From: Malacoraja senta
Taxonomy: Eukaryota
DNA: 64,000 nt
Assembly: GCA_038087875.1 (NCBI GenBank)
Contig: CM075988.1
Location: 21,330,001-21,394,000, forward strand
Direction of reading: 5' to 3'
Position numbers and translations under genes: made by a program. Positions 1-64,000 of this stretch are shown in pieces. Position 1 is the first letter of the stretch. The number at the start of each line of letters is the position of its first letter. Under the pieces are notes generated by a model that saw only the letters and a program-made list of their open reading frames with translations, was not told the origin of the DNA and made no database searches.

Positions 1-439
1 TGTTTTTAACCATACTTTCCTCCTCTATGTCTACAAAGCCCTCAATGGGCTTGCCCCCACCTACATAAAAAGTCTTCTCTGCCCCTACCACTCCACCTCC
101 AGGCCCCTCAGATCGGCCGACTTGGGGTTGCTGAATATCCCACGGTCTAGGCATAAGCTCAGGGGCGACCGCGCCTTTGCAGTTGCAGCCCCTAGACTGT
201 GGAACAGCATCCCCCTTCCCATCAGAACTGCCCCCTCCATCGACTCTTTTAAGTCAAGACTAAAAACTTATCTATACTCCCAAGCCTTTCCTGACGTCCT
301 CTGAGTGAGGGCTACATGTATATATGTATGTAGTTTGTTTGTTTATACTATTCTTATAACAAATGTAAAGCACTTTGGCCAATGAGAGTTGTTTTTTAAA
401 TGTGCTATATAAATAAATGTGACTTGACTTGACTTGACT
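1..439 (+). mobile_element. L2-clade LINE 3' end (ORF2 C-terminus, 3' UTR, (TGACT)n tail)
   Basis: ORF ending at 304 reads GDRAFAVAAPRLWNSIP...FKSRLKTYLY, the typical L2 ORF2 C-terminus. It is followed by AATAAA near 412 and (GACTT)n to 439. Confidence 0.85.
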
Positions 440-650
440 ATACATTTGGGGGCAATTCATCGAAGCCAATTAGCCTACAAACCTGCACGTCTTTGGACTG
501 TGGGAGAAAAACCGGAGCACCCGGAGAAAGCCCACGCAGGTCACGGGAAGGACACACAAACACAGCACAGAGAGGACTCACAGTCAGGATCGAAGCTGGG
601 TTTCTGGCATTGTGAGGCAGCAGCTCTACCCGCTGCGCCACTGAGCCGCA
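440..650 (-). mobile_element. HE1-like tRNA-derived V-SINE (partial)
   Basis: The reverse complement gives the head GTGGCGCAGCGGGTAGAGCTGCTGCCTCACA and the body TTTCTCCGGGTGCTCCGGTTT found in the other copies. Confidence 0.8.
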
Positions 651-895
651 CATTATCTGAAAAATGGAAAGGCAGAGTCGTGTTAATGTGAAATCAGAGT
701 CTGAAATTGTCCTTGAAAGTTTGCGGATAGGGCCAAAATGTTCAATGAAATGTTTTAAATAATAAAGGCAGACCAACCTTGAGTTTTCCGATTCCTTTAT
801 GTGGACAGTAAGATGATATTCAGGGTTCTTTTTTTTAACCATACTTTTCTCCATGCTGATTCATATCTTTCTAAATATTAAGTTCTAGTTACAAC

Positions 896-1105
896 TGTGT
901 AGGAAGGAACTACAGATTCTGGTTTACACCGAAGATAGACACAAAATGCTGGAGTAACTCAGCGGGACAGACTGCATCTCTGGAGAGAAGGAATGGGTGA
1001 CGTTCCGAATCAAGACTGAAGAAGGTTCTCGACCCGAAACGTCACCCATTCCTTCTCTCCAGAGATGCCTCCTGTCCCGCTGAGTTCCTCCGGCGGTTTG
1101 TGTAT
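896..1105. mobile_element. Penelope-like terminal-repeat derivative, inverted (palindromic) arrangement
   Basis: ACACAAAATGCTGGAGTAACTCAGCGGGACAG...GGGTGACGTT is followed by its reverse complement, with a CTGAAGAAGG..CCCGAAACGTCA core at about 1017-1044. Confidence 0.75.
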
Positions 1106-1263
1106 TTAACACTGGTCTCTTAACATTTAACATTCGCTTTCTGAATTTATAACTAAAATTTGCCTTCAGAAAAAACCCCAAAATATAATCAGAGATTGTT
1201 AGAATTGTTCAGCTGGGCAGGGAGAGGGAATGAAGAGTTTTAACACCAGATGAATATTGAGAT

Positions 1264-1390
1264 GATAGAAACATAGAAACATAGAAAAAAGGTGCAGGAG
1301 TTGGTCATTCGGCCCTTCGAGCCTGCACCGCCATTCAATATGATCATGGCTGATCATCCAACTCAGTATCCTGTACCTGCCTTCTCTCCC
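1264..1390 (-). mobile_element. CR1/HER1-type LINE 3' end with (ATAGAAAC)n tail
   Basis: The minus strand reads GATCAGCCATGATCATATTGAATGGCGGTGCAGGCTCGAAGGGCCGAATG followed by an octamer tail. The motif recurs many times and is attached to CR1 ORF2 at 26192-26795. Confidence 0.8.
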
Positions 1391-1712
1391 TTTAGCCACA
1401 TGATGATCTAACATGCACGCTAAGTACTCAAACTTAACATGGAGCAGGAACTAACGGCAGTGTATTGAATTAACTTCATTTTTCTGCATGGCTAACGATG
1501 TTTCTTGGTTTTAATTGAAGTTTCTACAGTTCTTCCTTCATTGGAATGCTGTAATGAAGTTTGACTTTTGAATTAATTGTGGAAATCAATAAAAAATAAA
1601 CGGGAGGAGATTTGGCGGATAATATATTCGAAGGTTGCAGGAGAGGTTGTTGAATCTCAGCTCTGCCACATTGGAGGCATTTTGGCCGAAGAAATCTCTG
1701 TCAGAATTGTCA

Positions 1713-2019
1713 GGGGCGGCACAGTGGCCCAGCGGTAGAGTTGCTGCCTTACAAAACCAGGACACAACTTCAAAGGGAAAATGACTACGGGCGTTGTCTG
1801 TGCGGAGTTTGCACGTTCTCCCCGTGATCTGCGTGGCTTTTCTCCGAGATCTTCGGTTTCCTCCCACACTCCAAAGGTTTGTAGGTTAATTGGCTTGGTA
1901 TGAATGTAAATTGTCCCTAGTGTGTGAAGGACAGTGTTAACGTGCGAGGATCGCTGGTCAGTGCACTATGGGCTGAAGGGCCTGTTCTGCGCTGTATCTC
2001 TAAACTAAACTAAACTAAA
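1713..2019 (+). mobile_element. HE1-like V-SINE, near full length
   Basis: tRNA-like head GGGGCGGCACAGTGGCCCAGCGGTAGAG, central V-domain-type body, CR1-like tail GGGCTGAAGGGCCTGT and (CTAAA)n. Confidence 0.85.
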
Positions 2020-2384
2020 GAACCTCACTGCAAACCGTTCTAAATAGTAATAAAGAACTTCAATATCCTTCTCGTTCACAATTGTCAACTTTTTAAAGAT
2101 ATTTTTATTTAACATGCATGCATTGATGGTCAAATCAGAAAAAAGAAAATCTTTGGATGAAGTTTGGATGAAAACAGTGGAGTTTCAGTGTCCATGTACC
2201 GTGCGTTCGTGCTGAAGCTTCCTGAGCTGAACCCATGCATTCCTTCTGCTGTTTGTACAGTTGCTTCATGTTGTCACCATCAGTACATGGTCAGTACGGT
2301 CACATGTGTCACCAATTACTGGTTGAGTAAAGGACACCCAAAAACCAACACGTCATACATAAGATGTTTAACATATGATGAGCA

Positions 2385-2540
2385 GTTCAGTTTCAGTTTA
2401 GTTTATTGTCACATGTACCGAGGTACGGTGAAAAGCTTTTGTCGCCTGCTAACCAGTCAGCAGAAAGACATGATTACAATCGGGCTGTTTAAAGTGTATA
2501 GATACAGGATAAGGGAATAACGTTTAGTGCAAGGTAAAGC
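2385..2540 (-). mobile_element. Rex1/Babar-type LINE 3' UTR fragment
   Basis: Same tail (CTGTACCTCGGTACATGTGACAATAAACTAAAC on the element strand) as the one joined to a Rex1-like ORF C-terminus at 21580-22240. Confidence 0.65.
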
Positions 2541-2967
2541 ACTGGGCCTGTACTCGCTAGAGTTTAGAAGGATCGGGTGGGGGTGTGGGGGAGCCTCATT
2601 GAAACTTACTGAACAAGTGAAAGGCCTGGATAGAGTGGATGTGGAGTGGATGTGGAAAGGATGTTTCCACTAGTGGGAGAGTCTTGGACCAGAGGTCATA
2701 GCCTCAGAATAAAACGGTGAGGAGGAATTTCTTTAGTCAGAGGGGGATGAATCTGTGGAATTCATTGCCACAGACGGCTGTGGAGGCAAAGTCAATGGAT
2801 ATTTTTAAGGTAGAGATTGATAGATTCTTCATTAGTACGGGTGTCACGGGTAATGGGGAGAAGATTCCGAACTAGAATTGGGTTGAGAGGGAAAGATGGA
2901 TCAGCCATGATTGAATAGTGGGGTAGACTTGATGGGCCGAATGGCCTAATTTTGCTCCTAGAATTTA

Positions 2968-3422
2968 AGGGCCTGTACCACGGGCATGTGACTCCATGCG
3001 GCAAGCGCGACCTAACCGCAAGCGTGGGCCGCGCGAGGGCCGCGCGGAGGTCGCGGGGCCGGTCCCACTTCGATCGCGGGAGCCGCATGGAGTTGTGCGG
3101 AGCTGGTCCCGGCATCGCGCGGGGCTCCGAAAAACTGACACTGTTCAAAAATTCCATGCGGCAACGGCCTTCCGCCCCGCAGCCGCATCGAGGCCGTGCG
3201 CGCCGCCTCGCCGCCGTACGCACCGCCTCGCCGCCGTACGCACCGTCTTGACGGCACTCGACCTCCGCGCGTCCCCCGCTTCCGATTTGGTAGCGCTTGC
3301 CGCATGCAGCCGCATGCTGGTGGGACCGGCCCTGTACGGGGATCACTCGACCTCCGCGCGGCCCCCGCTTGCGGTTAGCTCGCGCTTGTCGCGTGGAGTC
3401 GCATGCCCGTGGGACAGGCCCT
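2968..3422. mobile_element. Non-autonomous DNA transposon (MITE), PIF/Harbinger-like
   Basis: ~55-bp imperfect TIRs AGGGCCTGTACCACGGGCATG... and ...CATGCCCGTGGGACAGGCCCT, flanked by TTA/TAA. GC-rich non-coding interior; inserted into a CR1 tail. Confidence 0.8.
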
Positions 3423-3832
3423 TAATGAACATGAAATAACAAAACTAAGATGTCGATGTTAATTGTAAATCTTGGCAAGAATTTTACTCCTAAAAGAGGG
3501 AGAGTTTTCAAAATGGTGCTTTTTTAAAATTATACGTGGATTGTCACTTTAAATCTGACTCCATTCATTTTTAATTAATTAACACAAAAATATCCATGAC
3601 ATATAACCTGATAGGAATATACCACTTTCATGGGATCATATTGTGACTGAGAGCACTGTTTGATCTATCCATTTTCATCTCCCAAAAAGGCACTTTATAA
3701 TTTGTGCTGCAGTATAATTTGTGGTCATTGTGAGGCCTGTAATTCGAATAAAGGCTTCATGCCTATCTGACTAAAAAGGGAGTACTCTGCACAGAATAAT
3801 GTCAAGCAGTCTTGCTGGTACCTTGAAAGTCT

Positions 3833-4137
3833 TTTAGTTTAGTTTAGTTTAGAGAGACAGCGCGGAAACAGGCCTTTCGGCCCACCGAGTCCGCGCCGAC
3901 CAGCGATCCCCGCACATTAACACTTTCCTACGCAGACTAGAGACAATTTACACTACAAACCTGTACGTCTTCGGAGTGTGGGAGGAAACCGGAGCACCCG
4001 GAGAAAACCCACGCAGGTCACGGGGAGAACGTACAAACTCCGTACAGACGGGACCCGGAGTCAGGATCGAACCTGAATCCCTGGCGCTGTAAGTGCTGCT
4101 AGGCAGCAACTCTACCGCTGCGCCATGCCGGGCTGCC
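3833..4137 (-). mobile_element. HE1-like V-SINE, near full length
   Basis: (TTTAG)n tail, CR1-like tail, body and tRNA-like head (GGTTCGATCC B-box-like) on the minus strand. Confidence 0.85.
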
Positions 4138-4142
4138 ATATT

Positions 4143-4480
4143 TAGAGTCATAGAGTCACAGTGTGGAATATAGTGTGGAATATAGTGTGGAAACAGGCCC
4201 TTCGGCCCAACTTGCCCACACCGGCCAACATGTCCCAGCTGCATTAGTCCCACCTGCCTGCGCTTGGTCCATATCCCTCCAAACCATGTACCTGTCTAAC
4301 TGATTCATAAACGTTGGGATAGTTCCAGCCTCAACTACCTCCTCTGGCAGTTTGTTCCATACACCCATCACCCTTTGTGTGAAAAAGTTACCCCTCAGAT
4401 TCCCATTAAATTTTTTCCCCTTCACCTTGAACCCATGTCCTCTGGTCCTCGAAACCCCAACTCTGGGCAAGAGACTGTCC
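4143..4480 (-). mobile_element. CR1-clade LINE 3' end
   Basis: Translation SRTRGHGFKVKGKKF...FFTQRVMGVWNKLPEEVVEAGT is the CR1 ORF2 C-terminus; (CATAGAGT) tail. Confidence 0.85.
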
Positions 4481-5640
4481 ATTCCAATTGCCTACGCTGA
4501 TTCTTGCCACCGTGTAACGGGTGAGGTCCAGAATGATGCGTTGCCTTGCATCTGTAGTCAGTGCTTAGACAGCACAGTGATGCTCCAGTCCTATTGTTTC
4601 CAATGTAGATAAAACCAAGCAGCTGTTAAGGCTAGATTAGCATCATGCCTTGTGGGCATGATATCTGTACCTATCTTAATCCATTGACAAGATTCCCAAT
4701 ATAACAAAAATGAGAAGAGACAATATTTTAGTTGGCTCATAAAAAAAGTATTATAATAGTTTAAATTTTCCCTTTTAATTTTTGTTGTTGCAATAAGTAG
4801 AAAACTATGTTCAGACTTTAGACTTCAGATTTTAAGCGTTAAAGGTACACCATGGAAACAGGCCCATCGGCCCACCGAGTCCGTGCCAACCAGCGATCAT
4901 CCCCATACACTGTCACTACCCTACACACTAGGGACAATTGTCTATTATTTTTTCCCAAAGCAAATTAATCTACAAACCTGCACGTCTTTGGAGTGTGGAT
5001 CGAAGCAGGAGCTCCCGTAGAAAACCCAGGCAGTCACAGGGGGAACGTACCAACTCCATACGGACAGCACCCGTAGATAGGATGGAACCCGGGTCTGTGG
5101 CGCTGTAAGGCAGCAACTCTACCGCTGCGCCACCGTGCCGCCACATCTTGACCCACACACTGCAAGCAGCATGGAGAGGCAACCAAACTTCCTCCATGAT
5201 AACGCTCCAACACCACTGCCTCACAAGGATGTGTTCTCAGCCCCTTACTATATCTGGACACTCACAACTGTGAGGGCAAATTCTGCTCTAACTCCATTCA
5301 CAGATTTGCAGATGATACCACCATAGTGTCTCGATACTATGGATCTCGACCAAGGAAAAGAGGGTGGACAGGAAGGAGAAAGAGAGCCGAGTTACATGGC
5401 AGCAGGATTAGTTCAGTGTATTATTATCACATGTATCGAAGTACAGTGAAAAACGTTGTATTTGCGTGTGGCATGATTGTACTCATGCATAGTATGATTT
5501 GACTGCACAGCAAGCAAACAACGTTTTTTTCACTGTATCTCGGTTCACATGACACCGATGGGTGTTAGGGGTTATGGGGGGGGAAGGCACGAGAATGGGG
5601 TTAGGAGGGGGAGATAGATCAGCCATGATTGAATGGCAGA

Positions 5641-6313
5641 GTGTTGTCCCTTGAAGACAGAAAAAGGTGGATTTATTATGGGGAACAAGGAAATGGCAGA
5701 TGAGTTGAACAGGTGCTTTGGTTCTGTCTTCACTAAGGAAGACACAAACAATCTTCCAGATGTACTAGGGGACAGAGGAACTAGGGTAATGGAGGAACCG
5801 AAGGAAATTCACATTAGTCAGGAAATGGTGTTGGATAGACTGATGGGATTGAAGGCTGATAAATCCCCTGGGCATGATGGTCTGCATCCCAGGGCACTCA
5901 AGGAGGTGGCTCTAGAAATCGTGGATGCATTGGTGATCATTTTCCAATGTTCTATAGACTCTGGATCAGTTCCTGTGGATTGAAGGGTAGCTAATGTTAT
6001 CCCACTTTTCAAGAAAGAAGGGAGAGATAAAGCAGAGAATTATAGACCAGTTAGCCTGACATCGGTGGTGGGGAAGATGCTGGAGTCAATTATCAAAGAT
6101 GTAATAGCAGCACATTTGGATAGCAGTAACAGGATCGGTCTGAGTCAGCGTGGATTTACAAAGGGGAAATCATGCTTTACTAATCTTCTGGAATTTTTTG
6201 AGGATGTAACTAGGAAAATGGACAAGGGAGAGCCAGTAGATGTAGTGTACCTGGACTTTCATTAAGCATTTGATAAGGTCCCACATAGGAGATTAGTGGG
6301 CAGAATTAGAGCA
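5641..6313 (+). mobile_element. CR1-clade LINE ORF2 fragment (linker and start of RT), degenerate
   Basis: Reads KSPGHDGLHPRALKE...D*RVANVIPLFKK...NYRPVSLTSVVGKMLESII...GFTKGKSCFTNLLEFFE...VDVVYLDF, with in-frame stops. Confidence 0.9.
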
Positions 6314-6587
6314 ATGAATTTCACAGATTCACCACCCTCTGACTAAAGAAATTCCTCCTCATCTCCTTTCTAAAGGTATGTCCTTTTATTCTGAGGCTGT
6401 GCCCTCTGGTCCTGGACTCCCCCACCATGCCCCAGTTCCTAACTTCTTATCACCGATAATAAATTAATACCAATACCGAAGTATTTCCAAACATCAGTCC
6501 CATGTTCCCCATGTTCCTCTGATACTTGGCAACTTTACCAGGAGAACTTATTATCGTGACGTCATAAAAAATCTAATTAAATTACTT

Positions 6588-7012
6588 TTCTGTCCTGGGC
6601 CTCCTCCATTGTCACCATGACGCCCCCGCATATATTGCAGGAACAGCACCTCATATTTTACTTGGGCAGTTTGCACCCCAGTGGAATGAACATTGACTTC
6701 TCCAACTGCAGGCAACCCTTGCATTCCCTCTCCCTCCGACCCTCCCCCACCCTCGTCGTCCTGCTAGTTTCACTGTTCGTATCCCTTCATTATCACCTCC
6801 TCCACAGCCAACAATGGACCATTGTGGGCTCCACCTTTCCTGAGTCATCGGTGCCGGCTCTGATTTGTCCTGTACCTTTTCATACCTCCAGCTTCCCTCT
6901 CCCCCGACTCTCGTTCTGAGGAGGGAGTCTCGACCCGAATTGTCACCTATTCCCTTTCTCCAGAGATGCTGCCCGACCCGCTGAGTTGCTCCAGCGTTTT
7001 GTGTCCACCTTC
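6588..7012 (+). mobile_element. Penelope-like element 3' end: GIY-YIG endonuclease C-terminus plus terminal repeat
   Basis: VLGLLHC...QEQHLIFYLGSLHPSGMNIDFSN matches the Penelope endonuclease C-terminal pattern E..LI..L.(T/S)L.P.G(L/M)N. It runs directly into the terminal repeat (6915-7012) that is dispersed across the window. Confidence 0.8.
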
Positions 7013-7719
7013 ATTAAATGTGGCCTGGGGAATTAAGGGGGTGTGCCATCCACTGTCAGGGAAAATCAGCATTTCAGCCACTGCCAAAGTGCTGAAACCG
7101 CAGAGTTCCACGTTTTAACTTCAGCCTGATGAATAAATGATGTCGGCACCTTCCAATTTGGTGATGACTCCCAGCAGAACATCTTGTCATTGAAGAGACA
7201 CGGAGCTCTTCTGAGGCATCATGTTCAGACACCAGCCTCGATGTACAGATACGGACGGGATTTACAGGGGGAGCAGCAAACATGAGAGCGTTTCACAAAT
7301 TTCCAGCGTATTTACTCGCAACAAGAAACATTTTGGCAGAAGGAGATGATTAGCATTTTAACACCAGTCCGCGGTGAGGCAAAGTGACGGGATCCAGACT
7401 TCTCCACGGAAACGTCACAGCTGTCAGACAAAGAGGTACGATGAGAGATGGTTCATGCAGTCGTTAATGGTGAAAGCTCTTCTGGAGGTGGGCCTGTCTG
7501 CTCATTAGTGTTGAGTGAGAATCTAATGTCAACGTACTTCAATCGGAGAGCATCAACATAGAACACTGATGTTTCGATGTACTCGTCCTAGATTGCCTCG
7601 GTGTAGATACATGTTTGATGTTTCCCCCCCCCCCCCCCCCCCATTCTTCTCCGTTCGTTGGCTGGCAACAGAATCACAAGGATACTGCAGATGGTACGTT
7701 GGACAAGCAAGGTGAAGGG

Positions 7720-8068
7720 ACAGTGTTTAACGTGGGAAGACTGGTGCACAGACAGCCACCCCACGGTCCTTGACAGATCTGGGTCAGGATCCAGTGGCAT
7801 GGAGACCAAGACGACCGGAGACCCTTTTCTGCTGCAACCTTCATCCGCCTTCCCAGCCGTTGTGACGCTCCACTAAGGTCAGCCATCGTCCTCCGCCTGT
7901 TCCACCGTTGAGGTCTTGGTTGGATTGCTCTTTGTCAGAGACCTCCCACTCGACCGTACCACCGTGGGTGGCCCTACCAGGAGCAAAGCTCCAGACGGCA
8001 TCGCTCTCAGGATCTCAGGTCCAGACAAGCTTCTCCACCACGACAAGGTGACAATCCACGGAGAAGAC
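7720..8068 (-). mobile_element. RTE-clade-derived non-coding element (RTE-type 5' UTR)
   Basis: The minus strand begins CTTCTCCGTGGATTGTCACCTTGTCGTGGTGGAGAAGCTTG...GGTAGGGCCACCCA...CTGACAAAGAGCAATCC, resembling BovB/Expander-type RTE 5' ends. A partial second copy is at 28961-29152. Confidence 0.65.
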
Positions 8069-8165
8069 CATCCACAGTCAGTATCCTCGACACATAGCTG
8101 GTCAGCGTTCCCCTGCTGGGAAGATGGAGCTCTTGGTTCCTTGAAAAGACCTGAACAAGATTAGA

Positions 8166-8371
8166 CACAAAAAGCTGGAGTAACTCAGCGGGACAGGCAG
8201 CATCTCTGGAGAGAAGGAATGGGTGACGTTTCGGGTCGAGACCCTTCTTCAGACTGATGTCTTGACCAGAAACGGCACCGATTCCTTCCCTCCAGAGATG
8301 CTGCCTGTCCCGCTGAGTAACTCCAGCTTTGTGTGTCTATCTTCGGTTCCAACCATCACCTGCAGTTCGTT
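8166..8371. mobile_element. Penelope terminal-repeat derivative, palindromic, with 16-bp TSD
   Basis: Inverted arms flanked by CCTGAACAAGATTAGA and CCTGAACAGGATTAGA. Confidence 0.75.
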
Positions 8372-9249
8372 CCTGAACAGGATTAGAGGTGGACATTTGG
8401 ATAATGGATATTTTGGAAAACTTGTTCCAAGTAGGGCACTGTGGCGCAGCGGTAGATTTGTTCCTCACAGCACCAGAAACCAAGTTCGGGTGCTGACTCT
8501 ACGGAGTTTGCACGTTCTCCCTGTGACCACCTGGGTTTTCTCCGGGTGCTCCAGTCTCTTCTCACATTTGCCTCCACCGCCCTCTGAGGCAGAGAATTCC
8601 ACAGACTCACCACTCTCTGTGAGAAAAAGTGTTTCCTCGTCTCCGTTCTAAATGGCTTACTCCTTATTCTTAAACTGTGGCCCCTGGTTCTGGACTCCCC
8701 CAACATCGGGAACATGTTTCCTGCCTCTAGCGCGTCCAAGCCCTTAATAATCTTCAACAATGTGATAATAATGTAGTCATTCATTCATTAAACATGCACA
8801 CAAGGTGATGGGTAATATCAAATGAAGCATTGGATACGACCAGGTTTAAAGCACGTTGTTCAAGCGGTTGTCTCGGACTAAACAGCTTTCAGATTCTGGC
8901 CCTGACTTTGTCAACAAGGCAAACAGAAATACATCTGTTTCATAGTAGTTGAGGTGGGGTGAGAATAAGAGCGGTCATTATTTACTGCAAACATTTGCCC
9001 CAGATCTTACCGCTCGCTCCTCTTTGATTTCCCTTCACTTCAGTAAACAGGAGTTGATGCACAATGAAGGGCCGCAGCTGAGTCCACAAATTGTGGCCTC
9101 ACTCGGAAAAGTCACCATGAGAGGGGCACATGGAACCGCAGGTGCTGGTTTGCAACACACACAAAAAAAGAGACCAAGTGCTGGAGTAACTCAGCGGGTC
9201 AGGCAGCATCTCTGGAGAACGTGGAAAGGCGATGTTTCGGGTCGGGACC

Positions 9250-9303
9250 AGGGTGGGAGATTGCAACCTTCACTTGGTCCACCCTGTTTCGACTAATGCA
9301 ATC
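9250..9303 (+). ncRNA. HDV-like self-cleaving ribozyme fold
   Basis: P1 AGGGUGG/CCACCCU; P2 GAUUGCA/UGCAAUC; P3 ACC/GGU; L3 UUCACUU; minimal P4 around UUCG; J4/2 CUAA with the catalytic-C equivalent at 9293. Confidence 0.75.
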
Positions 9304-9372
9304 AACCCAACTAATAGATCAAATCGAACAAGTTGACCTACAACTGTGCACGCCATTAGCAAGAAGAAGAAG
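9250..9372 (+). mobile_element. Short non-autonomous retroelement with 5' HDV-like ribozyme and (GAA)n tail (Vingi-dependent candidate), copy 1
   Basis: Inserted inside a Penelope repeat with a degenerate TSD (GGGTCGGGAC / GGGTAGGGGAC). Homologous to 54268-54601 and ends GCACGCCATTAGCAAGAAGAAGAAG. Confidence 0.8.
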
Positions 9373-10583
9373 GGTAGGGGACTCTTCTTCAGACTGATCG
9401 GTATGTAGAAGGGTCTCGACCCGAAACACCCCCCCACCCCACCCATTTTCTCCAAAGATGCTGCCTGACCCACTGAGTTACTCCAGCACTTTGTGTCTAC
9501 CTTTAGGATTAACCAGCATCTGCAGTTCCTTTTAATGATATTCCTATTTATGGTGCCTCAGTCAAGTCTCCAGTTCACCTGGAGATGTTCTTCTTCCAAT
9601 ACTTCGAATATTAGCTCCAAGATACAAACTCCAGTAATCTGCCAACCCAATGGTCCAGCATTTAGATGACTCAACCAGAGCTCCAGTTTCCCAACCTTGT
9701 TCAGAGACGAGGCCCGGGCATTAACTGGGAGTTGGGAGTCTGGGATTAACTGGGAGTCAGACAGCAGGGAAACAGGCCCTTCACCCCAAATCATCTGGAC
9801 CAACTGAGCTGCTCCATCTAGTCCCATTTGCCCACGTTTAACCCAGATCCCTCCAAACCTTCCCTGTCCATGTACCTCTCAAAAGGGCACTGCCTCAAAA
9901 AGGCAGCCGGCATCGTCACCACCCTGGGCACGCTCTCATTTCACTCCTGCCATTGGGAAGAAAGTACAGGAGTCTGAAAACCGTGACTTCCAGGTTTCCA
10001 GGTTCAGGAGCAGCTTCTTCCCAGAAGCCATCAGGTTCCTGAACACTGCATAACACCAACTAAACTATGAATTACAAACTGGCTTGGTCACGCTGGGGAT
10101 TTGGGGCTTTTGTTTCGAAAGACTATAGGTTTTATTTTTAATTATTGAACTGTTCTATTTGCTGATTATGTTACCTATGAGTTCTGTGTCTACAAACCAG
10201 TTATGCTGCAGCAAGTAAGAATCTCATTATTCTGTTTTTGGCACAATTCAACACTCTCGACTCTCCTGATCCTTGTCTCTCAAATGTTGTTTTCGTACCA
10301 GCCTCAACTACCTGCTCCGGCAGCTCGTTCCATATAAACCACCACCCTCTGAGGGAATAAGTTGCCTCTCAGGGCCCATGACACGAGAACCCTGGAAGAT
10401 TTAATGGCAGAGTCTTACTTGAGTTTAGTTTAATTGAGAGATACAGCACGGAAACGGGCCCTTCGGCCCACCGAGTCCGCGCTGACCACCGATCCCCATA
10501 CACTAGCACTATCCTACACAATAGGGGCAATTTGCAATTTTTACCAAAGCCGAATTAACCTACAAACCTGTACATCTTTGGAG

Positions 10584-10930
10584 TGATAGCGTCATAGAGT
10601 GATACAGTGTGGAAACAGGCCCTTCGGCCCAACTCGCCCACACTGGCCAACAATGTCCCAGCTGCCCTAGTCACACTTGCCTGCGCTTGGTCCATAACCC
10701 GCCAAACCTGTCCTACCCATGTACCTGTCCAACTGTTTATTAAACGATGGGATAGTCCCAGCCTCTGGCAGCTTGTTCCATACACCCACCACCCTCTGTG
10801 TGAAAAAGCTACCCCTCAGATTCCTATTAAATCTTTTCCCCTTCACCTTGAACCTATGTCCTCTGATCCTCGATTCCCCTACTCTGGGCATGAGACTCTG
10901 TGCATCTACCCGGTCTATTTCTCTCATGAC
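10584..10930 (-). mobile_element. CR1-clade LINE 3' end
   Basis: Translation IDRVDAQSLMPRVGESRIRGHRFKVKG...FFTQRVVGVWNKLPE. Confidence 0.85.
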
Positions 10931-11231
10931 CATGATGAGTGTGGGAGGAATGGTCTGGATGTTATCCCACTTTCGCATCCTCTCTTTACATACTAGGGGC
11001 AATTTATAGGGGCCAATTAACCTACACACCCACACGTGTTGGGACTGTGGGGGGGGGGGGGGGAAGGGGAGCACTCGGAGGAAACCCACTCAGTCACAGG
11101 GAGAACGTGCAAGCTCCACACATTGAGCTCCTGAGGTCAGGATCGAACCCTGGTCTCCGGTGCTGCGAGGCAGCAGTTCTACCCGCTGCACACCTGTGCC
11201 GCACTTTAGGTAAGTGTGGATTTTAAACACA

Positions 11232-11563
11232 CTCTCTCTCTCTCCCTCTCTCCCTCTCTCCCTCTCTCCCTCTCTCCCTCTCTCCCTCTCTCCCTCTCTC
11301 CCTCTCTCCCTCCCTGCCTCCCTCCCTCTCTCCCTCTCTCCCTCTCTCCCTCTTTCCCTCTCTCCCTCTCTCCCTCTCTCCCTCTCTCCCTCTCTCCCTC
11401 TCTCCCTCTCTCCCTCTCTCCCTCCCTCCCTCCCTCCCTCTCTCCCTCTCTCCCTCTCTCCCTCTCTCCCTCTCTCCCTCTCTCCCTCTCTCGCTCTCTC
11501 CCTCTCTCCCTCCCTTCCTCCCTCCCTCCCTCCCTCCCTCCCTCCCTCCCTCTCTCTCTCTCT
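11232..11563. repeat. Polypyrimidine microsatellite, mainly (CCCTCTCT)n with (CCCT)n patches
   Basis: Read directly: about 330 bp almost entirely C/T. Confidence 0.95.
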
Positions 11564-11946
11564 GCCATGCCTCTGCTGAACAGTCAACAATCATTTTTAC
11601 ACCTCCATGTCATCTCACGGCAGATGAAACACTTGCTCTGGGCAATTAAATCTCCAGACATCTGCCTCATGATTCTAATATTAATGGATACTTTGAATGG
11701 ATAGAAATATTGGCAATGGCACATTTTAGCAGTGAAAAACTCAGATGCACACCACTAATTAAGGAAATGTCCCTCAGATGGTTCTAAGCGAATATCTCTG
11801 CCGGGTAATCATTGTGTGTTTTATAGAGCAAACCATATTGCTTCTTATCTTGTACTTAATTACAATCCACTATCAGCTTACAGCATTGAACAGGGAAGCT
11901 CCCAGTGACAACGTTCTGGAGCAGATTCAATTCTAACCATAGCTTG

Positions 11947-12240
11947 TGCGGCACGGTGGAACAGCGGTAGAGTTGCTGCCTTACAGCGCCGGAGACCCGG
12001 GGTCGATCCTGGCAACTGGTGCTGTCTGTGTGGAGTTTGTACGTTCTCCCCGCGACCGCGTGGGTTTTCTCCGGGTGCTCCGGTTTTCCTCTCACAGTCC
12101 AGAGACGTGCAGGTTTGTAGGTGAATTGGCTTCTGTAAATTGTCCCTAGTGTGCGGAGGATAGAATTAGTGTATGGGGGATCAGTGGTCGATGTTGGGAC
12201 AAAGGGCCTGTTTCCGTGCTGTATCTCTAAACTGAACTTA
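11947..12240 (+). mobile_element. HE1-like V-SINE
   Basis: Head GCGGCACGGTGGAACAGCGGTAGAG through tail GGGCCTGTTTCCGTGCTGTATCTCTAAACTG. Confidence 0.85.
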
Positions 12241-12822
12241 AAACGAAATAATGTGTGGAAAGGAACTGTAGATGCTGGTTTATACCAGAGATAGACACAT
12301 ATGATTCGGACAAGTGGCCAAAACAGATGTGCAATGGTACACTACAGCCCATGGTCCAAGGATAGTTCCTTCTTGCTGTCGATCTAAATACACTATCATT
12401 TACTGTTGCCCAAATACCAGTGAAACTCAGAGCAATTGCTATTGCAACGTTTAAGAAACATTTTGACAGGTACATGGGTGGGGCAGGTTTAGAGGGATAT
12501 GGGCCAAATACAGGCAGGTGGGACATGTAAGTGGGACATATTGGTCGATTTAGTTTAGTTTAGTTTAGTTTAGAGATACAGTGCAGAAACAGGCCCTTCG
12601 GCCCACCGAGTCCGCGCCGACCAGCGATCCCCGCACATTCACACTCTCCTACACACACTAGGGACAATTTACAATTTTACTGAAGCCAATTAACCTACAA
12701 ACTTGTCCGTCTTTGGAATGTGGGAGGAAACCGGAGAAAACCCACGCAGGTCACGGGGAGAAGGTACAAACTCCGTACAGACAGCACCTGTAGTCAGGGT
12801 CGAACCCGGGTCTCTGGCGCTT

Positions 12823-13043
12823 GGCGATTTTGCCGACGTCATATCAGTGTCGCCAAAATCCAATCCCCAGTGTTCAAAATCCATCGGCGACAAAAAAAAT
12901 GTTGCGACACTTGAAAAAGCACCGCGCGTCATACGTCATCATGCCGCTTCACGATGCATCACGCTGCGTATTTTTCGGTGACCTGATACGTCAGTCAATG
13001 ATGCCGGCTGTCACCGAAAAAATCGGCAAGTGGGACAGGCCCT
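12823..13043. mobile_element. Harbinger-like MITE, left end lost
   Basis: Right TIR ...AAGTGGGACAGGCCCT followed by TAA; same terminus as the 2968-3422 element. Confidence 0.7.
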
Positions 13044-13046
13044 TAA

Positions 13047-13376
13047 TAGCCCTGTCCCACGGTACGAGTTCATTCCAAGAGCTCTCCCGAGTTTGCCCTG
13101 ATTCTAACTCGGAGATTTACGGTAATGGCCGCTCGTCAGTACTCGGGGCTCTCGTGGACATTTTTCAACACGTTGAGAAATCTTCACGAGTCTTCCCGTG
13201 CTTACCTGCCGTTAGCGAGTCTTCCCGAGTACCTGCCGTTAGCGTAACGAGCCACTAAGAGACGTCCCCGAGCTCCGACGTACCCGCTACGTTCATTCTC
13301 CGTGCTTACCACGAGTTTGATTTTTTTTTAACTCGGGAGAGCTCTTGGAATGAACTCGTACCGTGGGACTGGGCTT
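13047..13376. mobile_element. Harbinger-like MITE, complete, TAA TSD
   Basis: ~47-bp TIRs (T)AGCCCTGTCCCACGGTACGAGTTCATTCCAAGAGCTCTCCCGAGTT and its reverse complement; TAA at 13044-13046 and 13377-13379. Confidence 0.85.
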
Positions 13377-14651
13377 TAAGGCAGCAACTCTACCACTTCA
13401 CCACCTGCGCCACCCTGTTGTGGTGTGGGCAAGCTGGGCAGAAGCACCTATTCCATGCTATATGACTATGGCCATTGTGGTGAATCTGTGGAATTCTTTG
13501 CCACAGAAGGCTGTGGAGGTCAAGTCAGTGGATATTTTTAAGGCAGAGATAGAGAGATTCTTGATTAGTACGGGTGTCAGAGGTTATGGGGAGAAGGCAG
13601 GAGAATGGGGTTGGGAGGGAGAGATAGATCAGTCATGGTGGAATGGCGGAGTAGACTTGATAGGCCGAATGGCCTAATTCTGCTCCTATCACTTATGAAC
13701 ATGACTCCTAGTGGGGTGTTGGGCACCTTTATCAAGAGTCCCTGGAGGCATTGTATAGCATAAAGTCTTGCCTGTGATACACCCCGCTAAAGATTCCTCC
13801 TCTGGTCCCTCTTGCCAACACTAGCAGTACCACCCCTAAGATCACGGTGTATAAATTTGCCGGGTCTGCAGTCCGCTGAAGGGGCATGTCATGATAAGCT
13901 GAAGAAATATTAAAGGTTCAAAACAATAAAAACAAACATCTCCCTGCAATTTGACAGTTCGACTGTTTCTGCATTAGACTCACTGCCCTGTACATAAAAT
14001 ACACAGCATCTGTGCAGAGCATGTCATGTAAACAATTCACTGCTGTACCAAAGTATGCAGATCCTTGACACATGTGAATACTCCGAATACCTCACCAAAC
14101 CTTGCAGAGGTTCTCCTGAGAAAATGTGTTAAAGTTAAAATGATGAACACCGCTTTCAACATAAACGGTTTAAAAAGTGGTTGAAAAGTCTAAGCTGACT
14201 AAAATTAATCCCCCTCTTTTTCTGTTAAGCCATTTGCCACTCGTACTAAGTTCTACATGACAGCTGCCTGGCTCGTACTTGCTTTGAACACCAACGCTAG
14301 GACATAAACATGGTCAAAAATAGGTTTGGTGGGCAAAGGAAAAAGACAAATGATTGTGTGGGGATTGTACAATAGTGGGGAAAGTGCCTTCAGCATAATA
14401 GATGCGATCTACACAAATTACATGGATCAAAATTTACAGCAAAATAATGTTTGTTGATTCCTTTTAGATTTTAGACTCTAGACCTTTGAGATACAGCGTG
14501 GAAACAGGCCCTTCAACCCACTTAGTCCGCACCGAACAGCAATCACCTCATTGGAGATCCTTGGACTATCTGTGATCGGAATTTACTGGACTTTATCTTG
14601 CGTTAGACATTATTTACATTATTCCCTTTATCGTGTACTTGTGCAGTGGAT

Positions 14652-14652
<1 letters not shown>

Positions 14653-14739
<87 letters not shown>

Positions 14740-14788
14740 TGTGCGTGCGTGCATGCGTGCGTGCGTGCGTGTGTGTGTGTGTGCGTGT

Positions 14789-14830
<42 letters not shown>

Positions 14831-14865
14831 GTGCGTGTGCGCGTGCGTGTGTGTGTGTGTGTGTG
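14653..14865. repeat. (GT)n/(GC) alternating purine-pyrimidine microsatellite
   Basis: Read directly. Confidence 0.95.
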
Positions 14866-14882
14866 CCCACATACACAAATAA

Positions 14883-15206
14883 GGGTGGCATGGTGGTGCA
14901 GCGGTAGAGTTGCTGCCTTACAGCTCCAGAGACCCAGGTTCAATCCTGACTACGGGTGCTGTCTCTACGGAATTTGTTCGTTCTCTCTGTGATCCCCTGG
15001 GGTTTTCTCCGGGAACTCCGCTTTCCTCCCACATTCCAAAGAAAAATGGTTTTGTAGGTTGATTGGCATCTGCAAATTGGCCGTAGTGTGTAGGATAGAT
15101 CTAGTATACGGGTGTTTGATGGTGATTGTTGGGCCGAAGGGCCTGTTTCCATGCTGTAATCCTAAACTAAACTAAACTAAACTAAACTCAACTAAACTCA
15201 ACTAAA
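14883..15206 (+). mobile_element. HE1-like V-SINE with extended (CTAAA)n tail
   Basis: Head, body and tail all recognisable. Confidence 0.85.
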
Positions 15207-15614
15207 CACAAACATGGTCCTTGCAAACTTACTCAAGCATGTACAGGCACACAAATTGTTTTTCAACTCCCTCTTCACAGCAGAGGTTAAGGTCTATTAT
15301 TGTTACATGTACCGAGGTACAGTGAATAGCTTTGTTTTGCATGCTATCCAATCAAATTAGATAATGCTATACCATAAATACAATGAAGCCAAACTCAAGT
15401 ACAATAGATAGAGCAAAGGGGAAGAATACAGAGTGCAAAATATAAATCTGGCTTCTTTTATGTTGGGAGATTTACAAATACATTACTGTAAATATTTGTC
15501 AAGTAAATGAGCTTAGTTCGTGTGCCAGCATCTCATTGGGCCCGTCTCCAAAAACATGCAATTGGTCAAAGTGAAGAGTGCTGCAATGTTGGAGAGGAAG
15601 ATATGCACAGGTCC

Positions 15615-16375
15615 CAGAGACAGAGAGACATGGTCATAGTGGTAGAGTCATAGAGACATAGAGACATGGAGACACAGAGACACAGAGACACAGAGACACA
15701 GAGACACAGAGACAGACACAGAGACACAGAGACACAGAGACATAGAGACACAGAGACACAGAGACACAGAGACAGACACAGAGACACAGAGACACAGAGA
15801 CACAGAGACACAGAGACACAGAGACACAGAGACACAGAGACACAGAGACATAGAGACCAATAGACCATAGACAATAGACAATAGGTGCAGGAGTAGGCCA
15901 TTCGGCCCTTCGAGCCAGCACCGCCATTCAATGTGATCATGGCTGATCATCCCCAATCAGTACCCCGTTCCTGCCTTCTCCCCATATCCCCTGACTCCGC
16001 TATCTTTAAGAGCCCTATCTAGCTCTCTCTTGAAAGTAAGACATAGAGACACAGAGACACAGACACAGAGACACAGAGACACAGAGACACAGACACAGAG
16101 ACACAGAGACACAGAGACAGACACAGAGACACAGAGACACAGATACACAGAGACACAGAGACACAGAGACACAGAGACAGACACAGAGACACAGAGACAC
16201 AGAGACAGACACAGAGACACAGAGACACAGAGACACAGACAGAGACACAGAGACACAGAGACACAGAGATAGAGACACAGAGACACAGAGACACAGAGAC
16301 ACAGAGACACAGAGACAGAGACACAGAGACACAGAGACACAGAGACACAGATACATAGAGACACAGAGACACAGT
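15615..16375. repeat. Two (GAGACACA)n octamer arrays flanking a CR1 3' end (15860-16035, minus strand)
   Basis: Read directly; arrays at about 15650-15857 and 16040-16375. Confidence 0.9.
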
Positions 16376-16591
16376 CACACAGGGTGGAACATGCCCACGC
16401 CGACCAACATGCCCCATCTACACCAATCCCACCTGCCCACACTTGGCCCATAACCCACTAACCATTATCCTATCCATGTACCAGCCCAAATGTCTCTGAA
16501 ATGTTGTGATAGTTCTTGCCTCAACTGGCTCTTCTGGCAGCTCGTTCCATTAACCTATCACCCTCTGTGTAAAAAAGTTACCTCTCAGGTT

Positions 16592-16784
16592 CTGGAAAAC
16601 TGCAAACGTAATAGCAAGTAGGCCAGTAACGCTAACATCTGCCACTGGGAAAATGCTGGAATCCATTATTAAGAAGATATAACATGAGAGTTACAAAACC
16701 ATAATGCAACCTAGCAGAGTCAACAGAGATTTATTTGGAAAGCAAAAACTTGTTTTGCAAGTTGCTCGATTTCTTTGTGGATGT
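16592..16784 (+). mobile_element. Old, internally deleted CR1 ORF2 relic; near-duplicate at 55746-55935
   Basis: Remnants of WKTANV / RPVTLTS..GKMLESIIK. Confidence 0.65.
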
Positions 16785-17612
16785 TATAGAATAATACAGC
16801 ATGGAAACAGGCCCTTCGGCCCAACTTGCCCACACTGACCAACATGTCCCAGCTACACTAGTCCCACCTGCCTGCATTTGGCCCACATCCCTCCAAACCT
16901 GTCCTATACTACACTAGTCTACACTAGTCGCACCTGGTCCATTTTGGCCCATATCCTTCTAAACCTGTCCTATCCAAGTACCTGCAGGAGTTTGCACGTT
17001 CTCCTGTGACCATGTGGGTTTTCTCCGGGTGCTCCGGTTTCCTCCCACACTCCAAAGACGTGCAGTTTGCAGGTTGATCGGCTTCTGGTGTGCTGGATAG
17101 AACTAGTGTACGGGCGAACGATGGTCTGCGTGCCCTCGGCGGGCCGAAGGGCCTGTTTCCCTGCTGTATCTCTAAAAAAAACTAAAACTGTAAGGAGACA
17201 TTGCTCACCTGAAACACCCAGGAATGACCTGACACAACTCTGTACACACAGAGAGATAGATACCTGCCTGTGCCTCCCTGTAATGCCCCCTCCTAAAGCC
17301 TGCAGCAACCTCATGATGCCGGCAGTGTCACCACAGAGGCTCCTATCCAAAGCATAGGTCAGCTGTGAACACACTGTATTCACACAGTGAACACTCATTG
17401 TGTCTGAAGAAGGGTCCCGACCCGAAACATCACCTGTCCACGTTCTCCAGAGATGCTGCCTGCCCCGCTGAGTTACTCCAGCATTTTGTGTCTACCTGTA
17501 ATTTCCTTTATCATGTATCTGTACACTGCTTGAATGTGTTTGTGTAGTCTTTCTGCTGAATGGATAGTACACGATAAAAAAGATTTTCACTAAACCTTGG
17601 TACACGTGACAA

Positions 17613-17990
17613 TAAACTAAACTAAACTAACTAAACTAAACTAAACTAAACTAAACTAACTAAACTAACTAAACTAACTAAACTAACTAAACTAACTAAA
17701 CTAAACTAACTAACTAACTAACTAAACTAAACTAAACTAAACTAAACTAAACTAAACTAAACTAACTAAACTAACTAAACTAACTAAACTAAACTAACTA
17801 ACTAACTAAACTAAACTAAACTAAACTAAACTAAACTAAACTAACTAAACTAAACTAAACTAAACTAAACTAAACTAATTAAACTAAACTAAACTAAACT
17901 AAACTAAACTAAACTAAACTAAAACGAACTAATCTAAACTAAAGTAAACTGAACTAAATTAAACTAACTAAATTAAATTAAATTAAAGTT
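17613..17990. repeat. (TAAAC)n/(TAAC)n microsatellite, about 375 bp
   Basis: Read directly; continuous with a retroelement tail GTGACAATAAACTAAAC. Confidence 0.95.
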
Positions 17991-19659
17991 AAGTAAAGGT
18001 ATGAATTTTTTGATTGAACTGCAGATGCTGGTTATACACCAAAGACAGACACAAAATGCTGGAGTAACTCAGCGGGACAGGCAGCATCTCTGGAGAGAAG
18101 GAATGGGTGACGTTTTGGGTCGAGACCCTTCTTCAGACTGAGAATCGGGGGAGAGGGAGCCTAGAGGTGAACTTTATCTCAGTGTGCAGCCTGAAGAAGG
18201 GTGAACACACTCCCTAGACTGAGTGCATGCTATTGGCTTTGGGAGGTATTTGAGTTGCTGACTCATCATAACCAGGATTAAGATAGATGATAAAAACACA
18301 GGGTAAACTAAAACTATGTGATAACAGGATCCCCAGATAACAGAATAGGATTAGACAAAGGCAGCAGGCAGCAGGCAGCATCAGGGGAAATTGTGTTCGA
18401 TTAATCTGTTGGAGTTTTTTGAGAATGTAACTGGTCGATTAGATAAGGGACAGACAGTGGTGTATTCAGATTTTCAAAAGCTCTTTGTTTAAGTCCCACA
18501 AGAGGTCGGTGAGCTAAATTAAAACATGGGACTGAGGATAATATACTGACATGGATTGAATATTGTTATCAGAGAAAGTTCATAAATCATTGGAGCAGAA
18601 TTTGGCCATTCGGCCCATCGAGCCCACTCCGCCATTCAATCATGGCTGATCTATCATTCCCTCTCAACCCCATTATCCGTCTTTCTTCCCGTAACCTTTG
18701 ACAACCTTACTAATTAAGAACCAGAGATGCTGCCTGTCCCGCTGAGTTATCCAGCATTTTGTGCCTATCTTCGGTGTAAACCAGCATCTGCAATTCCCTC
18801 CTGCACAGTAATATTTCTCCGAAGATAGACACAAAAGCCAGAGTAACTCAGCGGGACGGGCAGCGTCTCTGGAGAGAAGGAATGGGTGACCGTTCTGGGT
18901 CAAGACGCTTCTTCAGACTCATTTAGTAACATTTCTCAGTGTGCTGTTGACATGGAAATGGGCAGGGTTGTGAGGACGGGAGGGTGAAGAGAGAGTTCAA
19001 GGTGCTTTAGACAAGTTGAGTGAGTGGGCTGACACATGGCAACTGCAGAATAATGTGGATAAGTATGAAGTTACGCATCCTTAGGAAACAAAGAAACCCC
19101 ACCCCACCACGACCAGAGAGCAGTCCTGAACTACTATCTACCTCTTTGTTGACCCTCGGACTATCCTTGAACGGACTTTGCTGGCTTTACCTTGCACTTA
19201 ACGATATTCCCCCATCATGTATCTACACACTGTAAATGGTTCGATTGTAATCATGTATTGTCTTTCTGATGACTGGATAGCAGGCAACAGCAAGCTTTTC
19301 ACTGTACCTCGGTACGCATGACAATAAACTGAACTGATAACTGAACTGAGGAGGATTATTTACATGGTTAGAGATGATGAGATGTTGACGTGCAAAGTGA
19401 ATTGGGTGTCCTTGTACACTAGACAACGAGGAGAAACATTAAGATACAGCAAGCTGTCAACAATGGCATTTATTCAGATTAAGATTAGTTTCTTGTCATA
19501 TATAGCAGGGTGCATGACACTCCTCGTTCAAGCACACAGAGTAAACAGCTTACATGCAGTATTGATAAATACAAGAATAAATAAAACACGTGCAAAATTC
19601 GAGATTGGGGCAAATCTTTTAGTGCAAAGTCCAAGTAGAGCAAAAGTACTATCATTGAG

Positions 19660-20979
19660 CCCACTCAGGCTATTTTTTAGGCGACTACAGGCAACTAGGC
19701 TGTCGCCACATGGTCGCTGCGGTGTTACCTGCATGGTCTGAAGAAGGGTTTCGGCCCGAAACGTTACCTATTTCCTTCGCTCCATAGATGCTGCTGCACC
19801 CGCTGAGTTTCTCCAGCATTTTTGTGTACCTTCGATTTTCCAGCATCTGCAGTTCCTTCTTTAACACTTTGTCTACTCCACTGGTCGTGAGTAGTCTCTC
19901 TCCTCAGTCGCCCAAAGAGTCGTAGCGTCTTTCTGGTCGCTGTTGGATTTGACCACCAGGGTGCTGGGGAGATGGCCGCCCTGCCGGCAGTCTGTTCGTT
20001 TTTCCATTCTTTTTGTTAAAAGTTTGTTTAAATGTTCTTCGGTTTGTTTTATGTGGGGGAGGGGGGGAACTTTTTTCCAAGTTCCTACCTTCCCGGAGAT
20101 GTGATTATTTTTCGGATCACTTTCTCCGGGCTCTGCAACCTACCATCGATAGAGCTGGAAGCCTCCTCGGACTGTGAGCCCCACCGCGGGTCGTGTATTT
20201 AACATCGGAGCTGATCCCTTGCCTGGGATCGCTCCCACCGCGACCACCGCGGACTTTACCATCAAGAGCTCGCAATCTTAGGGAGAGGCTGAGTCGGGAG
20301 CTCCAACGTCACGGAAGGTTCGACCAGCCCCGACGCGAGGTTCGATCGCCCGGCGCGGGGGGGGGGGGGTTGACATCCCCCCCCGATGTGGGAGCGGACC
20401 GCCTCGACGTGGAGGGGCCCGAAATGCCGCCGGCTACGGGAGTCAAGATCATCCCGTCAACGGGGCTTCGAGGCCCATGACTGAGGAAGAACTAAGGGGA
20501 AGGACTTGAACTTTATTTCGCCCTCCATCACAGTGAGGAATGTGTAGGAGTCACTGTGGTGGATGTTTATGTTAAAATGTGTTTTTGAGTGATCTGTTGC
20601 TTCTTATTTGTGTGACTGACCTGGCCAATGAAATTCCTCGTATGTTGCAAAACATACTTGGCGAATAAAGTGTGATTCTGATTCTGATTCTGATTCTGAT
20701 TTTCAACATGTTGAAAACTTTTCAGAGACTGTCGGCGACAGTAGGTTTGACGCCAATGAGCGTAGCTTGACGTCTCCTGACGTAGGTGCTGTCGTAGTTG
20801 TAGCCAGGATAACGTAGGTTGTCGCCAGGTGACGTAGGTTGTCGCTGGTGCTGACTTTGGGGTTTTTTGTTGTTAAATTAATGATTCTATTTCAAATTTT
20901 TTGTCAAAGGGGGGTCCAGTCGCCGTTTTTTCGGCGACCTGCTACGACTATGACAGCCGCCTAAAAGGGACAGTCCCTT
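19660..20979. mobile_element. Degenerate Harbinger-like MITE carrying nested insertions
   Basis: Left remnant CCCACTCAGGCTATTTTTTAGGCGACT; right remnant CGCCTAAAAGGGACAGTCCCTT followed by TAA. Contains a Penelope repeat (19737-19865) and a GC-rich retroelement (19951-20700). Confidence 0.6.
19951..20700 (+). mobile_element. GC-rich non-coding retroelement, copy A, (GATTCT)n tail
   Basis: GATGGC-type head, T-rich linker, GC-rich core, AATAAA and a hexamer tail; short GATTT junction repeat. Confidence 0.7.
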
Positions 20980-21579
20980 TAAGAGTAAGAGTATTTAGCA
21001 TCACCTCCGGGAAGTGGGTGTGAAAGAGGGTGGAACGGTAGCAAAGCGGTAGAATTGCTGCCTTACGGTGCCATAGATCCTGGTTCGATCCTGACTATGG
21101 ATGCTGTCTGTACGGAGTTTGTACGTTCTCCCAGTGACCTGTATGGGTTTTCGCCAGGTGCTCCGGTTTCCTCTCACACGCCAAAGGGAGTACAGGTTTG
21201 TAGGTTAATTGGCTTCAGTAACAAGAGTAAATTGTCCCTAGTGCGTAGGGCAGTGCTGGTGTACAGGGATCACCGGTTGGAGCGGACTCGGAGAGTTTCT
21301 ATCTCTCATTGTTGGTTCAGTTCCACAGTAACTCTTGCATCCGAGCTCCAGTCTCTCCACTGTGAAGATAATTTGTGCACCAAATATGGCACTCAGTTTC
21401 CAAGACTCACTACGATCCTGGCGAACATGGATAAAGTGACGTTTCGGGTTGGGACCTTCTTCTTCTGGAGCAGTTGGTCAATCATCCTCCAAGCCTGCTC
21501 TATAACTCCATGCTGGTCCTCTATCTCATTGCCATCTCCCCACTCTCTCCCGACGTCTCTACATGGCGGCGTACCCTGC

Positions 21580-22240
21580 CCTAACATCCGCAAGAAATTG
21601 CAGTGCATTGTGGACATAGCCCAGACCATCACACAAACCAACCTCCCTACCATTGACTCCATTTATACCTCACGCTGCCTCGGCAAGGACAGCAGCATAA
21701 TGCACTCTGACCATTCTTTCTTCTCCCCTCTCCCTTCAGGGAAAAGGTATAGAAGTGTGAAAACGCACACCTCCAGACACTTTCTTCCCAGCTGTTATCA
21801 GGCAATTGAACCATCCTACAACAACCAGAGAACAGTCCTGAACTACTATCTACCTCATTGGAGACAGACTATCTGATTGGACTTTGCTGGCTTTTACCTT
21901 GCACTAAACGTTATTCCTTTTTTTCATGTATCTGTACACTGTGATTGGGTTGATTGCAATCATGTATTAGGTCATAAGTGATAGGAGCAGAATTAGGCCA
22001 TTCAGCCCATCAAGTCTGCTGTGCCATGCAATCATGGCTAATCTATCTCTCCCTCCTAACCCCATTCTCCTGCCTTCTCCCCATAGCCCCTGACACCCGT
22101 ACTGATGAGGAATCTATCTATCTCTGCCTTAAAAATATCCATGTCCATTGACTGGTTAGCATGCAACAAAAGCTTTTCACCGTACCTCGATACAAGTGGC
22201 AATAATCTATTTAAGAAGGAACTAAACTGAAACTGAACTG
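21580..22240 (+). mobile_element. Rex1/Babar LINE 3' end interrupted by a CR1 tail (21970-22150)
   Basis: Reads KKLQCIVDIAQTIT...DSIYTSRCL...FSPLPSGKRYRSVKTHTSR, typical of the Rex1 ORF C-terminus. Confidence 0.8.
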
Positions 22241-22457
22241 AGGTTAAAAGACCGTTTCAAATGGTCCATAATTCACTGAACATTGAGGCGTTATATATGC
22301 TTGTGACACAGGCATGATACACTTGTCATAGCTACTGGCAGTATGAGTCAATTAGTCAGTAGCAGCATCTTAAAAGCTTATTATCCAACGGTGGCATGAA
22401 GGAAGGCTTTTTTTTAACACAGAGACAAGCCAATGGAAGCGCTGAATCTTCTTGTAC

Positions 22458-22585
22458 CTGCTTGTCAACGGAATAATGGAGAAGTCTGATGATCGTTCCG
22501 GGACACGTGGAACAAATCCATAATCATAATTTGGTGCCAGCGAGTGTGGCAACTCATCGTACGCAACGAGAAGCAGCTGCCGCAA
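22458..22585 (-). CDS. Candidate internal coding exon (unassigned): LRQLLLVAYDELPHSLAPNYDYGFVPRVPERSSDFSIIPLTS(R)
   Basis: Non-repetitive, CpG-enriched 128 nt with one open frame. Acceptor TTTCCCCTCGACATGCTTCAAG|, weak donor CAG|GTACAA. No protein family recognised. Confidence 0.3.
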
Positions 22586-22663
22586 CTTGAAGCATGTCGA
22601 GGGGAAAGTTTACGGAATACACAATAACGCTACCAGAGCACAGAGTAAACATTTTAGTTTCGT

Positions 22664-23225
22664 GTCATAGAGTGTTACAGTGTGGAAACAGGCCCTTTGG
22701 CCCACACCGACCCACATGTCCCAACTACACTAGTCCCACCTGCCTGCATTTGGCCCACACCTCTCCAAACCTGTCCTATCCATGTCCCTGTCTAAATGTT
22801 TCTTAATTGTTGGGATTGCCCCCAGCATCAACTACCTCCTCTGGCAGCTCTTTCCTGAGGAAGGGTTTTGGCCCAAAACGTTGCCTATTTCCTTCGCTCC
22901 ATAGATGCTGCTGCACCCGCTGAGTTTCTCCAGCACTTTTGTCTACCAGCTCATTCCATACACCCACCAACCTTTGTGTGAAAAAGTTACCCCTCAGATT
23001 CCTCTTAAGTCTTTTCCCCTTCACCTTAAACCTATGTCCTCTGGTCCTCGATTTACATACTCTGGGCAAGAGACTCTGTGCATCTACCCGATCTATTCCT
23101 CTCACGATTTCGTACACCTCTATAAGATCACCCCTCATCCTCCTGCGCTCCAAGGAAATTGTGTCCCAGCCTGCTCAACCTCTCCCTATAGCTCAGACAC
23201 TCGAGTACTGGCAACATCCTCGGAT
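22664..23225 (-). mobile_element. CR1 LINE 3' end with nested Penelope repeat (22850-22946)
   Basis: Reads ERRRMRGDLIEVYEIVRGIDRVDAQSLLP...FFTQRLVGVWNEL. Confidence 0.85.
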
Positions 23226-24635
23226 TTTTCTTCCCGTCGGACAAAATAGCTTCCACTTTGTCAAGTCTATTTATCATCTAAGCATCTCGGCGAGATCATC
23301 CACTACTTTCAAAACTCAGGGGGGGGTTCAGTCCAGGATCACACAAACAATCTATCTCCATGTTGCACTTATGTTATTCACATCAAATGTTGAATAACAG
23401 AAGCTAGAATTATGAAATAAAAACAGGATGCACAGGGTCTCTTGCCCAGAGTAGTTGACTCCAGGACCAGAGGACATAGGTTTAAGATGAAGGGGAAAAG
23501 AATTAATAGGAATCTGAGGGGTAACTTTTGCACACAAAGGGTGGTGGATGTATGGAACGAGTTGCCAGAGGAGGTAGTTGAGGCAGGGACTATCCCAACT
23601 TTTTAGAAACAGTCAGACAGATACATGGATAGGACAGGTTTGGAGGGATATGGACCAAACACATGCAGGTGGGACTAGTGTTTCTGGGACAAGTTGGCCG
23701 GTATGGGCAAGTTGGGCCGTAAGGCCTGTTTCCACGCTAAATGCCTTCCATGACTCTAGGAACTAAAAACATTGTGTGGCACGGTGGCGCAGCCGGTAGA
23801 GCCCCAGAGACCCAGGTTTCGATCCTGACCTCGGGTGCTGTCTGTGTGGAGTCTGCATGTTCTCCCTGTAACCGTGTGGGTTTCCACCGGGTGTTCTGGC
23901 TCCCTCTCACATCCCGAAGATGTGCGGATTTGTAGGTTAGTTGGCACTCTGTAAATTGTCCCGAGTGTGTAGAAATGAGAAAAGAGGATAATGTAGAACT
24001 AGCGTGAATGGGCGATCGATGGTCAACATGGAGTCAATGGGCCAAAGGGCCTGTTTCCATGCTGGATCTCTGAAAAAAAACAAGAAATGCTCAACTGGGC
24101 AGGCAGCATCTGTGGAAAGTGCAAATGCTTCAGACTTGAAGTAATATTTCTGTCTCTCTCTCTCTACAGAAGCTGCCTGACTGGATGAGCATTTTTTCAT
24201 GTTCATGTTAATAGCAGCACAATTAGGTCATTCAGACTTTCAAGTCTACTCCGCCATTCAATCATGGCTGATCTATCTCTCCCTCTCAACCCATTCTCCT
24301 GCTTTCTCCCCATAACCCCTGACACCCGCACTAATCTGCCAATCTCCACCTTAAAAATATCCATTGACTTGGCCACAGATTCATCACCCTCTGATGAAAT
24401 AAATTCCTCATCACCTTTCTAAAGGTACGATCTTTAATTCTGAGGCTATGACCTCTGGTCCGAGACTCTTCCACAAATGGAAACATCTTCTCCATATCCA
24501 CTGCCACATCCAGGCCTTTCACTATTCGATAACTTTCAATGAAGTGTCCCCCTCATCCTTCTAAACTCCAGCAAGTACAGGCCCAGTGCCGTCAAACGCT
24601 CACCCTATGTTGATAGGAAAGGCTCAGAGAGATAC

Positions 24636-24925
24636 CTCACAGCGAATGCAGCGCCGGAGACCCGGGTTCGATCCTGACTACGGGTGCTGTCTGTACGGAG
24701 TTTGTACGTTCTCCCCGTGACCTGCGTGGGTTTTCTCCGAGATCTTCGGTTTCCTCCCACACCCCAAAGACGTACAGGTTTGTAGGTTAATTGGCTTGGT
24801 AAATGTAAAAAGTATCCCTAGTGGGTGTAGGATAGTGTTAGCGTGCGAGGATCGCTGGTCAGCGCGGACCCGGTGGGCCGAAGGGCCTGTTTCTGCGCTG
24901 TATCTCTACACGAAACTAAACTAAA
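24636..24925 (+). mobile_element. HE1-like V-SINE
   Basis: GGAGACCCGGGTTCGATCCTGACTACGGG through GGGCCGAAGGGCCTGTTTCTGCGCTGTATCTCTA. Confidence 0.85.
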
Positions 24926-26191
24926 TGAGACCAGCTGAGATGGTACATCGTGGACGGTATAGATAAGGCAGAGATAGATAGATTCTTGATTAGTACAGGT
25001 GTCAGAGGTTATGGGGAGAAGACAGGAGAATGAGGTTAGGAGGGAGAGATAGATCAGCCATGATTGAATGGCGGAGTAGACTTGATGGGCTGAATGGTCT
25101 AATTCTACTCCTATTTCTTATGACCTTATGACCTTATGGCATGGACAAGCTGGGCAGAAGGGCCTGTGTCCATGCTGGATGACTCTATGATTCTATGGGA
25201 TTCATGTGCTTCCCCACTAAAGCTTTGTGGAAGATGAACAATTTGGATCAATAACCAAGTGTTCTGGGGTGGAAAGACAGCCCAGGAAAGTCTGAGTAAG
25301 TACTCTCGCTTGGAATAATGCTGGAACTCATGAATCAGACGTAACTATGTTACAATGCATTGTGCAACAAAGGATAAATTACATAAATTGGTATTGATTT
25401 TCTTTGAACATTTACATAATTGCAGAATTTTATGAAATATTTGCAATTTGATAAATCATCCTTTGTTTTGCCAGGAACGCTGTCGTGATATCGGGATTAC
25501 TTTGTGTCCGAAACCATTGGGAAGGAAAGAATTGGAAATCGGAAATAACTCAGCACGGTGGTGCTGTTGTAGAGTTTCTGACTTACTAGCGCCAGTCACC
25601 CGGGTTCGATCCTGACTACGGGCGCTGTCTGTACGGAGTTTGTACGTTCTCCCCGTGACCTGCGTGGGTTTTCTCCGGTTTCCACCCACACTCCAAAGAC
25701 GTACATGTTTGTAGGTTAATTGGCTTGGTATAAATGTAAATTGTCCCCAGTGTGTGTAGGACAGTGTTAATGTGCGGGGATCGCTGGTCGATGGGTCGAA
25801 GGGCCTGTTTCCACGCTGTATCTCTCAATTAAACTGATCTCAACTGTGAAGAACACCAGGCAAATAGTCAGTATCTTGTGGAAAAGAGAATTGAAACAAG
25901 ATTATTAGCGAGTTTGAAGTATTTAACACAGGAACAGCAAATGTAAAAAGAAAAATATAACAAGAAATGAGAAAAATATGTCCTGTATCAAACTGGATTT
26001 GGAAACAATTCTTTCAACTAAAAATGCAATTGGAGTCAATTTGTGAGTGTAATATTATTCCTGCAAACAGCAATCAAAGTGACAGCAGTATAACAGTGCA
26101 GGGTAAAATGTTTACTGAAAGCAATGTGACTATTCCTCTGAATATCTTATTGCAACAATATTTTCTTGAGTGAAGATTGCCATAAATGGAG

Positions 26192-26795
26192 AAACATAGA
26201 AACATAGAAAATAGGTTCACGAGTAGGCCATTCGGCCCTTCGAGCCAGCACCGCCATTCATTGTGATCATGGCTGATCATCCACAAGCAGTAACCCGTGC
26301 CTGCCTTCTCCCCATATCCCTTGACTCCGCTAGCCCCTAGAGCTCTATCTAACTCTCTCTTAAATTCATCCAGTGATTTGGCCTCCACTGCCTTCTGTGC
26401 CAGAGAATTCCACAATTTCAGAACTCTCTGGGTGAAAAAGTGTTTTCTCATCTCAGTTTTAAATGGCCTCCCGTTTATTCTTAGACTGTGGCCCCTGGTT
26501 CTGGACTCCACCATCATTGGGAACATTTTTCCTGTATCTAGCTTGTCCAGTCCTTTTATAATTTTATATGTTTCTATAAGATATCCTCTCATCCTTCTAA
26601 ATTACAGTGAATACAAGCCCAGTCTTTCCAATCTTTCCTTATATGACAGTCCCGCCATCCTGGGGATTAACATCGTGAATCTACGCTGCACTGCCTCAAT
26701 AGCAAGGATCTCCTTCCTCAAATTAGGAGACCAAGTCGGTACACAATACTCCAGATGTGGTCTCACCAGGGCCCTGTACAACTGCTGAAGGACCT
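26192..26795 (-). mobile_element. CR1-clade LINE 3' portion (ORF2 C-terminus, 3' UTR, (ATAGAAAC)n)
   Basis: Reads LYRALVRPHLEYCV..WSP...EAVQRRFT...RLERLGLYSL...RGYLIETYKIIKG...RTRGHSLRI...WNSL. Confidence 0.9.
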
Positions 26796-28960
26796 CTAAC
26801 AAACCTGAACCTTGGGAATGGGCATTCTGCATTTTGGACTTTTAAGTTGGACTTATCAGATGGGAGGACTCACACTGCAAACATTATTGGCCAAGTACTT
26901 TGAGGGTTTGATGAAGACACCAAGTGCTGGAGTAACTCAATGGGTCAGGCAGCATCTCTGGGGAACGTGTGAGTGGCACAGTGGCGCATCGGTAGAGCTG
27001 CTGCCTTCCAGCGCCAGAGACCCGGGTTCGAACCTGACCACAGGTGCTGTTTGTAAGGAGTTTGCACGTTCTCCCCATGACTGCGTGGGCTTTCCCTGGT
27101 TGCTCTGGTTTCCTGTCACATTCCAAAAAAAGTTCAGGTTTGTGGGTTAATTTGGCTTCGGTAACAGTTGTAAATTGTCCCTAGTGTGTACGATATAGCT
27201 GGTGTACGGGGATTGCTGGTCAGTGGCGACCAGATGGGCCGAAGGGCCTGTATCTGCGTTGTATCTCTAAACTAAACTAAAACTCAGTCGGCATGGATGC
27301 GTTGGGCTGGAGGACCTGTGTCCGTGCTGTATGACTCTCTCTTGACTCTTAAGAATAAGTTTAAGAATAAGGAGTACATTTAAGAATAAGGAGTAAGCCA
27401 TTTAGAACGGAGACGAGGAAACACTTTTTCTCACAGAGTGGTGAGTCTGTGGAATTCTCTGCCTCAGAGGCAGGTTCTCTGGATGCTTTCAAGAGAGAGC
27501 TAGATTGGGCTCTTAAAAATAGCAGAGGCAGGGGATATGGGGAGAAGGCAGGAACGGGGTACTGATTGGGGATGATCAGCCATGATCAAATTGAATGGCG
27601 GTGCTGGCTCGAAAGGCCGAATGGCCTACTCCTGCACCTATTGTCTATTGTCTATTGACTCTTGATCTTTTCCACAATTGCGGCTGGTTGCGGCTCAGTC
27701 TAACAGTTCCAAGAACTGTTTGAGTCACACATATACACAGAGGACCCAGACATCGGATTGAAGGCTATGACCTGACCTGGGATGATGGCAACAGATAGGG
27801 AAAAACCTGTATTCAAGGGGGAATTATTGGTAAGTGAATAAATTAATGAAGATTTGAAAAAAAAAGACTGGACATTATAACCCAAAAAACTATGACTGAT
27901 GGATGTGGAAACAAGGAACTGCAGATGCTTGGTTACACAAAAGGACACAAAGTGCTGGAATAACTCAGTGGGTCAGGCTGTATCTCAGGGGAACATGGAT
28001 AGGTGATACTATGTCCATGTTATCCAGAGATGCCACAATCAGTCTGAAGAAGGGTCCTGGCCAGACACGTCACCTACACGTGTTCTCCAGAGCTGCAGCC
28101 TGTCTTGCTGAATTACTCTGGCCCTTTGAGTCCTTTGATGGGTGTCTGTTTTGGAACTTCATAGAAAATTGGGCCAAGTTTTCCATCGCTGTATTTCACA
28201 AGACTGATGTTTGTAATTCCTGATTCCTTCCGCTTTGTGACAACATCTTTGCCATCCGGTGATTCCAAACTCGGTTGAGGATTTAGCTTCCTTTTGCTAA
28301 TGGCAAGGTAATGTTATAATTTTAGAATACTTAACATGTGAGCTTGTATCCCTCGGGTCCTATTCTTTTCCTGATAGATGCTTTTTAAACGTATTCAGTT
28401 AAGCCAGAACAAGGAAAATGGAACAAGAATCATTTCTGTTCTCGGTGAAAGTGAATTGTAGGATTCAGTTTCTTAGCAACATTAGGAGGAAGTGCTCACT
28501 CATTGACCCTGCCCTTGTTGAATCTCATCTTCTCTTTTCCAGAGGCCTCTCTAGCTTGTGTGCCTGGAGAATGACTTTTAAGTAGAGCTCCATTCTGAAG
28601 TGTATGCTTGCACTGTGCATGAGTGTGCAATGGAGCTCAGTGGGACCGAGGTTGATGTTTATGCCTTGAATATATGAAAACAAATGTTTAAGATCTCAAG
28701 AGTTGGATTTCATAATATCTAACTATGATCGATAAAGGGAAACGTTTCGGTGAATGTCAACTAGTGCTGGAATAACGGGGAGGTTACAGAAAATATATTG
28801 GGCTAATCCAGGTTTATTCAGAACCAACACTTCGCTCCATGTTTCCCGGATATATTACAAATATGTTTCATATTCCTGTCTGTATAAAACAACCACCTTC
28901 ATAGAACCTTAGTTTAGTTTAGAGATACAGCGCGGACACAGGCCCTTCGGCCCACTGAGT

Positions 28961-29152
28961 CCTCAACGGTGGAACAGGCGGAGGACGATGGCTGACCTTC
29001 GTGGAGCGTCACAACGGCTGGGAAGGCGGATGGATGAAGGCTGCAGCAGAAAAGAGTCTCCGGTCGTCTTGGACTCCATGCCACTGGATCCTGACCCGGA
29101 TCTGTCAAGGACCGTGGGGTTGCTGTCTGTGCACCAGTCTCCCCACGTTAAA
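28961..29152 (+). mobile_element. Partial second copy of the RTE-derived element at 7720-8068
   Basis: CCTCAACGGTGGAACAGGCGGAGGACGATGGCTGACC...CCCACGTTAAACA is nearly identical to the reverse complement of about 7722-7913. Confidence 0.8.
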
Positions 29153-29454
29153 CAAAGTGACGCACAGGCGTCCTCCATATGGGGAATAGAACCCTGGAGA
29201 CACCCATGGTCAGGCTCGACCGAGGGGGGCCTAAGGAACCGCAACCTTACCTCAGCAACACCTTTTGAAAGAAGATGAGGAGAAATTTCTTTAGCCAGAG
29301 GGTGGTTTGGTTTATCGTCTGTGGAATTCTCTGCCTCGGAGGGCGGTGGAGGCAGGTTCTCTGGATGCTTTCAAGAGAGAGCTAACTAGGGCTCTTAAAG
29401 ATAGTGGAGTCAGGGGATATGGGGAGAAGGCAGGAACGGGGTACTGATTGGGGA

Positions 29455-29987
29455 TGGTTCGGGAGCTGCAAGGCGTACTAGACAGGATTGTGAAGACCGC
29501 CAGCAGGATTATTGGTGCTCCACTCCCTTTCCTGCTGGACATATACAGGAAGAGATGTATCAGCAGAGCCATCTCCATCATCAAAGACCCCTACCACCCA
29601 TCCCATCACATATTCTCCATCCTGCCATCTGGGAAGAGGTACCGGAGCATTAGGTGCAAAACCAGCAGGATGCTCCTCAGCTTCTTCCCGCAGGTTATAA
29701 GACTGATAAACGGACTTTGCCCCCTGCCAAAGTATCGTGCACCAACCACCAACCTGGACACACTGCAGCAGAGCCACTGTCGTGCCGCTGCCGATCGGAA
29801 CGCCTGTTGATGTTTAGTAGAGTAGAGTGTTAATTTGTTCATGATATATGTATTTTTGCTTCTATTTATTTTTTACTGCACACTGAAATGGACACTGGTT
29901 GAGGAACGTTTTTTTGTTTCCTCTGGGTATGCGAATACTCAGGAAATGACAATAAAGATATACAACAATACAATACAACAATACAAC
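29455..29987 (+). mobile_element. Rex1/Babar LINE 3' end inserted into a CR1 3' end
   Basis: Reads LDRIVKTASRIIG...IIKDPYHPSHHIFSILPSGKRYRSI...SFFPQVIRLIN; AATAAA and (CAATA)n tail. Confidence 0.85.
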
Positions 29988-31175
29988 ATGATCAGCCATG
30001 ATCACATTGAATGGCGGTGCTGGCCTGAAGGGCCGAATGGCCTACTCCTGCACCTATTGTCTATTGTCTATTGTCTATCGTCACACAGTGCCAGAGACCC
30101 GGATTTGATCCTGACCTAGGGCGCTGTCTGTGTGGAGTTTGCACCTTCCCCCTTTGACACCGTGAATTTGCTTCGGGTGCTCCGGTTTCCTCCCACAGCC
30201 CAAAGACGTGCAGGTTTGTAGGTTAATTGGTCTCTGTTAATTACCCCTAATGTTTCAGGAGTGGATGAGAAGCTGGGATAACGCACTGCAAATGGCTGAC
30301 CAATTGTCGACGTGGACTCTGTGGGCGGAAGGGTCCGTTTCCATGCTGTATCTCCAAACTAAACTGAACTACACTAAAGAGGGGAGAGGGTGAACTCAAA
30401 TACAATATTTGAGTATTACAGTATATATGTGTACAGAAAACAAGGAAAGGCAGAGACGGTAGACAGGCAGAACCTTTTTCCCGGGGTGGAGATGTCCAAC
30501 ACTAGAGGACACAGCTATAAGGTGAGAGGGGGGAAGTTCAATGGAGATGTGGGGGGCAAGTTTTTACACAGAGGGTGGTGGGGGCCTGGAATGCACTGGT
30601 GGAGGCAGATACGCCAGTGGTGCAGAAGAGGCTTTTGGATAGGCACATGGAAGCGCAGGGAATAGAGGGCTGTGGACCATAAACAGGCAGATAGTCATAC
30701 AGTCATAGTGTGGTACAGTGTGGAAACAGGCCCTTCGGCCCAACTCGCCCACAATGGCCAACAATGTCCCAGCTACACTAGTCCCACCTGCCTGAGCTTG
30801 GTCCATATTCCTCCAAACCTGTCCTATCCATGTACCTGTCCAGCTGTTTCTTAAACGATGGGATAGTCCCAGCCTCAACTACCTGTCTCTGGCAGCTTGT
30901 TCCATACATCCACCACCCTCTGAGTGAAAAAGTTACCCCTCGGATTCCTATTAAATCTTTCCCCATTCACCTTGAACCTATGTCCTCTGGTCCTCGATTC
31001 CCCTACTCTGGGTAAAAGACTCTGTGCATCTACCTGATCTATTCCTCTCATGATTTTGTATCAGATGAGATCAGTTTAGCTTGGCGTCATGTTTGGCACA
31101 AACATTGTGGGCTGAAGGGCCTGTTCCTGTGGCTGTACTGTTCTATGTCCGATATTAGCACCCAGGGACCACGAC

Positions 31176-31195
31176 TCTCGCGAGAAGTCACGTGA
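31176..31195. promoter_or_regulatory. Adjacent TCTCGCGAGA (BANP/CGCG element) and GTCACGTGA (USF/MiT-TFE E-box) motifs
   Basis: Two perfect palindromes (31176-31185 and 31188-31195) in non-repeat sequence. Confidence 0.35.
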
Positions 31196-33988
31196 AGGGA
31201 TTCGATACAATCCCTGCGCTGAAGTCAATACAATCCCTGCTGCAAGGCGTCTGAGTTTACAAGCATCTGTAGTGTGAAGCCACAGGACTTCGGGTTCACA
31301 GTCTTGGTTGGCAGAAAGTCAATGGAGATGCAGATCGGCACAGCAGCGGGTCGTGACATTATGAAGGAGGACGCAGCTGACAAGAAGTGTTAGTTATCCC
31401 AATGAGGGGGCTGGGCCAAGGATAAGTAAACTGGCAGCAGCAGAGCTTAATGGCTGACCTGATGATGAGGAGTCTTTAGACTTTAGACTTTAGAGATGCA
31501 GCATAGAAACAGGCCATTCAGCCCATCAGCAAACGCTATCCCACCCACAAGCACTATCCCACACACTAGGGACAATATTACAACTTACCGAAGCCAATTA
31601 ACTGAAAAACCTGCACGTCTTTGGAGTGTGAGAAGAAACCGGAGCACCCGGAGAAAACCCACAAGGACACAAGGAGAACGTGCAAACTCCGTACAGACAG
31701 CACTCGTAGTCAGGATTGAACCCGGGCCACAGTTTAAGAATAAGGGGTAAGCCATTTAAAACGGAGACGAGGAAACACTTTTTCTCACAGAGAGTTGTGA
31801 GTCTGTGGAATTCTCTGCCTCAGAGGGCGGTGGAGGCCGGTTCTCTGGATACTTTCAAGAAAGAGCTAGATAGGGCTCTTAAAGATAGCGGAGTCAGGGG
31901 ATATGGGGAGAAGGCAGGAACAGGGTACTGATTGTGGATGATCTGCCATGATCACATTGAATGGCGGTGCTGGCTCGAAGGGCCAAATGGCCTACTCCTG
32001 CACCTATTGTCTATTGTCTATTGTCTATTGTCTATTGTCTATTGTCTATGATCAAGGAAATATAGAATGGTTCATTGCTGGCTGAGGGGACGATGGGCCT
32101 GTTTCTTTGCTGTATCATTCAATTAATCAAAAGTAGGGCTTGGGAGTTTTTGTTCTGAGGTCCATTTGTTAAATAAGCCTGTGGTACATTGTTCCTGGTA
32201 TGATAGAGACTTCTTTGGGTCACTGGGGAGACAACTAGCCTCTGATTCATCTGTGTCTTTGTAGAGACCTGGAGCTCTCTCTTAAATTCATTTCACCACG
32301 GGGTGAATAGAGCAGCAAAGTTCCTTCATCATAACACTAATCACACTCCAGAAATACTCTCCTTGCCTGAGAGGATCGTTGATACCTTCTCCAAGGGGCT
32401 GAAAGGTTGGACACACTTGCAAGCCTTCCGTCTGTCTGTCTGTCTGTCTGTCTCCTGACAGCAGTGTGAAGGAGGACATAAATGACAGCGGACAATGCTG
32501 ACTAGCGTGTGACCGATGTGAACATACAAAAGAAACAGAAATGAGAAAGAGAAAATACTTTCCACAATGCTGAAATGTCAGGAAAGCAAGGGCTTGAATA
32601 TGAAGTTTTGCATTGCCACAGACGGCTGTTGAGGCCAAGCCAATGGGTGTTTTTGATGCAAAGATTGACAGGTTCTTGATTAGAACGGGTGTCAGGGATT
32701 ATGGGGAGATACATGAGAAAGGGGATGAGAGGGAAAGGTGGATCAGCCATGATTGAATGGTGGAGTAGACCACATGGACTGAATGGCCTAATTCTGTGCC
32801 TAGAACATCTGAATGAATAGGTTTATTGTCCAAGTATTCACATACAAGGAATTTGCCTTGTTGCTACGCCCGCAAGTGACAACATGACATACAGTGACAG
32901 TTAGGAATGACACATAAAACATTAAACGTTAATAATAAAACATTATTGATTAAACATGTGAATTAAATAAAATACCAGAGCAAAAGGAGGCTACAGATTT
33001 TTGGTTATTGAGTAGAGTTATGAACTCATGAACAGTGAGGGTCCCCTTTCAAAACAAAAGGCAATTGTGTTCCAATCTGTAAAATTGTTACATTTCTTAA
33101 AAACAGAAGCTGATAATAAGCAGAATAATTAATTATCTCTGTGGAGATTTCTCTTTTTTTTTTAATTAGCATTTTTTAATTGCAAATTTGAAAAGTGGAT
33201 CTTTAACTTTTTTTTTGATTTCTGAACTTACCAAAAACTTTTCACATCTGATTTTGGGGATTGAATCAATGATTAAATAAACTATTCATATGTTGTGATG
33301 TGACCCTGAAAATACAACGTTTTTAGCCTGTTATTATATGTTATTATAAGTTATTAAAGTTATATAAGATATGTTATTAAAGAGGAAATAGAATATTTTA
33401 TTTACATGTGGCACAGTTGAACAGATAGTAGAGATGCTGCCTCCATAGGTCCAGTCACCCAAGTAAATTCCTGACCTCTGGTGCTGTCTAGGTGGAGTTT
33501 GCATGTTCTCCGTATGGCTTATGAGTTTCATCTGCGTGCTCTAGTTTCCTCCCACATGCCAAACATATGCAATGCGATTTATTAATTGGCCATTGTAAAT
33601 TTGGTTTAGCTTGGAAACAGGCCCTTCGGCCCACCGAGGCCATCCCGACCATCGATCACCCACTCACACTAGTTCTATGCTATCTCAGTTTTGCATCTTG
33701 TACACTAGGGGCAATTTACAGAATCCAATTAACCTATAAAGTCTGCATGTCTTTGGAACGTAGGAGGGAAACCGGAGCACCCGGAGAAAACCCACGCGGT
33801 CACAGGGAGAACGTACAAACTCCGGACAAACAGCATCCGAAGTCAGGATTAAACTCAGGCACTGTAAGGCAGCAACTCTACTCTTGTGCGTAGATGAGTG
33901 TTAGATTCTTGGGGAGAGGGAGTTGTGGATTAGGATACGTTTAGTGTAAAAATGGTTGATGGTAGGTCTGGACATGATGGATCGATGA

Positions 33989-34115
33989 TAGACACAAGGT
34001 GCTGGAGTAACTCAGCGGGACAGGCACATCTCTGGAGAGAAGGAATGGGTGACGTTTCGGGACAAGACCCTTCTTCAGACTTCGATTTAAACCAGCATCT
34101 GCAATTCTTTCCAAC
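33989..34115. mobile_element. Penelope terminal-repeat derivative with perfect 17-bp TSD
   Basis: ACATGATGGATCGATGA at 33972-33988 and 34116-34132. Confidence 0.8.
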
Positions 34116-34284
34116 ACATGATGGATCGATGAAATAGTTTCCATTCTCTATCCCCGTTGTTTTTAATTTTAACAGTGTTATATCGCGAGAGAAAACGAAA
34201 TTTAGTTTGATAGTGAGATTCAATAAATTGATTGACCAAAGGGAGTAACAGATGCCACATATAGGACGGCACAGTGATGGGAAG

Positions 34285-34495
34285 CGTCTCTTAGCGCTAA
34301 CGGCAGGTACTCGGGAAGACTCGCTAACGGCAGGTAAGCACGGGAAGACTCGTGAAGATTTTTCAACATGATGAAAAATGTCCACGAGAGCCCCGAGTAC
34401 CGACGAGTTACGGCCATTACCGTAAATCTCCGAGTTCGAATCAGGGCAAACTCGGGAGAACTCTTGGAATGAACTCGTACCGTGGGACAGGGGTT
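34285..34495 (-). mobile_element. Partial copy of the 13047-13376 MITE family
   Basis: Reverse complement of about 13047-13265, ending CGTGGGACAGGGGTT. Confidence 0.85.
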
Positions 34496-35063
34496 TTACT
34501 TTCATTCTATCCTTGTTTCCCACTCATCGTGATGTACGTGTTCAGCTTTGGCCATAAACAGAAATCTTTGATTTAATTAATAATAAAATATTAACGTTCC
34601 TGATAAATAATCTTCACAACAGAACAGAGAAATTAATTAAATTGCTTCAGACTTAAGTCCGGGATCTTAATTCTGTTCTGAGCGCTTTAATGCAAAAGCT
34701 GTTTTACATTTTGGTCCTTTAATACTGTGGGGGCAATTCTATACAATAATTAATTCAGTGATTCACAGGAAGTTATCCCTCGTTCTTTTCATCCCTGCTT
34801 CTATTTCTAGTCTTTTCAATGAGACTCATTTCCCGCAATGACAAAATAACTCAGTCATTTTAAGGGTTGCTACCTAGAAAATATTACTAGTTCTATGTGT
34901 AGGAAAGAACCGCAGATGGTGGTTTACATCGAAGATAGACACAAAAAGCTGGAGTAACTCAGCGGGACAGGCAGCATCTCTGGAGAGAAGGAATGGGTGG
35001 CGTTTCGGGTCGAGACCCTTCTTCAGACTAGTTATATGATTAGTTTAGCACGGAAACAGACCA

Positions 35064-35352
35064 ATTATACTGGTGCCCAAGAAGAGCAAGGTGACGTGCC
35101 TCAATGACTATCGACCAGTGGCACTAATGTCTGTGGTGATGAAGTGCTTTGAGAGGTTGATTATGGCGCATATCAACTCCTACCTCGACAAGAGCCCACT
35201 GCAGTTCGCTTACCGCCACAACAGATCAACGGTGGATGCGATCTCACTGGCTCTCCACTCCGCTCTGGACCACTTGGACAACAAAAACTCATATGTCAGG
35301 GTGTTATTCATTGACTACAGCTCGGCATTTAACACAATCATCCCCTCCAAGC
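35064..35352 (+). mobile_element. Rex1/Babar RT fragment
   Basis: Reads [28 protein letters not shown]...[16 protein letters not shown]...[18 protein letters not shown]. Confidence 0.9.
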
Positions 35353-35601
35353 CTCACAGCACCAGAGACAATAGACAATAGACAATAGGTGCAGGAGTAG
35401 GCCATTTGGCCCCGAGCCAGCACCGCCATTCAATGTGATCATGGCTGATCATCCCCAATCAGTACCCCGTTCCTGCCTTCTCCCCATATCCCCTCACTCC
35501 GCTATTTTTAAGAGCCCTATCTAGCTCTCTCTTGAAAGCATCCAGAGAACCTGCCTCCACCGCCCTCTGAGGCAGTTAAATGCCAATTCTGCACATAATT
35601 A

Positions 35602-36324
35602 AAGGCCTGTCTCACGAGTCTGCGGTCATTGGCGGTGATACAGGAAGTATCTACCGCTCGTGGACCGCCAGAGACCGCGGGTTCGGTCAAACGACCACCG
35701 CCGAGGCCGTGCGGCGTTTGTCCCAACACCGCACGGTGCTAAAAAAAGTCAGCAATGTCCAAAAATAATTTCTTACTGCACAGCCGCCGCCAGTGAGGCA
35801 CGAGTGCGGCACGGTCACCGCCACAGCCTCCGCCAGTGAGGCACGAGTGCGGCACGGTCACCGCCACAGCCTCCGCCAGTGAGGCACGTGTGAGGCACGG
35901 TCACCGTCACAGCCTCCGCCAGTGAGGCACGAGTGCGGCACGGTCACCGCCACAGCCGCCGCCAGTGAGGCACGAGCGCCGTGAGTCGAACTCTCACCGC
36001 CACAGCCTCCGCCAGTGAGGCACGAGTGCGGCACGGTCACCGTCACAGCCTCCGCCAGTGAGGCACGTGTGAGGCACGGTCACCGCCACAGCGCCGCGAT
36101 CAGCACTACCGCCACCACAGCCCCGCTAGTCTTTTATGAAGCAAATTTCTTAAACACCGCAAGCTCGTGGGACTGGCCGTACTGAGATCACTCGGTCCCC
36201 GCGCAGCATCCGTGCAGCGCTCCCGCGGCATAGGCTCGGCGCTCTCACGGTTGACGTGCGGTCCCCTCTTCCGGCGACGCCGCGCTTCACCGCCAATGAC
36301 CGCAACACCATGAGACAGAGCCTT
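35602..36324. mobile_element. Harbinger-like MITE with an internal 43-bp minisatellite
   Basis: TIRs AAGGCCTGTCTCACGAG..TGCGGTCATTGGCGGTGA and TCACCGCCAATGACCGCA..TGAGACAGAGCCTT in a TWA context. Confidence 0.75.
35781..36092. repeat. GC-rich minisatellite, 43-bp unit, about 7 copies
   Basis: Units CAGCCTCCGCCAGTGAGGCACGAGTGCGGCACGGTCACCGCCA start at 35781, 35824, 35867, 35910, 35953, 36003 and 36046. Confidence 0.9.
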
Positions 36325-36574
36325 TACAGAGCTTCTCGTAACAGGGATATACTGTATCGGCGTAAGACATTCAAAGCAAGTGTGTTTCACATTTTACTCA
36401 CTGCAGCTGTCCTTTCTTCAGGTCATGTTCTCATTGCCTGGTATGGAATTGTTGAAGAGCTCGCGCCACAGGGTACACCTCACTTAACGCTGTGAACTAT
36501 GGAGGGTGTAAATGATTTAAATGGGAAAAAATTATATTGCGTACTCACCGAGACCTGATTCTGCTCAAAGCTAG

Positions 36575-37000
36575 TGTGTAGGAAGGAACTGGACGTGCTG
36601 GTTTACAACACCCCCAGGGTCTTAGTCTCGACCCGAAATGTCACCTATCCAGAGATAGACACAAAATGCTGGAGTAACTCAGCGGGGCAGGCAGCATCTC
36701 TGGATAGAAGGAATAGGTGATGTTTTCGGGTCGAGACTCTTCTTCAGACTAGACTCCACACCTCCATCCCCTACCAGGATAGTCTTGAAGCCTTCTGTTT
36801 CTTCCTCGCCTGCAGAACCTCAATCAATTTCTCCTCCGCCCAGCAATGATGGTCCTTACTCTTAACAAACTCTCCTTCGACTCCTCCCACTTCCACCAAA
36901 TCCAAGGTCTGAAGAAGGGTCTCAACTCGGAACGTCACCCATTCCTTCTCTCCAGAGATGCTGCCTGACCCGCTGAATTACTCCGGCATTTTGTGCCAAT
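36575..37000. mobile_element. Deleted Penelope-like element: inverted terminal repeats around an RT remnant
   Basis: 36760-36907 reads TSIPYQDSLEAF.FFL...VLTLNKLSFDSSHFHQIQG (the Penelope RT region YTSIP...NNF.F....Y.Q..G). Flanked by TTCTGCTCAAAGCTAG and TTCTGCTCAAAACTAG. Confidence 0.7.
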
Positions 37001-37839
37001 CTTCTGCTCAAAACTAGATGGTATCTTTCTTTTATTCCCAAGTCGAACCTGGTAATTTTGCGTTGGAAGAAACGGCAGATGCTGGCTTACATCGAAGATA
37101 GACACAAAATGCATCCATACCAGAATAAGGATTGGACGCAGGCAGCCGCACTAACTACCCATCGCTGCTGTTTAACCATCCAATAACCAGAGCAATGGGC
37201 TTGTATGTCCTATTACAGTGTGACCAGGCAGAACACTCAATCAGTATACTACAAGTGACTTGTGCAGGTGAACAAGCGCTCTGCGTCTTTCCACAAGACT
37301 GGGCAGGACTTTGTGCCAATATCTTTAGGCTTTTGACTACACGACTGTCACGGGAGAAGGTGCAAATAAGAGGAAGATGTCACTGTGATTTGCAATGCAG
37401 CTAGTTTGCACAATGCCAGAATTAGTCATTAATATCAAGTAATGTAGGATGTTGAAGATTCAGGCCAGAGATTTCTCCACGAGGAGAAATAGGGCGGCAC
37501 GGTGGCGCTGCGGTAGAGTTGCTGCCTTACAGCGCCAGAGATTTCTGTTCGATCCTGACTATGGGTGGTGTCTGTGTGGATTTTGTACATTCTCCCTGTG
37601 ACCGCATGGGTTTTCTCCGGTTTTCTCCCACAATCCGAAGGCGTGCAGGCTTTTAGGTTAATTGGCTTTGGTAAAATTGTAAATTGTCCCTAGTGTGTGG
37701 GATAGTGCTGATGTACGGGGATCGCTGGTTGGCAAGGACTCGGGGGCTGAACGGCCGGTTTCCGTGCTGTATCACTAACGTCTAAAGAAGGTTGTGACAA
37801 AACAGAGATGTGGAGGCCACTGCTCGGCATTGAAAAGAT

Positions 37840-38039
37840 NNNNNNNNNNNNNNNNNNNNNNNNNNNNNNNNNNNNNNNNNNNNNNNNNNNNNNNNNNNNN
37901 NNNNNNNNNNNNNNNNNNNNNNNNNNNNNNNNNNNNNNNNNNNNNNNNNNNNNNNNNNNNNNNNNNNNNNNNNNNNNNNNNNNNNNNNNNNNNNNNNNNN
38001 NNNNNNNNNNNNNNNNNNNNNNNNNNNNNNNNNNNNNNN
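37840..38039. other. Assembly gap (200 N)
   Basis: Run of N. Confidence 1.
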
Positions 38040-39689
38040 ATTCCACAATGGTTCCATATTTTCTTTTGATCACACACGTGACTAAGAATGGGGGCACATC
38101 AAACCAGCATCTGCAGTTCCTTCCAACACACGGCACCAAGTTAAACTGACCTCATCTGCCTGCACATCATCCATATCCCTCTATTCCCTGCTCTTCCATG
38201 CGCCCTTCAAAAAGTCTCTTAAATGCCACTATCGTATCTGCCTCCACCATCACCCCAGGCCCCGGCCATTCTCTGTGGGAAAAACCTGCCCCACACATCT
38301 CCATTAAACTTTATTCCCTCTCACCTTATGGGCTATGTCCTCTAGTGTTGGACATTTCCACTCTGGGAAAAAGTTTCGGATTGTCTATCCCGTCTCTAAC
38401 TCCCATCATTTTATAAACATCTATCAAGTCACCCTCAACTGCTGATGTACCAGAGAAAACAATCCAAGTTTATCCAACCTCTCCCTGTAGATTTAGAATT
38501 TAAACTTTAGAATTTAGAGATGCCCTTTGGCCCACGGAGTCCGTGCCGACCAGCTGTTCACTAACACTAACCTACACACTAGGGACAGTTTACAGTTTAT
38601 TTTACCGAGGCCAATTAACCTACAAACCCAGGTACGTCTTTACAGTGTGGAACCTGTGGAGTCTCCAACAGTGTGGAGACGAGGAAACACTTTTTCTCAC
38701 AGAGAGTGGTGACTCTGTGGAATTCTCTGCCTCAGAGGGCTGTGGAGGCAGGTTCTCTGGATGCTTTCAAGAGAGAGCTAGATAGGGCTCTTAAAAATAG
38801 CGGAGTCAGGGGATATGAAGAGAAGGCAGGAACGGGGTACTGATTGGGGATGATCAGCCATGATCACATTGAATGGCAGTGCTGGCTCGAAGGGCCGAAT
38901 GGCCTACTCCTGCACCTATTGTCTATTGTCTATCCCGGAGAAAACCCACGCAGGTCACGGGGAGAACGTGCAAACTCCATACAGACAGCACCCGTGGTCA
39001 GGATCGAACCCGGGTCTCTGGCGCTGTGAGGCGGTTGCTCCAGTGCGATGCCACTGTGCCGCCCTAGATGTGATAATAATGAACTGCTGAACCATCAAGG
39101 GACTGCGTAAAAAGTATGCTATAAGGAATCTGGGGTATTCATGTCCAGTCGGACATGTGTCAGGGCAGCTGTAATACAGAATCCTCTCTGAACATTCCCA
39201 TGGGAATAACGGCTGAGAGATTCTGACCATCCCACATAACCCACAGCATTTACTTGACCATCCTAGCCATTGCTCGGAGAGCTCCCGGCAGCTGAAGCTT
39301 ACCATTGCGGCTCCATCACGAATGATCAGATTGTGCCGACAATATGAAAAGTTTGGCCTAACGTTTGAAGAAAAGCCTGCTCACATTCCGATGGTGTGAA
39401 GAAAGATCCCGACTCGGAACGTCACCGGTCCACGTCCTCCAGGGAATGCTTCCTGAGCCGCTGAGTTACTCCAGCACTTTGTTTTGGTTTAGTTTAGAGA
39501 TATAGCGTGGAGGCAGGCCCACCAGCCCACAATGTCCGCGCCGACCAGCGATCACCTGTGTACACACTAGTTATCTATGTTATCCCACTTTTGAAACCTA
39601 TATATTCTTGGGGCAAGTTACAGAAGCCAAATTAACATCCAAACCTTCATGTCTTTTGGACGTGGAAGGAAACCGGAGCACCCGAAGAA

Positions 39690-39722
39690 GTCTGATGAAG
39701 GGTCTCGACCCGAAACGTCACC
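39690..39722 (+). ncRNA. Minimal type-I hammerhead ribozyme motif in a Penelope repeat (most canonical copy)
   Basis: GU-CUGAUGA-A-GGGU(CUCG)ACCC-GAAA-C-GUC-AC. Stem I is only about 2 bp and stem III is the self-complementary ACGU. Confidence 0.55.
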
Positions 39723-40619
39723 CATTCCTTCTCTCCAGAGATGCTGCCTGTCCCGCTGAGTTACTCCAGCATTTTGTGTCCACACCCGAAGGAAACCCAC
39801 GCGGTCACAGGGATTTAGTTTAGTTGAGATTAGTTTACTGTTCGGTGTACCGAGGTATACTTAAAAGCCTTTGTTCCGTGCTAACCGGTCAGCAGAAAAA
39901 TGAGACATGATTACAATCGAGCCAGACACACGATAATGGGAATAACGTTGAGAGCAAGATGAAGTCCAATAAAGTCCGATTAAAGATAGTCCGAGGATTT
40001 CCAAAGAGGATGAAACGTCACGAAACGTCACCTATTCCTTTTCTCCAGAGATGCTGCAGAACCCGCTGAGTTACTTGGGTGTAAACCAGCATCTGCAGTT
40101 CCTTCCTATACACGAGGTGGATAGTAGCTCAGGACTGCTCTCAGAAGGTACAAACTCCGTACAGGCAGCACCAGTAACATAGAAACATAGAAACATAGAA
40201 ACATAGAAAATAGGTGCAGGAGGAGGCCATTCGGCCCTTCGAGCCAGCACCGCCATTCATTGTGATCATGGCTGGTCGTCCCCAATCAATAACCCGTGCC
40301 TGCCTTCTCCCCATATCCCTTGATTCCACTAGCCCCTAGAGCTCTATCTAACTCTCTCTTAAATCCATCCAGTGATGTGGCCTCCACTGTGGCAGGGAAT
40401 TCCACAAATTCACAACTCTCTGGGTGAAAACGTTTTTTTCTCACCTCAGTCTTAAATGACCTCCCCTTTATTCTAAGACTGTGGCCCTTGGTTCTAGACT
40501 CGCCCAACATTGGGAACATTTTCCTAGGTCTCTGGCGCTGTGAGCGCTGAATGGCAGCGACTCCACCGCTGTGCCACTTTGTGTGTCGCCCTGCTGATAT
40601 TTTCACTTTGGCACTTCAG

Positions 40620-40661
40620 AGACGTGGAGAAGTGGGTCATGTCCACGGGAGAAACAATGCG
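40620..40661 (+). CDS. Candidate 42-nt frame-preserving exon (e.g. DVEKWVMSTGETM), unassigned
   Basis: CTGAT branch-point-like site, acceptor TTTTCACTTTGGCACTTCAG|, strong donor CG|GTGAGT; all three frames open. Confidence 0.3.
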
Positions 40662-41282
40662 GTGAGTGGAATGGGAAAAACTTTGCCAAGGGCAATTCCA
40701 CACATTCCTGTCGTCATTGCCGGGGACACAAACCGTTAAGCTCAAGGTAGACAAAAATGCTGGAGAAACTCAGTGGGTGAGGCAGCATCTATGGAGCGAA
40801 GGAAATAGGCAACGTTTCGGGTCGAAACCCTTCTTCTGTTAAGCTCAAGTGCCACTGGAACAACAGTGTCAAACCCTTCCAGCTAAATATGGCCTGTGGT
40901 TAAGATCTGAGCCATTTGTTTGATTCCACCCGGTGGCCTTTTGGTGCACGGCCCGATGATTGAGTGAACTATTTAAACCTGCAGTCTTTTGGGAGCAGCT
41001 GCAATCTTGCCATCAACTCTTTAAAATGTGAACATTTTCTCTACATTTTACTCTGCAGAAACTCAGTGTGAGCAGATCTCTACTCATTGAGATAAATACT
41101 CATAGACTTTGATCTGGTGTGTGGTGACATGTTTAGTTTAGTTTCGTTTTAGAGATACAGCACAGAAGCAGGTCATCCCACCCACCGAGTCCACGCCGAC
41201 CAGCGATCCCCATACACTAGCACTATCCTACACACTGGGGACAATTTAAAATCTTTACCGAAGCCAATTAACCAACAGACCT

Positions 41283-41533
41283 ATGTAAGAAAGAACAGCA
41301 GATGCTGGTTTAAATCGAAGGTAGACACAAAATGCTGGAGTAACTCAGCGGGTGAGGCAGCATCTCTGGAGAGAAGGAATGGGCGACGTTTCGGGTCGAG
41401 ACCCTTCTTCAGACTGATCAGTCTCGACCCCAAACGTCGCCCACTCCAGAGATGCTGCCTCACCCGCTGAGTTACTCCAGCAATTTGTGTCTACCTTCGA
41501 TTTAAACCAGCATCTGCAGTTCTTTCTTACACA
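41283..41533. mobile_element. Penelope terminal-repeat derivative, long palindrome
   Basis: TGTAAGAAAGAACAGCAGATGCTGGTTTAAATCGAAGG... and its reverse complement ending ...GCAGTTCTTTCTTACA. Confidence 0.8.
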
Positions 41534-42535
41534 GGTACGTGGATAGGACAGGTTTGGGTACGTGAGACAAGTGTAGCTGGGACATGTTGGCCGGTGTGAG
41601 CTGTGTGACTCTGGGATTCTATGACTCTATTTCCAGTGTCTCCAGTATTCTCGAGGAGGTGAAAAACGTTTCCTGGAAATCCTCCGTAGCTAAATATTGG
41701 AAGAAGTTAAGACTGTACCTGACCCAGGGAAGGTGGCACAGCGGTATAGTTGCTGCCCTACACAACGTACAGCACAAGAGACCTGGGTTCGATCCCAACC
41801 ATGGTCTATACAGAGTTTGTACGTTCTCCCCGTGACCATGTGGGTTTTCTCCGAGATCTTCGGTTTCCTCCAACACTCCAAAGACGTACAAGTTTGTGGG
41901 TTAATTGGCTTGGACAAACGTAAACGTTAAAAAAATGTCCATAGTGTGTGTAGGATAGTGTTAGCGTGAGGGGATCGCTGGTTGGTGCGGAGTCGGTGGG
42001 GCGATGTATCTCTAAGCTAAACTAAACTAAACTGAAACTATCTCTGGTCCGTGTGATCTACCCCAACCAATGGAGTAAAACTCAGGCGAAATCTATAAGG
42101 TTAAATGTTACTCCCCAAGATTATTGACAAGGAAAGAATTTAAAGCATCTTGGCCAATGTATAACGAGGTGCACAGTGGGGGAGGATGGGGATGGGCGGA
42201 GAGCATCTCCGTAACAGCTCCTGTGATCTAAGCTGGAGTAAAATCCCACCTACAAGAGGGATGATCCACTGTCATTGCAGCATGTATCTTGCCCAAGGCT
42301 TGTTTGTTTAATTCATGGTATTGATTTAATGGTGTCGGAAGCAAAGGGAGAATAAATGCTCAACCTGCTGGAGACACGTGCGATGAAATGAAGCTGGGTT
42401 TAGGGTGGACAGTAACTGGTTGGTCTCACTTCAGCGACACTTTAGTTTAGTTTAGTTTAGAGATACAGCGCGGAAACGGGCCCCTCGGCCCACCGTGTCC
42501 GCACCGACCAGCGATCCCCGCACACTAACACTATC

Positions 42536-42573
<38 letters not shown>

Positions 42574-43027
42574 GATAGAAGATGCTGCCTGTCCCGTTGA
42601 GTTACTCCAGCATTTTGTGTCCATCTTCGGTGTAAACCAGCATCTGCTGTTCCTACCTACCCCACACATCCACTGTCCACTCAGCAGAGTGTGGAGTATC
42701 TCTGCCTTGTGCAAAGTGACCCACAACCTAACGTTATTTATTTTCCACAACAAACTTAGTAATATCCTGTTTATCATCCTGAGCTACATGACTGAAGTTT
42801 AATGGGCATAATTTGTTGCAGCCAGCACAGGGCAACGGGGCAATTGAATTCGTTCTCACCCCGGAAGGTATGGTTTTCGATTAAAGGCAGGCGAGTGGAA
42901 GCAAGAATTAATACGCTGTGTGTTATGAGTGATGGCAAAGCACTTAGATTTATTGTAACCAGTTATATATCACGTAACATGAAGCTATGGAGGTGAGCAA
43001 CAACAAAAAAAGCCTGACTGAGAGAAA

Positions 43028-43359
43028 GGGCGGCACGGTGGCGCAGCGTTAGAGTTGCCGTCTTACAGCGCCAGAGACCCGGGATCGATCCTGACTACGG
43101 GTGCTGTCTGTACGGAGTTTGTACGTTCTCCCTGTGGCCACGTGGGTTTTTCTCCAGGCATTCCGGTTTCCTCCCACACTCCAAAGACGTACAGGTTTGC
43201 AAGCTAATTTGCTTTGGTAAAATTGTAAATTGTCCCTCGCGTATGTGTGCGTGTGTGTGTAGGATGGTGCTAGTGTCCGGGGTGATTGCTGGTCGGTGCG
43301 GACTCGGTGGGCCGAAGGGCCTGTTTCCGCGCTGTATCTCAGATCTAAACTAAACTAAA
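43028..43359 (+). mobile_element. HE1-like V-SINE, full length
   Basis: Head GGGCGGCACGGTGGCGCAGCG, B-box-like GGATCGATCC, V-type body, CR1-like tail and (CTAAA)n. Confidence 0.9.
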
Positions 43360-44744
43360 GTTGAAAAGATTACAAATAAAGTGAGTGGTATTAACAGAGT
43401 AACGATAAATCCTTCGTAGACACAAAATACTGGAGTTACAGCCTCTCTGGATGGAAGGAATGGGTGATGTTTCATGTCTGAAGAAGGGTCTCGACCAGAA
43501 ATGTCACCCATTCATTCTATCCATGGATGCTGCCTGACCCGCTGAGTTACTCCAGCATTCTGTGTCTATCTTTGGTGTAAACCAGCATCTGCAGTTCCTT
43601 CCTACACATAAATCCTTCATTATAATGAATCAGAATTCATTTGCCAATCTAGTCCCTTGATTTAAGAATATTATATTCAGATGTAAGCAAGACGATTATT
43701 TTGTGATCATAAACTCCGTGACAAATTGATCAGATTGGTGTTGTCATGTAGCCTCTTGTACTGTAGGATTTAATTTTGTTTTAGCTGCTGGTTCCGTCTA
43801 TAAAATCGCTTGTAAAACTTGTACGAACGTCATTATCCATACTTAAACCTCTCAGCGCTTCTATTGATCTATAAATGATACAGCCGGTAAGAATATGAAG
43901 CAACTTTCCACATGCCTCTTAATTACTTTAATGACTTCAAGCTTCTCTCTCCTTGTTTCTTGTCAAAGGAAGAACTCTGGAAATACGTGCAAATTAATTC
44001 ACAGCCAGAGCCTTCTCAATGATGCTCTCAAAAATCCATACGTGTTTAATTATTTCGGGGCAAACGTGAAATCTTCGAGGAAAGTAGTTGGTGTATTCTT
44101 TTAATACACTGGGATTGGAAATGGACCAGATGTTTCACCAGCTCTGTTCGTCCAGGAACTAACATCACACCAACACACTAATGGACTTCAACCAGGAGTT
44201 ATATCTTTCACAAGAGTACACTATACGATAAAATATGATACGATAGAACTTTATTTATCCCAGGAGGGAAATTCATCTGCCGACAGTCATGAATACACAA
44301 AAAACACAAAATACATGAAACATGAAATTATATTGATAAGTGGAAAGGATTGGGGATGTGCAAAGATTGGGAAGGGGGGGGGGGGGGAAGAGGGGAGTCA
44401 GTCTCAGTCTACCCCCAACACAGGAGGGGGAGGAGTTGTTCAGCTTGATAGCCACAGGGAGGAAGAATCTCCTGTGGCGTTCTGTCCTGCATCTTGGTCT
44501 GAAGGCATCTGCTGGCAAAGTCTCGTGACACTGGATAGAGGACTGGATGGAGTGGATGTGGAGAGGATGTTTCCACGAGTGGGAGACTCTAGGACCAGAG
44601 GTCATAGCCTCAGAATTGAAGGACACTCCTTTAGGAAGGAGATGAGGAGGAATTTCTTTTGTCAGTGTGGTGAATCTGTGGAATTCATTGCCACAGCAGG
44701 CTGTGGAGGCCAACTCAATGGATATTTAATTGTGATTATGAATA

Positions 44745-45508
44745 CGTTTATTGGCCAAGTATTCACATACAATGAATTTGCCTTGGTGCTCCGCCCGCAA
44801 GTGACAACATGACATACAGTGACAGTTAGGAATAACACATAAAACATGAAACAGTAATAATAAAACATTATCGATTATACATGTGAATTAAATAAAATAC
44901 CAGAGCAAAAGGAGGCTACAGACTTTTGGTTATTGAGTAGAGCAACTACTCGTGGAAAAAAGCTGTTTTTATGCCTGGCTGTGGCAGCTTTGACAGTCCG
45001 GAGTCGCCTTCCAGAGGGAAGTGCTTCCAAGTGTTTGTGGCCAGGGTGAGAGGGGTCAGAGATGATCTTGCCCGCTCGCTTCCTGGCCCTTGCAGTGTAC
45101 AGTTCATCAATGGAGGGAAGGTTGCAGCCAACAACCTTCTCAGCTGATCGGACGATTCGCTGCAGCCTCCAGATGTCGTGCTTGGTGGCTGAGCCAAACC
45201 AGACCATGATGGAGAAGGTGAGGTCAGACTCTACGATGGCAGTATAGAATTGGACCATCATTGCCTGTGGCAGATTGCGCTTCCTCAGTTGCCGCAGGAA
45301 GTACATCCTCTGTTGGGCCTTTTTGACTGTGGAGTCGATGTTGGCCCCCATTTCAGGTCCTTGGAAATGATGGTTCCAAGGAACTTAAAAGACTCTACAG
45401 ATGTGACTGTGGTGTTGTTGATGGTGAGTGGGGTGAGGGGAGGGGGAGCTCTCCTAAAGTCTACAATCAATTCCACACTCTTAAGAGCATTGAGCTCCAG
45501 ATTGTTAC
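44745..45508 (-). mobile_element. Rex1/Babar LINE 3' portion
   Basis: Reads ELIVDFRR...VESFKFLGTIISKDLKW / KKAQQRMYFLRQLRK...FYTAIVES..TFSIMVWFG...DPSHPGH...LPSGRRLR...SFFP. The same 3' UTR occurs at 32810-33020 and 59750-59965. Confidence 0.9.
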
Positions 45509-47820
45509 GAAGGGCAGAGATAGATAGATTCTTGATTAGTATGGATGTCAGTGGTCGTAGGGAGAATGCAGGTGAATGGGGTTAGGAGGGTGAGATAGAT
45601 CAAGCATGATTGAATGGCGGAGTAGACTTGAGAGGCCGAATGGCCTAATTCTGCTCCTATCACATGAACCTATGAACCTATGACACTAACAACTTGGTAG
45701 AGTTGCTGCCTCACAGCGCCAGAGACCCGGGTTCGATCCTGGCTACGGGTGCTGCCTGTACGGAGTTTGTACTTTCTCCCTGTGACCGTGTGGGTTTTCT
45801 CCGGGTGCTCTGGTTTCCTCCCACACTCCAAAGACGTACAAGTTTGTGGGTTAATTGGCTTCTGGTAAGTTGTAAAATTGTCCCTGGTGTGTGCAGGATA
45901 GTGCTGGTGCGCAGGGTGATAGCTGGTCAGCGCAGACGCGGTGGGCGGAAGGGCCTGTTTCCATGCTGTATCCTTTTCTTCAAGAATGATCAAGATGAAG
46001 GTTAATCAACGACGAAAAAGAGATGTCAGGATTGTTCTCTCCTGCAATTGACTGGATAAATTGCACATTCTCAGAAAGTGTCTGCACTGTTACCTCATTA
46101 ATGTTCCAGCCTATTAGTCTTCTTATTTGATTATTACCATAATGACGTGCTGCACATACAGTAATATAATAATACGTTTGCTGCAACGGCCAGACTCCTG
46201 GCTGTAAATCGGATGGTTGAATGCTTCAGTTCAGTAATGCACGAACAGCTCATTGCTCAGGCCGTCTCCTTGGTTTCTTGGTTTCTTGGTTCTCCAAAAT
46301 ATTCCAAATGGAATTTAAACTGGAGGTGGTGGAGGGAGGACTTAAGCCAGAAAGGGTTTTTGGGAAGAAAGAGCTACCTTAAATTTAGTTGCATCTGGTT
46401 GGGTAACTATGGTACGGTGGAGATTATTCCATGCTTTAATTGTGCGGGGGAAGAATGAATTGCTGTACACATCTGTCTTGGTAGCTGGAATCTCAAATTG
46501 GATCGAATGTCCTCGTCTGCTCCTAATTGGTTTGGGTTTGGTGTAGGTCTTGTAATCTCTCCTTGGTACAGCCCTGACTGTTCATAGTTTCTAGGAGCTG
46601 AATTAGGCCACTCGGCCCATCTAGTCTACTCTGCCATTCAATCAAGGCTGATCCACCTTTCCCTCACAACCCCATTCTCCTGCCTTCTCCCCATAACCCC
46701 TGACACCCGTACTAATCAAGAATCTATCAAGCTCTGCCTTAAAAAATATCCAATGACTGGGCCTACACAGCCTTCTGCGGCAATGAATTCCACAGATTTA
46801 CCTCCCTCTGACTAAAGACCACAGATTCACGAGCTTCTGACGAAAGAGTTGCGCGGAGCATATAGGTCCCATTTCATTGGCTCAGCATAGCGGCATGGTG
46901 GCGCAGTGGTAGAGCTGCTGTTGTTCAGCATGGGAGACCCGGGTTCGATCCTGACTACGGGTGATGTCTGTACGGAGTTTGTACGTTCTCCCAGTGACTG
47001 CGTGGCTTTTCCTCGGGTGTTCCGGTTTCCTCCCACACTCCAAAGACGTGCAGGTTTGTAGGCTAATTGGATTTGGTAAACAAGAGGGTAGATAATTAGA
47101 AGTATTGAAGATGGAGGTATGGAGAATTGTTTTTGTAAGATCGGGTGAAAATGAGGGCTGTGGGAAGGAGTTGAGACATTGAGCAGAACTCAACGGTGGG
47201 GCAGGCAAGAGGCAGCAAGTGGTCTACTCCTGCTATTTTCTTCTGCTTGGGGTTGTCCATTCAGGTCATTGATTTCTCTGTGGGCACAAGGAAATGTTGA
47301 AGCTTGCATGTCCTGCCTTCTATGTGCTGGCACCAGTTTAAGAATAAGGGGTACGCCATTTAGGACTGAGATGAGGAAAAACGTTTTCACCCAGAGAGTT
47401 GTGAATCTGTGGAATTCTCTGCCACAGAAAAGGCAGCAGAGGCCAATTCACTGGGTGTTTTCAAGAGAGAGTTAGATATAGCTCTTGGGATAACGGAATC
47501 AAGTGATATGGGGAGAAAGCAGGAACGGGGTACTTATTCTGGATGATCAGCCATGATCATATTGAATGGTGGTGCTGGCACAATGGGCCGAATGGCCTCC
47601 TCCTGCACCTATTTTCTATGTTTCCATGTTTCTACCAGCAGGCCCTCGTTCTGTCGCTCCTACAGTTCCAGGCCTCACTCACCCAGACCTGCAATTGATC
47701 TCACCTTTAAGTTGTCCCAGAGTCTGAAGAAGGGTTTCGACCTGATACATCACCTATCCATGACCTCCTGAGATGCTACAATCAGTCTGGAAAAGGGTCA
47801 CGACCCGAAACGTCACCTAT

Positions 47821-48550
47821 CCATGTTTTCCAGCGATGCTGCCTGACCTGCTGAGTTACTCCAGCACTTTGTGTGTTTTTTTTGTAAACCATCAGTTCCT
47901 TGTGTGCACATATATTTCTTTAATGGCTTCAGGCAATGCCAGTTAGTTACTGATGGGAGAAATGGCACAAATCTATAGGGCTACCTTATTCTATTGGGTT
48001 GTAAAAATAAATGAACTGAAGTGAATTTCCACTAATGGGTAATCATCGAGAAAGCAATGATCGTGAAGCTCGTACATGTTAGTGGCTGATAATCAGCATC
48101 GATCCAATCCATTGGCCTAATTCTGCTCCTATATCTTAAGAACATGAACTTATACTTCCAAGGAAAGTTAAGAGGTTTGGGCTTGTATTTTCTGATGACT
48201 AGTACAATGAATGGTGACCTTATGAGACTTATAAGATGTTAAGGGGTTATGATAATATGTTCTCCAGAGATGCCTGCCTGATCCGCTGTGTTACTCCAGC
48301 ACTTTGTGTCTTCTTTTGTAAACCAGCATCTGTAATTCCTGCTGTTGCTTGTGTCAACATTGATTTCTTTAATGGGTTCAATCAATGCCAGTTTGTTACC
48401 ACGAGTACTGATCACTCTGATGGGAGAAATGGCACAAACCCATAGGGCTACCTAATTCTTCGGGGTTGTAAAAATATATGATTGGAAGTGAATTTCCTCT
48501 AATGGTTAATAATTGAGAAAGCAATGATCGAGTAGCTTGTGCATTTTAGT
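47821..48550 (+). repeat. Old local tandem duplication (about 47821-48085 and 48257-48550)
   Basis: Both copies share a Penelope remnant plus unique flank GATGGGAGAAATGGCACAAA..ATAGGGCTACCT...GAAGTGAATTTCC.CTAATGG...GAGAAAGCAATGATCG. Confidence 0.8.
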
Positions 48551-48720
48551 GCCTTCATTCATCATCGTTGAAAACATTAGCGACACATTGGCGCTGGTTT
48601 CCGACGGGAACGGTGACGGACGCACCACACATCTCTGTCCTCCAGTTCCTGCGGACTTCCGCCGCTGGAAGTCTAGGATTTTGGTGTGTGTGTGCTTTAT
48701 CATGGTGCCTTACAATGCTA

Positions 48721-49429
48721 CGTCCCACACTCCAAAGACGTACAGCTTTGTAGGTTAATTGGCTTGGTATAAGTGTAAATTGTTACTAATGTGTGTAGGG
48801 CAGTGTTAATGTGCAGGGATCGCTGGCCTGTTTTTCTGCTGTATCTCTAAACTAAACTAAATTAAAACCTAAAACTTTTCCCACCTTATTTCTCCCTGCT
48901 CCCATCGGGCAGAAGACACGGAAGCACAGCCAGCCAGGGAATGGATGTAGATAGACAACTTGTTTTGGTTGAGATGGAGAGACCAGTGGAAGTCAGCGGA
49001 ACCATCTAGGCTACACCATTACATCAATGACCCCATGGACGTCCCTGGCCAGGACCTGCCCCGAAAGCAGTGGACAACCCTCAACCGCTTGAGGACAGGC
49101 ATCGGACGCTATGGAGTAGCGATGAAGAGGTGGGGCCTCGTGGACAGCGCCTGCTGCGAGTGTGGGGACCCAACACAGACAGTGGAGCACATAGTTACCA
49201 GTTGCCCCCAAACACCGGCCACCGAATGGTGAACGAGGTCTGATTGACCTGGACGATGACACGTTGGCCTGGCTCGCCTCAACGGAGCTGCAGGTCTAAA
49301 AGACACACGACAGAAGAAGAAGAAGAAATTTCTAAAGATTAGATATTAGAATCACTTAGCACACTCTCACAACGTCTAAGAAGGATCTAAATAAGCACTC
49401 AAATTACCAAGGAATAGAAGGCTCTGAAC
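48721..49429 (+). repeat. Left arm of a ~710-bp inverted duplication
   Basis: Near-identical reverse complement of 53444-54155. Confidence 0.95.
48925..49327 (+). mobile_element. Vingi (Ingi-related) non-LTR retrotransposon 3' end
   Basis: Reads LPRKQWTTLNRLRTGIGRYG..MKRWGL.DS..CECG...QT.EHIV.SCP (CCHC knuckle). Stop at 49297, very short UTR, (GAA)n tail; one frameshift. Confidence 0.75.
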
Positions 49430-50109
49430 TCGCTAGGAGCTCATCCGCCCTTTGACAGGTCTTGTTTTTGGTCCTGCTGGGGAGCACAGCCCCATCCTCA
49501 CCAGGCGAACCAGGTGGGGGAGATGGTTTAGTCGCCGACTATCCGACCATGGAGCAGGTAGCACGGGATTACATGATACCTCTGTGGCGGGGGGAACTCC
49601 TCCCGACCTGACCTGAGAATGCCTGATAATTCGCATTCATCCAGTTCCGTCTTTTTATTGAAGACGAGATGGTGTAAATGTGAGGATTTTGTTTTTGCGT
49701 TTGGGGAAGTGATATACAGTGGTGCACAAGCACATCGGTAGTGGATCTCAGACATTCTTTAAAGTGAAGTGCTTTTGAACCATCTCCTTGTGAATTCATA
49801 AGAACACACGCTTATCTCTTAAGAAGATTTAAAGGACCCATTATTCTTAGACTCGACCTCAAAACAAATTAGACTGCATCGTCATAAATCTCTTGGTACT
49901 GCAGTCTTTTAATTTCAAAGGTTCAAAATCAGCAAATAACTACTTTTTTTATTATTAGTAGGCTCTCTTGGCTGATACATGAAATAGCATAAAATATTGG
50001 CAGCAACACCAAATAATTCCAGGAGCCATGCAGTGGATTTTAGACCTGGCGTAGCATGTGGAAGCGGCCAGATAAACTGGTTGAGAAGGTAGGAGGAAAT
50101 GTTGCCTTT

Positions 50110-50435
50110 TGGGCAGCAACGGTGGTGCAGCGGTAGTGTTCCCGCCTCACAGCGCTTACATCGCCAGAGACCCGGGTTCGATCCCGACCACGGGTGCTTG
50201 TCTGTACGGAGTTTGTACTTTCTCCCCGTGACCTGCGTGGGTTTTCTCCGAAATCTTCGGTTTCCTCCCGCACTCCAAAGACAGACAGGTTTGTAGGGTA
50301 ATTGGTTTGGTATCAATGTAAATTGTCCCCAGTGTGTGTAGGATTGGTGTTAATGTGCGGGGGATCGCTGGTCGGTGTGGACTTAGTGGGCCGAAGGGCC
50401 TGTTTTGATGCTGTATCTCTGAACTGAAACTAAAT
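50110..50435 (+). mobile_element. HE1-like V-SINE
   Basis: Head, body and tail all recognisable. Confidence 0.85.
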
Positions 50436-50792
50436 CAATACGAACTTCAACTAACTCCAAACTCTGCTCAAGGCACTTTGGGCTTTGTTTTGTTTTTTTG
50501 CACCATATTGTTTTTTTTATTTGTTCAGTGAACTAAATTAATTTTTTTAATGTTTGTTTATTTTATTAAGTACTGTGTTTACAGGCCTGCTGTGCTGCTG
50601 CAAGTAAGAATTTCATTATTCTGCATGGGCACAAATGACAATAAAACTCTCGTGACTCTTGACTCTTGAGGAGTCAAGAACTAGCACAGATTTGTTCAAA
50701 GCAAGTCATGTTTGACTAACCTGATAGAATTTTAGGATGAGATAACCGAGAAGGTTTGAAATAAATGTTTTTGTATTGTTATGGACTTACTA

Positions 50793-51105
50793 GGTTAGTT
50801 TTTAGATTTAGAGACACAGCAGGGAAACAGGCCCCTCAGGCCACCGAGTCCGCGCCGACCAGCGATCCCCGCACACTAATGCTATCCTATACGCTGGGGA
50901 CAATTTACAATTTTACCGAGCCAATTAGCCTACAAACCTGAAAGGCTTTGGAGTGTGGGAGGAAACCAGAGCACCCGGTGAAAACCCACGCAGGTCATGG
51001 GGAGAACGTGCAAACTCTGTACAGACAGCACCCATAGTCAGGATCGAACCCGGGTCTCTGGCGCTGTAAGGCAGCGACTCATTCGCTGCACCACCGTGCC
51101 GCCCC
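50793..51105 (-). mobile_element. HE1-like V-SINE, full length
   Basis: The reverse complement starts GGGGCGGCACGGTGGTGCAGCG. Confidence 0.9.
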
Positions 51106-52989
51106 AGAAACAGTCAAGCACGAATTGCATCGGTGTTTAAGATATTTTACAATTTGCAGGGTTGTGGGGAGGAGCAGAGGAATAGGATCTATGGAGTTGA
51201 TCAGCCAGGACCTGGCATGGACTCAATGGGCAGAATGGCCTCCATATATGCCCCAAAACTCCTGGATTTTTATCCTAGTTACCAATCTGGGAGAGAAGAT
51301 GCAGATGATAATAGAGTGCGTAAACCAGTTCTTTACAATAGGTAATTTACTTTAGTTTGTCTTGTTCTAAAACCATATGTATTAATATCTGCACTGCCAG
51401 TATGGGTTTCATTCTGTCTGTGGAGGGAGACGAGGCAAATTCATTCTTCCTGGAAAAATGAGGATGGGCCAGGATTATTTTACACTTCTTCAGCGTTTGT
51501 CTCTGTGATTTAAGTTAACTATCCTGCTCAGTGGAACATGGGCTCAGTTCAATTTCAGCAAAAATGGCTTTGTTCCTGTTCTAACATCAGAATACTCTTC
51601 AACGGGAAACGGGAGAATGTATTATTTTAATTTAGTTTAGTTAAGTTTAGTTTATTTTAGTTTAGCAATAAAGCATGGAAATAGGACCTTTGGCCCACTA
51701 AGTCCTTACCAACTAGTTCTATGGCCAAGTCACTGGATGGATTTAAGAGAGAGTTAGATAGAGCTCTAGGGGCTAGTGGAGTTAAGGGATATGGGGAGAA
51801 GGCAGGCACGGGTTATTGATTGGGGACGATCAGACATGATCACAATGAATGGCGGTGCTGGCTCGAAGGGCCGAATGGCCTCCTCCAGTACCTATTTTCT
51901 ATGTTTCTATGTTATCCCACTTTCTCATCCACTCCCGACACACTGGGGCTGATTTACAGAAGCCCACACAAACAAGAAACCTGCAAACCCGCATGTCTTT
52001 GCGATGTGGAAGGAAACCGGAACATCTGGAGGAAACCCATGCGGCCACAGGGAGAACAGGGAAACTCCACACAGGCAGCACCCGAGGTCAGGATCGAACC
52101 CGGGTCTCTGGCGCTTTGAGGCGGCTGCTCTACAAGCTGTTTCAATGCAATGCCCTTGATTATGTAAATTCCTCACTACAGAGTTAACATCATTGATCTT
52201 ACTACTGTGAAAGCAAATGGATACATTTGTAATGCAAGTACACTCTGCGAAAATGAATATTTTCCACGCACTTAAGCCATTATTTGAGGAGGTGGCCATT
52301 CTCATATAATTCCAACGTTCCATTTTTGTAGTTATGAATTACAAGTGGCAGCATTTTGTGAGAGTGTTATGGGCAGCGTTGCTGAATTCACAATGTAATT
52401 GTCCCAGTTTTGCAAGAGGCTGGCCGGCGACTGACAATTGTTCTTTCAATTACACTTGTTGCAACAAAATTGTACAGTCTCGATAAGGGCCCAATAATTC
52501 AGATGTAAGAACAGCAGGATAAAATGTGATAATGATCACCAGGATGGGCATGCTGAGAGAGTAAAGTCACTTTGAATGTTAGCACCAGAGTGTAGTTTAG
52601 TTCTGAGATGCAGCGCGGAAACAGACTGTTTCCAATCCCCGTACACTAGCACTATCCTACACACCAGGGACAATTTACAATCTTTATCAAAGCCAATTAG
52701 CCGGCAACCCTGTACGTCTTTGAAGTGTGTGGGAGGAAACCGTAGCACCCGGAGAAAACCCACACAGTCACAGGGAGATCGTACAAACTCTGTACAGTCA
52801 GCACCCTCAGTCAGGATCGAACCAGGGTCTTTGCTGGTGTAAGACAGCAACTCTAGTCTTAGAGTGGTACAGCACTTTTCCCTGTTGGACAAACAGGAAT
52901 TATTCGTTGGAACATGGTCTCCCTTTATTGATTATTTAAAGGGTCAGAATGGTTCAGCACAGGAACCTGACTAACACTCGTGCTAAAGA

Positions 52990-53091
52990 ATGGATGAAAT
53001 GCTATACTCTGAAATGTACGAATATATCTCGAATCAAGTTTTCTATTTTAATAAATTTTTCCATTCTTCTTTAACTATCTTTTTCTTTTCT

Positions 53092-53128
<37 letters not shown>

Positions 53129-53352
53129 CTTTTTTTTTCTTTTTCTCTCTTTTCTTCTCTCTCTTTTCTTTCTTTACTTCATCTATCTTTTTAGTTCTAT
53201 CTAGTTTAAAAAAAAAAAAAAAAGGCAAAAGGTATTGGAGACAATGTAATAATAATTGACAATATTATCAATTCAAAAATGTAAGACTGTAATGATGTTA
53301 ATAGGTTGTGTACTTATCTCCAATAAAAAAATATTTTCAAAAAAAAAAAAAA
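52990..53352 (+). mobile_element. Poly(A)-tailed L1/Tx1-like 3' end
   Basis: T-rich UTR, AATAAA and poly(A); possible TSD AAAGAATGG/AAAGAGTGG. A similar element lies at about 55060-55325. Confidence 0.5.
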
Positions 53353-53443
53353 GAGTGGTACAGCACAGATTGAGGCCCTTCAGCCCACCATGTCCATGGC
53401 GACTATTGCATTTGTCTATACTAGTCCCATTTAGCTACATTTG

Positions 53444-54155
53444 GTTCAGAGCCTTCTATTCCTTGGTAATTTGAGTGCTTATTTAGATCCTTCTTCGACG
53501 TTGTGAGAGTGTGCTAAGTGATTCTAATATCTAATCTTTAGAAATTTCTTCTCTTCTTCTGTCGTGTGTCTTTTAGACCTGCAGCTCCGTTGAGGCGAGC
53601 CAGGCCAACGTGTCATCGTCCAGGTCAATCACACCTCGTTCACCATTCGGTGGCCGGCGTTTGGGGTAACTGGTGACTATGTGCTCCACTGTCTGTGTTG
53701 GGTCCCCACACTCGCAGCAGGCGCTGTCCACGAGGCCCCACCTCTTCATCGCTACTCCATAGCGTCCGATGCCTGTCCTCAAGCGGTTGAGGGTTGTCCA
53801 CTGCTTTCGGGGCAGGTCCTGGCCAGGGACGTCCATGGGGTCATTGATGTAATGGTGTAGCCTAGATGGTTCCGCTGACTTCCACTGGTCTCTCCATCTC
53901 AACCAAAACAAGTTGTCTATCTACATCCATTCCCTGGCTGGCTGTGCTTCCGTGTCTTCTGCCCGATGGGAGCAGGGAGAAATAAGGTGGGAAAAGATTT
54001 AGGTTTTAATTTAGTTTAGTTTGGTTTAGAGATACAGCAGAAAAACAGGTCAGCGATCCCCGCATATTAACACTGCCCTACACACATTAGTAACAATTTA
54101 CACTTATACCAAGCCAATTAAGCTACAAAGCTGTACGTCTTTGGAGTGTGGGACG
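53444..54155 (-). repeat. Right arm of the inverted duplication (includes Vingi 3' end at about 53546-53947)
   Basis: Reverse complement of 48721-49429; its Vingi ORF is in frame to ...WLASTELQV*. Confidence 0.95.
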
Positions 54156-54267
54156 AAACTGAAGATCTTGGGAAACTCAAAACTGGCAGTCACAGAGAGA
54201 ACGTACAAACTCCGCACGGACAGCACCCGTAGTCGGGATCGAACCCGGGTCTCAGTTGCTGTAAGGG

Positions 54268-54601
54268 CTTCTTCTTCTTGCGTATGGCGTGCACAGCCAA
54301 AAGTTGTAGGTCATCTTGTTCTATTTGATTAAGAAGGAACTGCAGATGCTGGAAAATCGAAGGTAGACAAAAGTGCTGGAGAAACTCAGCGGGTGCAGCA
54401 GCATCTATGGAGCGAAGGAAATAGGCAAAGTTTCGGGCCGAAACGTTGCCTATTTCCTTCGCTCCATAGATGCTGCTGCACCCGCTGAGTTTCTCCAGCA
54501 CTTTTGTCGACCTTGTTTTATTTGATCTTGTTTGTGCACGTCAGGTTGATTGCATTAGTCGAAACAGGGTGGACCACGTGAAGGTTGCAAACTCCCACCC
54601 C
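54268..54601 (-). mobile_element. Short HDV-ribozyme retroelement, copy 2 (interrupted by a Penelope palindrome at 54330-54511)
   Basis: 10-bp TSD GCTGTAAG(G/A)G at 54258-54267 and 54602-54611, inside an HE1 SINE; tail CATACGCAAGAAGAAGAAG. Confidence 0.85.
54548..54601 (-). ncRNA. HDV-like self-cleaving ribozyme fold
   Basis: P1 GGGGUGG/CCACCCU with a G1.U wobble; P2 GUUUGCA/UGCAAUC (one mismatch); P3 ACC/GGU; L3 UUCACGU; J4/2 CUAA. Confidence 0.8.
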
Positions 54602-55970
54602 GCTGTAAGAGCTGTAAGGCAGCAACTCTACCGCTGCGTATCCATGCCAACCTGTGCTATGTTGGCCGCTGTTCCAAGGCAACGTGAGGTGCAGATGGAG
54701 CCAATGGTGGCGAGTCTGGTCTGAGTGATGGACTGGGCCAGATCTACAACTCTCTGCAACATCTTGCGGTCTGGTGATGAACTGTTCGCAAACCGCGCTG
54801 TGTTGCAGACCCGTGTAGGAGCGTGGCATCTTTGAGAGGGGAAGTCTCGCACGAAAGCAGCTTTCACTGAAATGACTGAGACACTAACTACATCTAATAT
54901 GAAACGAAAAATACGAAAAAAATAAGGCTTGTCTTGACTGACAAACCAGACCAATTTTCCAAGATATGGTCTCCTTTTATTGAATTTCTTCAACAACATA
55001 ATGGTTGAACACAAACTCAAAACCGACGCTAGGGTGGGGTGAGCGGGCGTAGGGAAGGACAGTGGGATATATCTCCGCTTCTTTCACTTCTTCGTTAGTT
55101 CTGGGGTTTTTCTTTTTTCTTTTTCGTGTCTTTCTCGAAATTCTTTCTTTTCTTTTTCTTTTCTTCTTTCTTTCCCTTTTTTTCCCTTTTTCCTTTTTTT
55201 CCGATTTAGTTATTAGTTTGCAAAATGTTAAAATTGAAGCAGTACGAAAATTGTATAATTGTTATGTCGATTACATTCCCTTAGTACAATTGCGTCTAAT
55301 AAAATAAATATTTAAAAAAAAGAAAAAGGAAGAAAGCAACTTTTTCCTCTTGCGCCCATGACTGAGCCTCAGCCTCCGTGACGTGGCAGATGTACGGGTG
55401 GGGTCAAAGTGCAACTCCACCGGGGGAAAGGAAAAGATATCTTTCAACTGCTCTCACCCTTTTCATTAAATACGAAACAGAGAAACAGGCGAGGTTCTAA
55501 ATAATGATTAAGGATTGATTTTTCACAACAGAAGCATCTCAATGATAATAGATGATGAAAAGAGCAGAGAGGGAGAATAAAGCGATATCTATCATTAGAA
55601 AAAAATAGCGTCAACCCAATGAGACTAATGGATGACAAGACCCCGGAGTTAATGGGCAGGGTCGTGGGGTCTTAAATGAAGTTACTGTAGATGCATTCCT
55701 TATAATCGATCACATTTCCCTGGATTCCGCAGAAGGGTCAGAGGACTGGAAAACTGCAAACGTAATACCAAGTAGGTCAGTAACGCTAACATCTGCCATT
55801 GGGAAAATGCTGGAATCCATTATTAAGGAGATATAACGTGAGAGTTACAAAGCCATAATGCAACCTAGCAGAGCCAATTAGATGTTTGGAAAGCAAAAAT
55901 GTGTTTTGCAAGTTGCTCGACTTCTTTGTGGATGTGACAATCAGGGTGGGTGGGGGAAGCCAGCAGATGT

Positions 55971-56410
55971 TATAGAGTCATAGAACGTGGAAACAGGCCC
56001 ATCGACACTAGTCCCACCTGCCTGCGCTTGGCCCATATCCCTCAAAACCTGTCCTATCCATGTATCTGTTTAAATGTTCTTAAAAGTTGCGATAGTCCCT
56101 GCCTCAACTACCTCCTCCAGAAGCTTGATCCATACACCCACCACCCTTTGTGTGAAAAGGTTACCCCTCAGGTTTCTATTCAACCTTTCCCCCCTCACCT
56201 TGAACCTATGTCCTCTGGCCCTCCATTCCCCTCCTCTGGGCAAGAGGCTCTGTGCGTCAACCTGATCCTTCCCTCTCATGATTTTGTACACAACTAAAAG
56301 ATCGCCCCTCATCCTCCTGCGTTCCAAGGAGTAGAGGTCCCAGCCTGCTCAACCCCTCCCTATAGCTCAGGCCCTCGAGTCCCGACAACATCCTCGTAAA
56401 TCTCCTCTGC
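55971..56410 (-). mobile_element. CR1 LINE 3' end
   Basis: Reads ERRRMRGDLLVVYKIMRG...RGHRFKVRG...FTQRVVGVW. Confidence 0.85.
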
Positions 56411-56448
56411 ACCATTTCCAACTTGACAACAGATGTGGCATGTTTGGA

Positions 56449-56746
56449 TTTTAGTTTAGTTTAGTTTGGAGATACAGCGCGGAAACAGGCCCTTCGGCCC
56501 ACATTGTCGGCGCCGACCAGCGATCCCCGCACATTAACACTATCGTACACACACTAGGGACAATTAACACTTATACCAAGCCATTTAACCTACAAACCGG
56601 TACGTCTTTGGAGTGTGGGATGAAACTGAAGATCTTGGAGAACGTACAAACTCCGTACAGACAGCACCCGTAGTCGGAATCGTACCCGGGTCTCCGGAGC
56701 TGCAAGCACTGTAAGGCAGCAACCCTACCGCTGCGCCACCGTGCCA
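56449..56746 (-). mobile_element. HE1-like V-SINE
   Basis: (TTTAG)n tail through head CCGCTGCGCCACCGTGCC. Confidence 0.85.
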
Positions 56747-56815
56747 ATCTCAGGCATTCAATAAGGTGTCACATGAAAGGTCTCCACACAAGGTATGGGG
56801 TTGGAGGTAATATAT

Positions 56816-57733
56816 ACAAGAGATACAAATACAAGATACATTTATTTGTCACATGTACCAATTGGTACAGCGAAATGTGTGGTCACCATACAGCCATACA
56901 ATAATAATGAACACAACACACGATAGAGTCCAACATAAAACATCCCCACCCAGCAGAATCAAAGTTTCCCACTATGGGGGAAGGCACCAAAAGTTCAGTC
57001 ACCTTCCTCTGATGTTCTTTGTTGTTCACCCGTGGTCGGGGCCTCCCGAGCCCTCCGCAGTCGCCGCTACGGGCGGCCCGATGTTCAGGCCCGCTCGCCG
57101 GGATGATTTGAACTCCGACGTCGGAATGGGAGAACAGCCTCAGCGGCTTGGAGCTCCGAATCGGCGACTTCCAAATCGTCTCGCGAAGTCCACAGGGATT
57201 CATATGACTCATAGATTCACAGGATATCCTTTACTTAAGATATTTGAATATTGGCGGCCCCCGGCAAAGGGATCCCAGGACTCCCCGACGCCGAAGTCAG
57301 CGCCGCCCGCGCTGGAAGCCCCACGAACCACAGCTCCGCGACGTTGAACCAGCAGGCCCAACACTCCGGAGCTTCATACGGCGATCCAGGTAGGCATCGC
57401 CCGCTCCGCGGTGAATCCAGCGCTGCGCCGCCGCTGCTGAAGCTCCGGTCCGGTCCCCGGTCCCCGGCAGGAAAGGCCGCGCCAATCCAATTAGTACGCC
57501 GCGAGGAGGGGGGCGATGACGCGACTCGGAGAATAGTCGCATCCTCACCAGGAAGTGACTGGGAAACGTTTTCCCCCCTTACCCTACCCCCCTCCCCCAC
57601 ATAGAAAAACTAAAGAAACATCCAAAACAAACAGTTAAGACAGACTAAATTTTTTTTTTTAAGATAGAAAAAACAGACAGACTGTAGGCAGAGGCTGCCA
57701 TCAATGCCCCTAGTGGATTTGTGTGTGGGTGAC
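56816..57733 (-). mobile_element. GC-rich non-coding retroelement, copy B, (TGTATCT)n tail
   Basis: 8-bp TSD TAATATAT at 56808-56815 and 57734-57741, within an old CR1 relic; same architecture as copy A. Confidence 0.7.
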
Positions 57734-58980
57734 TAATATATTAATGGATGATTTTGGGGTTGGCAATTGGTGCCTCAGGGAACAACACTGAGGCCTCAAC
57801 CACGTTTCAATCTACATGAATGATCAGAGTAAAGGTACAAATCTGTTGATGGTAAAAGTTTAGGTGGATTAATGAGGGCGTGAGGAGAACACAAAGAACC
57901 ACCAGTGCAGCTTGGATGGATTTTATTCTTGTATCATATTACCGGAAAACCATTGGTGTGCTCTCCAATGGCATGAATTGGATAGCGCGCAAACAAATGT
58001 TTTTATATTGTATCTCAGTACACGTCTAGTGTCAAAAGTCAAGAGTGTTTTATTGTCACTTGCCCTCAAATGGAACAACCAAAACAGAACAATGAAATTC
58101 AATAGATAGACAACAAAAGGGATATCTATGGGGAGAAATCAGGAACGGGGTACTGATTTTGGGTGATTAGCCATAATCATATTGAATGGCGGTGCTGGCT
58201 CGAAGGGCTGAACGGCCTACTCCTGCACCTATTTCTTGTGTTTTTATGTTTCTAAAATGCTGGAGTAACTCAGCGGGTCAGACAGCATCTCTGAAGAAAA
58301 GGAATAGGTGACATTTCGGGTCGAGACCCTTCTTCAGACTGAGAGGGAAACTAGAAGTATGAAAAGGTACAAAGAACAGATGAATGAAATTCAATACATT
58401 GAAGTTCAATTCAAAATTTTTTAAATGCAAAGATAAAACAAAGCTCAAGTCCCTAATGCAACCCACGCAGTTCATAATTCAGAGTTTAGTTGGAGTTTGT
58501 GGTGTTCAATAGCCTGATGGACATGACAGTAATAAGCCATTACTGGTAGCTATACATGGTTAGATTAACATTTCAGTGATAGATATCTGAGGATATGAAA
58601 TTATATATATAATATTTTATAAACTAAGTGTCATAAGACTCATAGATTCACAGGATATCCTTTACTTAAGATATTGGACTGTCTATGGAACTGATGCACT
58701 AACAATGTTGAGAACTATATTCTGCACTCTGTATCTTCCCCTTTGGTCTAGAGAGCAGTCTTGAACTACTATCTACCTCACTGGAGACCCTAGGGCTATC
58801 GTTGATCAGACTTTACTGGCTTTATCTTGCAATAAATGTTATTCCCTTTACAATGTATCTGTACACTGTAAATGGCTCGATTGTAATCATGTATTGTCTT
58901 TCCACTGACTGGTTAGCACGCATCCAAAGCTTTTCACTGTACCTCGGTACACCTGACAATAGACTAAACTCAAACTATTG

Positions 58981-59290
58981 AGGGTGGCACATTGGTGCAG
59001 CGGTAGAGTTGCAGCGCTGGAGAACCGGATTCGATCCCGACTACGGGTGCTGTCTGTACGGAGTTTGTACCTTCTCCCCATCACCTGCATGGGCTTTCTC
59101 CGAGATCTTCGCTTTCCTCCCACACTCTAAAGACGTACAGGGATGTAGGTAAATTGGCTTGGTATAAATGTAAAAATTGACCCTAGTGTGTGTAGGATAG
59201 TGTTAATATACTGGGGGATCGCTGGTCGGCGCGGACCCGGTGGGCCGTAGGTCATATTTCACGCTGTATCTCTAAACTATATTGAACTAA
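58981..59290 (+). mobile_element. HE1-like V-SINE
   Basis: Head, body and tail all recognisable. Confidence 0.85.
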
Positions 59291-61094
59291 AGTAAACTAT
59301 TGTACTTGAGTTTGACGTCATTGTATTTATCAACAGTATAATCTGAATTCATTGGATAGTGTGCAAAACAAATCTTTTCACTGTCCCTCGGTACACGTGA
59401 CAATAATCATAAGGTCGTAACGTCATAAGTGATAGGACCAGAATTAGGCCATTCGGCCCATCAAGTCTACTCCGCAATTCAATCATGGCTGATCCGTCTC
59501 TCCCTCCTAACCCCATTCTCCTGCCTTCTCCCTGACACCCGTACTAATCAAGAATCCATCTGTCTCTGCCTTAAAAATATCCATAGACTTGGCCTCCACA
59601 GCCTTCTGTGGCAAAGAATTCCACAGATTCGCCACCCTCTGACTAAAGACCAACAACTAATGAACGACAACCCAAAGCCTCGGGTGATGTGGCTGGTGCT
59701 CAGTGCAATGTCTGTATAGGTGTCTTTAAAGTTCCCTAATTCCATTGACTTAAGTAAGTAAGTAAGTTTAAGTAAGTAAGTAAGTTTATTGGCCAAGTAG
59801 TCACATACAAGGAATTTGCCTTGGTGCTCCGCCCACAAGTAACAACATGACATACAGTGACAGTTACGAATGACTCAGAAGACACTAAACATTAATAATA
59901 ATAATAAAACATTAATGATAAAACACCATTGATCAAGCATGTGAACCAACAAAATACCAGATCCAAGGTACTGTCCATTCTGAGAACACGTTAGTCAAGG
60001 CGATTAGCCCTCAGTCTGAAGAAGGGACTCGACCCGAAAGGTCACCTATTCCTCAACACCAAAGTTGTTTCCTGACCCGCTGACTTACTCCAGTACTGCG
60101 TGTCTCTCTTAGTCCAGACAATGTTGCTGCCAATTTATATCTGAAGACCTACTGTAAATTCACAACTAAATTAAGATGTACTTTTCTCTTTGAAGGCGTG
60201 TGATACCTCCAAAGAAGGGTGCAGGAAGACACCAATTATTTACAAAGACTTCCTGCATGGTAATTGCTGTGTCTCTATATTAGGCTCTTCAAATTGCAGT
60301 TTGTTTTACAGAGGTGAGTGTGGCAGTGAAAAGACTGACAGAGAACCAGACTCTTGGGAAGCCAGAATCAGAACTCAGATGGTGCCTCCAACATAATGCC
60401 TGTAACTTGCTTGAGAAAGCATCACTTTACCCAGCAAGCTGCTTGTACCAGAATAACCTGCTGAAATCTCTCGTACAGCAAAATACCTAATGAATGTTAC
60501 TGTATAAAAATGACATTGGCAATGATTCACTTTGTAGTGGAATTCTTTGCCACAGAAAGCTGTGGAAGCCAAGTCAATGGATATTTTTAAGGCAGAGATA
60601 GATCGTTTATTTCTCCATGTGCTACAGGATGAGGGGGGCAAGATGTAATGGGAGACACAAAATGCTGGAGTAACTCAGCGGGACAGGCAGCATCTCTGGA
60701 TAGAAGGGATGGGTGACGTTTTGGGTCGAGACCCTTCTCCAGACCCGAAACATCACCGTTCCTTCTCTCCAGAGATGCTGCCTCACCCGCTGAGTTACTC
60801 CAGCATTTTGTGTCTACCTTCATCTAGTAGGTCGGGCATTTTTTCTAGCCTGATGTAAATGTCCACGGGTAAAAAAGGTCATGAATTAGGTCGTGAAAGT
60901 GGGACAGGCCCTTGACTCTCTGACTCTCTCTGTAACTGCAGCACTGTATTCTGCACTCTTCTTATTTGTCTCTCTGGTCTACAAAACTGTACGCCTTTCA
61001 AAGTGCCATTTTCTGGAATTGCATGGCAAACTAATATGTTATTTATGTGACCTGTAATTTGTCTGGCTCAATAATAAGTAATTTGTCTTTACAT

Positions 61095-61942
61095 TTTTTC
61101 TGTTGTTTTTTTGTCTTGTTTTGGTTAAGTTTTAGTTTGTTGGGTTGTGTTAGGGGGGTGAAACATGTTCTCTGTCTCTTCCTTCGGGGGAATGCGACTT
61201 TTTCGTGTCGTATCCCCCCTTCTCTGCCTCCGTCTGCGCTGAGGCCTAATGGCGGAGCTGGCGGCCTCCAACCTGCGTCTGACCCCGAGGCTACGGAGGC
61301 AGAGCCAGCCAGGACTTACCAACGAGATGCTGGCCATCTTCGGGGCTGAGGCAGCGGTGGCCCGACTTGCTGGTGCGGCGTTCTGGCTTTTGGCGGCGGC
61401 CTGGAGCTGATACAGTGGGGTCCGGAGCGGAGACTGCGGGACCCGAGCTGGGGCAGCGGCGTGGAGCGGAGACTGTGGGACCCGGAGCTGGGGCGGCGGC
61501 CTGGAGCGGAGACTGCGGGACCCGGAGTTGGGGTGGCGGCCCGGAGCGGAGACTGCGGGACCCGGAGCTGGGGCAGCGGCCTGGAGCTGGGGCGGCGGCC
61601 CGGAGCTGATGCTGTGGCGGGCCGTCTCGGAGCGGAGACGGCGTTCCGGCTTTCGGCGGCGGCGACATCACCACGGAGGTCCGCTGGACTGGAGGGCGGC
61701 ATCTTCGGCCTGGATCGATCGCCTCAGCGCAGAGGGAGAACAAGGAGGGAAGAGACGGAGACTAAGACTTTGCCTCCATCACAGTGAGGATGTGCTTGGT
61801 GAACTCACTGTGGTGGATGTTTAATTTGTGTTTATTGTATGTTTTGTTATTATTGGTTCTGTGTATGACTGCAGGCAACATAATTTTGTTTAGACCGAAA
61901 AGTCTGAATGACAATAAAGGAATCTATCTATCTATCTATCTA
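61095..61942 (+). mobile_element. GC-rich non-coding retroelement, copy C, (CTAT)n tail, internal ~40-bp tandem repeat (61424-61601)
   Basis: T-rich linker, the two shared hairpins, and GACAATAAA followed by (TCTA)n. Confidence 0.7.
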
Positions 61943-62600
61943 AGCATATGAAAGATAGACGTTTTCAAACAATTATATCGATAGTTTCAATTCTAGCTGT
62001 CAAATGCGTGACAAAGAGAATGAATTTACAATGTTCTGAAGTCCTTTACCCCAGTGGTTAATAACTAATAAATGTCTTTTGAAAGTATCAATGGTGATCA
62101 CCATGGTTCTGCAGCATAATATGTAATGGCTCAGTCTGTTTTTAAGGATAACTATTGCTTAGTTTGTCTCTATCTTTAAATAGGAATGTCTGATGATTTG
62201 AGAGGAATAGATCGGGTAGACGCACAGAGTATCTTGCCCAGAGTAGGGGAATCGAGAACCAGAGGACATAGATTGAAGGGGGAAAGATTTAACAGGAATC
62301 TGATGGGTAACTTTTTCACACAGAGATGGAATTTTTAATGGAACATTTAAAATGTATGGAACGTTTAATTTTGTTCAGTTTTGGTTTAGTTTATTGTCAC
62401 GTGCACTGAGGTACAGTGAAAAGCTTTTATTGTTGCGAGCTATCCAGTCAGCAGCGAGACTATACATGATTGCAATCGAGCCGTCCACAGTGTACAGATA
62501 CAGGATAAAGGGAATAACGTTTAGTGCAAGATATAGTCCAATAAAGTCTGATTAAAGATAGTCCGAGGATGAGCTGCCAGAGGAAGTAGTTGAGGCAGGT

Positions 62601-63231
62601 TACTCGCTATCAAAACATGGAGGGGACGGGGGACACTATTTTTTGGCGGCCACGCGTGCATGCGCACACTCACACACGCGCGCGAGGCTTCGGAGGCTCA
62701 ATCCAGCGCAAGATGCAGCTCAACTGCCTGTCTTCACCGGGTTAACTACAGCCCTGCCTGGACTGACGGGATACGAGCGCTGCTTCTCCGCGCCGGCCAT
62801 ATTTCCCGCAAGTCCAGGAAGGGTTGTAAGCTCACCTGGCGGGACAGGCAGAGTTAGCTGGGTTTAGTGCTGTTTCTCTGTGCTGGCCCGTCTGACTGCC
62901 GACCAAAGATCCTATAGCGGAGGATGTTTGCTGCCGACCTCTCTCGGGTGGGGACGGGACAGCGCCGGAGACCCGGCCGGGATCGATCCTGCCTGCGGAT
63001 GAAACGCAGGTCTATGCCACGTCTTCCTCCTCCAATCATCGCGCTGAATCATGTCCCGCCCCCATTGCCTGCTGACCGACGTCTCTCTCCTCCAATCGCC
63101 GCCCTCGATCACCGGATTTTAAAATCCGGATTACAAAATCTTGGGGGGGGGGATGTCCCCCACCTCTCAAAACATGGAGGGTACGTGTTCCCTCTGCCCC
63201 CCCCCCCCCCCCCCCGGGTTTTCCGCCCCTG
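62601..63231. mobile_element. hAT-like non-autonomous element, left terminus missing
   Basis: Ends ...TTTTCCGCCCCTG (CAGGGGCGG-type TIR). Inserted in a CR1 3' end with a ~8-bp duplication GGCAGGT(T/A) at 62594 and 63232; internal repeat TCAAAACATGGAGGG near both ends. Confidence 0.55.
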
Positions 63232-63981
63232 GGCAGGTACAATAACAAGTTTAAAAGACATTTGGCCAGGTACATGGAAGGCAAGAGTTTAAAGGGATAT
63301 GGGCCAAATGATGGCAAATGGGACGAGCTTAGATGGGTTATCTTGGTCGGCATGGGCGAGTCGGGCCGAAGGGCCTGTTTCCCTGCTGTATCATTCCATG
63401 TCTCTATGACTCTAATTGCATTACTGTTTCAGCTGAACTACAAATGACATTCGGGCCTGAGTTTGCGTACAAGACCTCTGTCCTCCCTGTAAACAGACAA
63501 TGCATCTCCCAGCCAAGGCAGCAGAAGGCTCTTGTTAAAGATGAATTTCCGAACAATAACAACGTTTGTGGTTTTCTGAGTATTGTACGAAAATAACAGA
63601 ACAAAACACTCTTTTGATGCAAACTCAGCACTGACGGAGACTATTTTGGGGAATGAGCAAACAATGTTTGCCTAGGGAAAACATTTACTGACAGGAAGTT
63701 GATGCACACATTTTGGCAATGTCTTCAAACGATGGTGTTTATCGCAGTGTTATAGGAGGTAGGATACTGACCTGCTGTATCAGCGATTGACACTGGGAAT
63801 TTCAGAACATGTATAGACATTTTAGTCATAGAGTCACACAGCGTAGAAAATGGCCCTTCGGCCCAACTTGTCCATGCCGACCACCACACCCCCATTTACA
63901 CTAGTCCAGCCTCCATGTATGTGGCCCATATCGTATCCCTCTAAATCTTTCCGATCCATGTACCTGTCCAAATGTTCCTTA

Positions 63982-64000
63982 AGGGGCTGTCCCACTGTAC
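63982..64000. mobile_element. Start of another Harbinger-like MITE, cut by the window edge
   Basis: TTA|AGGGGCTGTCCCAC matches the family TIR. Confidence 0.6.

What the first reader, a model, noticed from the sequence alone, without database searches (positions are those of the whole stretch)
9250..9372. Independent second insertion of the HDV-ribozyme element, with pairing-preserving variation
Seen: same element on the opposite strand in a different host repeat, with its own degenerate TSD. Position 1 is A instead of G (A-U rather than G.U, P1 intact) and P2 is a perfect GAUUGCA/UGCAAUC. L3 has one G-to-U change. The body carries deletions while the ribozyme segment is full length. Both copies start at ribozyme nucleotide 1. 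Inference: two copies in 64 kb suggest an abundant family whose 5' end is set by self-cleavage.
Basis: partly seen in the sequence, partly recalled or inferred. Interest (0 to 1): 0.75.

Follow-up and report, generated by a model that had tools for sequence, protein, structure and literature searches.

The report
Ribozyme-headed SINE-like retroposon copy
This is an old copy of a short, abundant mobile element whose first 54 bases fold like a miniature hepatitis-delta-type self-cutting RNA, and the same genome carries relatives of that RNA, on jumping genes, that closely match the mammalian CPEB3 ribozyme.

Summary
Window 9250-9372 (+) is a second, independent copy of a ~135-nt retroposon, with an (AAG)4 tail and a degenerate 10-11 bp target-site duplication, inserted at the apex of a palindromic host repeat. 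The other copy lies at 54601-54268 (-).

The family is abundant. Its first 24 nt occur exactly 3230 times in the 1.94-Gb genome. Of 29 copies picked by their 3' half, 25 start at nt 1-3. Target-site duplications end at position -1, so the element's first base is G1 of the predicted P1 helix.

The 54-nt head has the nested double-pseudoknot topology of HDV-like ribozymes, without P4. It scores below Rfam's cut-offs. However, the same genome holds at least five related families that pass the cut-off of Rfam's CPEB3 ribozyme model, at up to 64 bits. One heads a ~3.3-kb LINE that also ends in (AAG)n. Another heads a second P4-less short element.

P1, P2, P3 and P4 covary between families, while L3, P1.1 and the J4/2 cytosine stay fixed.

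Most likely the head cuts the element out of read-through transcripts and a LINE copies it. Cleavage was not tested. The A1 and L3 changes in this copy are private mutations of a dead copy, not evidence of selection.

The parts
9240..9249 (+). 5' copy of the target-site duplication (GGTCGGGACC), last bases of the left arm of the host palindromic repeat
   Evidence: compare 9373-9383
9250..9303 (+). 54-nt P4-less HDV-like (CPEB3-type) ribozyme head. P1 9250-9256/9279-9285; P2 9259-9265/9297-9303; P3 9266-9268/9276-9278; L3 9269-9275 (G to U at 9274); P1.1 C9271-G9286; linker 9287-9292; J4/2 CUAA 9293-9296 with the candidate catalytic C9293
9304..9360 (+). element body, carrying a 10-nt and a 7-nt deletion relative to other copies
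   Evidence: alignment of 30 copies
9361..9372 (+). (AAG)4 3' tail
   Evidence: the same tail ends LINE family A and short family E
9373..9383 (+). 3' copy of the target-site duplication (GGTAGGGGACT)
9169..9498 (.). host: palindromic (foldback) repeat whose apex received the insertion
   Evidence: inverted repeats I1 and I2; very high summed contig depth over the arms in four runs
54548..54601 (-). ribozyme head of the other copy in the window (G1 at 54601; A11 to U gives a U.U mismatch in P2)
54268..54601 (-). whole other copy, interrupted by a palindromic repeat (arms 54360-54436/54438-54514), inserted in a tRNA-like SINE with duplication [T/C]CTTACAGC (54610-54602 and 54266-54258)

Best explanation
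The feature is a dead copy of a promoter-less, non-autonomous non-LTR retroposon. I call the family S; it is about 135 nt plus an (AAG)n tail.

Its first 54 nt are a minimal, P4-less member of a CPEB3-type lineage of HDV-like self-cleaving ribozymes. In this genome that lineage heads several LINE and short-element families.

Proposed cycle:
1. A source copy is transcribed as part of a longer host transcript.
2. The head folds into the nested double pseudoknot (P1, P1.1, P2, P3) and cleaves 5' of G1, using the J4/2 cytosine.
3. The released RNA starts exactly at G1.
4. Its (AAG)n 3' end is taken in trans by the reverse transcriptase of an (AAG)n-tailed LINE such as family A, and copied by target-primed reverse transcription. 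This makes the 10-13 bp duplications.

Shown here: the family, its boundaries, its duplications, the fold topology, covariation with related families, the kinship to the Rfam CPEB3 model, and the absence of tRNA-like heads.

Inferred: catalytic activity, co-transcription from host promoters, and the identity of the LINE partner.

The window copy itself has a G to U change in L3 and two body deletions. It is most likely inert.
For: Family and boundaries.

Fold:
- For a canonical copy, the two best Rfam matches out of 4227 families were both HDV-like ribozymes on the right strand. CPEB3_ribozyme scored 15.6 bits (E 0.035) and HDV-F-prausnitzii 17.5 bits (E 0.12). In both only the P4 part of the model was skipped, L3 UUCACGU and CCCUGU were identical to the CPEB3 consensus, and CUAA aligned to J4/2.
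- The own genome searched with RF00622 gave 39 of 59 scored places over the 35-bit cut-off, best 64.2 bits.
- Representatives of families A to E score 61.3, 54.5, 47.7, 45.8 and 36.2 bits.

Context of the relatives:
- Family A heads a LINE of about 3.3 kb. Its ORF carries Exo_endo_phos_2 and RVT_1. It ends in (AAG)n and has an 11-bp duplication.
- Family E is a second P4-less short element with an AAG tail and a duplication, with 928 exact copies of a 24-mer.

Covariation:
- 63 P4-less rows: 93.4% of cells paired against 36-49% when partners are slid, and 10 of 18 pairs changed on both sides.
- 24 P4-bearing rows: 88.9% against 33-45%, and 12 of 26 pairs.
- C22-G37 (P1.1) is kept in 43 of 44 and 24 of 24 rows.

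Conservation: the ribozyme has fewer non-CpG changes than the body.

No tRNA-like gene was found in four loci that hold S or E copies. No Rfam SINE-head family matched.
Against: - No cleavage assay and no RNA data. No run on record as RNA holds the stretch, and the runs laid were contigs.
- Family S scores far below Rfam's cut-offs (15.6 against 35, 17.5 against 44), and the window copy gave no ribozyme hit at all.
- P1.1 has only one standard pair. The second would be U.U, as in the CPEB3 consensus printed.
- Nested folding energy is no better than that of shuffles, with z from -0.5 to +0.9.
- In the covariation counts, the measures 'pairs with a change on both sides' and 'further pair types' do not exceed the shuffles (293/500 and 500/500). 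Most both-side changes are single differences between families, not repeated events.
- The structure was drawn partly from these same sequences.
- No LINE with an S-type head was found. S shares nothing with LINE A beyond the tail and a few bases before it, so the partner is a guess.
- A fixed transcription start would give equally sharp 5' ends.
Confidence: 0.75

Rival explanations
1. The head descends from a CPEB3-type ribozyme but no longer cleaves, having lost P4 and having a weak P1.1. On this reading the family's uniform 5' end comes from a transcription start or from the way the LINE enzyme finishes cDNA synthesis. The head would be kept for another reason, such as protein binding or RNA stability.
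For: Sub-threshold Rfam scores for S. Only one standard P1.1 pair. No thermodynamic signal. No RNA or cleavage data.
Against: P4-less HDV-like ribozymes are reported as active in vitro (preprint 10.1101/2023.06.13.544163, section 3 read). Two separate short families, S and E, kept exactly the catalytic core while dropping P4. The J4/2 C, the L3 C and the G after P1 are conserved. Non-CpG positions of the head vary about four times less than the body. The 5' boundary defined by the duplications falls exactly on G1.
Confidence: 0.17
2. It is an ordinary Pol III SINE with a tRNA-, 5S- or 7SL-derived head, and its 5' end is the Pol III start. The resemblance to a ribozyme would be incidental.
For: Short length, abundance, LINE-type tail and duplications are those of a SINE.
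Against: ARAGORN finds no tRNA-like gene in L109, L012, L155 or L127. Rfam gives no tRNA, 5S, 7SL or snRNA match in the region or in a canonical copy. The only family-level matches are HDV-like ribozymes. The helices covary with those of LINE-borne ribozymes.
Confidence: 0.04
3. It is a chance arrangement of complementary stretches in a repeat.
For: The fold was first drawn by eye, and the descriptor used is post hoc.
Against: The descriptor gave 0 hits in 40 shuffles at 0 mismatches, against the real hit. Related families pass Rfam's curated cut-off. The slid-partner controls collapse to 33-49% paired.
Confidence: 0.01

Closest known systems
HDV-like ribozymes at the 5' ends of non-LTR retrotransposons (R2, R4/Dong, RTE, Baggins, L1Tc)
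   Same: The ribozyme sits at the very 5' end, and its cleavage site coincides with the element's first base. The proposed role is release from a co-transcript. Passages of PMC3774820 were read. Ruminski et al. 2011 is cited there but is not held in the library.
   Different: Here the carrier is a ~135-nt element without any ORF, present in thousands of copies. Its ribozyme lacks P4. The autonomous relatives in this genome carry a CPEB3-type sequence rather than the insect or trypanosome types.
R2 SIDEs and NARTc (non-autonomous elements that keep a LINE's 5' ribozyme and 3' end)
   Same: The architecture is the same: ribozyme head plus LINE-type 3' end, mobilised in trans. The abstract of PMC3414825 was read; for PMC3383444 I saw only the start of the abstract in the search listing.
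   Different: SIDEs are rare internal-deletion derivatives of a recognisable parent. For family S no parent LINE with the same head was found, and only the (AAG)n tail is shared with LINE A. S is dispersed and abundant, not site-specific.
Mammalian CPEB3 ribozyme (Rfam RF00622)
   Same: Families A to E pass the model's curated cut-off at 36-64 bits. L3, the P1.1 region and J4/2 CGAA match the consensus. Family C also shares P1 (GGGGGCC/GGCCCCU), most of P2 and the start of P4 with the printed consensus.
   Different: The mammalian ribozyme is described as a single intronic sequence conserved in mammals (passages of PMC10919898 and PMC8256844). Here the sequences are multi-copy heads of mobile elements. 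Family S itself does not reach the cut-off and lacks P4.
Minimal HDV-like (theta) ribozymes of gut phages and metagenomes
   Same: The P4 domain is replaced by a short linker, and the rest of the double pseudoknot is kept (preprint 10.1101/2023.06.13.544163, section 3).
   Different: The preprint reports those from phages and metagenomes, with only 12 hits in bacterial genomes and none reported in the eukaryotic genomes it scanned (human, mouse, protists). It links them to tRNA processing. These are eukaryotic, sit on retroposons, and are related in sequence to CPEB3-type ribozymes.
Hammerhead-bearing retrozymes and twister-bearing Schistosoma non-LTR elements
   Same: They are short non-autonomous retroelements that carry a self-cleaving ribozyme (search listings only).
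   Different: The ribozyme class is different. For retrozymes the cycle is also different (tandem copies, circular RNA).

Membership tests
HDV-like self-cleaving ribozymes | Nested double pseudoknot: P1 and P2 crossing, P3 inside P1, P1.1 crossing P3 | tested here: met
   Window copy: the helices listed under parts. Family level: 93.4% of 785 cells paired against 36-49% slid. The descriptor finds only the two copies in the window.
HDV-like self-cleaving ribozymes | Cleavage site 5' of position 1, with G1 closing P1, usually as a G.U wobble | tested here: inconclusive
   The family has G1 opposite U36 (GU in 26 of 44 cells with letters on both sides; the unpaired cells are mainly family E, whose P1 seems one pair shorter). 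The window copy has A-U. The duplication-defined 5' end equals G1. Cleavage itself was not tested.
HDV-like self-cleaving ribozymes | Catalytic cytosine at the first position of J4/2, followed by N-A-A before the 3' strand of P2 | tested here: met
   CGAA in the older S subfamily and in families A, C and D; CUAA in the younger S subfamily, the window copy and B; CCAA in E. It aligns to J4/2 of two Rfam models. This shows presence only, not function.
HDV-like self-cleaving ribozymes | Two-pair P1.1 between L3 and the bases after P1 | tested here: inconclusive
   C22-G37 is kept in 43 of 44 and 24 of 24 rows. The second pair would be U.U, as in the CPEB3 consensus printed by Rfam.
HDV-like self-cleaving ribozymes | P4 helix (dispensable in the 'minimal' subclass) | tested here: not met
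   Five to six unpaired bases stand in place of P4 in S and E. Families A to D have a covarying P4, with 6 of 8 pairs changed on both sides.
HDV-like self-cleaving ribozymes | Self-cleavage giving a 5'-hydroxyl product | not testable with these tools
   No raw RNA reads were available.
Rfam CPEB3_ribozyme (RF00622) | Score at or above the curated gathering score of 35 bits | tested here: not met
   Family S: 15.6 bits for L012, no hit for the window copy, and no hit for L109 at E<=1. Met by families A to E of the same genome, at 36.2 to 64.2 bits.
SINE in the strict sense | Pol III head derived from tRNA, 7SL, 5S or snRNA | tested here: not met
   ARAGORN found none. Rfam found none.
LINE-dependent non-autonomous retroposon (SINE-like / SIDE-like) | Short, no ORF, target-site duplications, 3' end like that of a LINE in the same genome | tested here: met
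   Duplications of 10-13 bp in 19 of 31 copies with a recognised tail. The (AAG)n tail is shared with LINE A. Sharing is limited to the tail, so the partner is inferred.

The most novel reading that the evidence does not exclude
The mammalian CPEB3 ribozyme may be a domesticated 5' end of an old vertebrate LINE lineage that is still present in this genome as several LINE and short-element families. Within that lineage the ribozyme was twice pared down to a 54-nt P4-less core that serves as the 'promoter substitute' of abundant short retroposons. These would be the first minimal HDV-like ribozymes in a eukaryotic genome, and a concrete answer to where CPEB3's ribozyme came from.
Probability: 0.45. 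Interest if true: 0.9.

Novelty: new variant of a known kind. Interest (0 to 1): 0.74.

Why it matters
HDV-like ribozymes on retrotransposons are known, so the principle is not new. Three things are new, as far as my searches reach (searches found no paper on them).

1. An abundant short retroposon uses a ribozyme instead of a Pol III promoter to define its RNA.
2. That ribozyme is of the P4-less 'minimal' kind, so far reported from phages and metagenomes.
3. It belongs to a set of retrotransposon heads that match the model of the mammalian CPEB3 ribozyme well above its curated cut-off.

The third point makes an open question testable, namely where the CPEB3 ribozyme came from. It also gives a natural series, from with P4 to without P4, with different P1, P2 and P3, for structure-function work.

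Tried and rejected
- Rfam at gathering thresholds on the whole window: 0 hits. At E<=10 on 8500-10200 and on 9240-9312: no ribozyme family.
- Thermodynamics: the nested minimum-energy folds reproduce P1+P3 but are no more stable than shuffles. This is uninformative for a pseudoknot.
- RNA evidence: no RNA holder listed.
- Laying contigs of four DNA-type runs on 8700-9900 was swamped by the palindromic repeat. Contigs stop in its arms and none bridges the insertion, so no empty site could be shown. The only usable point is that the bin 9274-9314 has very high summed depth in all four runs.
- Search for a LINE with the S-type head: the ribozyme's last 18 nt followed by non-S sequence gave 20 hits (younger type) and 52 hits (older type). 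Nearly all are S copies with indels.
- Search for a LINE sharing the S 3' end: the last 24 nt preceded by non-S bases gave 0 hits. blastn of S against the LINE A copy found only the AAG tail.
- LINE clade: Pfam gives only RVT_1 and Exo_endo_phos_2, and the ESM Atlas gives generic clusters. The clade is left open.
- Earlier notes of this scan: nothing.
- Papers by Ruminski et al. 2011 and Webb et al. 2009: not held. What I say of them rests on citations in other papers and on recall.
- Rows dropped before the counts. The first covariation counts used only copies whose fixed-spacing parse held. I repeated them with all parsed copies. There L145, L090 and L111 were left out for lack of an L3-like anchor.
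- In one search, only 21 of the 40 copies fetched by nt 1-24 were used: those of the older subfamily that were not truncated or interrupted.

Full report
**1. What is at 9250-9372**

Read on the + strand, the stretch begins AGGGTGGGAGATTGCAACC and ends in CAAGAAGAAGAAG at 9372. It is flanked by GGTCGGGACC (9240-9249) and GGTAGGGGACT (9373-9383).

On both sides lie the arms of a palindromic repeat, 9169-9249 and about 9412-9498. The element therefore sits at the apex of that repeat.

A self-comparison of the window finds one relative, on the - strand from 54601 to 54268. It sits in a different host, a tRNA-like SINE. It has its own duplication, [T/C]CTTACAGC, and a palindromic repeat nested inside it.

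**2. A real, abundant family with sharp ends**

The repeats remind me of cartilaginous fishes, but that is recall and I did not test it.

- The 123-nt query gave 1720 first-look candidates, and all 40 scored ones matched.
- Thirty copies align over about 135 nt, after which the flanks become unrelated and a duplication follows the (AAG)n tail.
- Exact counts: nt 1-24 occur 3230 times. Nt 31-54 of the younger subfamily occur 649 times. The reversed-pattern controls gave 0.
- To see 5' ends without bias, I searched with the 3' half only. Of 29 non-window loci, 25 extend to nt 1-3. The other four are truncated or fragmentary: L039, L041, L055 and L036.
- Of 40 copies taken in genome order by exact nt 1-24, 31 have a recognisable tail. 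Of those, 19 have an exact 10-13 bp duplication ending within 2 nt of the first G, 7 have 6-8 bp, and 5 have none by my simple rule.

The element's first base, defined without any reference to RNA structure, is thus the first G of GGGGTGG.

**3. The fold**

Numbering from that G, the helices are:
- P1: 1-7 with 30-36, with G1 opposite U36.
- P2: 10-16 with 48-54 (GAUUGCA/UGCAAUC).
- P3: 17-19 with 27-29.
- L3: UUCACGU.
- P1.1: C22 with G37.
- A 5-nt linker where P4 would be, then C44-N-A-A before the 3' strand of P2.

P1/P2 and P3/P1.1 cross, which is the HDV topology.

Rfam sees nothing at its curated thresholds in the window, nor in the window copy at lax ones. For a canonical copy (L012) searched alone, the two best of 4227 families are both HDV-like ribozymes on the right strand: CPEB3_ribozyme at 15.6 bits (E 0.035) and HDV-F-prausnitzii at 17.5 bits (E 0.12). 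Only the P4 part of each model is skipped. These scores are far below the cut-offs of 35 and 44 bits.

A post hoc descriptor of the P4-less fold hits only the two copies in the window, and nothing in 40 shuffles at 0 mismatches (3 hits at 1 mismatch). Nested energy folding returns P1+P3 but is no better than shuffles.

**4. The decisive context: relatives in the same genome**

Searching the genome with RF00622 gave 39 of 59 scored places above the cut-off, best 64.2 bits, out of about 102,000 rough first-look candidates. I fetched small pieces of these and they sort into families.

- **Family A** scores 61-64 bits and has an 8-bp P4. It lies at the extreme 5' end of a LINE, with unrelated flanks up to the first G. 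One copy followed downstream (L122+L169) has an ORF of more than 860 aa with Exo_endo_phos_2 and RVT_1. It ends in ...CACGAAAAGAAGAAGAAG and is bounded by the duplication ACAGAACAAAA. That makes an element of about 3.3 kb with the same kind of tail as S. Only 10 exact copies of its first 24 nt exist, as expected for a LINE's 5' end.
- **Families B, C and D** (54.5, 47.7 and 45.8 bits) have other P1, P2 and P4 sequences. Family C is the closest to the printed mammalian consensus in P1, P2 and the start of P4.
- **Family E** (36.2 bits) lacks P4, like S. It heads another short element with an AAG tail and a duplication (L127). A 24-mer of it occurs exactly 928 times.

S is the most diverged member of this set.

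**5. Covariation**

The structure counts were made on MAFFT alignments.

| Set | Rows | Cells paired | Partners slid 1-3 columns | Pairs changed on both sides |
|---|---|---|---|---|
| P4-less (S, E, both window copies) | 63 (45 distinct) | 93.4% of 785 | 36-49% | 10 of 18 |
| P4-bearing (A to D) | 24 | 88.9% of 610 | 33-45% | 12 of 26, including 6 of 8 in P4 |

In both sets no shuffle in 500 reaches the observed percentage paired or the observed covariation score.

Against this:
- The measures that count pairs or pair types do not exceed the shuffles (293/500 and 500/500; 39/500 and 460/500).
- Most both-side changes are single differences between families.
- I drew the structure partly from these sequences, although it is the published HDV/CPEB3 topology and Rfam's own P1, P3 and P4 annotation agrees.

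Narrower first counts, on copies with a clean parse, gave the same picture.

L3, the G after P1 and the J4/2 cytosine are constant across families.

**6. Subfamilies and conservation**

Of the 40 copies picked by nt 1-24, 24 have CCGCCCU (or CUGCCCU) in P1 with J4/2 CGAA. Ten have CCACCCU, mostly with CUAA. Six were truncated or unparsed. The window copy belongs to the second, younger type.

The C31-G32 CpG in the P1 3' strand is placed so that both of its decay products keep pairing: G6.U31, and U5-A32, which is the younger type.

Among 21 older-type copies, non-CpG differences from their column majority are 5 of 483 in nt 25-54 against 64 of 1449 in the body (p 1.8e-4). CpG sites differ equally, 17 of 147 against 13 of 126. 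A cruder version, against single reference copies, gave 8 of 614 against 134 of 1860, but that is inflated by private changes of the references.

I read this as many source copies that differed in the body but had to keep the head. The sample is small, and it was chosen by an exact match to the neighbouring 24 nt.

**7. What it is not**

- No tRNA-like gene was found in four loci carrying S or E.
- No tRNA, 5S, 7SL or snRNA family appears in Rfam.
- No LINE carries the S-type head.
- No element shares the last 24 nt of S with a different upstream.

**8. Mechanism**

Taken together, S is best read as a promoter-less short retroposon. Its RNA is cut out of longer transcripts by its own head and copied by an (AAG)n-tailed LINE. 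This is the strategy described for R2 and its SIDEs (abstract of PMC3414825) and for other non-LTR clades (passages of PMC3774820).

Cleavage, co-transcription and the partner are inferred. The window copy has A at position 1, G to U in L3, about 5% substitutions and two deletions. It is a decayed insertion, and its 'pairing-preserving' changes carry no weight.

**9. Comparison and novelty**

P4-less HDV-like ribozymes are described as first found in metagenomic samples and since assigned to gut phages. A scan of human, mouse and protist genomes in that work reported only 12 hits, all in bacterial genomes (preprint 10.1101/2023.06.13.544163, section 3).

The CPEB3 ribozyme is described as an intronic sequence conserved among mammals (passages of PMC10919898 and PMC8256844). 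The latter review notes that HDV-like ribozymes have only about six invariant nucleotides.

Against that background, matches of 45-64 bits, with runs of 18 identical bases to the model consensus, speak for common descent between these retrotransposon heads and the mammalian ribozyme rather than convergence. I could not test this across species.

Eight literature searches found no report of such elements. The library lacks most subscription papers, and I saw no supplements.

**10. Verdict**

I file it as a new variant of a known kind.

Noticed in passing
window 9169-9498 and 54360-54514: A palindromic (foldback) repeat with arms of about 77-90 nt. Its arms draw summed contig depths of tens of millions in four runs, against about 40-80 for unique flanks. 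It must be among the most abundant repeats of this and related genomes. It is both host (9250 copy) and guest (54601 copy) of family S.
   Followed up: partly
G000:C1:229135528-229243016 (list): At least 13 family-S heads, all on the + strand, spaced 4-12 kb apart. This looks like a tandemly duplicated segment that carries an S copy.
   Followed up: no
L069 and L080 (about 1410-1545 in each): An S-type head alone (nt 1-54, no body or tail), flanked by a 25-nt perfect inverted repeat. The two loci are identical, so they are a duplication or were assembled twice.
   Followed up: no
L133 (G000:C8:937590-937760): The first ~30 nt of the family-A ribozyme (P1 3' part to P3) are repeated three to four times in tandem upstream of a complete head. 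This may be a trace of template jumping at the 5' end.
   Followed up: no
5' junctions of L081-L120 and of family-E loci L147-L168: The base just before G1 is T in 24 of 40 S copies and in most E copies. In L127 it belongs to the target-site duplication. This suggests a shared target or second-strand preference of the mobilising enzyme.
   Followed up: partly
L169:2585-2800: After the stop of the LINE-A ORF, another frame encodes a C-x-C-G...H...C-P type cysteine/histidine motif. This copy probably carries a frameshift near the C-terminus.
   Followed up: no
window 54602-54690 and 54180-54267: The host of the other copy is a tRNA-like SINE (…GGTAGAGTTGCTGCC…GGGTTCGATCCCGAC…). It also appears next to other S copies (L008, L016, L030).
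   Followed up: no
window (position not looked up): The window contains 200 N.
   Followed up: no
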